Shown: positions 1 to 64,000, numbered from the stretch's first letter. The stretch is 64,000 nucleotides of DNA from an uncultured Thiobacillus sp. (GCA_964440155.1 CAYTRH010000001.1:624-64623); one strand, 5' to 3'. Translations and numbers: made by a program. The notes: generated by a model not told the origin, from the sequence alone.

Positions 1-2244
1 CGGTAGCTCCGGCGGTGCAGCTTCGGTCATCAGCTCGTTGACGGTCTGGTCGGTCACGCTGGCCAAATCGTTACGGCCGTCGGCTCGACGCCCACGGCCA
101 CCACGACGACGGCGGCGCGACTCCCGGTCTTCGCCGCCGGGCTCGACCGTCGTTTCCGGCGCAATCTGGGCCGTGGCCTCCACGCTTTCGGTCATCAGCG
201 GCTTGGGTGCCTCCTGCGGGCGTTCGCGGCGTGGCCGTTCGGCGCGCGCTTCCTTGTTCTCGCGTCCATCCCGGGACTCCCGGCCTTCCCTGGGCTCCCG
301 AGTGTCCGGCCGCTCACCGCGCGGGCTGCGCTCGGCGCCTTCGGCGCGGCTCGGTCGGTCACTGCGCGGACGGCGTTGCTCGCCGTTGCGGGATTCGCTG
401 CGTTCCCCGCGGCTTTCGCGCTCACCGCGTGGTTCCCGGTCGCTACGCCCCCGGCGGGCGTCGCGTTCACGCTCCCGCCTTGCCGGCACGGGCGCTGGTG
501 GCGCTTCGGGTTTCGCTTCCTCGACGGGTTGACTGATGCCGCGCAGCCAACCGACGATACGCCCGAACAGGCCGGCCTTCGGGCTTGGGGCAGGCGCCGC
601 CGATGCGGTACCGGTCTGTGTCGGTGCCGGTTGAGTGGGTGTGATGCCTTGCACCACCGGCTGGGCACGCTCAGCCTTGATGGCGCTACCGTTATGCGCT
701 TTGCTCTCCTCTTCGGCCGGCTTCTCCACCATCTTGTAGCTGGGCGCGGATTGATCGCTCTGGTTGAGCTGATCGTGGCGGAAGCGCGCCAGCGTGTAGC
801 GCGGCGTCTCGAAATGCACGTTCGGGATCAGCACGATCTCGACGCGGTGGCGTGCCTCGATGGCCAGAATGTCGTGGCGCTTCTCGTTGAGCAGGAAGGT
901 GGCGACGTCGACCGGCACCTGCAGATGCACCGCGCCGGTGTTGTCCTTCATTGCCTCTTCCTGCAGCATGCGCAGCAAGTGCAACGCGAAGGATTCGGTG
1001 CTGCGTACGTGGCCCGTACCGGCGCAACGCGGACAGGTGACGTAGCTGGTCTCGCCCAGACTCGGCTGCAGGCGCTGGCGCGACAGTTCGAGCAGGCCGA
1101 AGCGGGATATCTTGCTGGTCTGCACGCGCGCGCGGTCGTGGTGTAGTGCCTCGCGCAGGCGCTCCTCGACTTCACGCTGGTTCTTCTGGTTCTCCATGTC
1201 GATGAAATCGATCACGATCAGCCCACCCAGGTCACGCAGGCGCAGTTGGCGCGCCACCTCCTCTGCGGCTTCCAGGTTGGTATTGAGCGCGGTCTGCTCG
1301 ATGTCACCGCCCTTGGTGGCCTGGGCCGAGTTGACGTCGATGGCGACCAGCGCTTCGGTGTGATCGATGACGATGGCGCCGCCCGAGGGCAGCGTGACCG
1401 TACGCGAGTAGGCGCTCTCGATCTGGTGCTCGATCTGGAAACGCGAGAACAGGGGCACCGGATCGGTATACAGCTTGACCCGGTTGGCGTTGGCCGGCAT
1501 CACGTGCGCCATGAACTGGCGCGCCTGCTCGCACACGTTGGGTTCGTCGATCAGCAGTTCGCCGATGTCCGGCGTGAAGTAGTCGCGGATGGCGCGTATC
1601 ACCAGGCTGGATTCCTGATAGATCAGGAAAGCGCCCGATTGCGCCTTGGCCGCACCGTCGATGGCGTTCCACAACTGCAACAGGTAGTTGAGATCCCACT
1701 GCAACTCCTCGACGCTGCGACCGATGCCCGCGGTGCGGCCGATCAGGCTCATGCCGGCGGGCACCTCGAGTTGCGCCAGCGCGTCGCGTAGTTCGTTGCG
1801 TTCCTCACCCTCGATACGCCGCGAAACGCCACCGCCGCGCGGGTTGTTGGGCATCAGCACCAGATAGCGGCCGGCCAGGCTGATCTGATTGGTGAGCGCG
1901 GCGCCCTTGTTGCCGCGTTCATCCTTCTCGACCTGGACGACCAGTTCCTGGCCTTCCTTCAACAGATCCTGGATGCGAGCGCGGCCGGATTCACCCTTGT
2001 CACTCGCGGGCAGGGAGGCGCGGGCAATCTCCTTGAACGGCAGGAAACCATGACGTTCGGCGCCGTAATTGACGAAGCACGCCTCCAGGGAAGGCTCGAC
2101 ACGCGTGACGACGGCCTTGTAGATGTTGCCCTTGCGTTGTTCCTTGCTGGCGGATTCGATGTCGAGGTCGACCAGCTTCTGACCATCGACAATGGCGACG
2201 CGGAGTTCCTCCGCCTGCGTCGCATTGAACAGCATACGTTTCAT
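1..2244 (-). CDS. rne: Ribonuclease E (5' part; the 3' end runs off the left window edge)
   Basis: The minus-strand frame is open from the ATG at 2244 to base 1. It is absent from the ORF track because it has no stop in the window. My translation starts [31 protein letters not shown] (S1 domain). It contains the Zn-link ...[15 protein letters not shown]... and ends in an Arg/Glu/Pro/Ser-rich low-complexity scaffold typical of RNase E. Confidence 0.93.
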
Positions 2245-2643
2245 GTTATACCCCAGCGCTTACGCGCCCCGGGGCGACAAACCCCGCCGCGCGGTGCGGC
2301 GGCGATGCGAGGCAGGGGATCAGACGGCGGAGTTGTTCGTGTCGCTGAACGGCTGGTGCATGGTGGTCGGGTTCGTCGTTTCATGTCGCCGGCGGCACAC
2401 GGCATCGCATGCCAGGGCCGCCGACCGGGTACATGTCCGGGTGCGGGTCGCGCAGTATGAATTGCGTTACCATCGCTGCTTCAAGGGCCTTCCGGCGGCG
2501 TCAGGTCCGCGGCACTACGCGTAAGCCTGTGGCATTCCCATCGGAAGGTCGATCGCCGGTGAGCGAGACAACCGGCGCCCAGAATGTTCGGTGCGCCGGC
2601 GCGATCCTTGCAGGACCAGCGCGCGTTTGCCGCGCGACACACC
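2245..2643. promoter_or_regulatory. Divergent rne/rluC control region, including a long putative rne 5' leader
   Basis: About 0.4 kb lies between the two divergent genes without a credible ORF. In enterobacteria the rne 5' UTR is an autoregulatory RNase E-sensing element. No conserved structure was verified here. Confidence 0.3.
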
Positions 2644-3627
2644 ATGATCAATGAGCCACGCGAGTATACGGGAATGGATGCGACTGGCAAAGCCGCAGTG
2701 AGCAAGGTGACCATAGCCGCCGAGGAGGCCGGCCAGCGTCTGGACAATTTCCTGTTCCGTCGGTTGAAGGGCGTGCCGAAGAGCCGGGTGTACCGCATGC
2801 TGCGCGAGGGCGAGGTACGGGTGAGCGGACGGCGCGCCAAGCCGGACTACAAGTTGGGAACGGGCGACGAGGTGCGGATTCCGCCGGCACGGGTGGCCGA
2901 AGCTGCGCCGGTGCCGCCGGCGCGCGTCGTGCGGCCCTTGCTGCCACGCGTGCTGTACCGCGACGACAGCTTGTTGGTCATCGACAAGCCGGCTGGGCAG
3001 GCGGTGCACGGCGGCAGCGGGATCAGCCTGGGGGTGATCGAACAGTTGCGCCTGGAATTGCCCGAAGCGCGTTATCTGGAACTGGTGCATCGTCTGGACA
3101 AGGAGACTTCGGGCGTGCTGTTGCTGGCGCTCAAGCGTTCCGCCCTGGTCGAACTGCATCGCATGTTGCGCGAGGGTGAGACGCGCAAGTTCTACCAGGC
3201 CCTGGCGGTGGGCGAGTGGCGCGATGCCGTTCGCCATGTGCGCCTGGCGTTGCACAAGACCACTGGCGAATCCGGGGAGCGCCGTGTCCATGTACATGAG
3301 GACGGGCAGCATGCCCATACCGTGTTCCGGCGCCGGCGCGTCATCGATGGCTTCAGCCTGTTGGAAGCCGAACTGAAAACCGGACGCACTCATCAGATTC
3401 GCGTGCATCTGGCCGCGCTCGGCAATCCCATCGCCGGCGACGACAAGTATGGCGATTTCGAATTGAATCGCGCGCTCAGGAAGCGCGGCTTGCGGCGCAT
3501 GTTCCTGCATGCGGCACGCATGGAGCTGAAGCACCCTCTCACCGGCGCGCCGCTGCTGTTGGAAGCGCCGATACCCGACGATCTCGCGGGCTTTCTCGCC
3601 ACGCTGGAGGCTGGCCATGCAGGATGA
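2644..3627 (+). CDS. rluC: 23S rRNA pseudouridine synthase, RluC-like (RluA family)
   Basis: From ORF 2584..3627. S4 domain: KVTIAAEEAGQRLDNFLFRRLKGVPKSRVYRMLREGEVRV. Catalytic core: HRLDKETSGVLLLA. Divergent from rne as in E. coli. The start is ambiguous (ATG at 2584, 2644 or 2674). Confidence 0.88.
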   Translation: MINEPREYTGMDATGKAAVSKVTIAAEEAGQRLDNFLFRRLKGVPKSRVYRMLREGEVRVSGRRAKPDYKLGTGDEVRIPPARVAEAAPVPPARVVRPLLPRVLYRDDSLLVIDKPAGQAVHGGSGISLGVIEQLRLELPEARYLELVHRLDKETSGVLLLALKRSALVELHRMLREGETRKFYQALAVGEWRDAVRHVRLALHKTTGESGERRVHVHEDGQHAHTVFRRRRVIDGFSLLEAELKTGRTHQIRVHLAALGNPIAGDDKYGDFELNRALRKRGLRRMFLHAARMELKHPLTGAPLLLEAPIPDDLAGFLATLEAGHAG

Positions 3628-3928
3628 CGAGGAATTGCGTGCGCGTCTCGAAGCCGAGACCGGCACGCTGACCTGGCCCGAACTGGAAAGGCATTTCGCC
3701 CGCGGCGTAGTCATCCGCGTGGCCAAGGGCGTCGACCTGATCGACGTTGCCGAGGCCATGGCACGCGATGACGCGATGCGGGTGGCCAACTGGCTGCACG
3801 ACGGCGCCATCGCCCGCGCGTCAAGTGAGGAGGCGCAAACCTGGCACGCGTGCCAGACGGCATTGCGGGCGGTGGTGGTGGCACCGTGGGTGCTGGTTCA
3901 GCCACATCCCGCACAGGCGGAGGAATGA
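3617..3928 (+). CDS. DUF2288-family small protein
   Basis: 103 aa. The pattern ...WPELERHFARGVVIRVAKGVDLIDVAEAMARDD...VANWL...VVVAPWVLVQ matches the DUF2288 consensus as I recall it. It overlaps the rluC 3' end by 11 nt. Confidence 0.7.
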   Translation: MQDDEELRARLEAETGTLTWPELERHFARGVVIRVAKGVDLIDVAEAMARDDAMRVANWLHDGAIARASSEEAQTWHACQTALRAVVVAPWVLVQPHPAQAEE

Positions 3929-3931
3929 CCC

Positions 3932-4177
3932 ATGCGTGAGGTCGAATTCACGCTCACCGACACGCACGTGGCGCTGTGCGATCTGCTCAAACTTGCCGGT
4001 GTGGTTCACAGCGGCGGACAGGGCAAGGCACTGGTGGCGGCCGGCGAGGTGCACGTCGACGGCAGCCGCGAAGGACGCAAAACCGCCAAGATTCGCGCCG
4101 GCCAGGTGGTGGCCTGGCGCGACGTGCGCATTCGCGTGCGTGCCGCCACCGTGCCCGATGCGCCGGTCAGCGAATGA
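3932..4177 (+). CDS. S4-domain RNA-binding protein (YbcJ-like)
   Basis: 81 aa. The sequence ALCDLLKLAGVVHSGGQGKALVAAGEVHVDGSREGRKTAKIRAGQVV is typical of the small ribosome-associated S4-fold proteins. It starts 3 nt after the previous stop. Confidence 0.75.
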   Translation: MREVEFTLTDTHVALCDLLKLAGVVHSGGQGKALVAAGEVHVDGSREGRKTAKIRAGQVVAWRDVRIRVRAATVPDAPVSE

Positions 4178-4490
4178 CGATGGGCGGCAAGTGGATCACG
4201 ACGGTGGCGTCGCGCGGCACGGCGGGCGGGCCGTAGCGCACCGGGCCGTAATACACACGGCTGTCGTAATACAGCGGAGCGCCGTGGACATAGACCCGTT
4301 CGCGCACGACGTGCCGCTCCGGCCATGCGCGCCGGTCGTGGTGCGGGTGCCAGTGCGATTGGGTGTGGCTCCAGTGTGGACCCGGCGGGCCGCGCCATGG
4401 GCCGCGATCGTGCGCCATCGCGCCTTGGGCCAGGCCGAGCGCGCCGACCGCCATCAGTCCGGTGAGCATTGATCGAAATGGTTTGCGCAT
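4167..4490 (-). CDS. Small secreted His/Pro/Trp/Tyr-rich protein of unknown function
   Basis: 107 aa. It has a Sec signal peptide (MRKPFRSMLTGLMAVGALGLAQGAMA). The mature part is rich in H, W, P, R and Y (HDRGPWRGPPGPHWSHTQSHWHPHHDRRAWPERH...). GC3-rich codons support coding. Confidence 0.55.
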   Translation of the reverse strand: MRKPFRSMLTGLMAVGALGLAQGAMAHDRGPWRGPPGPHWSHTQSHWHPHHDRRAWPERHVVRERVYVHGAPLYYDSRVYYGPVRYGPPAVPRDATVVIHLPPIVIR

Positions 4491-4767
4491 GATCGACTCC
4501 TCGTATCCGGAGCGGAAACCGGCACCATGCCGGTCCGCCCTGTTTCCAGGGTATGCGCGATGGGGCCAGGCCAGGGTTTCAAGGCGTTACCAGATGTAAC
4601 ATGCGCGTTCGATGCTCAACGCCGTGGTGCGTGCGCGTCGACACACCTGCCGCATACCGTGTCGATGGCACGCGCGAGCAGCCCCAGGGTAGGGCAAGCG
4701 GCTACGCCATGAACGGTTTGGCGTTACCATTGCCGCACGCGTTCGTCCCCTCGATTCCGGAGCCTCC

Positions 4768-6405
4768 ATGATCCACGCACTCGCAGGCAAACCCGCACCC
4801 GCCGACCGCCTGACCGACATCGAAGCGCTGTTGCGCGCGTATCAGGACACACCCGACATCAGCCAGCCCGCTCAGCGGGTCGCCTTCGGCACCAGCGGAC
4901 ATCGCGGTAGCGCGTTCAAACGTTCGTTCAACGAGGCGCACATCCTCGCCATAACCCAGGCGATCTGCGAATACCGCAGCGCCCAGGGCATCACCGGACC
5001 GTTGTTTCTGGGCAAGGATACGCACGCGTTGTCCACGCCGGCCCAGGTCACGGTGCTGGAGGTGCTGGCTGCCAACGGCGTGGAAACCCGCGTGCAGTCG
5101 TTCGACGGCTACACGCCCACGCCGGTCATCTCGCGCGCCATCCTGGCCTACAACCGGGTGCAGGGCGCGCCGCGCGCCGATGGCGTGGTCATCACGCCGT
5201 CGCACAATCCGCCCCAGGATGGCGGCATCAAGTACAACCCGCCCAACGGCGGGCCGGCCGATACCGACGTGACCGGCTGGATCGAACAGCGCGCCAACGC
5301 GTTGCTGGCCGACGGCAATCGTGAGGTCAAGCGCGTGCCCGCGGCGCAGGCGCTGTCCGCGCCGACCACGCTGCACGAGGATTTCATCGCCGCGTACGTC
5401 GCCGACCTCGACGAGGTCATCGACATGGAGGCGATCCGCGCCGCCGGCCTGCGCATCGGTGTCGATCCCCTGGGTGGAGCGGCAGTGGCCTACTGGCAGC
5501 CGATTGCGCGCAAGTACGGTCTGGACATCGAGGTGGTGAACACGCGCGTGGATCCGGCGTTCGGGTTCATGACGCTGGATCACGACGGTCAGATCCGCAT
5601 GGATTGCTCCAGCCCCTATGCCATGGCCGGTCTGGTGGCCTTGAAGGATCGTTTCGACGTCGCCTGGGGCAATGATGCCGACGTCGACCGCCACGGCATC
5701 GTCACGCCGTCCATGGGCCTGATGAACCCCAATCACTATCTCGCCGTCGCCATCCATTACCTGCTTACGCATCGGCCGCAATGGCCGGCGCGCGCGGCCG
5801 TGGGCAAGACGCTGGTGTCGAGCGGGCTGATCGATCGCGTGGTCGCCAGTCTGGGGCGCGATGTCCTGGAAGTGCCGGTGGGCTTCAAGTGGTTTTCCGC
5901 CGGCCTGCTCGATGGCGCCCTGTGCTTCGGCGGCGAGGAGAGCGCCGGCGCGTCGTTCCTGCGACGTGACGGCACGGTCTGGACGACGGACAAGGACGGC
6001 ATCATTCTTGGCCTGCTCGCGGCCGAGATCACGGCCGTGACCGGCAAGGACCCCGGCGTCTACTATCAGGAACTCGTTGCCCGTCACGGCACGCCGTTCT
6101 ATGTGCGCATCGATGCGCCGGCGACGCCGGCACAGAAGGCAGCATTCAAGCAACTTACCGGCGAGCGCGTCACGGCCGCCACGTTGGCCGGCGAGCCCAT
6201 CCTCGCGCGGCTGACGCGCGCGCCCGGTAACGATGCGCCGATCGGCGGGCTGAAGGTGGTGACCGCCAACGGCTGGTTTGCGGCGCGCCCCTCCGGCACC
6301 GAGGATGTCTACAAGCTCTATGCCGAGAGCTTCAGGAGTGAGAGCCACTTGCAGGACATCGTGCGCGAGGCGCGCCTGATCGTCGGCGCCGCACTGGCCG
6401 GGTAG
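4768..6405 (+). CDS. pgm: Phosphoglucomutase, alpha-D-glucose phosphate-specific
   Basis: 545 aa. It is collinear with E. coli Pgm as I recall it: FGTSGHRGS, phosphoserine loop [23 protein letters not shown], and GEESAG. Confidence 0.95.
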
Positions 6406-6420
6406 GGGACGGGTACAGCC

Positions 6421-7116
6421 ATGCGGCCGGTGCGCGGGCTGGCGCGCTGCGCGCTGCTGGCGATCGGCGGCGCATCGGTGGCGGTGCCCGGCCATGCCCA
6501 TGCCTCCGAACCTTCGGCCACGTCCAGCCCGCCGGCCGCGACGACGGCGACTACCGCTTGGGTCGCCACTGGCCCGCAATACCTGGCACGCGCGCGGGAA
6601 CTGGAGCGCCGCGGCGACTGGCAGCGGCTGATGCTGCTGGCCTACGAGTGGACCGCGCGTGAGCCCGGTGACGCCCTTGCCTGGTTCGTGCTGGGGCGCG
6701 CACTCGGCGCCCGACGTCTGCACGGCGAGGCCATCGCCGCGTATCGCGAGGCTGTGCGCCTCGACCCAAACGACGTGCATGCGCTCATCAATCTGGGCAA
6801 CCTGTACCGCCAGTCTGGCAGGCCGCTGGAGGCACTCGGCGCGTATCGGGCCGCGCTCGCGCGCAATGCCGGCTTCGAGCCGGCCTGGCACAATCTGGGC
6901 ATCGTCTACTTCGACGTGAAGGGCGCGCAGGGCGTCATGCTGGCCTTGCAGCGCTTGCAGCTCGAGGATCCGGCGTTGGCCCAAGCGTGGCGCGCGCTGG
7001 CGCTGGAGTATGCACGTGTGCAAGACGAACGCATCGCGCGTGCCGCCGTGGCATTGCTGCGCGGTTTGAGCGAGCAGCGCCGCAATCGCATGTTCGACCT
7101 GCTGCTGTCCGATTGA
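6421..7116 (+). CDS. Secreted tetratricopeptide-repeat protein
   Basis: 231 aa. It has a signal peptide (ALLAIGGASVAVPGHAHA) and several TPR units (AWFVLGRAL..., ALINLGNLYRQSGRPLEALGAYRAALARNAGFEPAWHNLGIVY). Confidence 0.7.
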   Translation: MRPVRGLARCALLAIGGASVAVPGHAHASEPSATSSPPAATTATTAWVATGPQYLARARELERRGDWQRLMLLAYEWTAREPGDALAWFVLGRALGARRLHGEAIAAYREAVRLDPNDVHALINLGNLYRQSGRPLEALGAYRAALARNAGFEPAWHNLGIVYFDVKGAQGVMLALQRLQLEDPALAQAWRALALEYARVQDERIARAAVALLRGLSEQRRNRMFDLLLSD

Positions 7117-7183
7117 GTGCACCGGGCAGACCGCGGCCTGCGACCGGGTGGCGGCACGGTAGAATGATCGCCCTTGCAACGAC

Positions 7184-7864
7184 ATGCAGAGTCTTCCATT
7201 GCCGCTCACCACGCGCCGCTACGAACTGCTGATCTTCGATTGGGACGGCACCCTGATGGATTCCACCGGCGTCATCGCCGCCTGCATCCAGGCGGCCAGC
7301 CGCGACATGGGGCTGCCCGAACCGACGCGCGAGCACGCGAGCCACATCATCGGGCTGGGCCTGCGCCAGGCGCTGCTGACCCTGTTTCCCGATCTGCCGG
7401 ACGAACAGCACCCGGAACTGGCGGCGCATTACCGTCGCCACTTCCTTGCCCGCGACGCCGAGATCCCGCTGTTCGACGGCGCGTTCCAGTTGATCGACGA
7501 GTTGCGCGCGCAGGGTTATCTGCTCGCCGTGGCCACCGGCAAGGCGCGCACGGGCCTGCGGCGGGCGCTCGACCACACCGGGCTGCACGCGCATTTCCAT
7601 GCGACGCGCACCGCCGATGAGACCTTCTCCAAGCCGCATCCGGCCATGATCCAGGAGTTGCTGGACGAACTGGGCGTGGACAAGGCACGCGCGCTGATGA
7701 TCGGCGATACCACGCATGACCTGGAGATGGCGCGCAATGCCGGTGTCGCCGCGCTGGCGGTGGCTTACGGCGCGCATCCCGCCGAGCAGTTGGAACGCCT
7801 GAATCCACTGGCGGTATGTCGTGAGTTCGGCGAGCTGGCGCGATGGCTGCGCGCGAACGGCTGA
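7184..7864 (+). CDS. HAD-IA family hydrolase (phosphoglycolate-phosphatase-like)
   Basis: 226 aa. HAD motif I is FDWDGTLMDS, and motif IV is MIGDTTHDLEMARNAG. The same position (after rne-rluC, before the S49 peptidase) is seen in Pseudomonas. Confidence 0.85.
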   Translation: MQSLPLPLTTRRYELLIFDWDGTLMDSTGVIAACIQAASRDMGLPEPTREHASHIIGLGLRQALLTLFPDLPDEQHPELAAHYRRHFLARDAEIPLFDGAFQLIDELRAQGYLLAVATGKARTGLRRALDHTGLHAHFHATRTADETFSKPHPAMIQELLDELGVDKARALMIGDTTHDLEMARNAGVAALAVAYGAHPAEQLERLNPLAVCREFGELARWLRANG

Positions 7865-8190
7865 TCTGCGCCAGCGAAGCGGTCACGGAAGCCGGTCCGG
7901 GTGTGCGCTTCACGGTCGAGCAGGACGGCGAGACGGTGCCGGCCTTCGTCATCCGTTTCCACGGTCGCGTCCACGCTTACTTCAATCGTTGCGGCCACGT
8001 GCCGGTGGAGCTGGACTGGCAGCCCGGTGAATTCTTTGATTTGACCCGGCTATACTTGATCTGCGCCACCCATGGCGCGCTGTACGACCCGCGCACGGGT
8101 GCCTGCATCGAGGGCCGCTGCCGCGGGCAGGGCCTCGTGCCGCTGCCGGTGGTGGAACGCGCGGGTGGGATATTCATCGAGGAAGGTTGA
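7843..8190 (+). CDS. Rieske [2Fe-2S] domain protein
   Basis: 115 aa. The Rieske ligands are CGH...(x)...CATHG. It overlaps the HAD gene by 22 nt and the sppA start by 4 nt. Confidence 0.8.
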   Translation: MAARERLICASEAVTEAGPGVRFTVEQDGETVPAFVIRFHGRVHAYFNRCGHVPVELDWQPGEFFDLTRLYLICATHGALYDPRTGACIEGRCRGQGLVPLPVVERAGGIFIEEG

Positions 8191-9134
8191 TGGCGGAATC
8201 CACGCAACAGGAAGGCGAACGCGGCGCACTGGAACGGTTGCTGCTGGCGCATCTCGACGAGCAACGCCGCACCCGTCGCTGGGGCGTGTTCTTCAAGCTG
8301 ATGGGGTTGTTGTGGCTGTTCGCGTTGATCGGCGTGATCGCCAGTATCGGTGATGGCGGTTTCGTCTCCACCAAGCCGCACACCGCGTTGATCGAGCTGC
8401 AAGGGCAGATCGGCGGCCACGACGGCATCACGGCGGACGTGCTCAACGGTGCGCTCAACAGCGCCTTCTCCGACCGCCACACGCGTGCCGTGGTGTTGCG
8501 CATCAACAGTCCGGGGGGCAGCCCGGTGCAGGCCGGACAGGTGTATGACGAGATCCGGCGGCTGCGCGAGAAGTACCCCAAGATTCCCTTGTATGCCGTG
8601 GTCGATGACGTGTGCGCCTCCGGCGGGTACTACATCGCCGCCGCGGCTGACAAGATCTTCGTCGACAAGGCATCGCTGGTCGGTTCCATCGGTGTGCTGA
8701 TGGACGGCTTCGGGTTTACCGAGAGCATGAAGAAGCTGGGTGTCGAACGCCGGCTGTTGACCGCCGGTGAGAACAAGGGGTTTCTCGATCCGTTTTCGCC
8801 GCTGGAACCGGCGCAGGTCGAACATGCGCGCGCCATGCTGGGCGACATCCACCAGCAGTTCGTGCAGATCGTGCGTCAGGGTCGTGGTGACCGCCTGAAA
8901 GAAACGCCCGATCTGTTCAGCGGCCTGATCTGGAGCGGTACGCGCAGCATCGAACTGGGCCTGGCCGATGGCCTGGGTTCGCTCGATTACGTCGCGCGCG
9001 AGGTGGTCAAAGTCGAGGACGTGGTCGACTTCACGCCCAAGCAGGGCTTGGCGGAACGTCTGGCGCGCCGCATCGGCACTGGCATCGGCGAAAGCCTGAT
9101 GCCGTGGTCGCGCGGAACGCTGCATGTGCGCTGA
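8187..9134 (+). CDS. sppA: Signal peptide peptidase SppA, 36K type (peptidase S49)
   Basis: 315 aa. It has an N-terminal TM helix (WGVFFKLMGLLWLFALIGVIASI) and an S49 core (VVLRINSPGGSPVQA..., CASGGYYIAAAADKIF). Confidence 0.88.
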   Translation: MMAESTQQEGERGALERLLLAHLDEQRRTRRWGVFFKLMGLLWLFALIGVIASIGDGGFVSTKPHTALIELQGQIGGHDGITADVLNGALNSAFSDRHTRAVVLRINSPGGSPVQAGQVYDEIRRLREKYPKIPLYAVVDDVCASGGYYIAAAADKIFVDKASLVGSIGVLMDGFGFTESMKKLGVERRLLTAGENKGFLDPFSPLEPAQVEHARAMLGDIHQQFVQIVRQGRGDRLKETPDLFSGLIWSGTRSIELGLADGLGSLDYVAREVVKVEDVVDFTPKQGLAERLARRIGTGIGESLMPWSRGTLHVR

Positions 9135-9142
9135 GCCGACTG

Positions 9143-9376
9143 ATGAGCGACTATGTACCTATCGCCTGCGCCGAGCACGAGAAGCTGGAGTACGCTGTGC
9201 TGCGCCGGCAACCCCTGCGCCTGCGCTGGCAGGAAGGCGACGACGAGTGCGAAGAGGTCGTGCTGGTGGTCGACGTGGTCACGCGCGATGGCGCGGAATG
9301 GCTGCACTATCGCCGGCCCCATGGGGAACTCGCCGAACTGCGCCTGGATCGCTTGATCGCGGCCGTGCCGGTGTGA
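9143..9376 (+). CDS. rof: Rof-like (Rho-binding antiterminator family) small protein
   Basis: 77 aa, starting at the internal ATG of ORF 9104..9376. MSDYVPIACAEHEKLEYAVLRRQPLRL...EVVLVVDVVTRDGAEWL...LRLDRL resembles E. coli Rof (YQPINCDDYDNLELAC...). Confidence 0.6.
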   Translation: MSDYVPIACAEHEKLEYAVLRRQPLRLRWQEGDDECEEVVLVVDVVTRDGAEWLHYRRPHGELAELRLDRLIAAVPV

Positions 9377-9404
9377 ACGCGCCGCCGCTCTGAGCCGCGG
9401 CCGC

Positions 9405-10973
9405 TCAGGTGCCGACTTCCGCTGGCATTGGTCGCTCGGCAATGCCCAGTGCCGCGAATACCGGCAGCTCCTGACCCAGGAAGACGTGCGCCCGCGTCTC
9501 GAGCTCGGCGAGATTGTCCTCCTCAGATTCGATCACCCGGCCGTCGCGTAGTACGCCCTCGCCCTGGGGGGCGAGGATCGACCAGGTGAAACGTGCCAAA
9601 CTGCCGGCGTCGCCACAGCCGTGTTGCCAGCCGAGCATGAACAATTGCTGAAAGCGGCTGGCTTCGATGCCGCCGCCGGTGACCGGACTGGCGAGAAAGG
9701 CGATCTGGCCATCGCTGCGCGCACGGTCGAGCAGATGCGCGTTCAGCCGTCGGCAGTTGCAACGCGCTCCGGCAATGGCGGTGTCCGTCTGTGCCGCCTG
9801 TACGTCGCCACGATGCGCCAGCACGATCAGCGCGTGCAGAATCGCGGCCATGTCGAGGCCTGCGGCTGCGCTCAGGGCTTGCTCGATTTCCCCGAGGGAA
9901 TGCGGCCGGCCGTCGCCGAGATGGTCGAGCAACGGCAGGTAGAGCGGCTCGGCCAGGTCGGCCACACCCAGTGGTCCTTCGATTTCGAGCGCGATGGCCT
10001 GACGGGGTCGCGCCAACACCACACGCTCGGCACGCAGCGCTTCCGCCGCCTGCAATGGGGTCAATCGGCGTGCGCCCTTGATCCAGTAGTCCTTGCGAAA
10101 AGCCTTGTCGACGCAGAAGTCGCGCGTGTTCTCGCGCAGCGCGACCGAGTCGATCTCCGCCAGCAGGGACTGCTGTGCTTCGCTCAGGTTGATCGCATCG
10201 ATCCAGTCCAGGTAATGGGCACTGCCGGCGTAATCCAGTTTGGCCCCGGCGAGTTGCTCGGCCACGTCGGCGAAATCCATCGGCGTCCAGTCGCGGTTGA
10301 AGTATTCGTGCGCCAGATAGCGGGTATCCCGGCTCATCAGGTCGTGCAGGCGCCGAGTCAGTTCGGGATCGGCATGGAAATGCCGGGCGTCGACCGCCGA
10401 CAGCCGATCGGCGAACGCCAGCGCCTCGCCGATGCGGCGTGCAGTGCTGGCGCCGGGGCCGCTCATCAGCCGGTAATGCTGGATCAACAGGCGGCGCAGG
10501 GGCAGCATGCGCGCCCAGCCGACCAGGGTGTTGTAACTCAGGTAGAGCACGCCGCCCACTTCCAGATGCAGGCGCGCGAACTCGACGATGCGTACGCGCT
10601 CCTCCGCCGACACCCAACTCCACACCCCGTGCAGGCCGATGTAATCGAAGCGGGGCAGATCGTCGCGTCGCAGGAAGTCGGCGAACGACTGATCGGTCAG
10701 TTCGGTCTGCGCGCCGGCCGCATCGGTCAGCGCCCGCGCGAAACCGGCCTGGGCCGGCAGGAAGTCGTTGCCCCACCAACGAGTGGCGCCGGCGGCCGCA
10801 TGGATCGCCACGCTCAGCCCTTGGCCGAAGCCGAGCTCGCAGGCGGTGCGCATGGGCGGCGGTGCGATGCCGGCGGCAAGCAGCACCAGGCGCACGCGCA
10901 GCGGGTTCAGTTCCCGATAGTAGCCGTAGGTGTAGCCGATATCAGCGACGTAGCCGCCGGTCCAGTCGTTCAT
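9405..10973 (-). CDS. Class I SAM-dependent methyltransferase with a C-terminal 'methyltransferase regulatory' domain
   Basis: About 522 aa from the internal ATG. MNDWTGGYVADIGYTYGYYRELNP... is followed by the SAM motif ACELGFGQG. This is the conserved N-terminus of the large uncharacterised MethyTransf_Reg family. Confidence 0.75.
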   Translation of the reverse strand: MNDWTGGYVADIGYTYGYYRELNPLRVRLVLLAAGIAPPPMRTACELGFGQGLSVAIHAAAGATRWWGNDFLPAQAGFARALTDAAGAQTELTDQSFADFLRRDDLPRFDYIGLHGVWSWVSAEERVRIVEFARLHLEVGGVLYLSYNTLVGWARMLPLRRLLIQHYRLMSGPGASTARRIGEALAFADRLSAVDARHFHADPELTRRLHDLMSRDTRYLAHEYFNRDWTPMDFADVAEQLAGAKLDYAGSAHYLDWIDAINLSEAQQSLLAEIDSVALRENTRDFCVDKAFRKDYWIKGARRLTPLQAAEALRAERVVLARPRQAIALEIEGPLGVADLAEPLYLPLLDHLGDGRPHSLGEIEQALSAAAGLDMAAILHALIVLAHRGDVQAAQTDTAIAGARCNCRRLNAHLLDRARSDGQIAFLASPVTGGGIEASRFQQLFMLGWQHGCGDAGSLARFTWSILAPQGEGVLRDGRVIESEEDNLAELETRAHVFLGQELPVFAALGIAERPMPAEVGT

Positions 10974-11238
10974 CGTGCGATCCCCTATCGAATGCAGTGC
11001 CGCCACAGGATCATGCAAGAACTGCCGGCGGCGTCAGTCCGGTGCATCAGGCTGCGCCAAGGCAGCCTACACCATGCCGAGCCGGAACACACCCGAGAGC
11101 TACTCGAACAACCCGCTACGCGGCTGGATGGCTGCGTTATGCGGTGCTCGTTCCCGCGCCCGGCTATTGGTATGTCTCGGTCGTGGCACAGGGCATGCAC
11201 GGCGCGCTCGCCGCACTCGCGCAGCAGCTCGCTCTGGC

Positions 11239-11706
11239 TTATTTTTCCCGATCGTCAACGACGTCTTGCGTGCCCCGCGCCATCGCTTCAATGTCCGGGC
11301 GCGAGGCCATGTTCTGTCCGCCTGGTTCTACTCGAAGAAAGGGCAGGGGATTGCCGCTCATGGCGTCCTGCATGCGTTCGCTGAACAAGCGCTGCTGCTT
11401 CACGAACGACTCCAGGCTCTGATCGAGGAAGGTGGTGAACGTCGCCTGCGCGGTGTCGCCATGGCAGCGTATGAAGCGTGCCAGCATGGCGGCGGTAAAC
11501 AGTGGCGCGCCGCCCGATTCCTGCTCTAGGATGATCTGCAACAGGATGGCGCGGGTGAGGTCTTCCCCGGTCTGTGAGTCGACGACCCGGAACGGGATGG
11601 CGTGAATGACCAGCTGTCTCACCTCCGCCAGGGTGACGTAACGGCTCTCCTCCGTGTCATACAGGCGACGGTTGGGGTATTTTTTGATCAGACGTTCACT
11701 CGTCAT
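11239..11706 (-). CDS. phaR: Polyhydroxyalkanoate synthesis repressor PhaR
   Basis: 155 aa. The N-terminus IKKYPNRRLYDTEESRYVTLAEVRQLV...DLTRAILLQIILEQE is the diagnostic PhaR N-terminus. Confidence 0.92.
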   Translation of the reverse strand: MTSERLIKKYPNRRLYDTEESRYVTLAEVRQLVIHAIPFRVVDSQTGEDLTRAILLQIILEQESGGAPLFTAAMLARFIRCHGDTAQATFTTFLDQSLESFVKQQRLFSERMQDAMSGNPLPFLRVEPGGQNMASRPDIEAMARGTQDVVDDREK

Positions 11707-11740
11707 GGTGTTCTCCCCGGACAGGGCGGTGAGCCGCGAT

Positions 11741-11860
11741 CAGCTGATGTACGGTTGCGGTCGGCTCCGGAATGGGCAGTCCTGGCCGAACGGTTCCGGG
11801 CGGCCGTTGATGCAGGCATTGCTGGTCACCCGGTACCAGCCCCAGCCCTTGTTCATCATG
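11741..11860 (-). CDS. Candidate 39-aa small protein (MMNKGWGWYRVTSNACINGRPEPFGQDCPFRSRPQPYIS)
   Basis: It is below the ORF-track size cutoff and was found by hand translation. About 32 of 37 sense codons end in G/C, as in real genes here. It ends 34 nt upstream of phaR on the same strand. Its ATG overlaps (ATGA) the stop of a 19-aa uORF (11857..11916) that has a good SD (GGGGAGA-N7-ATG). Confidence 0.3.
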
Positions 11861-12375
11861 CCCTCGATGAGCCGGCCGCTGCCGGAGCCGCGTAGACCGC
11901 GCTGTCATCGGACATGCGGACGTCTCCCCGAATTGGCACCGCAGTCGATTCTAACGCCATTCATGGCACGCACTCGACACGAGATGTTGCGTTGCACAAG
12001 AGTGCTTTCGGGCCACCTCGAACGAAGTGCCGGGCGTCCGCGTGACTGGGTTGCACGCTGCTCGCTCCCTCGCCTATCTCTATCTGTTTAATATGTCTCG
12101 GTCACTGCGCTCCGTGCGACGTCCTCTCCAGCCACTCGCCACGGTTTTCCGAAGTACCCCAGGGTTATTTCCCGCTGGCCAAAGACATGGCTCCCAACGA
12201 TGGGCACGCGGCGAAGCAGGACGAAGCGCCGATGTCGGTGAGACCAGCGATCCGGAACCAGTGGATGGATACGTGAAACCGAACGGTCGTCGCCGGTGAT
12301 TGGCCAGCGGCCGATGCACGTCTGCCGATGCGTTGACGCGCTTGGCCCATCAATGCGGGCCGGCGGCGCGACGCT

Positions 12376-13917
12376 TCAGGCTTTGACCTTGGCCAGACCG
12401 CGAGCGGCCTGCAGGCACAACATCTTGAAGTCGGTATAGATCAGCGGGTCGAGCGCCGCGCCGTTGCGACCCCGATCGGCATAGATCAGGGCGATCGGGC
12501 GGTTGCCCTGGTGCAGGCTCATGGCGAAGAACTCGTTGTCGCCCAGCAGCGGGCGCAGATGCGGGGCGATCATGGGCAGCAGTTTGGCGCGATTGCCGTC
12601 GTTGAGCCACACGCCCTGCATCTTGGTCATCAGTTGCGCGAACAGATCCTTGCCGGTCAGCGGGAACTCGAAGTGGCGCAGCGGATCGTCGCTGGCCACG
12701 CCCAACGTGAAGCGGGTCTTCACGCGCGCGCCATCGGGCGTCACCATGGCGAACAGGATGCGCGCCAGGCCGAGGCCGGAATGCAGGCCCTTGAGGATCA
12801 CCGCCGACATTTGATTGATGGTGTAGCTGCCGTCCAGATGGGCCTCGATGTTTTTCAGGCTCTGCTGGAACACCTGTTTGTCCGGCAGCGGACACGCGGC
12901 GGCGGGCGCGGGAGTGGCGGACGTCGCCGGTGACGGTTGGGACGCCTGTGTCGCCAGGGGGGTGGTGGCCGGGGCAGGCTCAGGCCGAGCCGGAGCGGGC
13001 GCGGATACCGGTTGCTGCGCTGCGGCTTCGTCCTCGTCGTCTTCGTCCGGCGGCCAGGAACCGGGCAACATCGGGCACCAGGCCGCAGCCGGCGGTGTGC
13101 TGAGCCAGTCACAGGCACGGGCGACGCGCGCCGCGTTGGCATGCACCGTGGCGATGACGGTCTCCACCGGCGTGTTCTCGACCCCGGCCAGGGCGATGTA
13201 ATCGGTCACCAGGGCTTCGTCCCACCAGCCGCGTTCGCTGCGTTCGGCGATGTCGATACAGGCGCTGACGATGCACTGGCGCGGCCGCTCGCCGTTCGCC
13301 ATGACCAACAGCTCACGCGATGTGGCGGGAAGCTGCCAGTCGGTCAGTACGGCAGGGCGCAACGTGTCCAGTGTCGTACCCAGGACGGCCTGATCGGCGG
13401 CGATCGCACCCATGCGGCGACGCGCGCGATACCAACGCGGCGCAAGTTCCGGTACGCGCAACAGCAGCAGGTACTCCGGCAGGTAATGCAGCAGTGCCGC
13501 CACCTGCACTTCTTCGGCATGTACATCGGCGTGCAGTACGGCGAAATCACGTGCCTGCCAGGCGGCATGCTGGGCGCGGCGCGTCAGCGCATGCAGCTTG
13601 CGCAGGAGGTAGGGGTCACGCGCGGCCGGCGTATCCTCCAACACCGGCAGCCGGCGCGCCGCGTCGATATAGGCGCCGATGCCGTGCATCATCAGGCCGT
13701 GCTCCACCGTCGTCACTTCCGTGCCGTAGCGCTCGCCGACCTTCCTGTTGATGGTGTACAGCAACTGGTAACTGGCCAGCGGGTCGGCCAGCACCTCGGT
13801 CGCCAACTGGCGGGCGGTGATAGCCTCGCGCCGATCGCTCATGCCGACGACCGCCGTCCGGGTGCGCCGGAACATCGGCAGTTCGCCCGGTTGCAGCCGT
13901 TCGATCCAATCGGTCAC
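12376..13917 (-). CDS. HDOD-like domain / Pro-Ala-rich linker / GAF-like domain signalling protein
   Basis: 513 aa. The N-terminal region (LATEVLADPLASYQLLYTINRKVG...VEHGLMMHGIGAY) is HDOD-like. It has a low-complexity linker (PVSAPAPARPEPAPATTP...) and a C-terminal GAF-like fold. It has the same architecture as ORF 54228..55676. Confidence 0.6.
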   Translation of the reverse strand: MTDWIERLQPGELPMFRRTRTAVVGMSDRREAITARQLATEVLADPLASYQLLYTINRKVGERYGTEVTTVEHGLMMHGIGAYIDAARRLPVLEDTPAARDPYLLRKLHALTRRAQHAAWQARDFAVLHADVHAEEVQVAALLHYLPEYLLLLRVPELAPRWYRARRRMGAIAADQAVLGTTLDTLRPAVLTDWQLPATSRELLVMANGERPRQCIVSACIDIAERSERGWWDEALVTDYIALAGVENTPVETVIATVHANAARVARACDWLSTPPAAAWCPMLPGSWPPDEDDEDEAAAQQPVSAPAPARPEPAPATTPLATQASQPSPATSATPAPAAACPLPDKQVFQQSLKNIEAHLDGSYTINQMSAVILKGLHSGLGLARILFAMVTPDGARVKTRFTLGVASDDPLRHFEFPLTGKDLFAQLMTKMQGVWLNDGNRAKLLPMIAPHLRPLLGDNEFFAMSLHQGNRPIALIYADRGRNGAALDPLIYTDFKMLCLQAARGLAKVKA

Positions 13918-14678
13918 GTCGGCATCCTCCAGATCAGCAGACGGGCACCGGACAGATCGCCGAGTTCGACCACCTCATGCGGCGCGGCATCGGGTACCGT
14001 GAAGCTGTTGCTGACCAGCAGGCTGCCCGGACGCATCTCGGCGTTGGCTTTGTGCCATAGGCGCGGCATGGCGGCGGGGGACAGGTAGGCATATACCACG
14101 TCGGCCTGGCCGAGATCTGTGTGCCACAGGTCGGCGAGCCGGATTTCGGCGCGGCCGGCGAGGCGCAGTTTGGCCAGCAACCAGTTCAACGGGGCGGACT
14201 CGACCCCCACCAGCCGGACATCCGGGCGCAGTCGGGCCACGCGCGCCAGCGGCCCGCCCAGACCGCAACCGAGGTCGATCAGGGTGCTTTCGGCCGGCAG
14301 CCGCTGCGCGAGCGCCTCGGCGGCGCGCGCGCTGGACAGATACAAAGGCACGCGATGACGGATGGCACCCAACGAGGTCAGAGCCAGAAGCACAAAGCCG
14401 GCCAGGAACCAGTCGGGGTCCAAGTCGGCGTGCGTGGCCAGCCACAACGCCGGCACGAACAGCAGGTTGATCGCCAGCCACCACACCGGCAACCGCCACC
14501 ATGCGGCCAACGTCGCGGCGCTGACGCCGATGCCCAAGGCCAGCAGCCAGGCGGGCAGGGTGAGGCCGGCGCCAACCATGGCCAGAGCCAGCCCGATGCC
14601 GGGCAGATGCGCCAGCAGCGCGCCCAACGCCGGGTGGGACGTGAAGCGCTGGGGGCGCAGGACTTCAGCGGCGCACAT
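13914..14678 (-). CDS. Membrane-anchored class I SAM-dependent methyltransferase
   Basis: 254 aa. The N-terminal half has about 4 hydrophobic helices. The C-terminal half carries the SAM-binding motif LIDLGCGLGGP. It overlaps motB by 14 nt and the HDOD gene by 4 nt. Confidence 0.7.
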   Translation of the reverse strand: MCAAEVLRPQRFTSHPALGALLAHLPGIGLALAMVGAGLTLPAWLLALGIGVSAATLAAWWRLPVWWLAINLLFVPALWLATHADLDPDWFLAGFVLLALTSLGAIRHRVPLYLSSARAAEALAQRLPAESTLIDLGCGLGGPLARVARLRPDVRLVGVESAPLNWLLAKLRLAGRAEIRLADLWHTDLGQADVVYAYLSPAAMPRLWHKANAEMRPGSLLVSNSFTVPDAAPHEVVELGDLSGARLLIWRMPT

Positions 14679-15570
14679 CCAGCTTCTCCGCCACCGCCTG
14701 GGCGGAATCGGCGTCGAACTGGCGACCCTCGCGCATGATGGCGTCCTCCGCCTGACGGTTCATCACGATGATGGAAATGCGCCGATTGACCGGTGCCGAC
14801 GGATTGTCGTGATCGAACGGAATGGCCGAAGCCAGACCGACCACACGCAGCACCTTGCCTTCCTCCAGACCACCCGCGACCAGTTCCCGCCGTGACGCGT
14901 TGGCGCGGTCGGCCGACAACTCCCAGTTGCTGTAGCCGCGTTCGCCGCCGATGAACGGCACCGCGTCGGTATGGCCGGACAGGCTGATACGGTAGGGCAC
15001 TTCATTCAAGGTCTTGCCGATCTCGCGCAGGATCTCGCGGGTGTAGGGTTTCATCACCGCGCCGCCGGAATCGAACATGGGGCGGTTCTGTTCGTCGACG
15101 ATCTGGATGCGCAGCCCTTCGGTGGTGATGTCGATCTTGAGCTGGTTCTTGAACTGGGCCATGTTGGGGTTGCTGGCGATGGCGCGGTCCAGCTTCTCCT
15201 TGAGGTCGGACAGGCGCGCGGCGTCCTGACGCGCCTCGGCCGCTTTCTGTTCGTCGCTCTTCTCCACCTCGCCGCGTTTGACCTGACCGGTTCGGCGCGT
15301 CAGATCCTCGCCGCCGCCCTTGATGAGACTGGTGGCGTCGCCGGCGCCTTCGCCACCGAGCAGGGCGACCTTGAGCGGCGTGTTGAAGTGGTCGGCGATG
15401 CCCTGCAACGTCGCCTTGGTGGCGGAGCCGAGCAGCCACATCAACAGGAAGAATGCCATCATCGCGGTGACGAAGTCCGCATAGGCGATCTTCCAGGCGC
15501 CGCCGTGCGCGCCGCCGGCCACTTTCTTGATGCGTTTGATGACGATCGGGCGTTGTGAATCATCAGCCAT
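14665..15570 (-). CDS. motB: Flagellar motor stator protein MotB
   Basis: 301 aa. N-terminus: GGAWKIAYADFVTAMMAFFLLMWLL, with the conserved Asp in the TM segment. It has a C-terminal OmpA-like peptidoglycan-binding domain (SGHTDAVPF...NWELSADRANASRRELV). Confidence 0.9.
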   Translation of the reverse strand: MADDSQRPIVIKRIKKVAGGAHGGAWKIAYADFVTAMMAFFLLMWLLGSATKATLQGIADHFNTPLKVALLGGEGAGDATSLIKGGGEDLTRRTGQVKRGEVEKSDEQKAAEARQDAARLSDLKEKLDRAIASNPNMAQFKNQLKIDITTEGLRIQIVDEQNRPMFDSGGAVMKPYTREILREIGKTLNEVPYRISLSGHTDAVPFIGGERGYSNWELSADRANASRRELVAGGLEEGKVLRVVGLASAIPFDHDNPSAPVNRRISIIVMNRQAEDAIMREGRQFDADSAQAVAEKLDVRR

Positions 15571-15606
15571 CGCGGGTCTCCCGGTTGTGTGCCTTCAGGC
15601 CGTCGC

Positions 15607-16467
15607 TCACTTGCCCTTGCGCTGCTTGATGTCCTCTTCCAACTCGCGGAAGCTGGGACGTTCGTTGGCGTACAGCACCTTGCGTCCGAATTCCACGCTG
15701 ACCTGCGGCGCGAAGCCATTGAGCGAGGCCAGCAGCACCACCTTGACGGTCTGCAACACCTTGGTGGACTCGTTGGCCTTGGTCTCCAGCACGCTGGCCA
15801 GCGGCGCCATGAAGCCGTAGGACAGCAGGATGCCGAGGAAGGCACCGACCAGAGCCTTGGCGATCAGACCGCCCAACTCAGGCGGCGGCAGATGCAGTGA
15901 GCCCATGGTGATCACCACGCCCATCACCGCGGCGACGATGCCGAACGCCGGCAGCGCGTCGGACATCTTGGCGACCGCGTGCGAGACGTGCATCTCCTCC
16001 TGGTTGTGGGTCTCGATCTCGCTGTCCATCAGGCTCTCGATCTCCATGGCGTTGAGATTGCCGCCCACCATCATGCGCAGATAGTCGGTGATGAACTCGA
16101 CCAGGTGATGGTTGGCGGTGATGGTCGGGTATTTGGAAAAAATGGCGCTCTTGTCCGGCTCTTCGACGTCGTTCTCCAGCGCCATCAGGCCCTCCTTGCG
16201 CGCCTTGGCCAACAGTTCGAACAACAGGCCGAGCAGCTCCATGTAAAAGGTCTTGGTGTACTGCGAGCCCTTGAAACAACTGGCCAGGCCGGAGAGCGTG
16301 TGCTTGAGCGCGTGCGCGTTGTTGGCGGCGATGAAGGCGCCCAGCGCGCCACCGAAGATCATGATGAATTTGGTGGGCTGGATCAGTGCCGCGATGGGCC
16401 CGCCGATGGCGACATAGGCGCCGAAGATGCAGCCGAGGGCGACGACCCAGCCGATGATCACGAACAT
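15607..16467 (-). CDS. motA: Flagellar motor stator protein MotA
   Basis: 286 aa. It is collinear with E. coli MotA over its full length as I recall it (ALPAFGIVAAVMGVV, FLGILLSYGF, NGFAPQVSVEFGRK, ERPSFRELEE). Confidence 0.92.
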   Translation of the reverse strand: MFVIIGWVVALGCIFGAYVAIGGPIAALIQPTKFIMIFGGALGAFIAANNAHALKHTLSGLASCFKGSQYTKTFYMELLGLLFELLAKARKEGLMALENDVEEPDKSAIFSKYPTITANHHLVEFITDYLRMMVGGNLNAMEIESLMDSEIETHNQEEMHVSHAVAKMSDALPAFGIVAAVMGVVITMGSLHLPPPELGGLIAKALVGAFLGILLSYGFMAPLASVLETKANESTKVLQTVKVVLLASLNGFAPQVSVEFGRKVLYANERPSFRELEEDIKQRKGK

Positions 16468-16479
16468 GCTCAGGTTCTC

Positions 16480-17076
16480 CTAGTCGATCGATTCTTGTCG
16501 CAGCATACGCCGAACCGGGCCGAACGTGCGCCGGTGCGCGGTGCACGGACCATGCGCGTGCAGGGCCGCGAGATGCTCCGCGGTGGGATAGCCGGCGTGC
16601 CGATCGAAACCGTACGCCGGGTGGATATCGGCGAGGCGGCGCATTTCTTTATCCCGCTCCGTCTTGGCCAGGATGGAGGCGGCACTGATGCAAGGCTCGC
16701 TGACGTCGCCGCGCACGATGGCGCGTGACGCGATGGGCAGATCGGGACACCGGTTGCCGTCCACCAGCGCGAGCGTCGCCTGCGGCCGCAGTCCGAGCAC
16801 GGCGCGGCGCATGGCCAGCATGGTCGCGCCGAGAATGTTGAGGGCTTCGATCTCCGCCACACTGGCGCTGGCGACGTGCCAGGCTAGGGCGTGCGCGCGG
16901 ATCGCATCGGCCAGGCGCACGCGGTTGGCGGCAGCCAGCTTTTTGGAATCCTTGAGGCCAGGAATGGGTCTTGCCGGATCCAGGATCACCGCAGCGGCGT
17001 ACACGGGTCCGGCCAGCGGCCCGCGCCCCGCCTCGTCGACCCCGCAGATCAGCGCCGTCTCAGCCATCGTCGTCAT
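16480..17076 (-). CDS. rnhB: Ribonuclease HII
   Basis: 198 aa. It carries [24 protein letters not shown] and DSKKL motifs. It follows lpxB as in most Gammaproteobacteria. Confidence 0.95.
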
Positions 17077-17083
17077 GACAACG

Positions 17084-18220
17084 TCAGGCCAGGAACGGGC
17101 GCAAGGCGCGGGCGATCAGCGCCGGCGTGTCACGCTTCAATCGCGCCCGCTGGGTGCGAAACATGCGGGTCTGCCGGGCTGCCGCTTCCGGATCGGCCAG
17201 CAGCCGATGCACAGCCTCGGCCAGCGCATGGGGCTCGGCCTGATGCTGGATCAGCTCCGGCACGACGGCATCGCCGGCCAGGATATTGGGCAGCCCGATC
17301 CAGGGCAGCAGCGCCTGCCGCCGCATGATCTGCCAGGTCAGCCAGGGCACGCGATAGGTGATGACGTGCGGACAGTCCAGCAGCAGGGCTTCGAGCGTGG
17401 CCGTTCCTGAAGCGATCAACGCAGCGTCGGCAGCTTGCAGCGCATCGTGCGCATGGCCGTAGAGCATGCGGACCGGCAGTTGCGTGGCGCCCTGCTCATG
17501 CAGTTGGCGTTCGAAACGCATACGCGTAGCACGGTTGACCAGCGGAATCAGGAAACGCACCTGCGGTCGTTGCTCGACCAGTTGCCGCGCTGCGGCGATA
17601 CATAGCGTGCCGAGCGATTCCAGTTCGCTCATGCGGCTGCCGGGCATCAGCACCACGTATTCGCCGTCCGCCGTCAGGCCGAGGCGTTCGCGCGCACGCG
17701 CGCGGTTCGGCTCGGGCAGCGCGTGCGCCAGCGGGTGGCCGACGTAAGTGGCCGGAATGCCGGCGCGCTGATAGATCTCCTCCTCGAACGGGAAGATCAG
17801 CAAAGTGTGATCGGCAGCGCGCCGTACTTTCTCGATGCGGCGCGGCCGCCATGCCCATACCGACGGACTGACGAAGTGGGCCGTGGCGATGCCGGCACGC
17901 CTGAGATCGCGTTCCAGCGCGAGATTGAAATCCGGCGCGTCGATGCCGATGAACAGGTGCGGCGGCCGTGCCAGCAGTTCCCTGCGCAGGTCCCGGCGTA
18001 TGGCCAGAATGCGGCGCAGGCTGCCCAGCGCCTCGACATAACCGCGCACCGACAGCGCATCCAGGTCGTGCAGCGAACGCGCACCGGCGGCCTGCATGCG
18101 CGGCCCGGCAATGCCGTAGAAGCCGTCGGCCAGCCCGGCGTGCTTGAGCGCGTCGATGAGCAAACCGCCCAGCAGATCGCCGGATGCCTCGCCGGCGACC
18201 ACGGCGACCAGACGCGCCAT
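17084..18220 (-). CDS. lpxB: Lipid-A-disaccharide synthase
   Basis: From ORF 17084..18256. I chose the ATG at 18220 ([19 protein letters not shown]...), which matches the LpxB N-terminus. The alternative start is 18256. Confidence 0.93.
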
Positions 18221-18262
18221 GTCGGTAGGCAAGCCGATCCCCCCCTGGCGCACCATGAGCGG

Positions 18263-19057
18263 TCAGCGCAGGATGCCGCGTCCGGGTGTCGCCAGAAACT
18301 CGACCAGGGGCTGCAATTCCGGCCGCTGTCGCGCCTCGTCGGCGATATGGGTACGGGCATCGGCCAAGCCGAGCCCGGACTTGTACAGGGTCTTGTAGGC
18401 ACGCTTCACGGCGGCTATGGCTTCGGCATCGAAGCCGCGGCGTTTCAGGCCCTCGGCATTGATGCCATGCGGGCTGGCGGGATTGCCCGCAACCATGACG
18501 TAGGGCGGTACGTCCTGACGGATCACCGAAGCGATGCCGGTGATCACGTGCGCGCCGATGCGGCAGAACTGGTGCACGCCGGTGAAACCGCCGAGGATGG
18601 CGTGATCCTGTACCACCACATGACCCGCCAGCGAGGCGTTGTTGGCGAAAATGGTGTGGTTGCCGATGACGCAATCATGCGCCACATGCACATAGGCCAT
18701 GATCCAGTTGTCGTCGCCGATGCGGGTCACCCCCTTGTCCTGCACGGTGCCGGTGTTGAAGGTGCAGAACTCGCGTATGACGTTGCCATCACCGATCTCC
18801 AGCCGGGTCGGTTCGCCGGCGTACTTCTTGTCCTGCGGCTGCTCGCCCAGCGAGGCGAACTGGAAGATGCGGTTGCCGCGACCGATCCGGGTATGGCCGG
18901 TGATGACCACGTGCGGCCCCACCTCGGTATCCGCGTCGATCTCCACATGTTCGCCGATCACGCTGTAGGCGCCGATGCGCACGTTCGCACCAAGGCGCGC
19001 GCCGTCCGCCACCAGCGCCGTCGGGTGCACCAAGGCGGTGGGATCGATGGCAGTCAT
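18263..19057 (-). CDS. lpxA: Acyl-ACP--UDP-N-acetylglucosamine O-acyltransferase
   Basis: 264 aa. It has hexapeptide repeats and IDPTALVHPTALV... In the fabZ-lpxA-lpxB context. Confidence 0.95.
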   Translation of the reverse strand: MTAIDPTALVHPTALVADGARLGANVRIGAYSVIGEHVEIDADTEVGPHVVITGHTRIGRGNRIFQFASLGEQPQDKKYAGEPTRLEIGDGNVIREFCTFNTGTVQDKGVTRIGDDNWIMAYVHVAHDCVIGNHTIFANNASLAGHVVVQDHAILGGFTGVHQFCRIGAHVITGIASVIRQDVPPYVMVAGNPASPHGINAEGLKRRGFDAEAIAAVKRAYKTLYKSGLGLADARTHIADEARQRPELQPLVEFLATPGRGILR

Positions 19058-19061
19058 CGCG

Positions 19062-19505
19062 TCAGTCGAGCTGCTTGAGCGTGCACATCAGTTCCGCCTC
19101 GCACGCCAGTTGGCCATCGACGGTGGCCTTGGCGGCGAACTTCCAGATGCCGCGCGTGCAACGCAGGATGCGCGCTTCCATGCGCACCTGGTCGCCGGGA
19201 ACCACGGGCCGCTTGAAACGCGCCGCGTCGATACCGACGAAGTAGATCACGCTGTTTTCCGTCACATCGCGTCCGTCACTCTTGAACGCCAGCAGCCCCG
19301 CGGTCTGCGCCAAGGCCTCGATCAACAATACGCCCGGCATGACCGGGTGATTGGGGAAATGGCCCGGAAAGTGTGGTTCGTTCATGCTGACGTTCTTGAT
19401 GGCGACGATGTGCTCCTTGGGCGTCATTTCCAGCACCCGGTCCACCAGCAGGAACGGGTAGCGGTGCGGCAGATGCCGCATGATCTGTGCGATGTCCATG
19501 GTCAT
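19062..19505 (-). CDS. fabZ: 3-hydroxyacyl-ACP dehydratase FabZ
   Basis: 147 aa. It carries [13 protein letters not shown] and [19 protein letters not shown]. Confidence 0.96.
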
Positions 19506-20554
19506 TTTTCAGCGGGTTCGATTGGTTGGGACGCGTTCTTTATAAACGACTCCAAGTTCTTGATGCGTTGCGCAAGGCTGTCCAGATGGCGGACGTGAGC
19601 GGCATTGCGCAGCCAGTCGCGATGCGGCATGAGCGGCAGCACGGAAGTGTAGGTTCCCGGTTCGCGAATGTCCTTGGCCACCAGACTGCCACCGGACACG
19701 ATCACCCGGTCGCAGATCTCGATGTGGCCGACGATCATGGCCGCGCCGCCGATCTGACAGTAGGCGCCGATACGCGTGCTGCCGGCGATGCCCGCACAGC
19801 CGGCGATGGCGGTGTGCCGACCGATGCGGCAGTTGTGCGCGATCTGGATGAGGTTGTCGAGTTTGACGCCGTCCTCGATGACGGTGTCGTCCAGGGCACC
19901 GCGGTCTATCGTGGTGTTGGCACCGACCTCCACGTCGTTGCCGACGACCACACGCCCGATCTGGGGCACCTTGACCCAATGATCGCCGTCCCACGCCAGG
20001 CCGAAGCCGTCGGCGCCGATGACGCAGCCGGGATGCAGCACCACGCGGTCACCCAGGATACAACCGTGTTGCACCGTGCTGCGCGTGTGCAGCAGACAAT
20101 CCTGACCGATGCGCGCACCGGCTCCGATCACGGCCAGTGCGCCGATCCGGCTGCGCGCACCGATCACCGCACCCGGGCCGATCACGGCGCCGGCGTCGAT
20201 TTGCACGTCCGGACCGATGAAGGCGTCTTCCGCCACCATTGCGCCGGCATGGATGCCCTCGCCACGAACCGCTGCATCGTCGTGCAACAGCGCCGCCGCA
20301 CGCGCGAACGCGGCGTGCGGGTTGGGCACCGCCAGACAGGCCTGCGGTAGCGCCTCCGCCAGCGCCTCGGGCACGATCAGCGCACCGGCATGAGACGCCC
20401 TGGCCTGCGCCAGATACTTGGCGGAAGTCAGGAAGCCGAGCTGATCGGGGCGGGCGCGCTCCAACGAGGCGACGCTGGTCAGGACGAGATGCGCGTCACC
20501 GCGCAGGTGTCCGCCCAGGTGCGCGTGCAACTCACCGAGCGTGCGGGCGGTCAT
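19502..20554 (-). CDS. lpxD: UDP-3-O-acylglucosamine N-acyltransferase
   Basis: 350 aa, a left-handed beta-helix hexapeptide protein. It has a 4-nt overlap with fabZ. Confidence 0.94.
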
Positions 20555-20603
20555 GCGCCGTCGTCGACGAAGCGATTCGGACTGCCGGCTGGCATGGGCG
20601 ACA

Positions 20604-21095
20604 TCAGCGTTCCAGAGCCTTCAGTACCCGGTCGGTGATGTCTACGCGGGTACTGGCGTACACCACGTTCTCCAGGATCAGGTCGAACTTCTCCCGCTCG
20701 GCGATCTCCATGATGGCCTTGCGTGCGCGGTCCTGAACCACGGCGAACTCTTCGTTCTTGCGCTGATTGAGGTCTTCACGGAACTCGCGCTGCGCGTGTT
20801 GCAAATTGCGGCTCAGCGTGGTCAGTTCATTCTGCCGCTTGATCCGCTCGGGTTCGGCCAGGGTCAGTCCTTCCTTCTCCAGGAACGCCTGCAGGTCACG
20901 CGCCTGCCGGATGATGCGCTCGATCTCCTGTTCACGCGCCTGGAACTCCCGTTCCAGCTTTTTCTGCGCGTTCACGGCCAGGCGCGATTCACGAAACACC
21001 TTTTCAGTGTTGACGAAACCGATCTTGAGGTTGGTGTTGGCGTATGCGCTGCCGCCAACGAACAACAGCAGACACAACAGCAAAAGACGCTTCAA
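20604..21095 (-). CDS. skp: Periplasmic chaperone Skp (OmpH)
   Basis: 163 aa. It has a signal peptide and a coiled-coil sequence rich in K/E/Q/R. It lies between bamA and lpxD. Confidence 0.9.
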   Translation of the reverse strand: MKRLLLLCLLLFVGGSAYANTNLKIGFVNTEKVFRESRLAVNAQKKLEREFQAREQEIERIIRQARDLQAFLEKEGLTLAEPERIKRQNELTTLSRNLQHAQREFREDLNQRKNEEFAVVQDRARKAIMEIAEREKFDLILENVVYASTRVDITDRVLKALER

Positions 21096-21112
21096 GGCGG
21101 GACTCCTTCGAA

Positions 21113-23437
21113 TCAGAACACGTTGCCGAGTTGGAACTGGAACGACTGGGTTTCGTCGTCGCTGCTGTGCCGGAACGGTTTGGCAACGGACAGCTTGATC
21201 GGGCCCATCGGCGAATACCAGGTAACCGCCAGACCAGTCGAATAGCGCATGTCGGCAAACGAGAATTTGCTGAAACGTCCGGCGAAATCGTCACCGCCGT
21301 ACACCATACCCATATCCACGAAGGCGCTCAGGCGCACCGAACGGTCATTGGCCATGCCCGGGAACGGGAACAGCACCTCGGCATTGCCGACCAGGCGTTT
21401 GTCGCCGCCGATGGCAAAATTCTCGTTGTTGGCGTTCTTGGCCTTGGGACCCAGTGCGCCGGATTCGAAACCACGCACCGAGCCGATACCGCCGACATAG
21501 AAATTGCGGAACAGCGGCATGCTCTTGCCGCCGTAGCCACCGCCATAGCCGATTTCACCGTTCAGCATCAGGCTGATGTTACGGGTGAGCGGCTTGAGCC
21601 ACTGGTGCTGGTAGCTGAGCTTGTAGTACTTGAAGTCGCCGAGCGGCGTGCCCACCTCGGCGAACGCGCGCTGGTACATGCCTTTGGTGGGGTACAGCAG
21701 ACTGTCACGGGAATCACGCGCCCAGCCGGACTCGAAACGCAGCGTGTCGGTGGTGACGCCGGAGTTATTGCCGCCATAGTCGTTGGCGAACTTCTTGTAG
21801 ACATCGGGCGCGGTGCTGCGCAGGTCGAGTTTGATCCGTTCCGCGGCCAGACCGAAGTTGACGGTGTCCAATTCACTGATCGGCACCCCCAGACGCATGC
21901 CCAGACCGGCGGTCGAGGTGCTGTAATCGGCGACGCTGCTGAGTCGGGAGGTATCGACGTTGCGCATGTAGACGTCATAGCCCAGGCTGATGCCGTCCGG
22001 GGTGAAGTAGGGGTTGGTGAACGACAGCGCATACACCGAGTTGATCCGGCCGCTGTTGATCTGCGCGGACAGGCGGTTGCCGGTGCCGAACAGGTTGTTC
22101 TGCGCGATCGACCCGGACAGCACCAGCCCTTCCGAGCTGGAAAAGCCGGCGCCGAGCAGGATGTTGCCGGTGGGTTGCTCGACCACGTCGACGTTGACGT
22201 CGACCTGGTCGGTGGCGCCGGGCACCGGCGGCGTCTCGATGTTGACTTCCTTGAAATAGCCCAGCCGTTCGACGCGCACACGCGAACGGTTGATCTTGTC
22301 CGCGGCATACCAGGCGCCTTCCATCTGGCGCATCTCCCGTCGGATCACCTCGTCCTTGGTGCGGGTGTTGCCGGCCACGTTGATGCGGCGCACGTAGACC
22401 TTGCGTCCCGGATCGACCAGGAAGGTGAAGGCTGCGCTGCGCTGTTCCTTGTCGATCTCAGGCGCGGCGTTGACGTTGGCGAAGGCGTAACCCTCGTTGC
22501 CTAGGCGGTCACCGATGGCCTTGGTCGACTCGTTCAGCCGCTCGCGCGAAAACACGTCACCGACCTTGAGGCTGACCAGCTTTTGCAGTTCTTCCTCGGC
22601 CACCGGCATGTCGCCGGCGAACTTGTAGTCGGAGACCGTGTAACGCTCGCCTTCGCGGATGTTGATGGTGATGTAGATGTCTTTCTTGTCGGGTGTGATC
22701 GATACCTGGGTCGACTCGATGTCGAACTCCAGATAACCCTGATTCAGGTAATGCGAGCGCAAGGTCTCCAGATCGCCCGCCAGTTTCTGCCGGGAATACT
22801 GGTCGTTCTTGGTCCACCATGACATCATGCCGGTGGTACCCTGGTTGAACAGCTTGAGCAGATCCTTTTCCTTGAACACCGTGGCGCCGACGATGCTGAT
22901 CGCGCGAATCTTGGCGACCGGCCCCTCGGTGACCTCGAAACGCACAGCGACGCGGTTGCGCTCCAGCGGAGTGGTGATGGCCTTGACCTCGACCGCGTAC
23001 ATGCCGCGGTTGTAGTACTGGCGCTTGAGTTCCTGCTCGGCCTTGTCCAGCAGCGACTTGTCGAGGATGCGCCCATCGGCCAGGCCCAACTGCTTGAGAC
23101 CGGCCTTCATGTCATCCTTGGAAAACTCCTTCATGCCGGTGAACTCGACGCTGGCTATGGCCGGTCGCTCGTCCACGGTGACGATCAACACATCGCCCAG
23201 CACTTCCAGGCGGACATCCTTGAAGAAGCCGGTGGCGTATAAAGCGCGGATGGCTTCCGAAGCGCGCTGCTGCGTCAGGGTCTCGCCGACCTTGATCGGC
23301 AGGTAGCTGAACACGGTGCCGGCTTCCGTACGCTGGATGCCTTCCACGCGGATGTCGCGAATCTCGAACGGCTGGAAGGCCTGCGCCTGCGACGCAAACA
23401 GGGCCAGGGCGAGCAGGCTGGGACGGAACACGGGCAT
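21113..23437 (-). CDS. bamA: Outer membrane protein assembly factor BamA
   Basis: From ORF 21113..23488. I chose the start at 23437 (MPVFRPSLLALALFASQAQA, a signal peptide). It has five POTRA-like repeats and a C-terminal barrel ending ...FQFQLGNVF. Confidence 0.95.
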   Translation of the reverse strand: MPVFRPSLLALALFASQAQAFQPFEIRDIRVEGIQRTEAGTVFSYLPIKVGETLTQQRASEAIRALYATGFFKDVRLEVLGDVLIVTVDERPAIASVEFTGMKEFSKDDMKAGLKQLGLADGRILDKSLLDKAEQELKRQYYNRGMYAVEVKAITTPLERNRVAVRFEVTEGPVAKIRAISIVGATVFKEKDLLKLFNQGTTGMMSWWTKNDQYSRQKLAGDLETLRSHYLNQGYLEFDIESTQVSITPDKKDIYITINIREGERYTVSDYKFAGDMPVAEEELQKLVSLKVGDVFSRERLNESTKAIGDRLGNEGYAFANVNAAPEIDKEQRSAAFTFLVDPGRKVYVRRINVAGNTRTKDEVIRREMRQMEGAWYAADKINRSRVRVERLGYFKEVNIETPPVPGATDQVDVNVDVVEQPTGNILLGAGFSSSEGLVLSGSIAQNNLFGTGNRLSAQINSGRINSVYALSFTNPYFTPDGISLGYDVYMRNVDTSRLSSVADYSTSTAGLGMRLGVPISELDTVNFGLAAERIKLDLRSTAPDVYKKFANDYGGNNSGVTTDTLRFESGWARDSRDSLLYPTKGMYQRAFAEVGTPLGDFKYYKLSYQHQWLKPLTRNISLMLNGEIGYGGGYGGKSMPLFRNFYVGGIGSVRGFESGALGPKAKNANNENFAIGGDKRLVGNAEVLFPFPGMANDRSVRLSAFVDMGMVYGGDDFAGRFSKFSFADMRYSTGLAVTWYSPMGPIKLSVAKPFRHSSDDETQSFQFQLGNVF

Positions 23438-23447
23438 GGCGGGGAGG

Positions 23448-24797
23448 TTATCCGACGAAGAGTCGCTGGAGATCGTTGTAAATGGCAAAGAACATCAGGA
23501 GTCCGAGCAGGAAGATGCCGATCTTCTGGCCGATGATCTGGGCGCGCTCGGAAACCGGCCTGCCGGTCAAAAATTCCGCGAGATAATACAGCAAGTGCCC
23601 ACCATCCAGTAACGGCACGGGCAACAGGTTGATCACACCCAGGCTGACGCTGACCAGGGCAAGGAAGGCGACGAATGCGGCCAGACCGATCTGCGCCGAT
23701 TGTCCGGCGTAATCGGCGATGGTGATGGGCCCGGACAGATTCTTCAGCGACGCCTGCCCGAGCACCATGCGGCCGAGCATCTCCAGACTGAACACTGACA
23801 GTTCCCAGGTACGTGTCAGCGCGCGGTAGCCCGAGTCGAGCATGTCGTAACGGGCGACGCCGTGCAGATCCTCCAGCAGGGCAGCGTCGATGTGCGGCGC
23901 GGCGCCAATGCGACCGATGTCCTGGCCGCGCTCATGCGCGACTTCGGGTGTAACCCGTACGAACAGCCGCACGCCGTCGCGCTCGATGATGACATCGAGC
24001 GGGCGGCCGGGCGCCGCGCGCACAATCTTGACCACGTCGTCCCAAAGTTTCGGCTCGATCCCATCGAGGGCGAGGATGCGATCACCGCTGTGCAGACCCG
24101 CGCGGCTGGCCGCGCCGGAGGGGGTCAGATCGCCCAGCACCGGCTCCAGCGGCGGCAGATAGCGCACCAGGCCGTACGCGCGCAGCGGGTTGCGTTCGAA
24201 CTCTTCGTCACGTTGTGGGAGCTCCAGCGTCGGCGTGGCGAGGTGACCGCGCACGTTCTGCACTTCCAGGCGCAGCGGTGTACCGGCGATGCCGTGCCGC
24301 AGTGTCAGCCAGTGCACGTCCTGCCAGCTTTCCACGACCTCCCCATTGATCGACAGCACGCGGTCGCCCGCCTGAATACCGGCTTGTGCCGCTGGCGTGC
24401 CCTCGGGCGGCTCACCCAGCACCGGCTTGAGGATGGGCACGCCGGTCAGGAACAGACCCCAGAACAGCAGGATGGCGAGCAGGAAATTGGCCAGCGGGCC
24501 CGCCGCCACGATCGCGGCGCGGGCACCCAGCGGTTTGCGATTGAACGCCTGGTCGAGCTGGTCCGGAGGTACCGGCGCTTCACGCTCATCCAGCATCTTG
24601 ACGTAGCCTCCCAGCGGTATCGCCGACAGTGCCCATTCCGTGCCATGGCGGTCGACGCGACGCGCGATGACCTTGCCGAAACCGACGGAGAAGCGAAGCA
24701 CCCGCACACCGGCGCGGCGGGCGACGACATAGTGGCCGAGCTCGTGGAACACGATGAGCACGGCCAGCGTGAACAGGAAGGCGAGCAGGGTGGTCAT
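23448..24797 (-). CDS. rseP: RIP zinc metalloprotease RseP
   Basis: The start at 24797 gives MTTLLAFLFTLAVLIVFHELGHYVVARR (HExxH in TM1). It has two PDZ-like regions and a C-terminal NLLPVPLLDGGH motif. Confidence 0.94.
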   Translation of the reverse strand: MTTLLAFLFTLAVLIVFHELGHYVVARRAGVRVLRFSVGFGKVIARRVDRHGTEWALSAIPLGGYVKMLDEREAPVPPDQLDQAFNRKPLGARAAIVAAGPLANFLLAILLFWGLFLTGVPILKPVLGEPPEGTPAAQAGIQAGDRVLSINGEVVESWQDVHWLTLRHGIAGTPLRLEVQNVRGHLATPTLELPQRDEEFERNPLRAYGLVRYLPPLEPVLGDLTPSGAASRAGLHSGDRILALDGIEPKLWDDVVKIVRAAPGRPLDVIIERDGVRLFVRVTPEVAHERGQDIGRIGAAPHIDAALLEDLHGVARYDMLDSGYRALTRTWELSVFSLEMLGRMVLGQASLKNLSGPITIADYAGQSAQIGLAAFVAFLALVSVSLGVINLLPVPLLDGGHLLYYLAEFLTGRPVSERAQIIGQKIGIFLLGLLMFFAIYNDLQRLFVG

Positions 24798-24804
24798 GCC
24801 GATT

Positions 24805-26010
24805 TCAGGCGGCGACGCGCGCGATGAGTTCCCGCGCCAGATGACGCGCCTCGGCGTCAGCCTCTTGCAGATCGTCGAGGCCGTCGGCAGCCAGCCCGGA
24901 AAGCCGATCGAGCACCCCTTCAAGCGTCGTGGCGATGCCGGGGTAGCTCAGGCGATGGTCGAGGAAGGCGGCGACCGCTTCCTCGTTGGCGGCATTGAGC
25001 ACGGCGGGTGCGGCGCCACCGGTGCGCAACGCCTCATAGGCCAGGCCGAGACAGGGAAAGCGGCGCAGATCCGGTGCCTCGAAGGTCAGCGTGCCGGTGC
25101 GCGCCAGATCCAGCCAGGGCACACCTGCGTCGACACGTTCGGGGTAGGCCAGGGCATGCGCGATCGGCGTGCGCATGTCGGGATGCGACAACTGTGCCAG
25201 CACCGACCCGTCGTGATACTCCACCATGCTGTGGATGATGCTCTGCGGGTGGATCACCACGTCGATCTGCTCCGGACGCGCGTCGAACAGCCAGCGTGCC
25301 TCGATCACTTCCAGTCCCTTGTTCATCATGGTGGCGGAATCCACCGAGATCTTGCGTCCCATGACCCAGTTGGGGTGTGCCACCGCCTCCTCGGGGGTGA
25401 CCGCCGCCAGCGTCTCGACCGGGCGAGCGCGGAACGGGCCGCCGGACGCGGTGAGCAGTATGCGGCGCACGCCTGCGGGCAGACCGCCACGCCCAGGTGG
25501 CGGGTCCACGGTGCTCGGAGTCGGTGCGGGCATGCACTGAAACACGGCGTTGTGCTCGCTGTCGATCGGCAGGAGCGTGGCGCCATGGTCGCGTACCGCA
25601 TCCATGAAAAAGCGCCCGGCCATGACCAGGGTTTCCTTGTTCGCCAGCAGCACCCGCTTGCCGGCACGCGCCGCAGCCAGTGCCGGACGCAGACCGGCGG
25701 CACCGACGATGGCCGCCATGACGCTATCCACTTCCGGCAGACTGGCGACGGTTTCCAGCGCTTGGGGACCCGCCAGCACCTCGACATCGATGTCGGCAAG
25801 CAGGGCGCGCAGCGCTTCGGCGCGGTCCTCGGTCAGCACTACGGCATAGCGCGGGCGGAAACGGCGGCACTGCTCGGCAAGGCGTTCGATCTGATGCTGC
25901 CCGCTGAGGGCGACGACGCGAAAGCGCTGCGGGTGGCGGGCCACGACGTCGAGGGTGTTGACGCCGATGGTGCCCGTGGCACCGAGTATGGTCAGGTTGC
26001 GTACGCTCAT
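24805..26010 (-). CDS. dxr: 1-deoxy-D-xylulose 5-phosphate reductoisomerase
   Basis: The start at 26010 gives [23 protein letters not shown]. It also carries [10 protein letters not shown] and NKGLEVIEA motifs. Confidence 0.95.
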
Positions 26011-26822
26011 GTCCATCCCATCCATTGCAGCCCCATCCAAAGCAACATGGCTGCCGGCAGCACGGCAGTCAGGCTGTCGACGCGGTCGAGTACGCCACCA
26101 TGGCCGGGCAACAGGCTGCCGCTATCCTTGACGCCCGCCTGACGCTTCAACACGCTCTCCCACAGGTCGCCCAGCACCGACAGGGCAAGCAGCAGCCACG
26201 CGGACCCCAGAGCCAGGAGCAACGCCAATACGCCACGCTCCGACACGCCGAGCAGATATACCGCGGCAGCGTAAACGGACACCGCGAGCCACGCGCCGAA
26301 CAGGCCTTCTAGCGTCTTGCCCGGGCTGATGGCCGGGGCGAGTTTGCGCCGGCCATAGCGCCGTCCGGCGAAATACGCGGCGCTGTCGGCGATGGCCACC
26401 AGACCGACCAGGGCGAGCAGGCCATGGGCCGTTGCGGCGCGCAGTTCGATCAGAGCCACCAGTGCAGGCGTCAGCACCAACAGCCCGATGAGCAGATGTG
26501 TCGGAGTGCCAGGTATGCGGATGCCACGCGCCATCAGCCAAGGTGATACCAGCCAGAACGTCAACGCCGCGGCATGAGGCCAGACCATGGCGGGTGCGGC
26601 CAGGCCGAGCCCGATGCCGAGGGCGACGACCAGGCCGCCGAACGACACCCCGGCCAGCGCGGTCAAGCCGGCCAGTTTGGCCCATTCCCACGCGGCGAGC
26701 CCGGTGACGCCGGCGGCGAGTGCAACCCACACCGGTGTCGGCGCGAAGTAGAGCGCGAGCACGAAGGCCGTGATCAGAGGGAGCGCGGTGGCGACCCGCG
26801 TGCGAGTGGGGTTGGCCGCCAT
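26007..26822 (-). CDS. cdsA: Phosphatidate cytidylyltransferase
   Basis: I chose the internal start at 26822 ([17 protein letters not shown]...). It is a polytopic membrane protein with the C-terminal signature [28 protein letters not shown]. The upstream part of track ORF 26007..27158 overlaps uppS and is spurious. Confidence 0.92.
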
Positions 26823-26832
26823 CGGCGAACGA

Positions 26833-27585
26833 TCAGCGCTTGTCCAATTGCTCGCTGGTACGCCCGAAGCGCCGCTCGCGTCGCTGGTAGGACTGAATCG
26901 CCAGCTCCAGTTGCTTACCGTCGAAATCCGGCCATAGCACGTCGGTGAAATACAGCTCGGAGTAGGCCAGTTGCCACAGCAGAAAGTTGCTGATGCGTTG
27001 CTCGCCCCCGGTGCGGATGAACAGGTCCGGCTCGGGTGCATAGGCCATGGACAGATAGGGGGCCAGCGTTTCCTCATCGGGTTCACCACCGGCGGGATGG
27101 TCCGCCAGCCAGTGCTTGAAGGCATTGAGGATGTCCCAGCGACCACCGTAGTTGGCACAGACGGTGAGCGTCAGGCGCGCATTGCCGTCGGTGCGCTTTT
27201 CACCCCGCTCGATCAGGTCGCGCAAATGGGTGTCGAAGCGCGACAGGTCGCCGACCACCTTCAGGCGCACGCCATTGCGGTGCAGCTTGCCCACCTCCCG
27301 CTCCAGCGCGTGTACGAACAGTTCCATCAGGCGGCTGACCTCGTCCTGCGGACGCCGCCAGTTTTCCGAACTGAACGCGAACAGGGTCAGATATTCGACG
27401 CCCTGATGAATACAGGCCTCGACGATGTCGCGCACCCGCTCCACGCCCTGGGCATGGCCGGCGACCCGCGGCAACAGGCGTTTCTTCGCCCAGCGGCCGT
27501 TGCCATCCATGATGATGGCGATATGCCGTGGCACCGCCGAGATGGCGGGTACGTCCAGGGTCGAGCTGAAGAATTTCTTGATCAT
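26833..27585 (-). CDS. uppS: Ditrans,polycis-undecaprenyl-diphosphate synthase
   Basis: 250 aa. It carries [24 protein letters not shown] and [17 protein letters not shown]. Confidence 0.96.
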
Positions 27586-27651
27586 CGTGGCTGCGGGTGA
27601 CGGCGCGGTCTTAGTCTAACCGGGTTTCGAAGCCGGTTCGGCGCCGCGGAC

Positions 27652-28209
27652 TCACACCGCCATCAAATCCTTCTCCTTCTCGGCCGTCAGCTTGTCCACC
27701 TCGGCGATGTAACGGTCGGTGAGTTTCTGGATGTCATCCTGCGCGCGCCGTTCTTCGTCCTCGCCGATCTCCTTGTTCTTCAGCGCGTCCTTGAGATGGG
27801 TGATGGCATCCCGTCGGATGTTGCGCACGGCCACCTTGCCGTTCTCTGCCTCGCCCCGCACCAGCTTGACCAGTTCCCGACGCCGTTCCTCGGTGAGCGG
27901 CGGCATGGGCACCCGGATGATGTCGCCCATCGCGGCGGGATTGAGGCCCAGATCGGCATCGCGTATGGCTTTCTCCACCTTGGACACCATGTTCTTTTCC
28001 CATGGCTGCACACCCAGGGTGTGCGCGTCGATGACGGAGATGTTGGCCACCTGCCCGACGGGGGTGGGATTACCGTAGTAATCGACCTTGACGTGGTCGA
28101 GGATGCCGGGGTTGGCACGACCGGTACGCACCTTGCCGAAATCGGCCTTGAGCGTCTCCAGGGTTTTCTTCATCTTGTCTTCGGCGGTTTTCCGGATGTC
28201 GGCAATCAT
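27652..28209 (-). CDS. frr: Ribosome recycling factor
   Basis: The start at 28209 gives [38 protein letters not shown] (185 aa). Confidence 0.96.
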
Positions 28210-28240
28210 GTCTGTCTCCTTGGAATCGGCCCGTCCGGGG

Positions 28241-28951
28241 TCACAGCACGACCAGCGTGCCCTCGGGCTCGCCCAGCACCACACGCTTGAGCGCACCCGG
28301 CTTGAAGATGCTGAACACGGCCAGCGGCAGTTTCTGGTCACGACACAACGCGAACGCGGCGGTGTCCAGCACGCCGAGCTGACGGGCGATGGCCTCGTCG
28401 AAGGTCAGGCGTTCGTAGCGCGTGGCCTGGGGGTCCTTCATCGGGTCCGCGCTGTACACGCCGTCCACCTTGGTCGCTTTCAGCAACAGGTCGGCACCGA
28501 TCTCCGCGCCGCGCAGCGCCGCGGCGGTATCGGTGGTGAAGAAGGGGTTGCCGGTGCCGCCACCAAAGATCACGACACGTCCGGCTTCCAGGTGACGCAC
28601 GGCGCGATCGCGTTCGAACGCTTCGCCGACGTGCGCGATGGTCACCGCCGTCTGCACCCGCGCCGGCAAGCCGGCGGCCATCAGCGCGTCCTTCAGCGCC
28701 AGCGCGTTCATGACCGTCGCCAGCATGCCCATGCTGTCGGCGGTGGCGCGGTCCATGCCGGCCAGCGCGCCGGTGGCGCCACGGAACAGGTTGCCGCCGC
28801 CGACGACGATGCCGACTTCGGTGCCGAGTTCCACCACCTCCTTGATCTGCGCGACGATGCCGGCCATGGTCTCGCCGTGGTAGCCGAACGCATCCGGCCC
28901 CATCAGCGCCTCGCCCGACAGTTTCAACAGGATGCGGGTGATCGCGGCCAT
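28241..28951 (-). CDS. pyrH: UMP kinase
   Basis: 236 aa. It carries [11 protein letters not shown] and [11 protein letters not shown]. Confidence 0.96.
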
Positions 28952-28958
28952 GGCGCGC

Positions 28959-29831
28959 TCAGACCTTGGCAGCCGCGGCGACTTCGGCGGCGAAATCGCT
29001 CACCTTCTTCTCGATGCCCTCGCCGACGATGTACAGCGCGAAACCGTGGCATTGCGCGCCGTTGGCCTTGAGCAGTTGCTCGATGGTCTGCTTGTCGTCC
29101 TTGACGAACGGTTGCGACAACAACGTCACTTCCTTCAGGTACTTCTGCACGCTGCCCTCGGCGATCTTGTCCAGCATCGCCTCGGGTTTGCCGGCTTCCC
29201 GCGCCTTTTCGACGGCCACCCGGCGTTCGGTGTCGATCAGTTCCTGCGGCACGCCGGAGGCATCGAGCGACTTGGGCTTGGATGCGGCGATGTGCATGGC
29301 GATGTCCTTGGCCAGGGCTTCGTTGCCGCTGACGTCGACCAGCACGCCGATCTTGTTGCCGTGGATGTAGCTGGCGAAGCAGCCCTGCGCCTGCATGCGC
29401 GTGAAGCGGCGGATGGTCATGTTCTCGCCGATCTTGCCGACCAGTTCGGTGCGCGCCTCCTCCACCGTCTTGCAAGCGTAGGGCAGGGCGGACAGCGCGG
29501 CGACGTCGGCCGGGTTCTGTTCCAGCACCATGTCCGCGAGCGCACGCGTCAGCGCCAGGAAGTCATCGTTCTTGGCGACGAAGTCGGTCTCGCAGTTGAC
29601 TTCGACCATTGCCGCGATCTTGCCGTCGGCGGCGATGCTGATGGCCACGACCCCCTCGGCGGCGACCCGGCCAGCGCTCTTGGCGGCTTTGTTGCCGAAG
29701 CGGACGCGCAGGATCTCCTCGGCCTTCTGCATGTCACCGGCCGCCTCGCTGAGCGCCTTCTTGCAGTCCATCATGGGCGCGTCGGTACGTTCGCGCAGTT
29801 CCTTCACCATGGAAGCGGTGATTTCCGCCAT
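28959..29831 (-). CDS. tsf: Elongation factor Ts
   Basis: The start at 29831 gives [27 protein letters not shown]. An SD (AGGAGAA) lies upstream. Confidence 0.96.
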
Positions 29832-29858
29832 TGCATTCTCCTGATTGGTTGCGTATCG

Positions 29859-29885
29859 AAAAAACGCCCCGTTGGTCGGGGCGTC
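29859..29885 (-). terminator. Intrinsic terminator/attenuator hairpin between rpsB and tsf
   Basis: On the minus strand the sequence reads ACGCCCCG-ACCAA-CGGGGCGT followed by TTTTTT, an 8-bp GC stem plus U-tract. It lies between the rpsB stop and the tsf SD. This is analogous to the partial terminator between rpsB and tsf in E. coli. Confidence 0.7.
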
Positions 29886-29927
29886 ATGCATGCTGGCGGC
29901 CGGACGTTGATGTGCGCCCGGCCGGGA

Positions 29928-30677
29928 TCAACCTTCGGCGGTCTCGCCGGATTCTTCCACTTCGACGTATTCGTCCTCACCGGTGGCGACCATCTCTTCG
30001 ATCACCATGGTCTTGCCTTCCAGAATGGCGTCGGCCAGGCCGCGCGCGTACAGGCGGATGGCGCGGCTGGAATCGTCGTTGCCGGGGATCACGTAGTCCA
30101 CGCCGAGCGGAGTGTTGTTGGAATCGACCACGCCGATCACGGGGATGCCCAGCTTGTTGGCTTCGGTGATGGCGATTTTCTGGTAGCCGACGTCCACCAC
30201 GAACAGCGCGTCAGGCAGACGATCCATGTCCTTGATGCCGCCCAGGCTCTGCACCAGTTTGTCGTACTCGCGCTGCACCCGCAGGATTTCCTTCTTCGAC
30301 AGCGCGCCCGGCTCGGCCAGTTGGGCTTCGACTTCCTTCATGCGCTTGACGGATTGCTTGACGGTCTTGAAGTTGGTCAGCATGCCGCCCAGCCAACGGT
30401 GGGAGATCCACGGCATGCCACAGCGCGCGGCTTCCTCGGCCATGATGTCGCGCGCCTGACGCTTGGTGCCGACGAACAGGATGGTGCCTTTGTTGGCCAC
30501 CAGCCGACGCGCGAAATTCGCCGCCTCGTTGAACATCGGCAGCGTCTTTTCCAGGTTGATGATGTGGATCTTGTTGCGGTGGCCGAAGATGTACGGCGCC
30601 ATCTTCGGGTTCCAGTAACGGGTCTGGTGGCCGAAATGAACACCGGCTTCCAGCATTTGACGCATGGTGACAGACAT
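29928..30677 (-). CDS. rpsB: 30S ribosomal protein S2
   Basis: 249 aa. The N-terminus is [26 protein letters not shown]. Confidence 0.97.
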
Positions 30678-30820
30678 GAGTGCTCCTGATGGTTAAGGTT
30701 GAGCCGCCATCCGCCGATGACCCCGCCTGGCTGTCGCGTCAGGGCACCTTAACTGGGGCGGATGTGAGGATTGACCGCAGCCGACGGGAATCGGCGGCTT
30801 GCGGCGGCCGGTATTCTAGC
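30678..30820 (-). promoter_or_regulatory. rpsB promoter (extended -10 TGcTAGAAT) plus a ~125-nt structured leader
   Basis: The minus strand reads TTTCCTGCTAGAATACCGG at 30808..30825, with TGnTAGAAT at 30812..30820. A -35-independent extended -10 promoter and an S2-autoregulated leader are established for gammaproteobacterial rpsB. The structure was not verified here. Confidence 0.5.
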
Positions 30821-30843
30821 AGGAAAGAAGGGGGATGGCGGGG

Positions 30844-32190
30844 CTATTTCTTGCCTTGCCAGGCGGCGTCGAGTGCGCGCAGGTGGGCCAGATGTTCGGC
30901 GATACGCGCCTCCGCGCCCCGCGGTGTGGGGTGGTAGAAGCAGGGCGGTTGGCTGACATCGTCGGGGAAATAGCGTTCGCCGGCGGCGTAGGCTTCCGCT
31001 TCGTCGTGCGCGTAGCGATAGGCGCGGCCATGGCCGAGCTGCTGCATCAGGCGGGTCGGGGCGTTGCGCAGGTGCGCCGGCACCGCGCGCGAGCCGTCCT
31101 CGGCGACGAAGCGCTGCGCTGCCTGGAAGGCGGTGTAGCCGGCGTTGCTCTTGGGTGCGCAGGCGAGGTAGAGCACCGCCTGGGCCAGCGCCAACTCGCC
31201 TTCCGGGCTGCCCAGGCGTTCATAGGTGGCGACGGCATCCAGCGCGATGCCCAAGGCGCGCGGATCGGCCAGGCCGATGTCCTCCACCGCCATGCGCAAT
31301 AGGCGGCGACCGAGATAGCGTGGATCGGCGCCGCCATCGAGCATGCGCGCGAACCAGTACAGCGCAGCGTCCGGCGCCGAGCCGCGTACCGACTTGTGTA
31401 GCGCGGAGATCTGGTCGTAGAAGACATCGCCGCCTTTGTCGAACCGCCGCTGCGTGGATGCCAGCACGTCATTGACGAAGGCTGCATCGACGTGTTCAAG
31501 GCCGGCGACGCGCGCTGCGCCGGCGAGCTGTTGCAGAAGGTTGAGCAGACGCCGGCCATCACCGTCGGCCTGCGTCAGCAATAGCGCCCGCGCGTCGTCC
31601 GCCAGCGCCGGCAGAGTCGCGTCGGCGGCCTGCGCGCGCGCGAGCAGGGCGGCGAGATCGTTCTCGTCGAGCGGCTCCAGCACGTAGACCTGGGCGCGCG
31701 ACAACAAGGCGCCCACCACCTCGAACGAGGGGTTCTCGGTGGTCGCGCCGATGAAGCTGATCAGCCCGGATTCGACGTGGGGCAGAAAAGCGTCCTGCTG
31801 TGCCTTGTTGAAGCGATGCACTTCGTCGACGAACAGCACGGTGCGCCGCCCGGCCCGGCGGTTGACACGGGCGCGTTCCAGCGCCTCGCGGATCTCCTTG
31901 ACGCCGGCCAGCACCGCGGAAATCTGAATGAAATCGGCATCGAAATGCTGCGCGGTGAGGCGCGCGAGCGTGGTCTTGCCGACACCGGGCGGCCCCCACA
32001 GGATCATCGAATGCGGCTGCCCGGAGGCAAACGCGACACGCAGGGGCTTGCCGGGTGCCAACAGATGACGCTGGCCGATCACCTCGTCCAGTGTGCGCGG
32101 GCGCAGACGCTCGGCCAGCGGTGCAGCGGCGTCGGCCTCGGGCGACGGCGTCGGCTCAGGGTCTGGCGCGAACAGGTCGGCGGTATCCAT
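30844..32190 (-). CDS. rarA: Replication-associated recombination protein A (AAA+ ATPase)
   Basis: 448 aa. Walker A is GPPGVGKTTLA. The C-terminal MgsA domain carries YDQISALHKSVRGS. Confidence 0.94.
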   Translation of the reverse strand: MDTADLFAPDPEPTPSPEADAAAPLAERLRPRTLDEVIGQRHLLAPGKPLRVAFASGQPHSMILWGPPGVGKTTLARLTAQHFDADFIQISAVLAGVKEIREALERARVNRRAGRRTVLFVDEVHRFNKAQQDAFLPHVESGLISFIGATTENPSFEVVGALLSRAQVYVLEPLDENDLAALLARAQAADATLPALADDARALLLTQADGDGRRLLNLLQQLAGAARVAGLEHVDAAFVNDVLASTQRRFDKGGDVFYDQISALHKSVRGSAPDAALYWFARMLDGGADPRYLGRRLLRMAVEDIGLADPRALGIALDAVATYERLGSPEGELALAQAVLYLACAPKSNAGYTAFQAAQRFVAEDGSRAVPAHLRNAPTRLMQQLGHGRAYRYAHDEAEAYAAGERYFPDDVSQPPCFYHPTPRGAEARIAEHLAHLRALDAAWQGKK

Positions 32191-32240
32191 GCCGCTACGC
32201 GCAGGTGTGCAGGCCGGCCGGTGCGCGGGTAAACCCGCCG

Positions 32241-32861
32241 TCAGGGCTCACCGATGACGTCCGCGCCCTTGGGCGGCGCAAAGCGGAACAGGCTGGCACC
32301 GAGGCGGGGATTGCGTTGCAGCTGGGAGAAGCGCAGCACGGTGGTCTGGCCGAAGTTGTCGCGCAGCTCCATGACCTGCAGATCATTGCCGCGAAAGCCC
32401 ATGCGCACCGATTCGAAGCTGCCTTCACGGCTCTTGGGCGTGGCTTCCAACCATTCCAGGCCATCCCGATCGGGGACGTCGCGCAGTTCGAACAGTTTGC
32501 CGATGTCATTGTCGCCGGCCAGCAGCGCGGCGGGACTCTCGCCGATGGACTGGTCGAGCGGGCGCACGGTGACCTGGTCCAGATCCTCGTCGTAAACCCA
32601 CAGCCGTGTGCCGTCACCGACGATCAACTGGGCGTAGGGCTTGCGGTAGACCCAGCGGAACTTGCCCGGCCGCGAGAAAAACAGCTCGCCCGTGGCTTCC
32701 TGTGTGCGGCGACCGGCGCGATCGAACACGGTCTGGCTGAACTCGGCCCTGAGCCCCTTGGTGCCGTTGACGAAGGCTTCCAGCCGTGCCTGGGCGCCTG
32801 CCAGCGCTGCACTCGCATAAAGACTCGCGCTCAGGGCGAGGAGGGTGAACAGTTTATTCAT
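32241..32861 (-). CDS. lolA: Outer-membrane lipoprotein carrier protein LolA
   Basis: 206 aa. It has a signal peptide and the FSQTVFD...[15 protein letters not shown] pattern. In the ftsK-lolA-rarA synteny. Confidence 0.92.
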
Positions 32862-35151
32862 GGCGGGGGGAGATCACTTCTCGGTTACCGTTGTTCTGCA
32901 TGGCTGACACCAGTCCGGCCTGTTCCATCGCTTCGATCAGACGCGCGGCACGGTTGTAGCCGATGCGCAACTGACGCTGCACGGCAGAGATCGAGGCGCG
33001 GCGCGACTTGAGTACGTAGGCCACGGCCTCATCGTAAAGTGGGTCGGCCTCGGCGCTGTTGTCCTGGGCGGCGCCGTCTTCCTCTTCCTCCGGGCTGGCC
33101 AGCACCGCTTCGTCATATTGCGGCGGCGCGAGTTCCTTGAGCCAGGCGCAGACCCGGTGCACCTCATCGTCGGAGACGAAGGCGCCGTGCACGCGCGTGG
33201 GTACACCATGGCCCGGCGGCAGGTACAGCATGTCGCCCTGGCCCAGCAGCGATTCGGCGCCCTGCTGGTCGAGTATGGTGCGCGAATCGACCCGGCTGGC
33301 GACCTGGAAGGCGACGCGGGTGGGAATGTTGGCCTTGATCAGCCCGGTGATCACGTCGACGGAGGGGCGTTGCGTGGCCAATACCAGATGGATGCCGGCG
33401 GCACGCGCCTTCTGCGCGAGGCGCGCGATCAGTTCCTCGACCTTCTTGCCGGCCACCATCATCAGGTCAGCCAGCTCGTCGATCAGTACCACGATGTAGG
33501 GCAGGGGGGTGAGACGCTCCGGGTTTTCCGGGGTGATGGAGAACGGATTGCTGAGTGGTGCGCCCGCTTTCTCGGCATCGCGCACCTTCTGATTGAAGCC
33601 GGTGATATTGCGCACGCCCAATGCCGACATGAGCCGATAGCGCTTGTCCATCTCGCCGACGCACCAGTTCAGCGCCGTGGCCGCCAGCTTCATATCGGTG
33701 ACCACGGGTGCCAGCAGGTGCGGTATGCCCTCATAGCTGGACAGTTCCAGCATCTTCGGGTCGACCATGATCAGGCGGACATCGCGCGGTGAAGACTTGT
33801 AGATCAACGACAGGATCATCGCGTTGATGGCCACCGACTTGCCCGAACCGGTGGCTCCCGCCACCAGCACGTGCGGCATGCGCGCCAGATCCGCGACTAC
33901 CGGGTTGCCGCTGATGTCCTTGCCCATCGCCAGCGTTAGCGGCGAGGGGGTGTCCTCGTACACCTTGGCGGACAGGATTTCCGACAGCCGGACCACCTGG
34001 CGTTGCGCATTGGGGAGTTCCAGACCCATGCAGTTCTTGCCGGGAATGGTTTCCACCACGCGGATGCTGACCAGAGACAGCGCGCGCGCCAGATCCTTGG
34101 CCAGATTGGTGATCTGGCTGCCTTTGACGCCCGATGCCGGCTCCACCTCGTAGCGGGTGATGACCGGTCCGGGATAGGCCGCCAGGACATTCACTTCGAC
34201 ACCGAATTCGTGCAGCTTGCGCTCGATCAGGCGCGATGTCGCCTCCAGCCCAGGCTGATCGATCTGGGTCGCGCTTGTCGTCGGCTCATCCAGCAGGCGC
34301 AACGGCGGCCGTTGCGCGTCGGGCATGTCACGGAACAACAGGTCCTGCCGCTCGACGTGCATGCGCTCCGAGACCTCGATGGCGGCAACGGGCGCCTCGA
34401 TGCGCACCGGCGTCTCCTTGCGCTGCCGCTTGCGCTCTTCGCGCACGACGTGCTCGCGCTCGCTGATCGCCTCCGCGCCGGCGCGCCGATCACGCCACGC
34501 GCGCCATCGTTCCAGCAGGAAGGCGTGCGCATGTTCGAGTCCGGCGCCGATGCGCTCGGCCAGGCCGATCCAGGACAAACCGGTGAACAGGCTGAGGCCG
34601 GCGCCCCAGACCAGCACCAGCAGTACGGTGCCGCCGTCGAAACCGAAATAACGGCTGAACAGCGCAGCCAGGCCATCGCCCAGGGCGCCACCCTGGGTCA
34701 GCGGCAACTGCATGGGCAGCCGGTGAAAGCGCAGGGATTCGAGCGCACTGGATGCCAGCAGGAACAGCAGGAAGCCCAGCAGAGCGATCGACAGGCCATG
34801 GCGATGTGTTTCATCGGCATCGCCGATGCGCCGGTAACCCCACCAGATCAGGCTCAACGCCAACATCACCCACAACCACGCCGAGGCCCCGAACAGGTAG
34901 AGCAACAGGTCGGCCAGCCATGCGCCAAAAGCGCCTCCGGCATTGTGCAACGCCAGCCCGCCGCCGGCACGCGACCAACCTGGATCACGCACGTCGTAGG
35001 TCAGCAGGATCATCGCCAGGTAGATCGCCAGCCCGACTGCGCCAAGCCACCAGATCTCGCGCAGCAGCGTCACCACACGCGGGGACAGTGCCGCGCGGGG
35101 CGTTGATCGGACGCTGGCTGCACGGCGGCGTGAAGTCGACTTGGCAAACAT
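32854..35151 (-). CDS. ftsK: DNA translocase FtsK
   Basis: I chose the start at 35151 ([10 protein letters not shown]...). It has N-terminal TM helices and a motor domain ([17 protein letters not shown]). The C-terminal gamma winged helix is [38 protein letters not shown]. Confidence 0.94.
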
Positions 35152-35201
35152 GGCGCGCACTATATCGGATGTGTCGGTCCACGCTCCATCCTGGCCGTAC
35201 A

Positions 35202-35229
35202 TTAAACATAGAATGCATATTATGTTAAA
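35202..35229. promoter_or_regulatory. AT-rich imperfect palindrome in the divergent ftsK/trxB control region
   Basis: The sequence TTAAACATAGAATGCATATTATGTTAAA has AACATA-N10-TATGTT arms around a central ATGCAT. It is the only strongly AT-rich stretch in this intergenic region. Confidence 0.35.
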
Positions 35230-35347
35230 TACACATTTGGTGGCCAGCGGTCGTGCTTCCCCGGCTGAGTGTTGCCAGACCCGAGCGCATCCGACCCTTG
35301 CGCTAGAATCGAGCCCTGTTGCCTTTTCCGGCCTGCACCCCAATTGA

Positions 35348-36325
<978 letters not shown>

Positions 36326-36342
36326 TTGATTGTTGTAAACCC

Positions 36343-36918
36343 ATGAAAAAACATGGGTACGAATGCCCCGTGCCATCCGAAACCGATTGTCGCTTGTTTC
36401 GTGAGGCGCTGGATGGCATTCAGCCGCTCGCCCCGCATGGCCGTGCCCTGCCCTCGGTACCGCGGCCGTCGCCGTTACCGCGTTCGCGCTGGCGTGACGA
36501 ACGGGCCGCCATGCATGCGGCGCTGCACGATCCCGTGGATTGGGATATAGATACCGATGCCACTGAAGACATGTCGTTCCTGCGGCCCGGCGTGCCTCGC
36601 AATACCCTGCGCAAATTGCGTCGCGGTGAATGGGTCACGCAAGCCGAACTGGATCTGCACGGATTGACACGGGCGGGTGCCAAGCAGGCTTTGGTAGATT
36701 TTCTGTGCGCCTGCCGTAAGCGCGACATACGCTGTGTACGCATCATTCATGGCAAGGGGCTGGGATCGTTGAATCGCCAGCCGATACTGAAATCGCACGT
36801 GCGTCATTGGCTGCAACAACGCGACGACGTGCTCGCTTTCGTGCAGGCGCGCGCTGTCGATGGTGGCTCTGGAGCCCTGAGGGTTCTGCTGAAAAGTGGC
36901 GGCGGGACGAACGGCTGA
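36343..36918 (+). CDS. Smr/MutS2-C domain protein
   Basis: 191 aa. The C-terminal Smr domain is ELDLHGLTRAGAKQALVDFL...VRIIHGKGLGS. Confidence 0.85.
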   Translation: MKKHGYECPVPSETDCRLFREALDGIQPLAPHGRALPSVPRPSPLPRSRWRDERAAMHAALHDPVDWDIDTDATEDMSFLRPGVPRNTLRKLRRGEWVTQAELDLHGLTRAGAKQALVDFLCACRKRDIRCVRIIHGKGLGSLNRQPILKSHVRHWLQQRDDVLAFVQARAVDGGSGALRVLLKSGGGTNG

Positions 36919-37067
36919 TTGGCGCCGCGATGGAATGGATTGCGGCTGAGTACGGCGCAATTCAGTCGATCCGCAAACAAAATTGCCAATGTTCGTTTCA
37001 GGAACTATTATGCGGCTCGTCAGTCAGCGAATTGCTGTTTCCCGTCAACGCAAACAGGAGTACTCAG

Positions 37068-37382
37068 ATGTCACAATACAAGGCGATTCTTGATCAGATC
37101 GAGCAACTCAAGCGCCAGGCCGAAGATGTACGCAGGCAGGAAATGGCCGGCGCCATTGCCGAGATCAGGCGCCTGATGGGTGAATTCGGCATTACCATCG
37201 CGGATTTGGACGATACTCGGCCACCCCGTCCACGCACCCGCGCGCGCACCGGTAGCGTCGGTCAGGCGCGCTATCGTGATCCCGCCAGCGGCAAGACTTG
37301 GACCGGTCGTGGCCGCCGTCCGGCGTGGGTAGTTGATCTGGAAGCGCAAGGGCGCAGCGTCGAAGAATATCGAATCGCTTGA
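37068..37382 (+). CDS. H-NS family nucleoid-associated protein
   Basis: 104 aa from the internal ATG of ORF 36807..37382. It has an N-terminal coiled coil (ILDQIEQLKRQAEDVRRQE). The C-terminal DNA-binding signature is ARYRDPASGKTWTGRGRRPAWV. The upstream region is AT-richer. Confidence 0.85.
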   Translation: MSQYKAILDQIEQLKRQAEDVRRQEMAGAIAEIRRLMGEFGITIADLDDTRPPRPRTRARTGSVGQARYRDPASGKTWTGRGRRPAWVVDLEAQGRSVEEYRIA

Positions 37383-37407
37383 GGCCGTAATGGCTGCCGA
37401 TGTCGAG

Positions 37408-37429
37408 GCCCCGCCATGCGGGGCTTTTT
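37408..37429 (+). terminator. Rho-independent terminator after the H-NS-like gene
   Basis: GCCCCGC-CAT-GCGGGGC, a perfect 7-bp stem, is followed by TTTTT. Confidence 0.8.
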
Positions 37430-37488
37430 CAATGAAGGCGATGCTCGCCCCGCGCCGTCAGTGCCGGTGTGGCTAATGATGGTCCGGA

Positions 37489-40232
37489 TTATGCCGGATC
37501 GAATACCTGTTCGATGATTTCCAGCCATTGGCGGCGATGCAATGCAGCGAGCCCGGTCGCCGGCGCAGAGCATTCCGGCCGGCCGGCGTAGCGTAATGGC
37601 AGAGAGGTGAGTTTGTGCAGATGATGCGCCATGAAACGCCATCCGCCCTGGTTGCGTGGTTCATCCTGCGCCCACACTAATTCCTGTGCGTTCGGGTAAG
37701 CAGACAGCACTTCGGCTATTTCGATGTCCGGAACCGGATAAAGCTGTTCCACCCGGATCATTGCGCAATCGTTGATACCCCGCTCGGCACGCGCATGTGT
37801 CAGATCGAAGTACAGCCGACCGCTACAAAACACGAGCCGCGTGACTGCTTCCGGCACGACTTCGCCGTCAGCGATCACGGGCAGAAATCGCGCTTCGGCC
37901 AATTCCTGGAGGGTCGAGGTGGCTTCCGGGTGACGCAACAGGCTCTTGGGCGTAAAAACGATCAGCGGCTTGCGATAAGGGCGAATCACCTGACGGCGCA
38001 ACAAATGGAATATCTGCGCCGGTGTGGTCGGCTGGGTAATCTGAATATTGTCATGCGCGGCCAATTGCAGAAATCGCTCGATGCGCCCGGATGAGTGTTC
38101 CGGCCCCTGCCCCTCATAGCCGTGCGGCAGGAACATCACCAGTCCGTTGAGCCGGGCCCATTTGGTCTCCGCCGAGGCGATGAACTGGTCGATCACTACT
38201 TGCGCGCCATTGGCGAAGTCGCCGAACTGCGCTTCCCAGATTACCAACTGGTCGGGCGATGCGCCGGCATAACCATATTCGAAGCCCAATACCGCCTCCT
38301 CGGACAGCAGCGAGTCCACCACGAGGAAATTGGCCTGGCCCGGAAGCAGGTGTTGGAGCGGGATATAGGCGCCATCATCCCAGCGCTCGCGGTTCTGGTC
38401 ATGCAATACCGCGTGGCGGTGAAAGAACGTGCCGCGTCCGGAATCCTGGCCGGTCAGACGCACCGGTGTACCTTCGGCGACCAGGCTGGCATAGGCGAGT
38501 GTCTCGGCCATGCCCCAGTCGAGGGCGACATCGCCCTCCCCCATGCGCCGGCGATCATCCATGATCTTCTGCACGCGCGGATGCAAGGAAAAATTCTCCG
38601 GCAGGTCCACCAGACGGCGTGCCAGGGCGTGCAGGTGTTCGATCGGTAGTCCCGTGCGCGCCGGTTCGCGCCAGTGGGTGTTGCGAAACGGGCGCCAGTC
38701 CGCGGCATACGGGCTCTTGGCGCTGGCCTGGTGGCTCGCCGGCGCATCCAGGCTGGCGCGATAGACCTGGATGAGGGTTTCGGTCTCTTCCAAGGTCATT
38801 TCGCCGCTGTCGACCAGCCGCTGCGCATACAGGGCCCGCGTGCTCGGCAGCTGATGGATGCGACGGTACATCAGCGGCTGCGTCGCCATCGGCTCGTCCT
38901 GCTCGTTATGGCCCAGCCGCCGGTAGCACACCAGATCGATGGCCACATCGCGCTGCCAATGCGCGCGGTAGTCCATGGCGATGCGCGCGGCGCGGATCAC
39001 CGCTTCCGGATCGTCACCGTTGACGTGCAGTACCGGCGCCTCGACCATTTTCATGACGTCGGTGGCGTACAGACTGGAACGGCTGTCACGCGGATCGGAG
39101 GTGGTGAAGCCGAGCTGGTTGTCGACGACGATGTGTAGCGTGCCGCCGGTGCGAAAGCCGCGGGTGGCGGCCATGTTCAGCGTTTCCATGACCACGCCCT
39201 GACCGGCGAAGGCGGCATCGCCATGGATCAGGACCGGCATCACCTGCGTCCCCTCGCGGTCGCCGCGGCGTTGCTGCTGGGCCCGCACCCAGCCCTCCAC
39301 CACGGGGTTGACGATCTCCAGGTGCGAAGGGTTGAAGGCCAGCGCCACGCGGACCGGACCCGCCGGCGTATCGAGTTCGGTGGCGTAGCCCTGGTGGTAC
39401 TTGACGTCGCCGCTGCGGTGCGTCGCCGTGATCTCGTCCTGCGCGTGCTCGAACAACTCAATGACCGAACGGCCCAGCACGTTGTGCAGCACGTTGAGCC
39501 GGCCGCGATGTGCCATGCCCAGGCCGATCTCCTGTACGCCGGCACGCGCCGATTGTTCGATCAGGTCGTTGAGCAGCGGGATCAACGATTCCGCGCCCTC
39601 AAGTGAGAAGCGCTTCTGTCCGACGTAGCGGGTGTGCAACGTCTTCTCCAGCGTCTCCGCGGCTGTCAGCTGACGCAGCAGCCAGCGTCGCAGTCCGTTG
39701 TCGATCTCGGGTGCGCCCTCCCCGCCCTCGATACGCTTCTGCAACCAGCGTTTCTGGGCGGTGTCGGTGAGATGCATGTACTCGACCGACAGTGTGCCGC
39801 AGTAGGCGCGCCTGACCCGCGCCAGGATGTTGCGCAGACGATCACGCGGTGGCCCCACCAGCGAACCGGTTTCGAACTCGCGGTCCAGATCGGCGGCCGT
39901 CAGGCCGTGGTTGGCTGGATCCAGTTCGGGAATGTTGGGCGTCGGCAACCGCCGCAACGGGTCCAGATCGGCGACCCGGAAGCCATGGAAACGATAGGCA
40001 TTGATCAGTTGCAGCACGCCCACCTGGGTGGATTCACACCGGGGCAGCGGCCGATCGGCAACGCCGGGGATGGGCTCTTCTGCATCGGCAGCAGCCACCG
40101 AGGCGAGGCGCTCCGGGTATTGAGCCTCCAGCGCGGCAAGGTAGTCGGCGCTGCCGGCATAGAGCGACGTGGCCGGTGCCGTCATCCGGGCGGAACCGGG
40201 CTGTGCAATGCGCACCCCACCCTGCCCGCGCG

Positions 40233-40236
<4 letters not shown>
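37489..40236 (-). CDS. sucA: 2-oxoglutarate dehydrogenase E1 component
   Basis: From ORF 37489..40353, which is SucA-like over its full length. An ATG at 40236 overlaps the gltA stop (ATGA). The alternative start is 40185 ([23 protein letters not shown]). No sucB or lpd follows it. Confidence 0.92.
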
Positions 40237-41533
<1,297 letters not shown>

Positions 41534-41537
<4 letters not shown>

Positions 41538-41788
41538 GTTGTCATGTGCCGGGTCGTCTTGATCTGCGCCAGCACCGCGCGCAACGCGTCGGGCGGCTCG
41601 TCCGCTCCGGTGAGCCAGGCAAACAGCGACATGTCATCGTGCACCAACAAGGCGGCGAAATCGGCGCGCAGCGGGCACGGCAATCCGGCATAACGCTGCT
41701 CCAGAAACGTGGTGAGCCAGGCATCCAGTTCCAGCATGCCGCGTCGGCAGTGCCAACGCAGGCGATCCAGGTCTTCCGGCTCGTTCAC
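41534..41788 (-). CDS. sdhE: FAD assembly factor SdhE (succinate dehydrogenase assembly factor 2)
   Basis: 84 aa from a GTG at 41788 that overlaps the sdhB stop (GTGA). It carries the SdhE signature [14 protein letters not shown]...F. Its stop overlaps the gltA ATG (ATGA). Confidence 0.8.
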
Positions 41789-42486
41789 AGCGCCCGTTTC
41801 ACGAGAAGCGCCTTGATTTTGCCGATGGCCGCCGTGGGGTTCAAGCCTTTGGGGCAGACTTCGACGCAGTTCATGATGCCGTGACAGCGAAACAGGCGAT
41901 AGGGATCCTCGACGAAATCCAGACGTTCGTCCGTGGCCTGGTCGCGGGTGTCGGCGATGAAGCGGTAGCTCTGCAACAAAGCCGCGGGCCCGAGAAAACG
42001 CTGCGGATTCCACCAGAACGACGGGCACGAGGTGGTGCAACAGGCGCACAGGATGCACTCGTACAAGCCGTCCAGCTCGGCTCGGTCAGCCGGACTTTGC
42101 AAACGTTCGTTCTCCGGCTCCGGATCCAAGTTGATCAGATAAGGCTTGATCGCGCGGTAATGCCGGTAGAACTGTTCCATGTCGACGATCAGATCGCGCA
42201 CCACCGGCAGTCGCGGCAAGGGTCGGACCTCGATGGGTTCACGCAGCCCTTCCAGTGCGGTGATGCAGGCCAGCACGTTGACGCCGTTGACGTTGACGCC
42301 GTCGGAGCCGCACACGCCCTCCCGACACGAACGCCGGAACGCCAGTGAGTCATCCACTTCCTTGAGCGCGATCAATGCATCCAGCACCTTGCGGCCGCGC
42401 GCGTCGAACTCGATCTCGTAGTCCTGCATGCGCGGCGGCGCGCCGGATTCGGGATGAAAGCGGTAGATGCGGAATCTCATGGCCAC
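41785..42486 (-). CDS. sdhB: Succinate dehydrogenase iron-sulfur subunit
   Basis: 233 aa. The Cys clusters are CREGVCGSDG, CILCACCTTSCP and CHGIMNCVEVCP. Confidence 0.96.
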   Translation of the reverse strand: MAMRFRIYRFHPESGAPPRMQDYEIEFDARGRKVLDALIALKEVDDSLAFRRSCREGVCGSDGVNVNGVNVLACITALEGLREPIEVRPLPRLPVVRDLIVDMEQFYRHYRAIKPYLINLDPEPENERLQSPADRAELDGLYECILCACCTTSCPSFWWNPQRFLGPAALLQSYRFIADTRDQATDERLDFVEDPYRLFRCHGIMNCVEVCPKGLNPTAAIGKIKALLVKRAL

Positions 42487-42508
42487 GCCGCCTCCTGCGG
42501 TCTGCCCA

Positions 42509-44269
42509 TCAATAGGTTCTTTCCTTGGGCTGGAACGCTTCCACGGTCAGCGGCTTGAGCCGCACCGGTTTGTAATCCAACTGGTCCCCGGGCAGGGAGT
42601 ACAGCGTATGGCGCAGCCAGTGGTCATCGTCGCGTTCGGGGTGGTCTTCGCGCGTATGCGCGCCGCGGCTTTCCGTGCGGGCACGCGCGGAGATCAACGT
42701 GGCGCGCGCCACCAACATCAGGTTCTCCAGTTCGAGCGCCTCCAGCCGCGTCGTGTTGAACACGCGGCTACGGTCACCGAGCGTGACCTCGGCCAGGCGT
42801 GCGGCCACACCGTCCAGTCGGGTGATGCCGGCAGCCAGCAGGTCGTCGCGTCGAAACACGCCGCAGTGTTCCTGCATCACGCGCTGCATGTCCGTGCGCA
42901 CGCCGGCCACGGTTTCCCCCCCGCCCACCCGGTCCCAGCGCGCCAGACGCGCCAGCGCCGGATCGGCGGCATCCGCCGGCAGCGGGCGTGGAAACGGGTT
43001 GTCGCGCAGATACTCGATCATGTGCTGGCCGGCGGCACGGCCGAACACCACCAGATCGAGCAGCGAATTGCCGCCCAGGCGGTTGGCGCCGTGTACCGAC
43101 ACGCAGGCGCACTCGCCCACGGCATACAGACCCGGCACCGGCTCCTCCGGGCCATAACGGACCGGCGCGACCACCTGGCCATGCAGATTGGTGGGTATGC
43201 CGCCCATCATGTAATGCGCGGTCGGCGTCACCGGTATCGGCGCCTCGATGGGATCCACGCCGGCGAACTGCATCGACAGCTCGCGTATGCCCGGCAGGCG
43301 TTCTTTGATGGTCCGCGCACCCAGATGATCCAGTTTGAGATGCACGTAGTCGCCGTGGGCGCCACAGCCGCGACCCGCAAGGATCTCCAGGGCGATGGCG
43401 CGCGACACCACGTCGCGCGAAGCCAGATCCTTGGCGTTGGGCGCATAACGCGGCATGAAGCGTTCGCCGTCCTTGTTAACCAGGTAACCGCCCTCCCCGC
43501 GCACGCCCTCGGTGATCAGGCTGCCGACCTCGGGGATGCCGGTCGGGTGGAATTGCCAGAACTCCATGTCCTCCAGCGGCAGACCGGCGCGCAGCACCAT
43601 GCCCAGGCCGTCGCCGGTGTTGATGTGCGCATTGGTGGAATGACGGAAGATGCGGCAGGCACCGCCGGTGGCCAGCAGCGTGGTGCGCGCTTCGAACAGC
43701 CAGGGTTCGCCACGCTCGATCTCCAGCGCCACCACGCCCAGCACGTAGCCCTCGGTGTCGCGTACCAGGTCGAGCGCGAAGAACTCGTCGAAGAACTGCG
43801 TGCGCGCGGCGATGTTGCGCTGGTACAAAGTGTGCAGCAACGCATGCCCGGTGCGGTCGGCCGCCGCGCAGGTACGCACCGCCTGCTCGCCGCCATAGTG
43901 TTTCGACTGGCCGCCGAACGGGCGCTGATAGATCCGGCCGTCGTCCAGGCGAGAGAACGGCAGGCCCATGTGTTCCAGCTCGTACACCGCGCTGGGTGCG
44001 TTGCGGCACATGAACTCGATGGCGTCCTGATCGCCGAGATAATCCGAGCCCTTGACCGTGTCATACATGTGCCAATGCCAGTCATCCTCGGACACGTTGG
44101 CCAAGGCGGCGGTGATGCCCCCCTGCGCCGACACCGTATGCGAGCGGGTCGGGAACACCTTGGACAGCACCGCCACCTTCAGGTCCGATTGCGCCAGTTG
44201 AAGCGCGGCGCGCAGGCCGGCGCCGCCGCCGCCGACGATGACCGCGTCGAACGTGCGTTTGGGAATCAT
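42509..44269 (-). CDS. sdhA: Succinate dehydrogenase flavoprotein subunit
   Basis: The start at 44269 gives [23 protein letters not shown]. It also carries SHTVSAQGG (the covalent FAD His region) and FHPTG. Confidence 0.96.
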
Positions 44270-44610
44270 CGGACACTCCACAGGATGTCGGCCGCCCAGA
44301 CCAGGCAGGCGAGATAGAGGGCGCCGAACAGGAAATAGGCCGCCAGACGCAATGGCAGCACGCGCAGATAGTCGATGAAAATTTCGCGCAGGCCGATCCA
44401 GGCATGCAGCAACAGCGCCGCGAATGCCAGCAGCGTGGCCAGCTTCATGGTCAGCGACGTGAACAGTGCGCGCCAGGCAGCGTAGTCGAGCGGCGTGGAG
44501 AGCCACGACAGCAACAGGAACAGTGGCAAGAACAACGCCAGATAAAGGGCGCTGGCGCGTTGCAGCAACCACAGGCCCAGTCCGCGGCGTGCGCCGCCAG
44601 CGGTTCTCAC
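44266..44610 (-). CDS. sdhD: Succinate dehydrogenase hydrophobic membrane anchor SdhD
   Basis: About 114 aa from a GTG at 44610 that overlaps the sdhC stop (GTGA). It has three TM helices. Its stop overlaps the sdhA start by 4 nt. Confidence 0.8.
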
Positions 44611-44981
44611 CGTGACGCCCCCAGCCACAGTAACGCGGTGAGTGCGATGGCCAGCCACAGCGTCACCTGTGCACTCAGGCGCGCGCGTGCACGCGTCTCG
44701 CCCAGGCCGAAATCGAAACCGAGGTGGCGCAAGCCGGCGAAAAAATGGTGTAGCAGCGCCCAAGTGGCGAGCACCCCGGCCACCCGGCCCACGCTGCCGG
44801 ACAACAGGTCGCCCAGTCGGTGAAAATCGTCCGCCGAGCGTAGGGACAACATGAACAGGTACAGCAGACCGGGTATGGCGAGCGACAACAATGCGCCGCT
44901 GGCACGATGCAGGATGGACACCAGTCCGCCGATGGGCAGGCGGATGCGGATCAGGTCCAGATAGTACGGCCGCCGGTTCAT
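44607..44981 (-). CDS. sdhC: Succinate dehydrogenase cytochrome b556 subunit
   Basis: 124 aa. [29 protein letters not shown] is a typical SdhC N-terminus with the heme-ligand His. Confidence 0.9.
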
Positions 44982-45102
44982 GTCCTTGCACGACGCATCG
45001 ACGCGATGCGCGCGATTAGACGCTTATTGCGCTGCACAATCAACCCGCCGCCGCTGCTCGGGCAGTGCGATGACCAGGGCCATCGCGCTGCTGAACGCGG
45101 CA

Positions 45103-46017
45103 TCAGAACCAGTATTGCCAGGCGAGTTTGAAGCCGTCCGTCTTGCCTGCCTGCATCAGCGTCAGACCGGCGCGGTAGCCGCCGCCGGTGGCCTTGTAGC
45201 TGCGCGTGTCACCCACCGTCACGCTGATCTCCTGCTGGCTGTCGGCGAAGATCTCCGAGCCGAAATAACGCGTGTCCACCAGCGAGATTTCCCACCAAGC
45301 CTTCTTGCCGAACATTTGCCCGGGAATGGCCGCCATGACACCGTTGCGCAGGATGTTGTTGTGCGTGCGAGACAGGTTGGCGCGCGCGTCACCGCGTTCG
45401 CGCACGGTGTGGCTGTGGCCGAACATGTTGCCGATACCCAGGTCGTAGCCGTCCATCCTCCAGTAGTACACGCTGGTCAGGGACGCCGACACCAGATTGG
45501 CGGCCTTGTCGAAATCGCCGCGTTCGGCGTGGGTGTAACTCAACGCCGGCGTCAGGTACCAGCGTGCGGCCATGGGATAGGTGTAGGCGGCGCCAAAGCC
45601 CACGTTGTAGGCGCTCTCGCCTTCTGACCAGACGCGCGTGACCGGCAGACTCAACACCAGGCGGCGGCGCGGGTCCACCTCGTTGCGTATGGTGTAGCTG
45701 AGCGGCACGGTGCAGTACTTGGAATCGATGTTGCGTCCGGAGAACGAACCGCAGTTCAGGCCCACGCCATAGCTGGCCGGCGCGGCGCCCGGCGTTGTCG
45801 GCGCGCCATCCGCTTCGTACTCGAAGTGCATGACGCTGAACGCCGTATCGAAGTCGCTGGTCGCCTGCATCTGGATGCTCGACGCCGGCGTCTGCGTCAC
45901 CGGGTCGCTACAGATGTAGCTGTGCGTGTGGTGATCGAACTCGCAGGCTGCGGTGGCATGGCCCGCGACGAAGGTGAGCGCGACCACGGTCGCAGCCCGG
46001 ATCGGCAATGCTTTCAT
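45103..46017 (-). CDS. Small outer-membrane beta-barrel protein (autotransporter-beta-domain-like), Cys-containing N-terminal segment
   Basis: About 304 aa from the ATG at 46017, with an SD (AAGGGGAA). The signal peptide is MKALPIRAATVVALTFVAGHATA. Amphipathic strands alternate, and the C-terminal aromatic signature is ...FKLAWQYWF. Four Cys lie in the first ~100 mature residues. Confidence 0.7.
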   Translation of the reverse strand: MKALPIRAATVVALTFVAGHATAACEFDHHTHSYICSDPVTQTPASSIQMQATSDFDTAFSVMHFEYEADGAPTTPGAAPASYGVGLNCGSFSGRNIDSKYCTVPLSYTIRNEVDPRRRLVLSLPVTRVWSEGESAYNVGFGAAYTYPMAARWYLTPALSYTHAERGDFDKAANLVSASLTSVYYWRMDGYDLGIGNMFGHSHTVRERGDARANLSRTHNNILRNGVMAAIPGQMFGKKAWWEISLVDTRYFGSEIFADSQQEISVTVGDTRSYKATGGGYRAGLTLMQAGKTDGFKLAWQYWF

Positions 46018-46061
46018 GATGGATTCCCCTTGAAAGAAAAAAATGCAGGTCGAACAGGAAC

Positions 46062-46742
46062 TCAACGTCCGGAGACCCCGCGCAGATTTTCCAGTATGGC
46101 CTCGGCCACCGCGTTGCCGGGCTGGCGGCACAGGATGTCCTCGATGACTTCCGGGATGTCCTTGTACAGCTTCAGCTCGTACAGCGCGCTGACCAGATAC
46201 AGTTCGGGCGCAACGTCATCGTCCGCCGCCTGCGCGCGCAGCTCACGGTAAACCGACTCCGCCTCGCGCAACTGTTCGAGCAGGCCGCCAGAGCGGATCA
46301 CCACCATGCCGGTGCGGGTACGCATGTCGGCCAGCACATCATCGGCCCGCGCCAAGCGCATCAGCGCCGCGCTGGGCACCTGCTTCACTTCCGCCTGCGC
46401 CGTGCCGGAGACGCGCGTCGTGGCGCCCGCTCCCACTTGCAGAACGGTCGGGCCAGCCCAGGTTTCCTGGCGGCCTGAGTGGCCATACAGCAAGCGCACG
46501 CGCGCCGCGTCGCCGAGTTCCAGGCGGTCGCCGGCACGCAGTTTCATGAACGGCGTGACCGGCGTGCGCGGCTGCTGTCCGATGTTGACCCAGACGACGC
46601 CTTGAGCCAACGTGACCAGCGCCTCGTCGGCCATGGCCGGCAGCGCAAACAGTACCGCCCCTATCACGGCCCAACTGCCGCAGAACAGACGCCACCCACG
46701 AGCGGCCCGAACGAAGGTGGCGCGCGTCGTGTCACTGACCAT
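46062..46742 (-). CDS. Secreted FecR-like domain protein
   Basis: 226 aa. It has a signal/anchor (WRLFCGSWAVIGAVLFALPAMA). A beta-rich segment, GVVWVNIGQQPRTPVTPFMKLRAGDRLELGDAARVRLLYGHSGRQETWAGPTVLQV, resembles the FecR sensor fold. The C-terminus is helical. It overlaps the cyclase gene by 11 nt. Confidence 0.55.
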   Translation of the reverse strand: MVSDTTRATFVRAARGWRLFCGSWAVIGAVLFALPAMADEALVTLAQGVVWVNIGQQPRTPVTPFMKLRAGDRLELGDAARVRLLYGHSGRQETWAGPTVLQVGAGATTRVSGTAQAEVKQVPSAALMRLARADDVLADMRTRTGMVVIRSGGLLEQLREAESVYRELRAQAADDDVAPELYLVSALYELKLYKDIPEVIEDILCRQPGNAVAEAILENLRGVSGR

Positions 46743-48642
46743 GATCCGTCTCCATCGTCACGTCGAGGATTTCGTAAATGCTGACCGGCTGGCGATGTCC
46801 CTTGACGCTGACCACATCGCTGCGCCCCAGTCGCAGATGCTCGCGCCCAGCGGCACTGACGGTGGCCTCGCTGGCGACGATGTCGGCGTGGAACACCTTG
46901 GTCATCCCTTCCAGGCGTGAGGCTATGTTTACAGTATCGCCGATCGCCGTGAATTCGCTACGTCGGCGCGAGCCGATGCTGCCGACGATGGCGTCGCCGG
47001 TGTGGATGCCGATGCCGATCGCGAACTCGGGCAAATCCCGGTCGGGGAAGCGCCGCGTCATCCAGGTGCGAAACTCCAGCGCGATGGCGCGCATGCGCAG
47101 CGCGACCCGCAACGCGCGCAGCGCATGATCGCTGGTGGGCAGTGGCGTGCCGAACTCCACCATGATGGCGTCGCCGATGTACTTGTCGATGCTGCCGCCT
47201 TCAGCCAATACCGGCTGACAGACGCGCTCGAAGTACTCGTTCAGTACTTCCACCACTTCGGCCGGCGCAAGCTGCTCGCTCAGCGTCGTGAAATTGCGGA
47301 TGTCGGAGAACAGCACCGTGATGTGCGACAGGCTGCCGCCCAGCTCCGGCACCTGATCACCGCGCAGCAGCACTTTCACCGCCGCATCCGACAGGTACCG
47401 GCCAAACAGGCCGGCCAGCCGGGCACGCTGACGCGCTTCACCGGTGAATAGCAGCACCACGCCGCCGACGAAGGCGGCCAACAGGGCGCCATGCCAGGCC
47501 GCCACGGAAACCAGGAAGCCTTGGATGAACAACGGGTAAGCCGACGCGATGACCAGCGAACCCGACAGCAGCGCGATGGCGGTGCCGATCGGCAACGAGC
47601 CGGATACCAGCAGCGCCAGCGCGACCAGCGCGGCAAGCGTGGCGGACACGCCGATGCGCATCCAAGCGGGCGGTTCGTGCAAATGGCGCCCGGACAGCAG
47701 GGTTTCGAGGATGTTGGCTTGAAGTTCGGCGCCACCCATGAGCTGTCGGCCGTCACCGGCGAAGCCGGTGCTGTACGGCGTGAAATGGATGTCACCCATG
47801 CCGGGGAAATCGGCGCCGATGATCACCACCTTGCCGGCGAACGATCGCAGCAACGGATCGTCCGGGGCCGCACTGAGCAGGTGCGCCAGCGACAGCCTCG
47901 GCATCGCGCCTGGCGGTCCCCGGTAAGCGATGTGGCGTGCCTGTCCGTTGGCTGCCGGGCCCGCTGCCCCGTTCCGCTCGCGATGATGCTTGGCGAGCAA
48001 CGCGGCGAAGCTCAGCTTCGGCAGGGCCAGCCCGGCATCATCCGTGTCGGTCTTGGCGGTCGGTGCGATCACGTAACGTCGTACCACGCCGTCATGGTCG
48101 GCATGCAGCTCGGCCAGCCCGACGTAATTGGTCAAATCCAGATCCGGGACGGCCAGCAAATAATCGGGGTGCGGCAGCGCAAAACGATCGCCGCCACCCG
48201 AGTCGTCGCGGGCCAGCCCGGCCGCGAGCACCACGTCGCCGGCGGCGATGGCCTGGCGCAGACCCGCGTCATAAACCCGCGCGCGCCCGCCCAGCGGCCC
48301 TTCCACTTTGGCCAGCCAGGCATCCGGACTGATGGCGAGCAGAAAATCCAGACCGATGACGCTGGCGCCGAGCGCGCGCAGGCGTTCGATGGCGGTGGCG
48401 AAATGCGGGCCGAAGAAAGCCAGCGGCTCGTCGCCAAACCGCACCAACGTGGCCTGATCGACCACCACCAGCGCCACGTGTGCGGGTGTGCCGCGCGTGC
48501 CGGCGAGACGATGCCAGGCATCGGAATACAGTGCATCGAGCGGTGCCAACAGGCTGGAGCGATAGGCCGCCTCGGCCAAAGCGACCGCCGTGACCACGAC
48601 CAGCAGCAACCAACGCCATTGCCGTCGCGACAGGCTGGTCAT
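46732..48642 (-). CDS. CHASE2 sensor domain-containing class III adenylate cyclase
   Basis: 636 aa. The layout is an N-terminal TM helix, a ~300-aa periplasmic CHASE2-like region, three TM helices, then the cyclase domain. The cyclase domain reads ITVLFSDIRNFTTLSE...IDKYIGDAIMVEFG...GIHTGDAIVGSIGS...FTAIGDTVNIASRLE. The Lys (DKYIGD) / Thr (FTAIGD) pair is the ATP-specifying type. Confidence 0.85.
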   Translation of the reverse strand: MTSLSRRQWRWLLLVVVTAVALAEAAYRSSLLAPLDALYSDAWHRLAGTRGTPAHVALVVVDQATLVRFGDEPLAFFGPHFATAIERLRALGASVIGLDFLLAISPDAWLAKVEGPLGGRARVYDAGLRQAIAAGDVVLAAGLARDDSGGGDRFALPHPDYLLAVPDLDLTNYVGLAELHADHDGVVRRYVIAPTAKTDTDDAGLALPKLSFAALLAKHHRERNGAAGPAANGQARHIAYRGPPGAMPRLSLAHLLSAAPDDPLLRSFAGKVVIIGADFPGMGDIHFTPYSTGFAGDGRQLMGGAELQANILETLLSGRHLHEPPAWMRIGVSATLAALVALALLVSGSLPIGTAIALLSGSLVIASAYPLFIQGFLVSVAAWHGALLAAFVGGVVLLFTGEARQRARLAGLFGRYLSDAAVKVLLRGDQVPELGGSLSHITVLFSDIRNFTTLSEQLAPAEVVEVLNEYFERVCQPVLAEGGSIDKYIGDAIMVEFGTPLPTSDHALRALRVALRMRAIALEFRTWMTRRFPDRDLPEFAIGIGIHTGDAIVGSIGSRRRSEFTAIGDTVNIASRLEGMTKVFHADIVASEATVSAAGREHLRLGRSDVVSVKGHRQPVSIYEILDVTMETDHGQ

Positions 48643-48650
48643 GGGCCGGC

Positions 48651-50936
48651 TCAGCGTCCGGTGGACTGAAACGCGGCCCAGAAGTACGGCGCGTGGCCGG
48701 CACGCAGCATGGCCACCTGTGCGCCGCGCAGCGCCTCGGCCGGGTCGTGCGTGGCCAGGCCGGCGTAGAAGCGGCGCATCAGCTCGGCGGTGGCCAGATC
48801 ATCCACCGGCCACAGGCTGGCGACCACGTTGCGCGCGCCGGCGAACAGAAAACCGCGAATCAGACCGATCACGTCGTCGCCGCTCATGACCGTGCCCAAT
48901 CCGGTCTCGCAGGCGCTGAGCGTGACCAGATCGGCATCCAACGCCAATCCGTACAGTTCGTCGACGCTGAGACGGCCGTCGTTTTCAGCGTCCGCCGCCA
49001 GCAACAGGCCCGAGCGTAAAGGCTGTTCGGCGGAAAAGTGGCCGTGCGTGGCGAAATGCAGCCAGGCATGGTATGCGGCGCGCGCGCGAAACGCCGTCTC
49101 ACTGGCCTCGGCCCGGGTCAGCAGGGTGCTGCCCGGCATGGCGGCGAGAATGGCGCGCGCTTCCTGTTCGGCGTGGGGCAGGTCCAGACGCCGGCTGCCC
49201 AGGTCCGGATTGGCCAGCACCAGCGCGCCGGCGGCGGCTTTGTCCGGACGGCGCGGCGCGAGGAAGCGCAGCAGGCTGGCACTGGGCAGGATGGCGAAGG
49301 CGACACGCTCCACCAGATGACGCTGGCCGTCATGCAATGCGGCGAACGGCAGATAGTGCAGCGGGCCATGCGGAACCAGGTACAGCTTGCGCACGTCGGC
49401 GGCCTGTTCGACCGGGCCGAGCAGACGCCGGTGCAGTGCCTGTGCACGCGGCAGCACGTCCGCCGCCTGATCGGCGATGGCCTGGCGCAAGCCACGGATG
49501 TCATCGGCCAGGTTCCCTGCTGCACTGCGCACCACCCGCAGGTCGCGGCCGGACACCAGAAACGCCAGCAGTTCCTCGCCATCGACATGGTAGGCCAGCA
49601 GCCGTTCGTCCGGCGCCAGCATCGCCTGTAGTTCGGCCAGCGACAGCGTGGACACGGCGACGAGCGAGGCGATCTCCGGATCGATCTCGCGCAGCCGCGC
49701 AATCGCCTGCGCGCCATCGCGCGGTTCCGACATGTCGGTCATCTGCCGGCGCCTGGCTTCCTCGGCGCTGCGCTGGGCCAGCAACAGGCGGGCGACCTCG
49801 TCCCCCCGCGCGCGTGGGCCCCAGTCCTGGCGGGCGGCGAGCAGGTCGACCAGCGCACGCGCGCGTGAACGCTCGACGTACTCGAAGGCATCGCGCTCGC
49901 GGCCTAGCCGAAGCAGCGTGCGGATCAGACGCGCATACACCTGCTGCTTGTCGCCGACGAAACCGATCTTGTTGGCTTCCGTGGCGATGCTGGCGCGTTG
50001 CGCCTCCAGCACCTCGACCGCATGCGCGTAATGGCGCGCGGCCTCTGCGTCCTCGCCGCGCTGTTCGGCGATGCGGCCACGGTCGAAACTGGCCATCCAG
50101 TAGATCTCGCCGTTCTGGCGCGCGCGCGGATGGCCCAGCAAGCGGTCCAGGCGGGCGGCCGCGGCATCGACTTCGCCCATGCCCAGCAGGGCGCGGCTCA
50201 GCATGTAGGCGCGCGGCAGTTCCTGCCACAGCCAGTTGCTCTCGCCGCGCAACAGGGCGCCGCTGAACAGGTCGTCGAGGAAGGCATCGAGCTTGAACGT
50301 GCGGTCGCTGCTGACCGCGTCATAGGCCTGGCGGTACTCGCCCAGCGCCATGTACACCCTGCCCTGCGCCAGCGCGCGCGTGGTCTTGTAATCATCCTTG
50401 AACAAGGAGCGCCCGATGCGGCCGATGGGTTCCAGTTGCGTGCGTGCGGCGGCGTGGTCACCGCGGAACGCATGGGCGAGTGCCAGCACGGCGTGGCTGT
50501 CGATGGCGATCAGCGGTTCCAGACCGGAGCGCGCCATCCAGTCGAGCGCACGTTGCGCCTCGCGCGCCGCGAGGTCGTAACGTCCCAGATCGATCGCCGC
50601 CTCGGCCCGCATCAGCAGGATCGCCGGCATGGCGTCGTCCAGACCGAACAGCACGCTTTCGCGATCAGCCCGCGCGAAAGCGGTCTCGAAACGGTCCAGG
50701 CAGGCTTCCAGGCGGGCGTAATGCTTGGTCCGGGCATAGGCATGGCACAGCATGTGCACTTCGCTGGCCGACAGGCGCTCCGGTCGCGTCACCGCCTCGG
50801 CCTGCTGGATCACCTGTTCGTACTGGCCCGCGGCGATCAGGCGTAACCACTGGTTGGCCTGACGGCTGGCGTGCGCATACGCACTGGCAAAGGCCAACAG
50901 CACCAACAGCGCGATCAAGGACGGGCGGCTCGACAT
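48651..50936 (-). CDS. Secreted TPR-repeat / CHAT-domain (caspase-fold) protease
   Basis: 761 aa. The signal peptide is MSSRPSLIALLVLLAFASAYAHA. About 400 aa of TPR-like helical repeats follow. The C-terminal CHAT domain has an intact His/Cys dyad (LHFATHGHF ... LVTLSACETGLG). Its stop lies 8 nt upstream of the cyclase start. Confidence 0.85.
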   Translation of the reverse strand: MSSRPSLIALLVLLAFASAYAHASRQANQWLRLIAAGQYEQVIQQAEAVTRPERLSASEVHMLCHAYARTKHYARLEACLDRFETAFARADRESVLFGLDDAMPAILLMRAEAAIDLGRYDLAAREAQRALDWMARSGLEPLIAIDSHAVLALAHAFRGDHAAARTQLEPIGRIGRSLFKDDYKTTRALAQGRVYMALGEYRQAYDAVSSDRTFKLDAFLDDLFSGALLRGESNWLWQELPRAYMLSRALLGMGEVDAAAARLDRLLGHPRARQNGEIYWMASFDRGRIAEQRGEDAEAARHYAHAVEVLEAQRASIATEANKIGFVGDKQQVYARLIRTLLRLGRERDAFEYVERSRARALVDLLAARQDWGPRARGDEVARLLLAQRSAEEARRRQMTDMSEPRDGAQAIARLREIDPEIASLVAVSTLSLAELQAMLAPDERLLAYHVDGEELLAFLVSGRDLRVVRSAAGNLADDIRGLRQAIADQAADVLPRAQALHRRLLGPVEQAADVRKLYLVPHGPLHYLPFAALHDGQRHLVERVAFAILPSASLLRFLAPRRPDKAAAGALVLANPDLGSRRLDLPHAEQEARAILAAMPGSTLLTRAEASETAFRARAAYHAWLHFATHGHFSAEQPLRSGLLLAADAENDGRLSVDELYGLALDADLVTLSACETGLGTVMSGDDVIGLIRGFLFAGARNVVASLWPVDDLATAELMRRFYAGLATHDPAEALRGAQVAMLRAGHAPYFWAAFQSTGR

Positions 50937-50999
50937 GCCGGCAAGCTTACCTCAGCTTCCCGGTGGATCGCTTACGCCATCCTCCGGTGTCGACGTCGT

Positions 51000-52460
51000 T
51001 CAGAGCGTCTCGGCGTGCCAGCCCAAGGGCGACAGCCCGCGCGCCATCGCGCCCGCCTCCAGCGCGCGCAGGAAGTCGTGCGGTCCGACCGCATACAGAT
51101 CGGTATGGGCCAGATCGCCATGGTCGGCGAGCAGTCGTTCCACCAGGCCGGCCGGGTCGTGCGCGCCATCGATCGGGTGGTAATGGAAGTTGTCCATCGC
51201 ATCGGCCCAGGAACGGCACAGGTTGTCCAGGTAATGTCCGGTTTCGCCCGCCACCCAGTACAGGTGCATGGCATCGGCGATCTCCAGCGACATGGCATGC
51301 TGGATCAGGCTCTGGATCGGCGCGAAGCCGTGCTCCCAGGCGACGAACAGGGCCGGCCGGCGCGACTCGATGTTGTACACGAAGCCGCCGAACGGCCCCT
51401 CGATGGTGACGGTGTCCTCTTTGGCCAGGCTGTCGAAGGCCTTGCGCGCGAACGGCCGGTTGTCGCGGCGGATGTGCAAGGTGATCTGGCGGTCCTCGCA
51501 CGGGCAACTGGCGACGTGATACTCGCCGGCGATGCCGTCCGCACTCAGGCGCACGCGTTGTCCGGCCAAAAAGCGCAGGCGCTGGCTGCGTGGCGTGGTG
51601 AGATGCAGCGACAGGATGCGTTCGCCCAACCGGTCCACCGCCTTGACCCGCGCCGGAATGCGCTGCTGTGGGATGTCGGCGGCGCCGGCCACGGCAGCCT
51701 CGATCACCACGTCGGTTACCGCCGTGTAGGAACACAGCAGGAATTCGCCATTGGCCTTGTCCTGCTCACGGAAGGTGAAATCGTGCGGATGCACCTTGCG
51801 CAACTGGCCGGACACCAGACGCGCACGGCATTCGCCGCAGTTGCCGTTGCTGCAGCCGTAATTGAGCGGCAGGCCGACGCGCAAAGCGGCTTCCAGCAGC
51901 GTGTCGTTGCCCTCCACCAGGAACTCGTGGCCGGACGGCTGAACCGTGACTTGTGCGGACATGATGCGCATCACACTTTCGTGGGCCAGCAGCGATTCCG
52001 CCCGCTCGGCTTCCTTGGGCGCCGCGTCGAGCTCGCGTCTGAGCCATAGTTTCACTCCGGCCACGGCCTCGTGCAGGGCCGGGCCGCCCCGGTCGGCCAG
52101 ATCGTCCAGCTTGTCGTTGAGGAAGCGCAGCACCTCGTCGTAATGCAGCAGCAGCGTCTTGGCCGCGGCGAACTCGCGCCCCATCTCGAACAGCCGCTCG
52201 GCCAGCACCTCCTTGTCCGGCAGCGCGCGCTCGTAGATGCGCTTGCCGTACGCCTTCTCCTTGATCTCCTGTACCCGTTTGAACTCGCCGTCGTCCTCCC
52301 AGCTCACGTCGGGGAACACGCGCAGCAGCTCGTTCATGTCCACCATGCCATCGAAAGTGGCGAGTTCGCCATCGTGGATCATGCGCTGGATGCTCGCGCG
52401 CGATTGTCCGACCAGGCGGGCGACACGGGACAGGGGAAGGTAATGCGCCATGGCACGCAT
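51000..52460 (-). CDS. HTH / coiled-coil / plant-type [2Fe-2S] ferredoxin / FNR-like domain fusion protein
   Basis: About 484-487 aa (ATG at 52460 or 52451). The N-terminal segment is excisionase/MerR-like (LPLSRVARLVGQSRASIQRMIHDGEL). The ferredoxin motif is CSNGNCGEC...C. The FNR-like domain carries EGPFGGF, but RxYS is replaced by GEYH, GGTGxAP by WEHGFAP, and CGP by VGP. Confidence 0.7.
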   Translation of the reverse strand: MRAMAHYLPLSRVARLVGQSRASIQRMIHDGELATFDGMVDMNELLRVFPDVSWEDDGEFKRVQEIKEKAYGKRIYERALPDKEVLAERLFEMGREFAAAKTLLLHYDEVLRFLNDKLDDLADRGGPALHEAVAGVKLWLRRELDAAPKEAERAESLLAHESVMRIMSAQVTVQPSGHEFLVEGNDTLLEAALRVGLPLNYGCSNGNCGECRARLVSGQLRKVHPHDFTFREQDKANGEFLLCSYTAVTDVVIEAAVAGAADIPQQRIPARVKAVDRLGERILSLHLTTPRSQRLRFLAGQRVRLSADGIAGEYHVASCPCEDRQITLHIRRDNRPFARKAFDSLAKEDTVTIEGPFGGFVYNIESRRPALFVAWEHGFAPIQSLIQHAMSLEIADAMHLYWVAGETGHYLDNLCRSWADAMDNFHYHPIDGAHDPAGLVERLLADHGDLAHTDLYAVGPHDFLRALEAGAMARGLSPLGWHAETL

Positions 52461-52510
52461 GTTAGTCGCGCGCGTGGCGGTTACCAAACAGCGCCCTGTA
52501 ATATTCGCAC

Positions 52511-54220
52511 ATGCTGAATCTCGTTCTCCGGCACGCGCCGCCAGCCGCCACGCGCGCACTGGCCGCTGCCGGTCATCCTCCGCTGCTCGCGCGCCTGCTG
52601 GCGGCACGCGGTGCCACGGTCGACGACCTGAAGACGCGGCTGGATGAACTGCTGCCATTCACCGCGCTGCTGCATGCCGATGCTGCGGCCGCGCGCTTGG
52701 CCGACGCGATCGCGCGCGGCAGTCGCCTGCTGGTGGTGGGCGACTACGATGCCGACGGCGCCACCGCCACCGCGGTCGCGGTGCAGGGACTGCGGGCATT
52801 CGGTGCCCACGTCGACTACCTGGTGCCCAATCGGTTCGAGTATGGCTACGGTCTGTCGCCGGAGATCGTCGCGCTGGCCGCAGATCGCCACCCCGACCTG
52901 TTGATCACGGTGGACAACGGCATTGCCGCGCACGCCGGCATCGAAGCCGCGCGGGCGCGCGGCATGGAGGTGTTGGTCACCGATCACCACCTGCCCGGTG
53001 ACAGCCTGCCCGATGCGTTGATCGTCAACCCCAACCAGCCCGGCTGCCCCTTTCCCAGCAAGCATCTGGCCGGCGTGGGCGTGATGTTCTACGTGCTGAT
53101 GGCGTTGCGCGCCGAACTGCGGCGTCGCGGACGTTTCGATGCGCTGTCCCAACCCAACCTGGCGCGTCTGCTCGATCTGGTCGCGCTCGGCACCGTCGCC
53201 GACGTGGTGCGCCTGGATGCCAACAACCGCTTATTGGTGGCGCAAGGCTTGGCACGCATGCGCAACGGGCATGCCCGGCCGGGCATCCAGGCGCTATTTA
53301 CGGCTGCGGGCCGCCGTATCGAGCGCGCCAGCGCGGAAGACCTCGGCTTCGTCATCGGCCCACGCTTGAACGCCGCCGGCCGGCTGGCCGACATGAGCAT
53401 CGGCATCGAATGCCTGCTGGCCGAGGCCATCGACGCGGCGCTGCCGCTGGCGCGCGAACTGGACCGGCTCAACCGGGAGCGGCGCGAGATCGAGAGCGAC
53501 ATGCAGGCGCAGGCGCTGACCCTGCTCGACGGTGTGACCGTGGCGGATGGCGCCAGCCTGACGCTGTTCGACCCGGCCTGGCACCAGGGCGTGATCGGCC
53601 TGCTCGCCTCGCGTCTGCGCGAGCGTCATCACCGGCCGGTGATCGTGTTCGCCGACGGTGGCGATGGCCTGCTCAAGGGATCGGGCCGCGCCATTCCCGG
53701 CCTGCACCTGCGCGATGCGCTGGACCGCGTGGACCGGCTCGCGCCCGGGCTGATCCTGCGATTCGGCGGGCATGCGGCGGCGGCCGGCCTGACCTTGCCG
53801 CGTGCGCGGCTGGATGAATTCGCCGCACTGTTCGAGGCGGTGGCGCGCGACAGTCTGTCGGCCGCCGATCTGACGCGCTCGATCGAGACCGACGGCCCGC
53901 TGGCGCCGGCGGAGTGCACCTTGCGCGACGCCGAGACGTTGCGCGACACGGTATGGGGACAGGGATTCCCGCCGCCGCTGTTCAGCGGCGAGTTCGTGGT
54001 CGAAAGCCAGCGTCTGGTCGGCGACCGGCATCTGAAGCTGCGCCTGGCCGGTGGCGGCCTGGCCGCGGATGCCATGCTGTTCTTCCATGACACACCGCTG
54101 CCCCAACGCATCGAGGCGGCCTATCGTCTGGAGGTGAACGAATGGAACGGTACGCGCACGCCGCAGTTCCAAGTGACGCACTGGAGCGAGGCGCGTCCGC
54201 CTGCCGCCGCCGCAAGCTGA
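52511..54220 (+). CDS. recJ: Single-stranded-DNA-specific exonuclease RecJ
   Basis: 569 aa. DHH-family motifs are LLVVGDYDADGATA, VDNG and LVTDHHLPG. A DHHA1 region follows. Confidence 0.95.
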   Translation: MLNLVLRHAPPAATRALAAAGHPPLLARLLAARGATVDDLKTRLDELLPFTALLHADAAAARLADAIARGSRLLVVGDYDADGATATAVAVQGLRAFGAHVDYLVPNRFEYGYGLSPEIVALAADRHPDLLITVDNGIAAHAGIEAARARGMEVLVTDHHLPGDSLPDALIVNPNQPGCPFPSKHLAGVGVMFYVLMALRAELRRRGRFDALSQPNLARLLDLVALGTVADVVRLDANNRLLVAQGLARMRNGHARPGIQALFTAAGRRIERASAEDLGFVIGPRLNAAGRLADMSIGIECLLAEAIDAALPLARELDRLNRERREIESDMQAQALTLLDGVTVADGASLTLFDPAWHQGVIGLLASRLRERHHRPVIVFADGGDGLLKGSGRAIPGLHLRDALDRVDRLAPGLILRFGGHAAAAGLTLPRARLDEFAALFEAVARDSLSAADLTRSIETDGPLAPAECTLRDAETLRDTVWGQGFPPPLFSGEFVVESQRLVGDRHLKLRLAGGGLAADAMLFFHDTPLPQRIEAAYRLEVNEWNGTRTPQFQVTHWSEARPPAAAAS

Positions 54221-54227
54221 GCGACGC

Positions 54228-55676
54228 TCAGCGTATCCCGGTCAGGCGCGCCTGCAGCAGATTGCGCAAGGTCGCCAGTGTGGCCAGCTCCGCCTTGGTC
54301 AGCTTGACGTCGTCGTGCTGCTGGCCGAACAGCAGGCCCATGGCGTTGCCATCGGCGGCGGTCATGGGCAGCAGGAAGAACGGGTGCAGCGCATGCGCGC
54401 GTATCCATGCCGGCAGGTGCGGCGCGATCTCGCCGTCGCGCGGATTGTCGATGTAGATGTCCGCACGCTTGGCCAGCGCGACATGCGCCAGATCGCGCGC
54501 AAACTGCGCCGGTAGGGTCAGACCGGCGAGCGCATTGGGTTCGCGCGCGGCCAGCGTGGCGCGCACGCGGTACACCTGCTGTGCCCCGTCGAGCAAAAAC
54601 ACCGCGGCGCGGCTCAAATCCAGCGCCCGGTAGATCACCTCCACCACCATGCCGGCGATGTCGGCGGGTGTGCCGCCCTGTTCGATGGCCGCACGCACCT
54701 CCGCTTCACCATCGCGCAGCTTGTCCAACGCCGATGGCGCGGTCGCAGGCGACAGCACATCGGCCGGCGCTGCCGATTGGGTCGATTGCAGCACGCTGGC
54801 TCCCGGCTCCAACAGCGCCGCCTGTGTGGCCGACAGCAACTCCTCGTGCGCCAGCCCCAGACGGTCGGCGAAGCGGACGGCCAGGCGCTGCTGCAGTTTC
54901 TGCTTGATGTCCTCGCTGGCGCTGGTCGATAGCACCGACGCGGAACTGTCGGCATAGCGGGTGATCGCCAGCAGCCAGTCCTCCACACCCTCCACCTGAT
55001 CGTCCTGTTCGCCGCGCAGGGTCAGCACGATCCTTGCCGGCAGCCGCCAGTGCCGCGCCACGCTGGCGCCGAGCTGCTCCAGCGTCAGGCCGAGCACGTC
55101 GCGCGCGGCGCCCTCCTCGTCCCGACCGGACTGCACGCGCTGCTGGATGCGCGTCCATTCGTGCGGCAGATAGAACGCCGTCAGCAGGCGGCCGACGCGG
55201 TGCAGCAAGGCACACACCACGCCCAGCTCGCCGTTCTTCACCTGCATCTTGGCGGTGACGTTGCCGGCCACCGAACCCGCCACCAAGCTGTGCGCCAGTT
55301 GCCGGCGCGCGCTCAGGGACTGCGCGTCCATGGCCTCCATCGAGCCGATCACCTTGGCCCCCAAGGCCAGATGGCCTATCGCCTCGAAGCCGAGCACCAT
55401 CATGGCGTGCGAGATGGTGGCGACATTGCCGCCGATGGGCGCGTACATCGCGGAGTTGGCCAGGCGCAGCACCTTCTGCGTCAGCGATACGTCGGCCAGC
55501 ACGGCGTTGACCAGCGGCGCACTGTCCTCCGCCCCTACCTCCAGCGCTTCGATGATGCGGGTAACCGAGTGCTCCAATGCGGGGAAGCCACCGCTGGCGT
55601 TCATGCGCTCGATGACGCGGGCCAGCAGCGCAGTGTCCGTCTGCGTAGCGCTCGCGGTCACGGCGTCAGCCGCCAC
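54228..55676 (-). CDS. HDOD domain / GAF-like domain signalling protein
   Basis: 482 aa. It has a canonical HDOD (FPALEHSVTRIIEAL...LADVSLTQKVLRLANSAMY...ISHAMMVLGFEAIGHLAL) and a C-terminal GAF-like region. It overlaps the GGDEF-EAL gene by 19 nt. Confidence 0.8.
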   Translation of the reverse strand: MAADAVTASATQTDTALLARVIERMNASGGFPALEHSVTRIIEALEVGAEDSAPLVNAVLADVSLTQKVLRLANSAMYAPIGGNVATISHAMMVLGFEAIGHLALGAKVIGSMEAMDAQSLSARRQLAHSLVAGSVAGNVTAKMQVKNGELGVVCALLHRVGRLLTAFYLPHEWTRIQQRVQSGRDEEGAARDVLGLTLEQLGASVARHWRLPARIVLTLRGEQDDQVEGVEDWLLAITRYADSSASVLSTSASEDIKQKLQQRLAVRFADRLGLAHEELLSATQAALLEPGASVLQSTQSAAPADVLSPATAPSALDKLRDGEAEVRAAIEQGGTPADIAGMVVEVIYRALDLSRAAVFLLDGAQQVYRVRATLAAREPNALAGLTLPAQFARDLAHVALAKRADIYIDNPRDGEIAPHLPAWIRAHALHPFFLLPMTAADGNAMGLLFGQQHDDVKLTKAELATLATLRNLLQARLTGIR

Positions 55677-57352
55677 ACCCCCGCCTCCACCTGGTCCTCG
55701 AACGCCTGCGGCGCTACCGGACGTGCCAACAGATAGCCCTGCATCAGATCACAACCCTTGTCGCGTAACAACGCATATTGTGTCTCGTTTTCCACGCCTT
55801 CCGCGACCACGCGCAGACCCAGCTCGCGCCCCAGGCTAATAATGGCAGCGACGATGGCCCGGTCGTTGCCGTCGCTGTCCAGGTCCACCACGAAGGTGCG
55901 GTCGATCTTCAGGCTGGACAGCGGAAAGCGCTTGAGGTAGGCGAGCGAGGAATAGCCCGTGCCGAAGTCGTCGACGGCGAAATTGACGCCGCGTTCGCGC
56001 AGCCGCGACAACAGCGCCTGCGCGCGTTCCGGCTCGCGCATCAGCATGCCCTCGGTCAGCTCCAGGGTCAGCAGCTCGGCCGGCAAGCCCGATTCGTCGA
56101 GGGCCCGCTCGATCACGCCGACCAGGTCACCCTGGCGAAACTGGGCCGGCGACAGATTCACGGACGCCTGCAAGCGTGCGCCCCAACGCTGGTTCCAGCG
56201 CGCCACCTGATGACAGCTCACACGCAGCGACCAGGCGCCCAGGAACGTGATCAGGCCATTGGCCTCGGCCAGCGGGATGAACTCCGCCGGCGAGACGGCG
56301 GCGCCGTCGGTGCGCTGCCAACGCATCAGCGCCTCGACCGCCACCACGTCGCCGCTGGCCGCAGCGACGATGGGCTGGTAATGCATCTCGAATTCGCCGT
56401 TGCGCACGGCGTCGTACATCTGGTCTTCCAACATCAGGCGGCGTTCCGCCAGGGCGCCGCCCTCCGGCGCATAGACGTGGCAGCGGTTGCGCCCCGCCTG
56501 TTTGGCCAGCGACAGTGCGATTCCGGCCTGCTTGAACAGCGCCTCGGCCTCGCCGGCGTGCTCGGGAAACAGCGCGATGCCGATGCTGGCGGACAAATGG
56601 CTCTGGCCGCGGTCATGCTCGAAAGGACGCTGCATCGTCGCCAGCAGTTTGTGCGCCAGCCGGGCCGCATCTTCGGGGGCGCGCATACCGGGCAGCAGCA
56701 ACGCGAACTCGTCGCCGCCGATGCGGGTCACGAGGTCATCGCCACGCAGTGCGGTGCGCAGTCGCCGCGCCGACTCGCACAGGACCCGGTCGCCCAGCGC
56801 ATGTCCCAGCGCGTCGTTGATCTTCTTGAAGCCGTCGAGGCCCACCAGCAACAAAGCGAATCCGTTCGTGCCATCCTGCGGTTGGCCGATCGCCTGAGCG
56901 AGCGCACGCATCAGTTCGACGCGAGTGCCCAGGCCGGTGAGCGGGTCACGCGTAGCAGCGTCGCCCTCGATCCGATGCGTGACCGGGTCGAACTCCCAGG
57001 CAGCGAACAACAGCTCCACCCGCCCCGACGCGCCCGGCAGCGGCAGGATACGGCAGGTGGCCCAACGCTGTGCGCCGTTGCCGGCCAGGAAACGCAGGCT
57101 CAGGGCCTGGCGGGCGGCACCGTCACTCGCACGCGCCAGCGCGGCGCGGAGCGCATCGTGGTGTTCGACGGCCACATGCTGGAATAGCCGGTGTTCGGCC
57201 CCCGTCTCCGCCGGTTCGGCGGCACCAAGCCAGCCCAGCCCCGCGGGGGGAATGAACAGGAAACGCCCGTCCGCGGTCACGCGCGCGAGGAAATCCGCCA
57301 GCCGGTCGGCCAGCCGTTCGCCCGTCGCAGCGGCGACGGGCCGTTCGCTCAT
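55658..57352 (-). CDS. PAS-like / GGDEF / EAL protein (diguanylate cyclase-phosphodiesterase)
   Basis: 564 aa. The GGDEF motif is intact (RIGGDEFALLL), with an RxxD I-site five residues upstream (RGDD-LVTRI-GGDEF). The EAL domain is intact (AVEALMRW, DDFGTGYSSL). Confidence 0.9.
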   Translation of the reverse strand: MSERPVAAATGERLADRLADFLARVTADGRFLFIPPAGLGWLGAAEPAETGAEHRLFQHVAVEHHDALRAALARASDGAARQALSLRFLAGNGAQRWATCRILPLPGASGRVELLFAAWEFDPVTHRIEGDAATRDPLTGLGTRVELMRALAQAIGQPQDGTNGFALLLVGLDGFKKINDALGHALGDRVLCESARRLRTALRGDDLVTRIGGDEFALLLPGMRAPEDAARLAHKLLATMQRPFEHDRGQSHLSASIGIALFPEHAGEAEALFKQAGIALSLAKQAGRNRCHVYAPEGGALAERRLMLEDQMYDAVRNGEFEMHYQPIVAAASGDVVAVEALMRWQRTDGAAVSPAEFIPLAEANGLITFLGAWSLRVSCHQVARWNQRWGARLQASVNLSPAQFRQGDLVGVIERALDESGLPAELLTLELTEGMLMREPERAQALLSRLRERGVNFAVDDFGTGYSSLAYLKRFPLSSLKIDRTFVVDLDSDGNDRAIVAAIISLGRELGLRVVAEGVENETQYALLRDKGCDLMQGYLLARPVAPQAFEDQVEAGVWRLTP

Positions 57353-58650
57353 TTGACCAATCCCCAGCCGCGCAGACGGGCATAGGCATGCTGCGCCTGG
57401 CCGCCCTGATTGGTCAGTTGCAGATAGCGGAAATACTCCTGCGCGGCGCCACGGCGGTCCTGCATCTGTTCCAGCGAATAGCCCTTCAGGAACACCGTGT
57501 TGGGGTTACCCGGCAGCAGGCGCTCGAACTCGGTGAACGCCGCCAGAGCCTGATCAGGCTGGCGTGTCTGCAAGAAGGCAACACCCGCGAGGTGATGCGC
57601 TTGGGCCTCGGTGGGATAGACCGCCTTGGCCTGGGCCAGATACGGCTTGGCTTCGTCCGGACGCTTCATCGCCATCTGCGTCTTGGCCATCAGCACCAGG
57701 CCGGTGTAGTCGTCCGGCGCCAGTTGCAGCGCGCGCCGCATGTGGCCATCGGCGGTTTCGAACTTTTTCTGATTCAACATCGCCTCGCCCTTCTGCTGTT
57801 CGGCGATCGCCGGTCGCAGCTTGCGCAGGCGGCTGGTATTGTCCATGTAACGCTCGCGCTGACGTGGGCGGCGCGCCGCCTCCGCATACGTGGTGGCCAG
57901 CGCCCGGCGGGTGTTGTCCAGTCGCTCGGAACTCATCGGGTGCGTCGAGAACATCAGTTCCAGCGCATTGGGCTTTTCCCGCGCCTGGCTGTTGAGCATG
58001 GTCATCAGATCCTCCATGCCCGCCGGGTTGTGTCCGGAGCGCGCCATGTATTCGAGCCCGAGCGCATCCGCCTCGCGCTCGTTGTCGCGGCTGTAGTGCG
58101 CCAACAGCGCACCGCCGCCGATGTTGCCGATCATCTGCGCCAGCGCGCCGTATTGCGGTTGCTTGTCCGCGGCGGCGATGCTGATGCCAGCCACCACGGC
58201 TTCCAGCAGTGTGCCCTTGGCCTGGCGTTCGGCGTGATGGCGCGCGTTGACATGGCCCAGTTCGTGGCCGAGCAGCGCCGCCAGTTCGTCCTCGCTCTGC
58301 ATCTCCAGCAGGATGCCACGTGTGGCGGCGATGGTCCCGCCTGGAAAGGCATAGGCGTTGACGTAGTTGGCATTGACCACGTTGACGTTGTAGGGCATGT
58401 CCGGGCGATGGGTGCGCGCCGCCATGTCCTTGCCCAAGGCGCCGACATAGCGGTTCAACTCGGCGTCGCGCGTGATGCCATAGTCCTCCGACAACTGGTG
58501 CGGCGAGTGCTGGCGATCCAGTGCGATCTCCTGCTCCTTGCTCATCATCACGAAAGTGGTCCGGCCGGTAACCGGGTCGGTGGCGCAGCCGGTCAACCAG
58601 ATGGATGCGCCCAGACCCGGGAGCGTCCAGATGAAATCTCGTCTATTCAT
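57349..58650 (-). CDS. M48-family zinc metalloprotease with C-terminal TPR domain (BepA-like), predicted lipoprotein
   Basis: 433 aa. [22 protein letters not shown] has a Tat-like RR plus a lipobox. The zinc motif is [10 protein letters not shown] (HExxH). TPR repeats lie in the C-terminal third. It has ATGA overlaps at both ends. Confidence 0.85.
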
Positions 58651-59780
58651 TGCACTAAATCCGCTTGTTGATAATCGACATTAACTTGTTCAGGGCCGTC
58701 GGCCAGCGTCGCCGCGATGATGCCACCGCCCAGGCAGACCTCGTCATCGTAGATCACCACCGACTGGCCGGGGGTGACCGCCCACTGCGGCGTGGCGAAA
58801 TCGACGCGCATGCGGTCGTGGTCCAGGACGCTGATCACACAGCCGGCATCGCGCTGCCGGTAACGTGTCTTGGCCGCATAACGCGCGCCCACGCGTGGCG
58901 GTGCGCCCACCCAGTGCAGGTCTTCGGCGATCAGCGAGGTCGCGCTCAACAGCGGATGGTCATGTCCCTGGACCACGATCAACCGGTTGTGTTCCAGATC
59001 CTTGCCGGCGACAAACCAGGCCGCTCCTTCGGCCGCCGCACGGATGCCGCCGATGCCCAGGCCCTTGCGCTGGCCCAGGGTGTAATACATCAGCCCCTGG
59101 TGGCGCCCTACCACCTGGCCTGCGGGTGTCACCATGTCGCCCGGCTCGATCGGCATGTAGCGCTGCAGAAAGGCACGAAACGGCCGTTCGCCGATGAAAC
59201 AGATGCCGGTGCTGTCCTTCTTGCCGGCCACCGGCAATCCGGCCGCGCGTGCCAGATCGCGCACTTGCGGCTTGGTCAACTCGCCCAGCGGGAACAGCGC
59301 ACGCGCGATCTGCGCCTGGCTCAGCCGGTACAGGAAATAGCTCTGGTCCTTGTCGCCATCCACGCCCTTGAGCAACTCGCGCGTCGGCGATTCGCCGCGC
59401 AGGCGCGCGTAATGGCCGGTGGCGATGTGGTCGGCACCCAGACCCAGGGCATGGTCGAGAAAAGCCTTGAACTTGATCTCGGCGTTGCACAGCACGTCGG
59501 GATTGGGCGTGCGCCCGGCCCGGTACTCGTGCAGGAAATGCGCGAACACGCGCTCGCGGTAGGCGGCGCTGAAGTTGACCAGATCGACCTCGATGTCCAG
59601 CGCGTCGCCGATCGCCAGCGCATCCAGGAAGTCCTGACGCGCCGGGCAGGCGGGATCGTCGTCGTCGTCTTCCCAGTTCTTCATGAATACGCCGGTCACC
59701 TCATGGCCTTGCTGGCGCAGCAGCCATGCGGTGACGGCGGAATCGACCCCGCCGGAGAGACCGACGACCACGCGGCTCAT
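58647..59780 (-). CDS. mnmA: tRNA 2-thiouridine(34) synthase MnmA
   Basis: The start at 59780 gives [21 protein letters not shown] (PP-loop). It is collinear with MnmA. Confidence 0.94.
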
Positions 59781-60241
59781 GATGCGTCGCCGAATTCCGC
59801 CAGCAGATCGAGCGGAAAGCGGCGCCCGGTGTGAAAATCGTCGACGCAACGTTGCAGCAGCGGACTGCGGTGGCGGGCGCGCACAGCGGCGATCTCCGCG
59901 GGTGTCAGCCAGGCCGTGCGCAGGATGCCTTCATCCAGCGGCGCGGTGGGATCGAAGCCGGTGACCACGCCGGTGAAGGCGAAACGCAGGTAGGTGCGCT
60001 CGGCATGCGCGGGTGACGTCCAGCGGTAGACACCGAGCAGTTCGGTCGGCTCGAAATGGTGCGCGGTCTCCTCGAAGGTCTCGCGTCGCACCGCGTCCAG
60101 CAACGACTCGCCGGGTTCGAGATGGCCGGCCGGCTGATTGAAGCGCAGACCGTCCTCGGTGCGCTCCTCGACCAGCAGAAAGCGGCCGTCCTGCTCGATC
60201 ACGGCGGCCACCACGACATGGGGTTTCCAGATTGCGCTCAT
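59777..60241 (-). CDS. NUDIX hydrolase (NudJ-like, upstream of mnmA as in E. coli)
   Basis: 154 aa. The Nudix box is [21 protein letters not shown]. It has a 4-nt overlap with mnmA. Confidence 0.85.
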
Positions 60242-60340
60242 GGGGAAGGACGCGGCCGGGCGGCCCCGGCCCGGTCACCTGCGGGCAGTGTCGATGCCGG
60301 GATTGTAGGCGCTGCGCCCGTGGCGCGGGGGAGTCGAATC

Positions 60341-60415
60341 TGGTGGGCAGTACTGGGATCGAACCAGTGGCCCCCGCCGTGTGAAGGCGGTGCTCTACCG
60401 CTGAGCTAACTGCCC
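60341..60415 (-). tRNA. tRNA-Val (anticodon CAC), CCA encoded
   Basis: The reverse complement is GGGCAGTTAGCTCAGCGGTAGAGCACCGCCTTCACACGGCGGGGGCCACTGGTTCGATCCCAGTACTGCCCACCA. It has a 7-bp acceptor stem (GGGCAGT/ACTGCCC), anticodon stem CCGCC/GGCGG with loop TTCACAC, and a GGTTCGATCC T-arm. Confidence 0.95.
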
Positions 60416-60428
60416 GAAAGAGGCGCGC

Positions 60429-60458
60429 ATTCTAAAGAAACGGGCGGATCGCGGTCAA
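60429..60458 (-). promoter_or_regulatory. Sigma-70-type promoter of tRNA-Val with a GC-rich discriminator
   Basis: The minus strand reads TTGACC-N18-TAGAAT-GCGCGCC-TCTTTC, followed by the mature tRNA 5' end. The hexamers are near consensus, and the GC discriminator is typical of stringently controlled stable-RNA promoters. Confidence 0.6.
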
Positions 60459-60556
60459 AGGCTTTTTCGCCTGCCCGGGGGCTCCGGTCGCGCCGTGCAT
60501 GGGATGGGATGCGGCGTTCCAGTAAAATGCCGCACTTTTCCGCTACCTCGCGCATC

Positions 60557-61969
60557 ATGGTCCGCACCCGCTTCGCGCCCTCCCCCACCGGCTATCTGCA
60601 TATCGGCGGTGCCCGCACCGCGCTGTTCTCGTGGGCGTTCGCGCGCAGGATGGGGGGTGAGTTCGTGCTGCGCATCGAGGATACCGATCTGGAGCGCTCG
60701 ACCCAGGCTTCGGTGCAGGCGATCCTGGACGGCATGGCTTGGCTGGGCCTGGACTGGGACGAGGGACCGTACTACCAGATGCAGCGTCTGGAGCGGTATC
60801 GGGCCGTGGTCGACGAACTGCTCGAGGCCGGCCATGCGTACTACTGCTACGCCAGCAAGGATGAACTGGATGCCATGCGCGAAGCGCAGAAAGCACGCGG
60901 CGAGAAGCCGCGTTACGACGGACGCTGGCGCCCGGAACCGGGCAAGACCCTGCCGTCGCCGCCCGCCGGCGTGACGCCGGTGATCCGCTTCCGCACGCCG
61001 CGCGAGGGTGAAGTCACCTTCCACGACATGATCAAGGGGCCGATCACGGTCGCCAACGCGGAACTGGACGATCTGGTGATCATGCGCGGCGACGGCGTGC
61101 CCACCTACAACTTCGGCGTGGTGGTCGACGACTGGGACATGCGCATCAGTCACGTCATCCGCGGCGACGATCATGTCAACAACACGCCACGGCAGATCAA
61201 CATCCTGAAGGCCCTGGGCGCGCCCATTCCCACGTACGCGCACGTGCCGATGATCCTCGGCCAGGACGGCGAACGCCTGTCGAAGCGGCACGGCGCGGTC
61301 TCGGTATTGCAGTACCGTGACGAGGGCTATCTGCCGGAGGCGCTGCTCAACTATCTCGCGCGCCTGGGCTGGAGCCACGGCGATGACGAGAAGTTCGACG
61401 CGCGCCAGTTCGTCGAGTGGTTCGACGTCACCCATGTCAGTCATTCCGCCGCGCGCTTCGACATGGCCAAGCTGACCTGGCTCAATCAGCAATACCTGAA
61501 GGAGGCGGACGATGCGCGCCTGGCCGAACTGGTGCGGCCGTTCCTCGCGGCCCAAGGCATCACCGCGGCCGACGATGCCCGCTTGACGGCGCTGGTCGGC
61601 CTGGTCAAGGAGCGGGTCGCGACCTTGGCCGAGCTGGCCGACGCGCTGCACATCTACTACCACCAGACGCTGCCGGACGAGGCCGAGGTGCGCGCCAAGC
61701 TGGTCGCAGCGGCCGTGCCGGCGTTCGAGGCGCTGCGCGCGGCGTTCGCTGAAGTCGCCTGGGAGGCACCGGCGCTGGGCGCGTTGATCAAGGACACGGC
61801 GCAGAACCATGGCCTGAAGATGGGTCAGGTCGGCATGCCGTTGCGTCTGGTGTTGTTCGGCACGGCACAAACACCCGCCATCGACCAGACGCTGGCGCTG
61901 CTCGGGCGCGCCGAGACTTTGCGCCGTTTCGATGCAGCCTGGCCTCGGGTGCGCGCAGCGCTGGCTTGA
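60557..61969 (+). CDS. gltX: Glutamate--tRNA ligase
   Basis: The start at 60557 gives [24 protein letters not shown] (HIGH motif). The KMSKS-type motif is RLSKRHG. Confidence 0.96.
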
Positions 61970-62058
61970 GCCGCCGCGAGGTGGAGCAAACCCGACCGGC
62001 ACGGCTACAATCGCCGGCCGCGACCCCTCCGATAACGACTAAGCCAAAACGCGTAGCC

Positions 62059-62679
62059 ATGTCCAGCAAGATGAAGCTCATCGGTTCCCTGACCAGCCCG
62101 TTCGTGCGCAAGGTGCGCCTGGTCGCCGCGGAAAAGTTCATCGAATACGAATTCGTCGTCGACGTGCCGTGGGATGACGCCACACACGTGCCCGATTTCA
62201 ACCCGCTGGGCAAGGTGCCGGTGTGGGTGCAGGAGGACGGCAAGGCGTTGTACGACTCGCGCGTGATTGTCGAGTACTTGGACAACATCAGCCCGGCCGG
62301 GCACGTACTGCCCAAGGAGCCGCGGCCGCGCATCGTGGTCAAGCGCTGGGAAGCCCTGGCCGACGGCGTGTGCGATGCCGCCGCGCTGGTCCACCTGGAA
62401 AAGAAGCGTCCGCTGGCGCAGCAGAACGCCGACTGGATAGGCCGGCAGATGGGCAAGGTGCGCGCCGGTCTGAAGTGCATGAGCGACGATCTGGGTCAGC
62501 AGACCTGGTGCACCGGCGAGATGTTCTGTCTGGCGGACATCGCGCTGGGTTGCGCGCTGGGTTATCTGGAGTTCCGTTTCCCGGAGATCGACTGGCGGCG
62601 CGACCATCCCAACCTGTCCGAAGTGTATGACCGGCTGATGCAGCGCCCCACGTTCAGGGATACCGCACCGATAGGCTGA
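62059..62679 (+). CDS. Glutathione S-transferase family protein
   Basis: About 206 aa from the internal ATG (MSSKMKLIGSLTSPFVRKVRL...). The N-terminal thioredoxin-like fold carries NPLGKVPVW and DSRVIVEYL. Confidence 0.85.
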   Translation: MSSKMKLIGSLTSPFVRKVRLVAAEKFIEYEFVVDVPWDDATHVPDFNPLGKVPVWVQEDGKALYDSRVIVEYLDNISPAGHVLPKEPRPRIVVKRWEALADGVCDAAALVHLEKKRPLAQQNADWIGRQMGKVRAGLKCMSDDLGQQTWCTGEMFCLADIALGCALGYLEFRFPEIDWRRDHPNLSEVYDRLMQRPTFRDTAPIG

Positions 62680-62686
62680 GCGCATC

Positions 62687-62708
62687 GGTGCCGCCGGCCG
62701 GCGGCACC
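62687..62708 (+). terminator. Perfect 22-nt GC palindrome after the GST gene (possible terminator hairpin, no U-tract)
   Basis: GGTGCCGCCGGCCGGCGGCACC is self-complementary (9-bp stem, 4-nt loop). It lies 8 nt after the stop codon. Confidence 0.35.
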
Positions 62709-62792
62709 GCACATCTGCCGCACCCGAGCTACATTGAAACTGAAGCCGTTCGTGATGCCGCACGACGCGCGGCGTAACCTGGTGGAGGTGAC

Positions 62793-63599
62793 ATGTTGCA
62801 AGTGCGTCCCGCCGCGGTCGCGGGTCTGTTCTATCCCGATGACCCGCGGCGTCTGCGTGATCAACTGACCGAGTATCTGTCCGCCGCCGCGGAGAACCCG
62901 GGCCTGCGACCCAAGGCCCTGGTCGCGCCGCACGCCGGTTATGTCTATTCCGGCCCGATCGCAGCGCGCGCCTATGCGCTGCTGCGCCCCTGGCGCGCTT
63001 CGATCCGCCGTGTGGTGCTGCTCGGGCCGGTGCACCATGTCTGGGTCACCGGACTGGCGTTGCCCGGTGTCGATGCGTTCGTCACGCCGTTGGGGCAGGT
63101 CATGCTCGACCGCGATGCCGTGGCCGAGGTTGCCCGACTGCCGGGCGTGGAGACCCTGCCTGCCGCGCACGCACGCGAGCACTCCCTGGAGGTCCATCTG
63201 CCCTTCCTGCAGACCGCCTTGGCGGACTTCCGGCTGGTGCCGCTGGCCGTGGGCGGCGCCGATGCCGAGCAGGTGGCGGGCGTACTCGATCACTTGTGGG
63301 GCGGCGATGAAACGCTGATCGTGGTCAGTTCGGATCTGTCGCATTACCTGCCCTACGACCTGGCGCGCCGGGTCGACGACGCCACGGCGCACGCCATCCT
63401 GGCGCTCGACGACCATCTCGTCGGCGAACAGGCCTGCGGCGCTCATCCGCTCAACGGGCTGTTGCGCTGCGCACGCCGGCGCGGCCTGACGCCGCACCTG
63501 TTGGACCTGCGCAATTCCGGCGATACCGCCGGCGATCGGCAGCGTGTGGTCGGCTACGGCGCATTCGCGTTCACGGAGGCCGCGCATGGCCGCGCTTGA
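62793..63599 (+). CDS. AmmeMemoRadiSam system protein B (Memo-like)
   Basis: 268 aa. It carries RPAAVAGLFYPDDP, APHAGYVYSGPIAARAY and EHSLEVHLPFLQ motifs. Confidence 0.88.
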   Translation: MLQVRPAAVAGLFYPDDPRRLRDQLTEYLSAAAENPGLRPKALVAPHAGYVYSGPIAARAYALLRPWRASIRRVVLLGPVHHVWVTGLALPGVDAFVTPLGQVMLDRDAVAEVARLPGVETLPAAHAREHSLEVHLPFLQTALADFRLVPLAVGGADAEQVAGVLDHLWGGDETLIVVSSDLSHYLPYDLARRVDDATAHAILALDDHLVGEQACGAHPLNGLLRCARRRGLTPHLLDLRNSGDTAGDRQRVVGYGAFAFTEAAHGRA

Positions 63600-64000
63600 G
63601 CCACGGCAGGGGCGCGTGCTGCTGGCGCTGGCGCGCGACGCCATCGCACGGGCATTGGGGCAGGCCGGCACCGTCACCGTGTCGCCCGAAGACGCCGCCT
63701 GGCTGGATGTTCCAGGTGCGACCTTCGTCACCTTGACCCAACAAGGCGCATTGCGCGGCTGCATCGGCTCGCTGGAAGCGCGCCGCAAGCTGCGCGACGA
63801 CGTCGTCGCCAATGCCCGGGCCGCGGCCTTTGCCGATCCGCGCTTTGCGCCGCTGACGGCAGACGAACTGGCGCGAACGCGGGTCGAAGTCTCGGTGCTG
63901 AGTACACCCGAGCCGATGCCGTGGGCGGATGAAGCCGATGCGCTGGCCCGGCTGCGCCCGGGCATCGACGGCGTGATCCTGGAGTGCGGCCGGCACCGCG
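63586..64000 (+). CDS. AmmeMemoRadiSam system protein A (AMMECR1 domain), 3' end beyond the window
   Basis: It is not in the ORF track because it has no stop in the window. My translation is MAALEPRQGRVLLALARDAIARAL...GATFVTLTQQGALRGCIGSLEARRKL..., which contains the AMMECR1 LRGCIG signature. It overlaps protein B by 14 nt. Confidence 0.85.
   Translation, partial: MAALEPRQGRVLLALARDAIARALGQAGTVTVSPEDAAWLDVPGATFVTLTQQGALRGCIGSLEARRKLRDDVVANARAAAFADPRFAPLTADELARTRVEVSVLSTPEPMPWADEADALARLRPGIDGVILECGRHR

Follow-up and report, generated by a model that had tools for sequence, protein, structure and literature searches.

Four co-directional genes from an uncultured Thiobacillus sp. may constitute a conserved envelope signaling module in which a protease gates a CHASE2 receptor adenylate cyclase, a reading to which we give a probability of roughly 45%. 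The genes, g1 to g4, occupy positions 45103-50936 on the minus strand of the window, by which we mean the whole stretch of 64,000 nucleotides analyzed. They represent two older two-gene units that are joined here: Unit A (g2 and g3), which would consist of an inner-membrane CHASE2 cyclase and its dedicated small periplasmic partner, and Unit B (g1 and g4), a putative exported TPR-CHAT protease with an outer-membrane 12-strand barrel of its own. Many bacteria carry the same gene set, and this recurrence suggests that proteolysis outside the cytoplasm controls the CHASE2 receptor. If true, extracytoplasmic proteolysis would provide a control principle for this long-mysterious receptor. Gating of the cyclase by the protease is our best reading of the locus, and within it we infer the contacts, the substrate, and the direction and sign of control.

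The four genes are tightly packed. An 8-nt gap separates g1 (48651-50936, minus strand, 761 aa) from g2 (46732-48642, minus strand, 636 aa), g2 overlaps g3 (46062-46742, minus strand, 226 aa) by 11 nt, and 44 nt lie between g3 and g4 (45103-46017, minus strand, 304 aa). One flank is formed by sdhC (44607-44981); on the other, recJ comes after a gene for a Fer2/FAD reductase. These ORF coordinates agree with a first-pass annotation of the same DNA, which had described a packed, co-directional set of genes with this spacing between sdh and recJ. No CRISPR-associated genes were found among the neighbors of g1-g4, and no gene for a cAMP receptor or cNMP-binding effector within the window. Signal peptides and transmembrane (TM) helices of the four products were assigned by hydropathy and inspection, hydropathy being the sole basis on which g1, g3 and g4 are predicted to be exported.

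The N-terminus of g2 carries a single hydrophobic helix (TM1, at about 10-27 by hydropathy) and a CHASE2 domain (PF05226, E 2.8e-33; residues 22-343, nt 47614-48579, minus strand), followed by a hydrophobic block at 326-404 with room for about three TM helices and by a class III cyclase domain (Guanylate_cyc, PF00211, E 1.8e-24; residues 439-623, nt 46774-47328, minus strand). Pfam, hydropathy and motif evidence thus bear out the architecture first assigned to g2, including its Lys/Thr pair. All six cyclase catalytic residues were recovered by motif alignment (D447, D491, K487, T565, N572 and R576); the substrate pair Lys487/Thr565 is adenylate-type, from which cAMP is the predicted product. 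The best solved relatives of the cyclase domain are bacterial adenylate cyclases, and the CHASE2 part had no match among solved structures.

The cyclase domain is also matched by the PycC profiles of Pycsar in PADLOC (best E 1.9e-25). This would fit a conflict or programmed-cell-death system pairing a caspase-fold effector with a nucleotide cyclase, in the style of Pycsar, CBASS or STAND/CHAT defense; bacterial conflict systems often contain CHAT and caspase domains (PMC8195603), and single chains that fuse a caspase to CHASE2 have been described (PMC3501461, PMC8195603). Of the explanations weighed here, it is nevertheless the one we find hardest to credit. The PycC matches are explained by homology common to class III cyclases in general, the cyclase residues are of the adenylate type, and the protease, g3 and g4 carry predicted export signals, whereas comparable defense effectors act in the cytoplasm. 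Moreover, neither g3 nor g4 had a PADLOC match, and no composition anomaly or mobile-element context was found at the locus. Pycsar membership itself was rejected, as only the generic cyclase domain matches, g2 sits in the membrane as a CHASE2 receptor carrying Lys/Thr, and the window encodes no cNMP-binding effector.

The predicted caspase-fold cysteine protease g1 contains a CHAT domain (PF12770; residues 497-760, nt 48657-49448, minus strand) that scores far above the Pfam cut-off (E 6.4e-73, 246 bits against 24). Its catalytic dyad is intact, with His631 in FATHGHF (at 628) and Cys676 in LSACETG (at 673). Among aligned module homologues the His is conserved in 44/44 and the Cys in 47/47, and this invariance argues for a predicted catalytic role. 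Residues 1-23 are signal-peptide-like (MSSRPSLIALLVLLAFASAYAHA), and 23 of 31 complete homologues likewise begin with a signal-like segment. Between this segment and the CHAT domain, a helical/TPR region extends to about residue 496. Here the original description of g1 holds for the CHAT domain, the dyad and the signal-like N-terminus but less firmly for the TPR repeats: matches to TPR_16 and TPR_4 are weak and below Pfam thresholds in g1 itself, while orthologues match TPR_2 and TPR_12 above threshold.

The small partner g3 had been called a secreted FecR-like beta-sandwich with a helical tail. Its shape is supported: after a signal peptide (…LPAMA/DE, by hydropathy and inspection), the AlphaFold model (pLDDT 81) shows a beta-sandwich at 40-121 and a TPR-like helical tail at 124-224. 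A GRQETW motif is conserved in the family, which comprises about 700 clusters/representatives, and the conserved G145 and R150 fall in a low-confidence loop of the model. The FecR label, however, was not confirmed. g3 matched nothing in Pfam and NCBIfam even at E = 10, FecR (PF04773) was absent from 8 family members, and comparing a g3 profile of 134 sequences with a FecR profile of 21 by hhalign gave E 0.034 at a probability of 1.5%. Alignment of g3 profiles with NsrA, a FecR-domain protein of S. meliloti, and with a Shinella FecR protein gave nothing significant. In a Foldseek search with the whole model, the 50 matches listed were TPR-like only, none had E < 0.02 and none was a FecR-type structure. 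g3 is best treated as a separate unnamed family that is not demonstrably FecR-like, with no detectable FecR homology. Of the domain assignments put forward for the locus, CHAT and CHASE2 are thus supported by the searches and FecR is not.

We further surveyed 80 species-level g3 loci, 69 of which were evaluable for a CHASE2 neighbor. In 61/69 the gene immediately upstream of g3 encodes a CHASE2 protein, and 32 of the 37 fully evaluable loci contain a CHAT gene (directly adjacent in 24). The module is found amid unrelated flanking genes, in independent genomic contexts. The CHAT genes beside the cyclase-g3 pair belong to subfamilies of about 770, 1,100, 880 (downstream) and 1,350 aa, most of which come without g4; in a further variant, M48 proteases lie beside CHASE2 cyclases. 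Two proteins, P0076 and P0128, combine the g3 domain with an exported caspase domain (Peptidase_C14) in one chain; their genes come right behind those of CHASE2 cyclases and ahead of TPR-CHAT genes. Conserved synteny in different contexts, together with the g3-caspase fusion, strongly supports g1-g4 as a single functional unit, as well as the periplasm-facing layout proposed at the outset.

No CHAT gene was detected in at least 5/37 fully evaluable loci; the cyclase-g3 pair can therefore do without CHAT or rely on a protease encoded elsewhere. This leaves room for another arrangement, in which g3 would be a non-proteolytic co-receptor of CHASE2, in a role like that of FecR-domain proteins at other CHASE2 receptors, and the CHAT protease and barrel would act upstream, processing an envelope or extracellular protein whose products are sensed by g3/CHASE2. 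Besides the loci without CHAT, it would be favored by the g4-CHAT pair, an independent unit that occurs without cyclases, and by the signal of the S. meliloti CHASE2 cyclase CyaK, which is proteinaceous and protease-sensitive (PMC7529298). The covalent g3-caspase fusions argue for direct coupling of g3 to a protease rather than for a distant upstream role, and we consider this arrangement unlikely.

The AlphaFold model of g4 shows 12 strands, with the barrel at 82-303 and a helix at 47-61, preceded by a signal peptide and a Cys-x10-Cys hairpin. The protein ends in WQYWF, of which the last three residues, YWF, do not vary within the family. The best Foldseek matches are the beta-domains of EspP, BrkA, Hbp and NalP, along with FapF (E 6e-12 to 1e-9), in line with the autotransporter-beta-like barrel described originally. 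Searches of Pfam and NCBIfam gave no match, the autotransporter beta-domain included, and the family of g4, like that of g3, has no name. The 304-aa protein has no passenger domain, about 55 residues standing before the barrel, and relatives of about 410 aa have merely some 110 extra residues. We therefore rejected g4 as a classical (type Va) autotransporter; the resemblance is in fold alone.

g4 tracks the CHAT gene, not the cyclase or g3. A CHAT gene of the g1 type adjoins it in all evaluable metagenome loci (19/19), and likewise on an Azospirillum plasmid, and most versions of the module lack g4. The majority of g4-CHAT pairs have no nearby CHASE2 cyclase, which indicates that the protease has its own role. 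Two conserved pairs, barrel with CHAT and CHASE2 cyclase with g3, are thus joined in the module. Of the four-gene set first proposed, the survey upholds the recurrence of cyclase-g3 with CHAT but not g4 as a partner of the cyclase.

The two pairs could instead be separate neighboring systems, a surface- or secretion-related protease (g1 and g4) beside an unrelated sensor (g2 and g3), made adjacent by shared regulation or chance assembly; on the model of FapF, autotransporters or TpsB, the barrel would then act as a translocator or an anchor. Protein translocators are indeed structurally closest to g4, a TPR-CHAT gene adjoins TpsB/TpsA genes on a Caballeronia plasmid, and in Sulfuritalea g3 adjoins a TpsA-like gene without CHASE2. 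Yet distinct CHAT subfamilies, mostly lacking g4, accompany cyclase-g3 at the frequency given above, the g3-caspase fusions adjoin cyclases, and spacing as close as an 8-nt gap and an 11-nt overlap suggests that translation is coupled. Separate systems therefore seem quite unlikely to us.

Under protease gating of the cyclase, g3 would dock on the periplasmic CHASE2 domain, and its TPR-like tail would recruit the protease or be held by it. A cue perceived through the TPR arm, the barrel or both would then lead the CHAT protease to cut g3 or the CHASE2 ectodomain, a candidate site being the conserved Arg-containing flexible loop of g3 at about residues 143-150. Cleavage would relieve inhibition of the cyclase and raise cytoplasmic cAMP. 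Such gating would be consistent with the conserved CHAT dyad and with the constitutive cAMP production of CyaD1 lacking CHASE2 (PMC5498481).

A partial characterized precedent exists in S. meliloti, where the outer-membrane FecR-TPR-barrel protein NsrA relays a protein signal to CyaK (PMC7529298, PMC13001267), which shows that a protein partner in the envelope is able to drive a cyclase of the CHASE2 type (PMC7529298). The first-pass annotation, which knew of no characterized example, had overlooked this system. NsrA-CyaK has no CHAT or other protease, and our literature search found no paper naming both CHAT and CHASE2. As in NsrA-CyaK (with CyaD1/CyaD2), the gene for an inner-membrane CHASE2 class III cyclase adjoins that for an envelope partner, cAMP being the predicted output here, and the partner parts are similar: a periplasmic beta domain, TPR-type helices and an outer-membrane barrel. 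One could thus imagine a split, non-proteolytic relay in which g3 and g4 replace the single NsrA and CHAT is merely a scaffold. Our check of NsrA recovered FecR (E 1e-15), TPR and a C-terminal barrel, and nsrA is directly upstream of cyaK. A Shinella plasmid carries genes for a TPR/barrel protein, a FecR protein and a CHASE2 cyclase consecutively, and the domain order of g3 and g4 mirrors the NsrA-type arrangement. We regard a split relay as very improbable, since g3 has no detectable homology to FecR and g4 none to the NsrA barrel, g4 follows CHAT rather than g3/cyclase, and the strictly conserved dyad speaks for catalysis. An NsrA-type receptor was likewise rejected as an identity for g3/g4: NsrA is one polypeptide, whereas these are separate proteins without detectable homology to its parts.

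Other known systems share features with the module. Like the proposed module, FecA-FecR-FecI is a relay from an outer-membrane barrel through a periplasmic protein under proteolytic control, but g3 has no detectable FecR homology, the module has no TonB-dependent receptor and no sigma/anti-sigma factor, and its protease is of a different class. g4 shares with autotransporter beta-domains and FapF a 12-strand barrel, an N-terminal helix able to occupy the pore and an aromatic C-terminal beta-signal; unlike them, it has no Pfam autotransporter match and is paired with a CHAT gene. The TPR and CHAT architecture of g1 is also that of Csx29 (Craspase, type III-E CRISPR), and the proposed role is similar, in that g1 would be inactive until a partner changes state and would then cleave one dedicated small partner. 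Csx29 works in the cytoplasm under RNA guidance, and CRISPR genes lie near its own. We rejected g1 as a Csx29, given an NCBIfam score of 43 bits against a cut-off of 300, neighbors free of CRISPR genes and the predicted export of g1.

In the Burkholderia 'BiofilmReg' operon, kept across Burkholderiales, a small exported partner lies beside a CHASE2 receptor, as here (PMC5192318). That operon is grouped with COG4254-type LysM/FecR proteins and CHASE2 histidine kinases (PA4035/PA4036-like); its partner, unlike g3, is a true FecR/LysM protein, its output is a histidine kinase with a response regulator and not a cyclase, and it includes neither a protease nor a barrel, its fourth gene encoding a DUF4136 protein. 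Finally, metacaspase-CHASE2 and EACC2-caspase-CHASE2 single chains of Trichodesmium and others likewise couple a caspase fold to CHASE2 (PMC3501461, PMC8195603). In those chains the caspase serves as the receptor's output and is predicted to reside in the cytoplasm, whereas here a separate, putatively exported protease would stand on the sensing side, with the cyclase as output.

The four genes proposed by the first-pass annotation are present on the minus strand at 45103-50936, with the spacing that it described (an 8-nt gap, an 11-nt overlap and a 44-nt gap). The TPR-CHAT gene (g1, 48651-50936, 761 aa) is followed by the CHASE2 cyclase gene (g2, 46732-48642, 636 aa), a small exported partner (g3, 46062-46742, 226 aa) and an outer-membrane barrel (g4, 304 aa), which starts at ATG 46017 behind a Shine-Dalgarno-like AAGGGG and ends at 45103. 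The module is flanked downstream by sdhCDAB-sdhE-gltA-sucA and upstream by a Fer2/FAD-binding reductase gene and then the divergent recJ, and GC content is uniform over the region. A promoter and terminator scan found nothing exceeding shuffled expectation that informs on operon structure, and a search of the 64-kb window returned no cNMP-binding effector, phosphodiesterase or paralogue of a module gene.

We excluded the reductase gene (51000-52658, minus strand) from the module because it co-occurs with it only in close relatives sharing the same flanks. It encodes a BenC/AntC-like 2Fe-2S ferredoxin and FAD-binding reductase with a ~230-aa N-terminal extension, which has a weak DNA-binding-protein match; other annotations place the start ~66 codons later (486 aa). 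Just past recJ (54228-57352, minus strand), an HDOD + GAF protein and then a PAS-GGDEF-EAL protein form a c-di-GMP signalling pair ~4 kb or less from the cAMP module.

The protease and cyclase assignments made from sequence inspection were both confirmed by profile searches. Residues 497-760 of g1 match CHAT (Pfam, E 6.4e-73), with an intact dyad formed by His631 in FATHGHF and Cys676 in LSACETG, and both catalytic residues are invariant among module homologues. TPR matches are sub-threshold in g1 itself and above threshold in its orthologues. The N-terminus of g1, MSSRPSLIALLVLLAFASAYAHA, resembles a cleavable signal peptide, and signal-like N-termini are the rule among the CHAT homologues. 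The g2 protein matches CHASE2 (E 2.8e-33) and Guanylate_cyc (E 1.8e-24); a single hydrophobic helix lies near its N-terminus and residues 326-404 form a hydrophobic block. Solved structures match its cyclase part only. The set of six class III catalytic residues is complete (D447, D491, K487, T565, N572 and R576), and a Lys/Thr pair marks the adenylate type among class III cyclases.

The g3 protein had been labelled FecR-like, a label that did not survive comparison at the sequence level. Pfam, NCBIfam and PADLOC gave no match, a PDB sequence search for a FecR relationship was negative, and hhalign comparison with NsrA (the FecR-TPR-barrel receptor of the Sinorhizobium meliloti NsrA-CyaK system), a Shinella FecR protein and a purpose-built FecR profile reached a best E of 0.034 at a probability of 1.5%. 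In that best alignment, the 'GD' strand region of g3 falls on the beginning of the FecR domain, and the initial impression probably arose from this. In the AlphaFold model (pLDDT 81), the signal peptide precedes a beta domain of nine strands (40-121), and residues 124-224 form a helical tail whose predicted fold resembles TPR/Fis1; the matches listed by a Foldseek search with the whole model were weak and TPR-like only. Searching 1.84 billion representatives with a profile recovered ~700 family members, nearly all ~220 aa long, and a new family describes g3 better than FecR does. The conserved G145 and R150 sit in a low-confidence loop of the model, which might be a candidate cleavage or contact site.

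We further surveyed the neighborhoods of g3 relatives in a species-level scan (one genome per species), which yielded 128 genomes. Betaproteobacteria predominate (Burkholderiales, Sulfuricella, Sulfuritalea, Thiobacillus, Gallionellaceae and Polaromonas), with a few Desulfobacterota-like MAGs. Of the 80 loci kept, 69 could be evaluated for the gene immediately upstream of g3, and in 61 this gene encodes a CHASE2 protein. Of the 37 loci whose flanks extend far enough to either side, 32 contain a CHAT gene (phmmer detected 30 and Pfam added two), which is an immediate neighbor in 24. Flanks differ among lineages, so the module travels as a cassette. Several subfamilies are represented among the CHAT partners, ~770 aa (the window type), ~1,100 aa and TPR_10/TPR_12-rich, or ~880 aa and located after g3, which points to repeated recruitment. 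Tandem duplication of g3 is seen in 19/80 loci (including L024, L031, L032, L034, L035, L040, L049, L052 and L053), and in many Burkholderiales these copies, diverged paralogues, follow the CHASE2 cyclase. An apparent CHAT-cyclase fusion ORF at another locus, L014, was discarded as the product of a run of masked N bases.

Two members of the g3 family, P0076 and P0128, carry the g3 domain joined to a Peptidase_C14 caspase domain with intact HG and DSC catalytic motifs. Both genes are preceded immediately by a CHASE2 cyclase gene and followed by TPR-CHAT genes. The N-terminus of P0128 is clearly signal-like, and that of P0076 is similar and apparently truncated. This fusion is a 'Rosetta stone': it gives the g3 domain a physical link to caspase-fold proteases, on what is predicted to be the periplasmic face of CHASE2 cyclases.

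For g4, the proposed autotransporter-beta-like barrel holds at fold level: its model shows 12 strands following a helix at 47-61, and Foldseek groups it with autotransporter beta-domains and FapF (E down to 6e-12). Family profiles gave no match to g4 and a PDB sequence search found nothing; homology to the NsrA barrel was rejected, the two having no similarity. The C-terminal YWF is invariant within the g4 family. While g4 occurs in only 7/80 g3 loci, positioned after g3 or before the CHAT gene, a scan for its own relatives found 22 metagenome loci, with a g1-type TPR-CHAT gene directly next in 19/19 evaluable cases, and the g4-CHAT pair stands alone on an Azospirillum oryzae plasmid. Since g4 pairs with CHAT and g3 with the CHASE2 cyclase, the four-gene module is a barrel-CHAT pair joined to a CHASE2 cyclase-g3 pair. 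In a relative with different flanks (L007, 7415-8470), g4 is followed by a 351-aa CsgG-like gene (weak Pfam match) that is absent from the window.

Other variants carry additional genes. Locus L118 (2476-11212) encodes, in order, an M48 peptidase, a g4 barrel, TPR-CHAT, an SH3 + M48 peptidase, a CHASE2 cyclase and a class II cAMP phosphodiesterase-like protein. Beside the cyclase-g3 pair, L023 (4368-5636) and L110 (13331-14677) encode a Ser/Thr protein kinase with a C-terminal cyclic-nucleotide-binding domain, a candidate cAMP effector of the module family that has no equivalent in the window. These variants hint at further proteases and cAMP effectors. In Sulfuritalea MAGs (L079, 3653-9606; also L075 and L084), g3 has no CHASE2 gene nearby and comes after a two-partner-secretion exoprotein (TPS + DUF5649 repeats) and a small protein of the OmpA family; a TPR-CHAT gene adjoins TpsB/TpsA genes on a Caballeronia plasmid (L094). 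These neighborhoods suggest that g3 and CHAT alike may be linked to type Vb secretion; no paper in the literature searched combined 'CHAT domain' with 'two-partner secretion'. A Shinella plasmid (L012, 963-16166) places a TPR/barrel protein, a FecR protein and a CHASE2 cyclase amid NHLP-bacteriocin export genes with C39 peptidase domains, together with a cyclic-nucleotide-binding protein.

The evidence fits best with a CHASE2 adenylate cyclase that receives a protease-linked input from the periplasmic side, a reading that we regard as plausible. In such a system, g3 would be a CHASE2-proximal adaptor, substrate or inhibitor, CHAT the regulated protease, and the g4 barrel its outer-membrane partner, acting as anchor, input or translocator. 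Since CyaD1 is constitutively active without CHASE2 (PMC5498481), removing or remodelling the ectodomain complex would be a plausible 'on' switch. The initial observation was confirmed apart from the FecR label, and the proteolysis-gated interpretation is plausible, now backed by strong genomic association. An anti-phage defense role was set aside, as PADLOC returned generic cyclase matches only.

Less probably, and in our estimate rather unlikely, CHASE2 receptors as a class would be protease-activated, with periplasmic CHAT, and in some lineages Peptidase_C14 joined to the g3 domain, cleaving g3 or the inhibitory CHASE2 ectodomain and irreversibly switching on cAMP synthesis. If true, bacteria would possess a 'caspase-to-second-messenger' pathway outside the cytoplasm, and CHASE2 would gain its first general input mechanism.

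Reportedly defined in 2003, CHASE2 is a common component of cyclases, kinases and diguanylate cyclases, and we know of no ligand or activation mechanism for it. The recurrent CHASE2-protease association and the domain fusion suggest regulated periplasmic proteolysis as its input, and the finding matters because it offers a concrete, testable mechanism: many CHASE2 cyclases may be wired through a dedicated small partner to exported caspase-fold proteases, which would gain a signalling role outside the bacterial cytoplasm. It also defines two protein families, the g3 partner (~700 clusters) and the g4 barrel pairing with CHAT proteases, and the cAMP-binding Ser/Thr kinase or cAMP phosphodiesterase adjacent to some variants are possible effectors. 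No paper in the literature searched names CHASE2 together with CHAT.

The closest characterized system is NsrA-CyaK, in which the cyclase receives a protein signal, uL2, through NsrA (PMC7529298, PMC13001267). NsrA combines FecR (1e-15), TPRs and a barrel and is encoded just upstream of cyaK, whereas g3 and g4 have no detectable homology to its parts. In S. meliloti R11 pSymB (L011, 4272-7861), nsrA lies in several frames with apparent frameshifts and has no entry in the gene table of the plasmid; faulty assembly or annotation is the probable cause. Operons pairing a FecR/LysM partner with a CHASE2 kinase have been described in Burkholderia (PMC5192318), and single-chain caspase-CHASE2 proteins are known (PMC3501461, PMC8195603), but their caspase is predicted to be cytoplasmic while the protease of the module is predicted to be exported. 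We rate the module among accessory-protein-controlled CHASE2 receptors, to which, relative to the known systems compared, it adds an exported CHAT protease and the g3 family.
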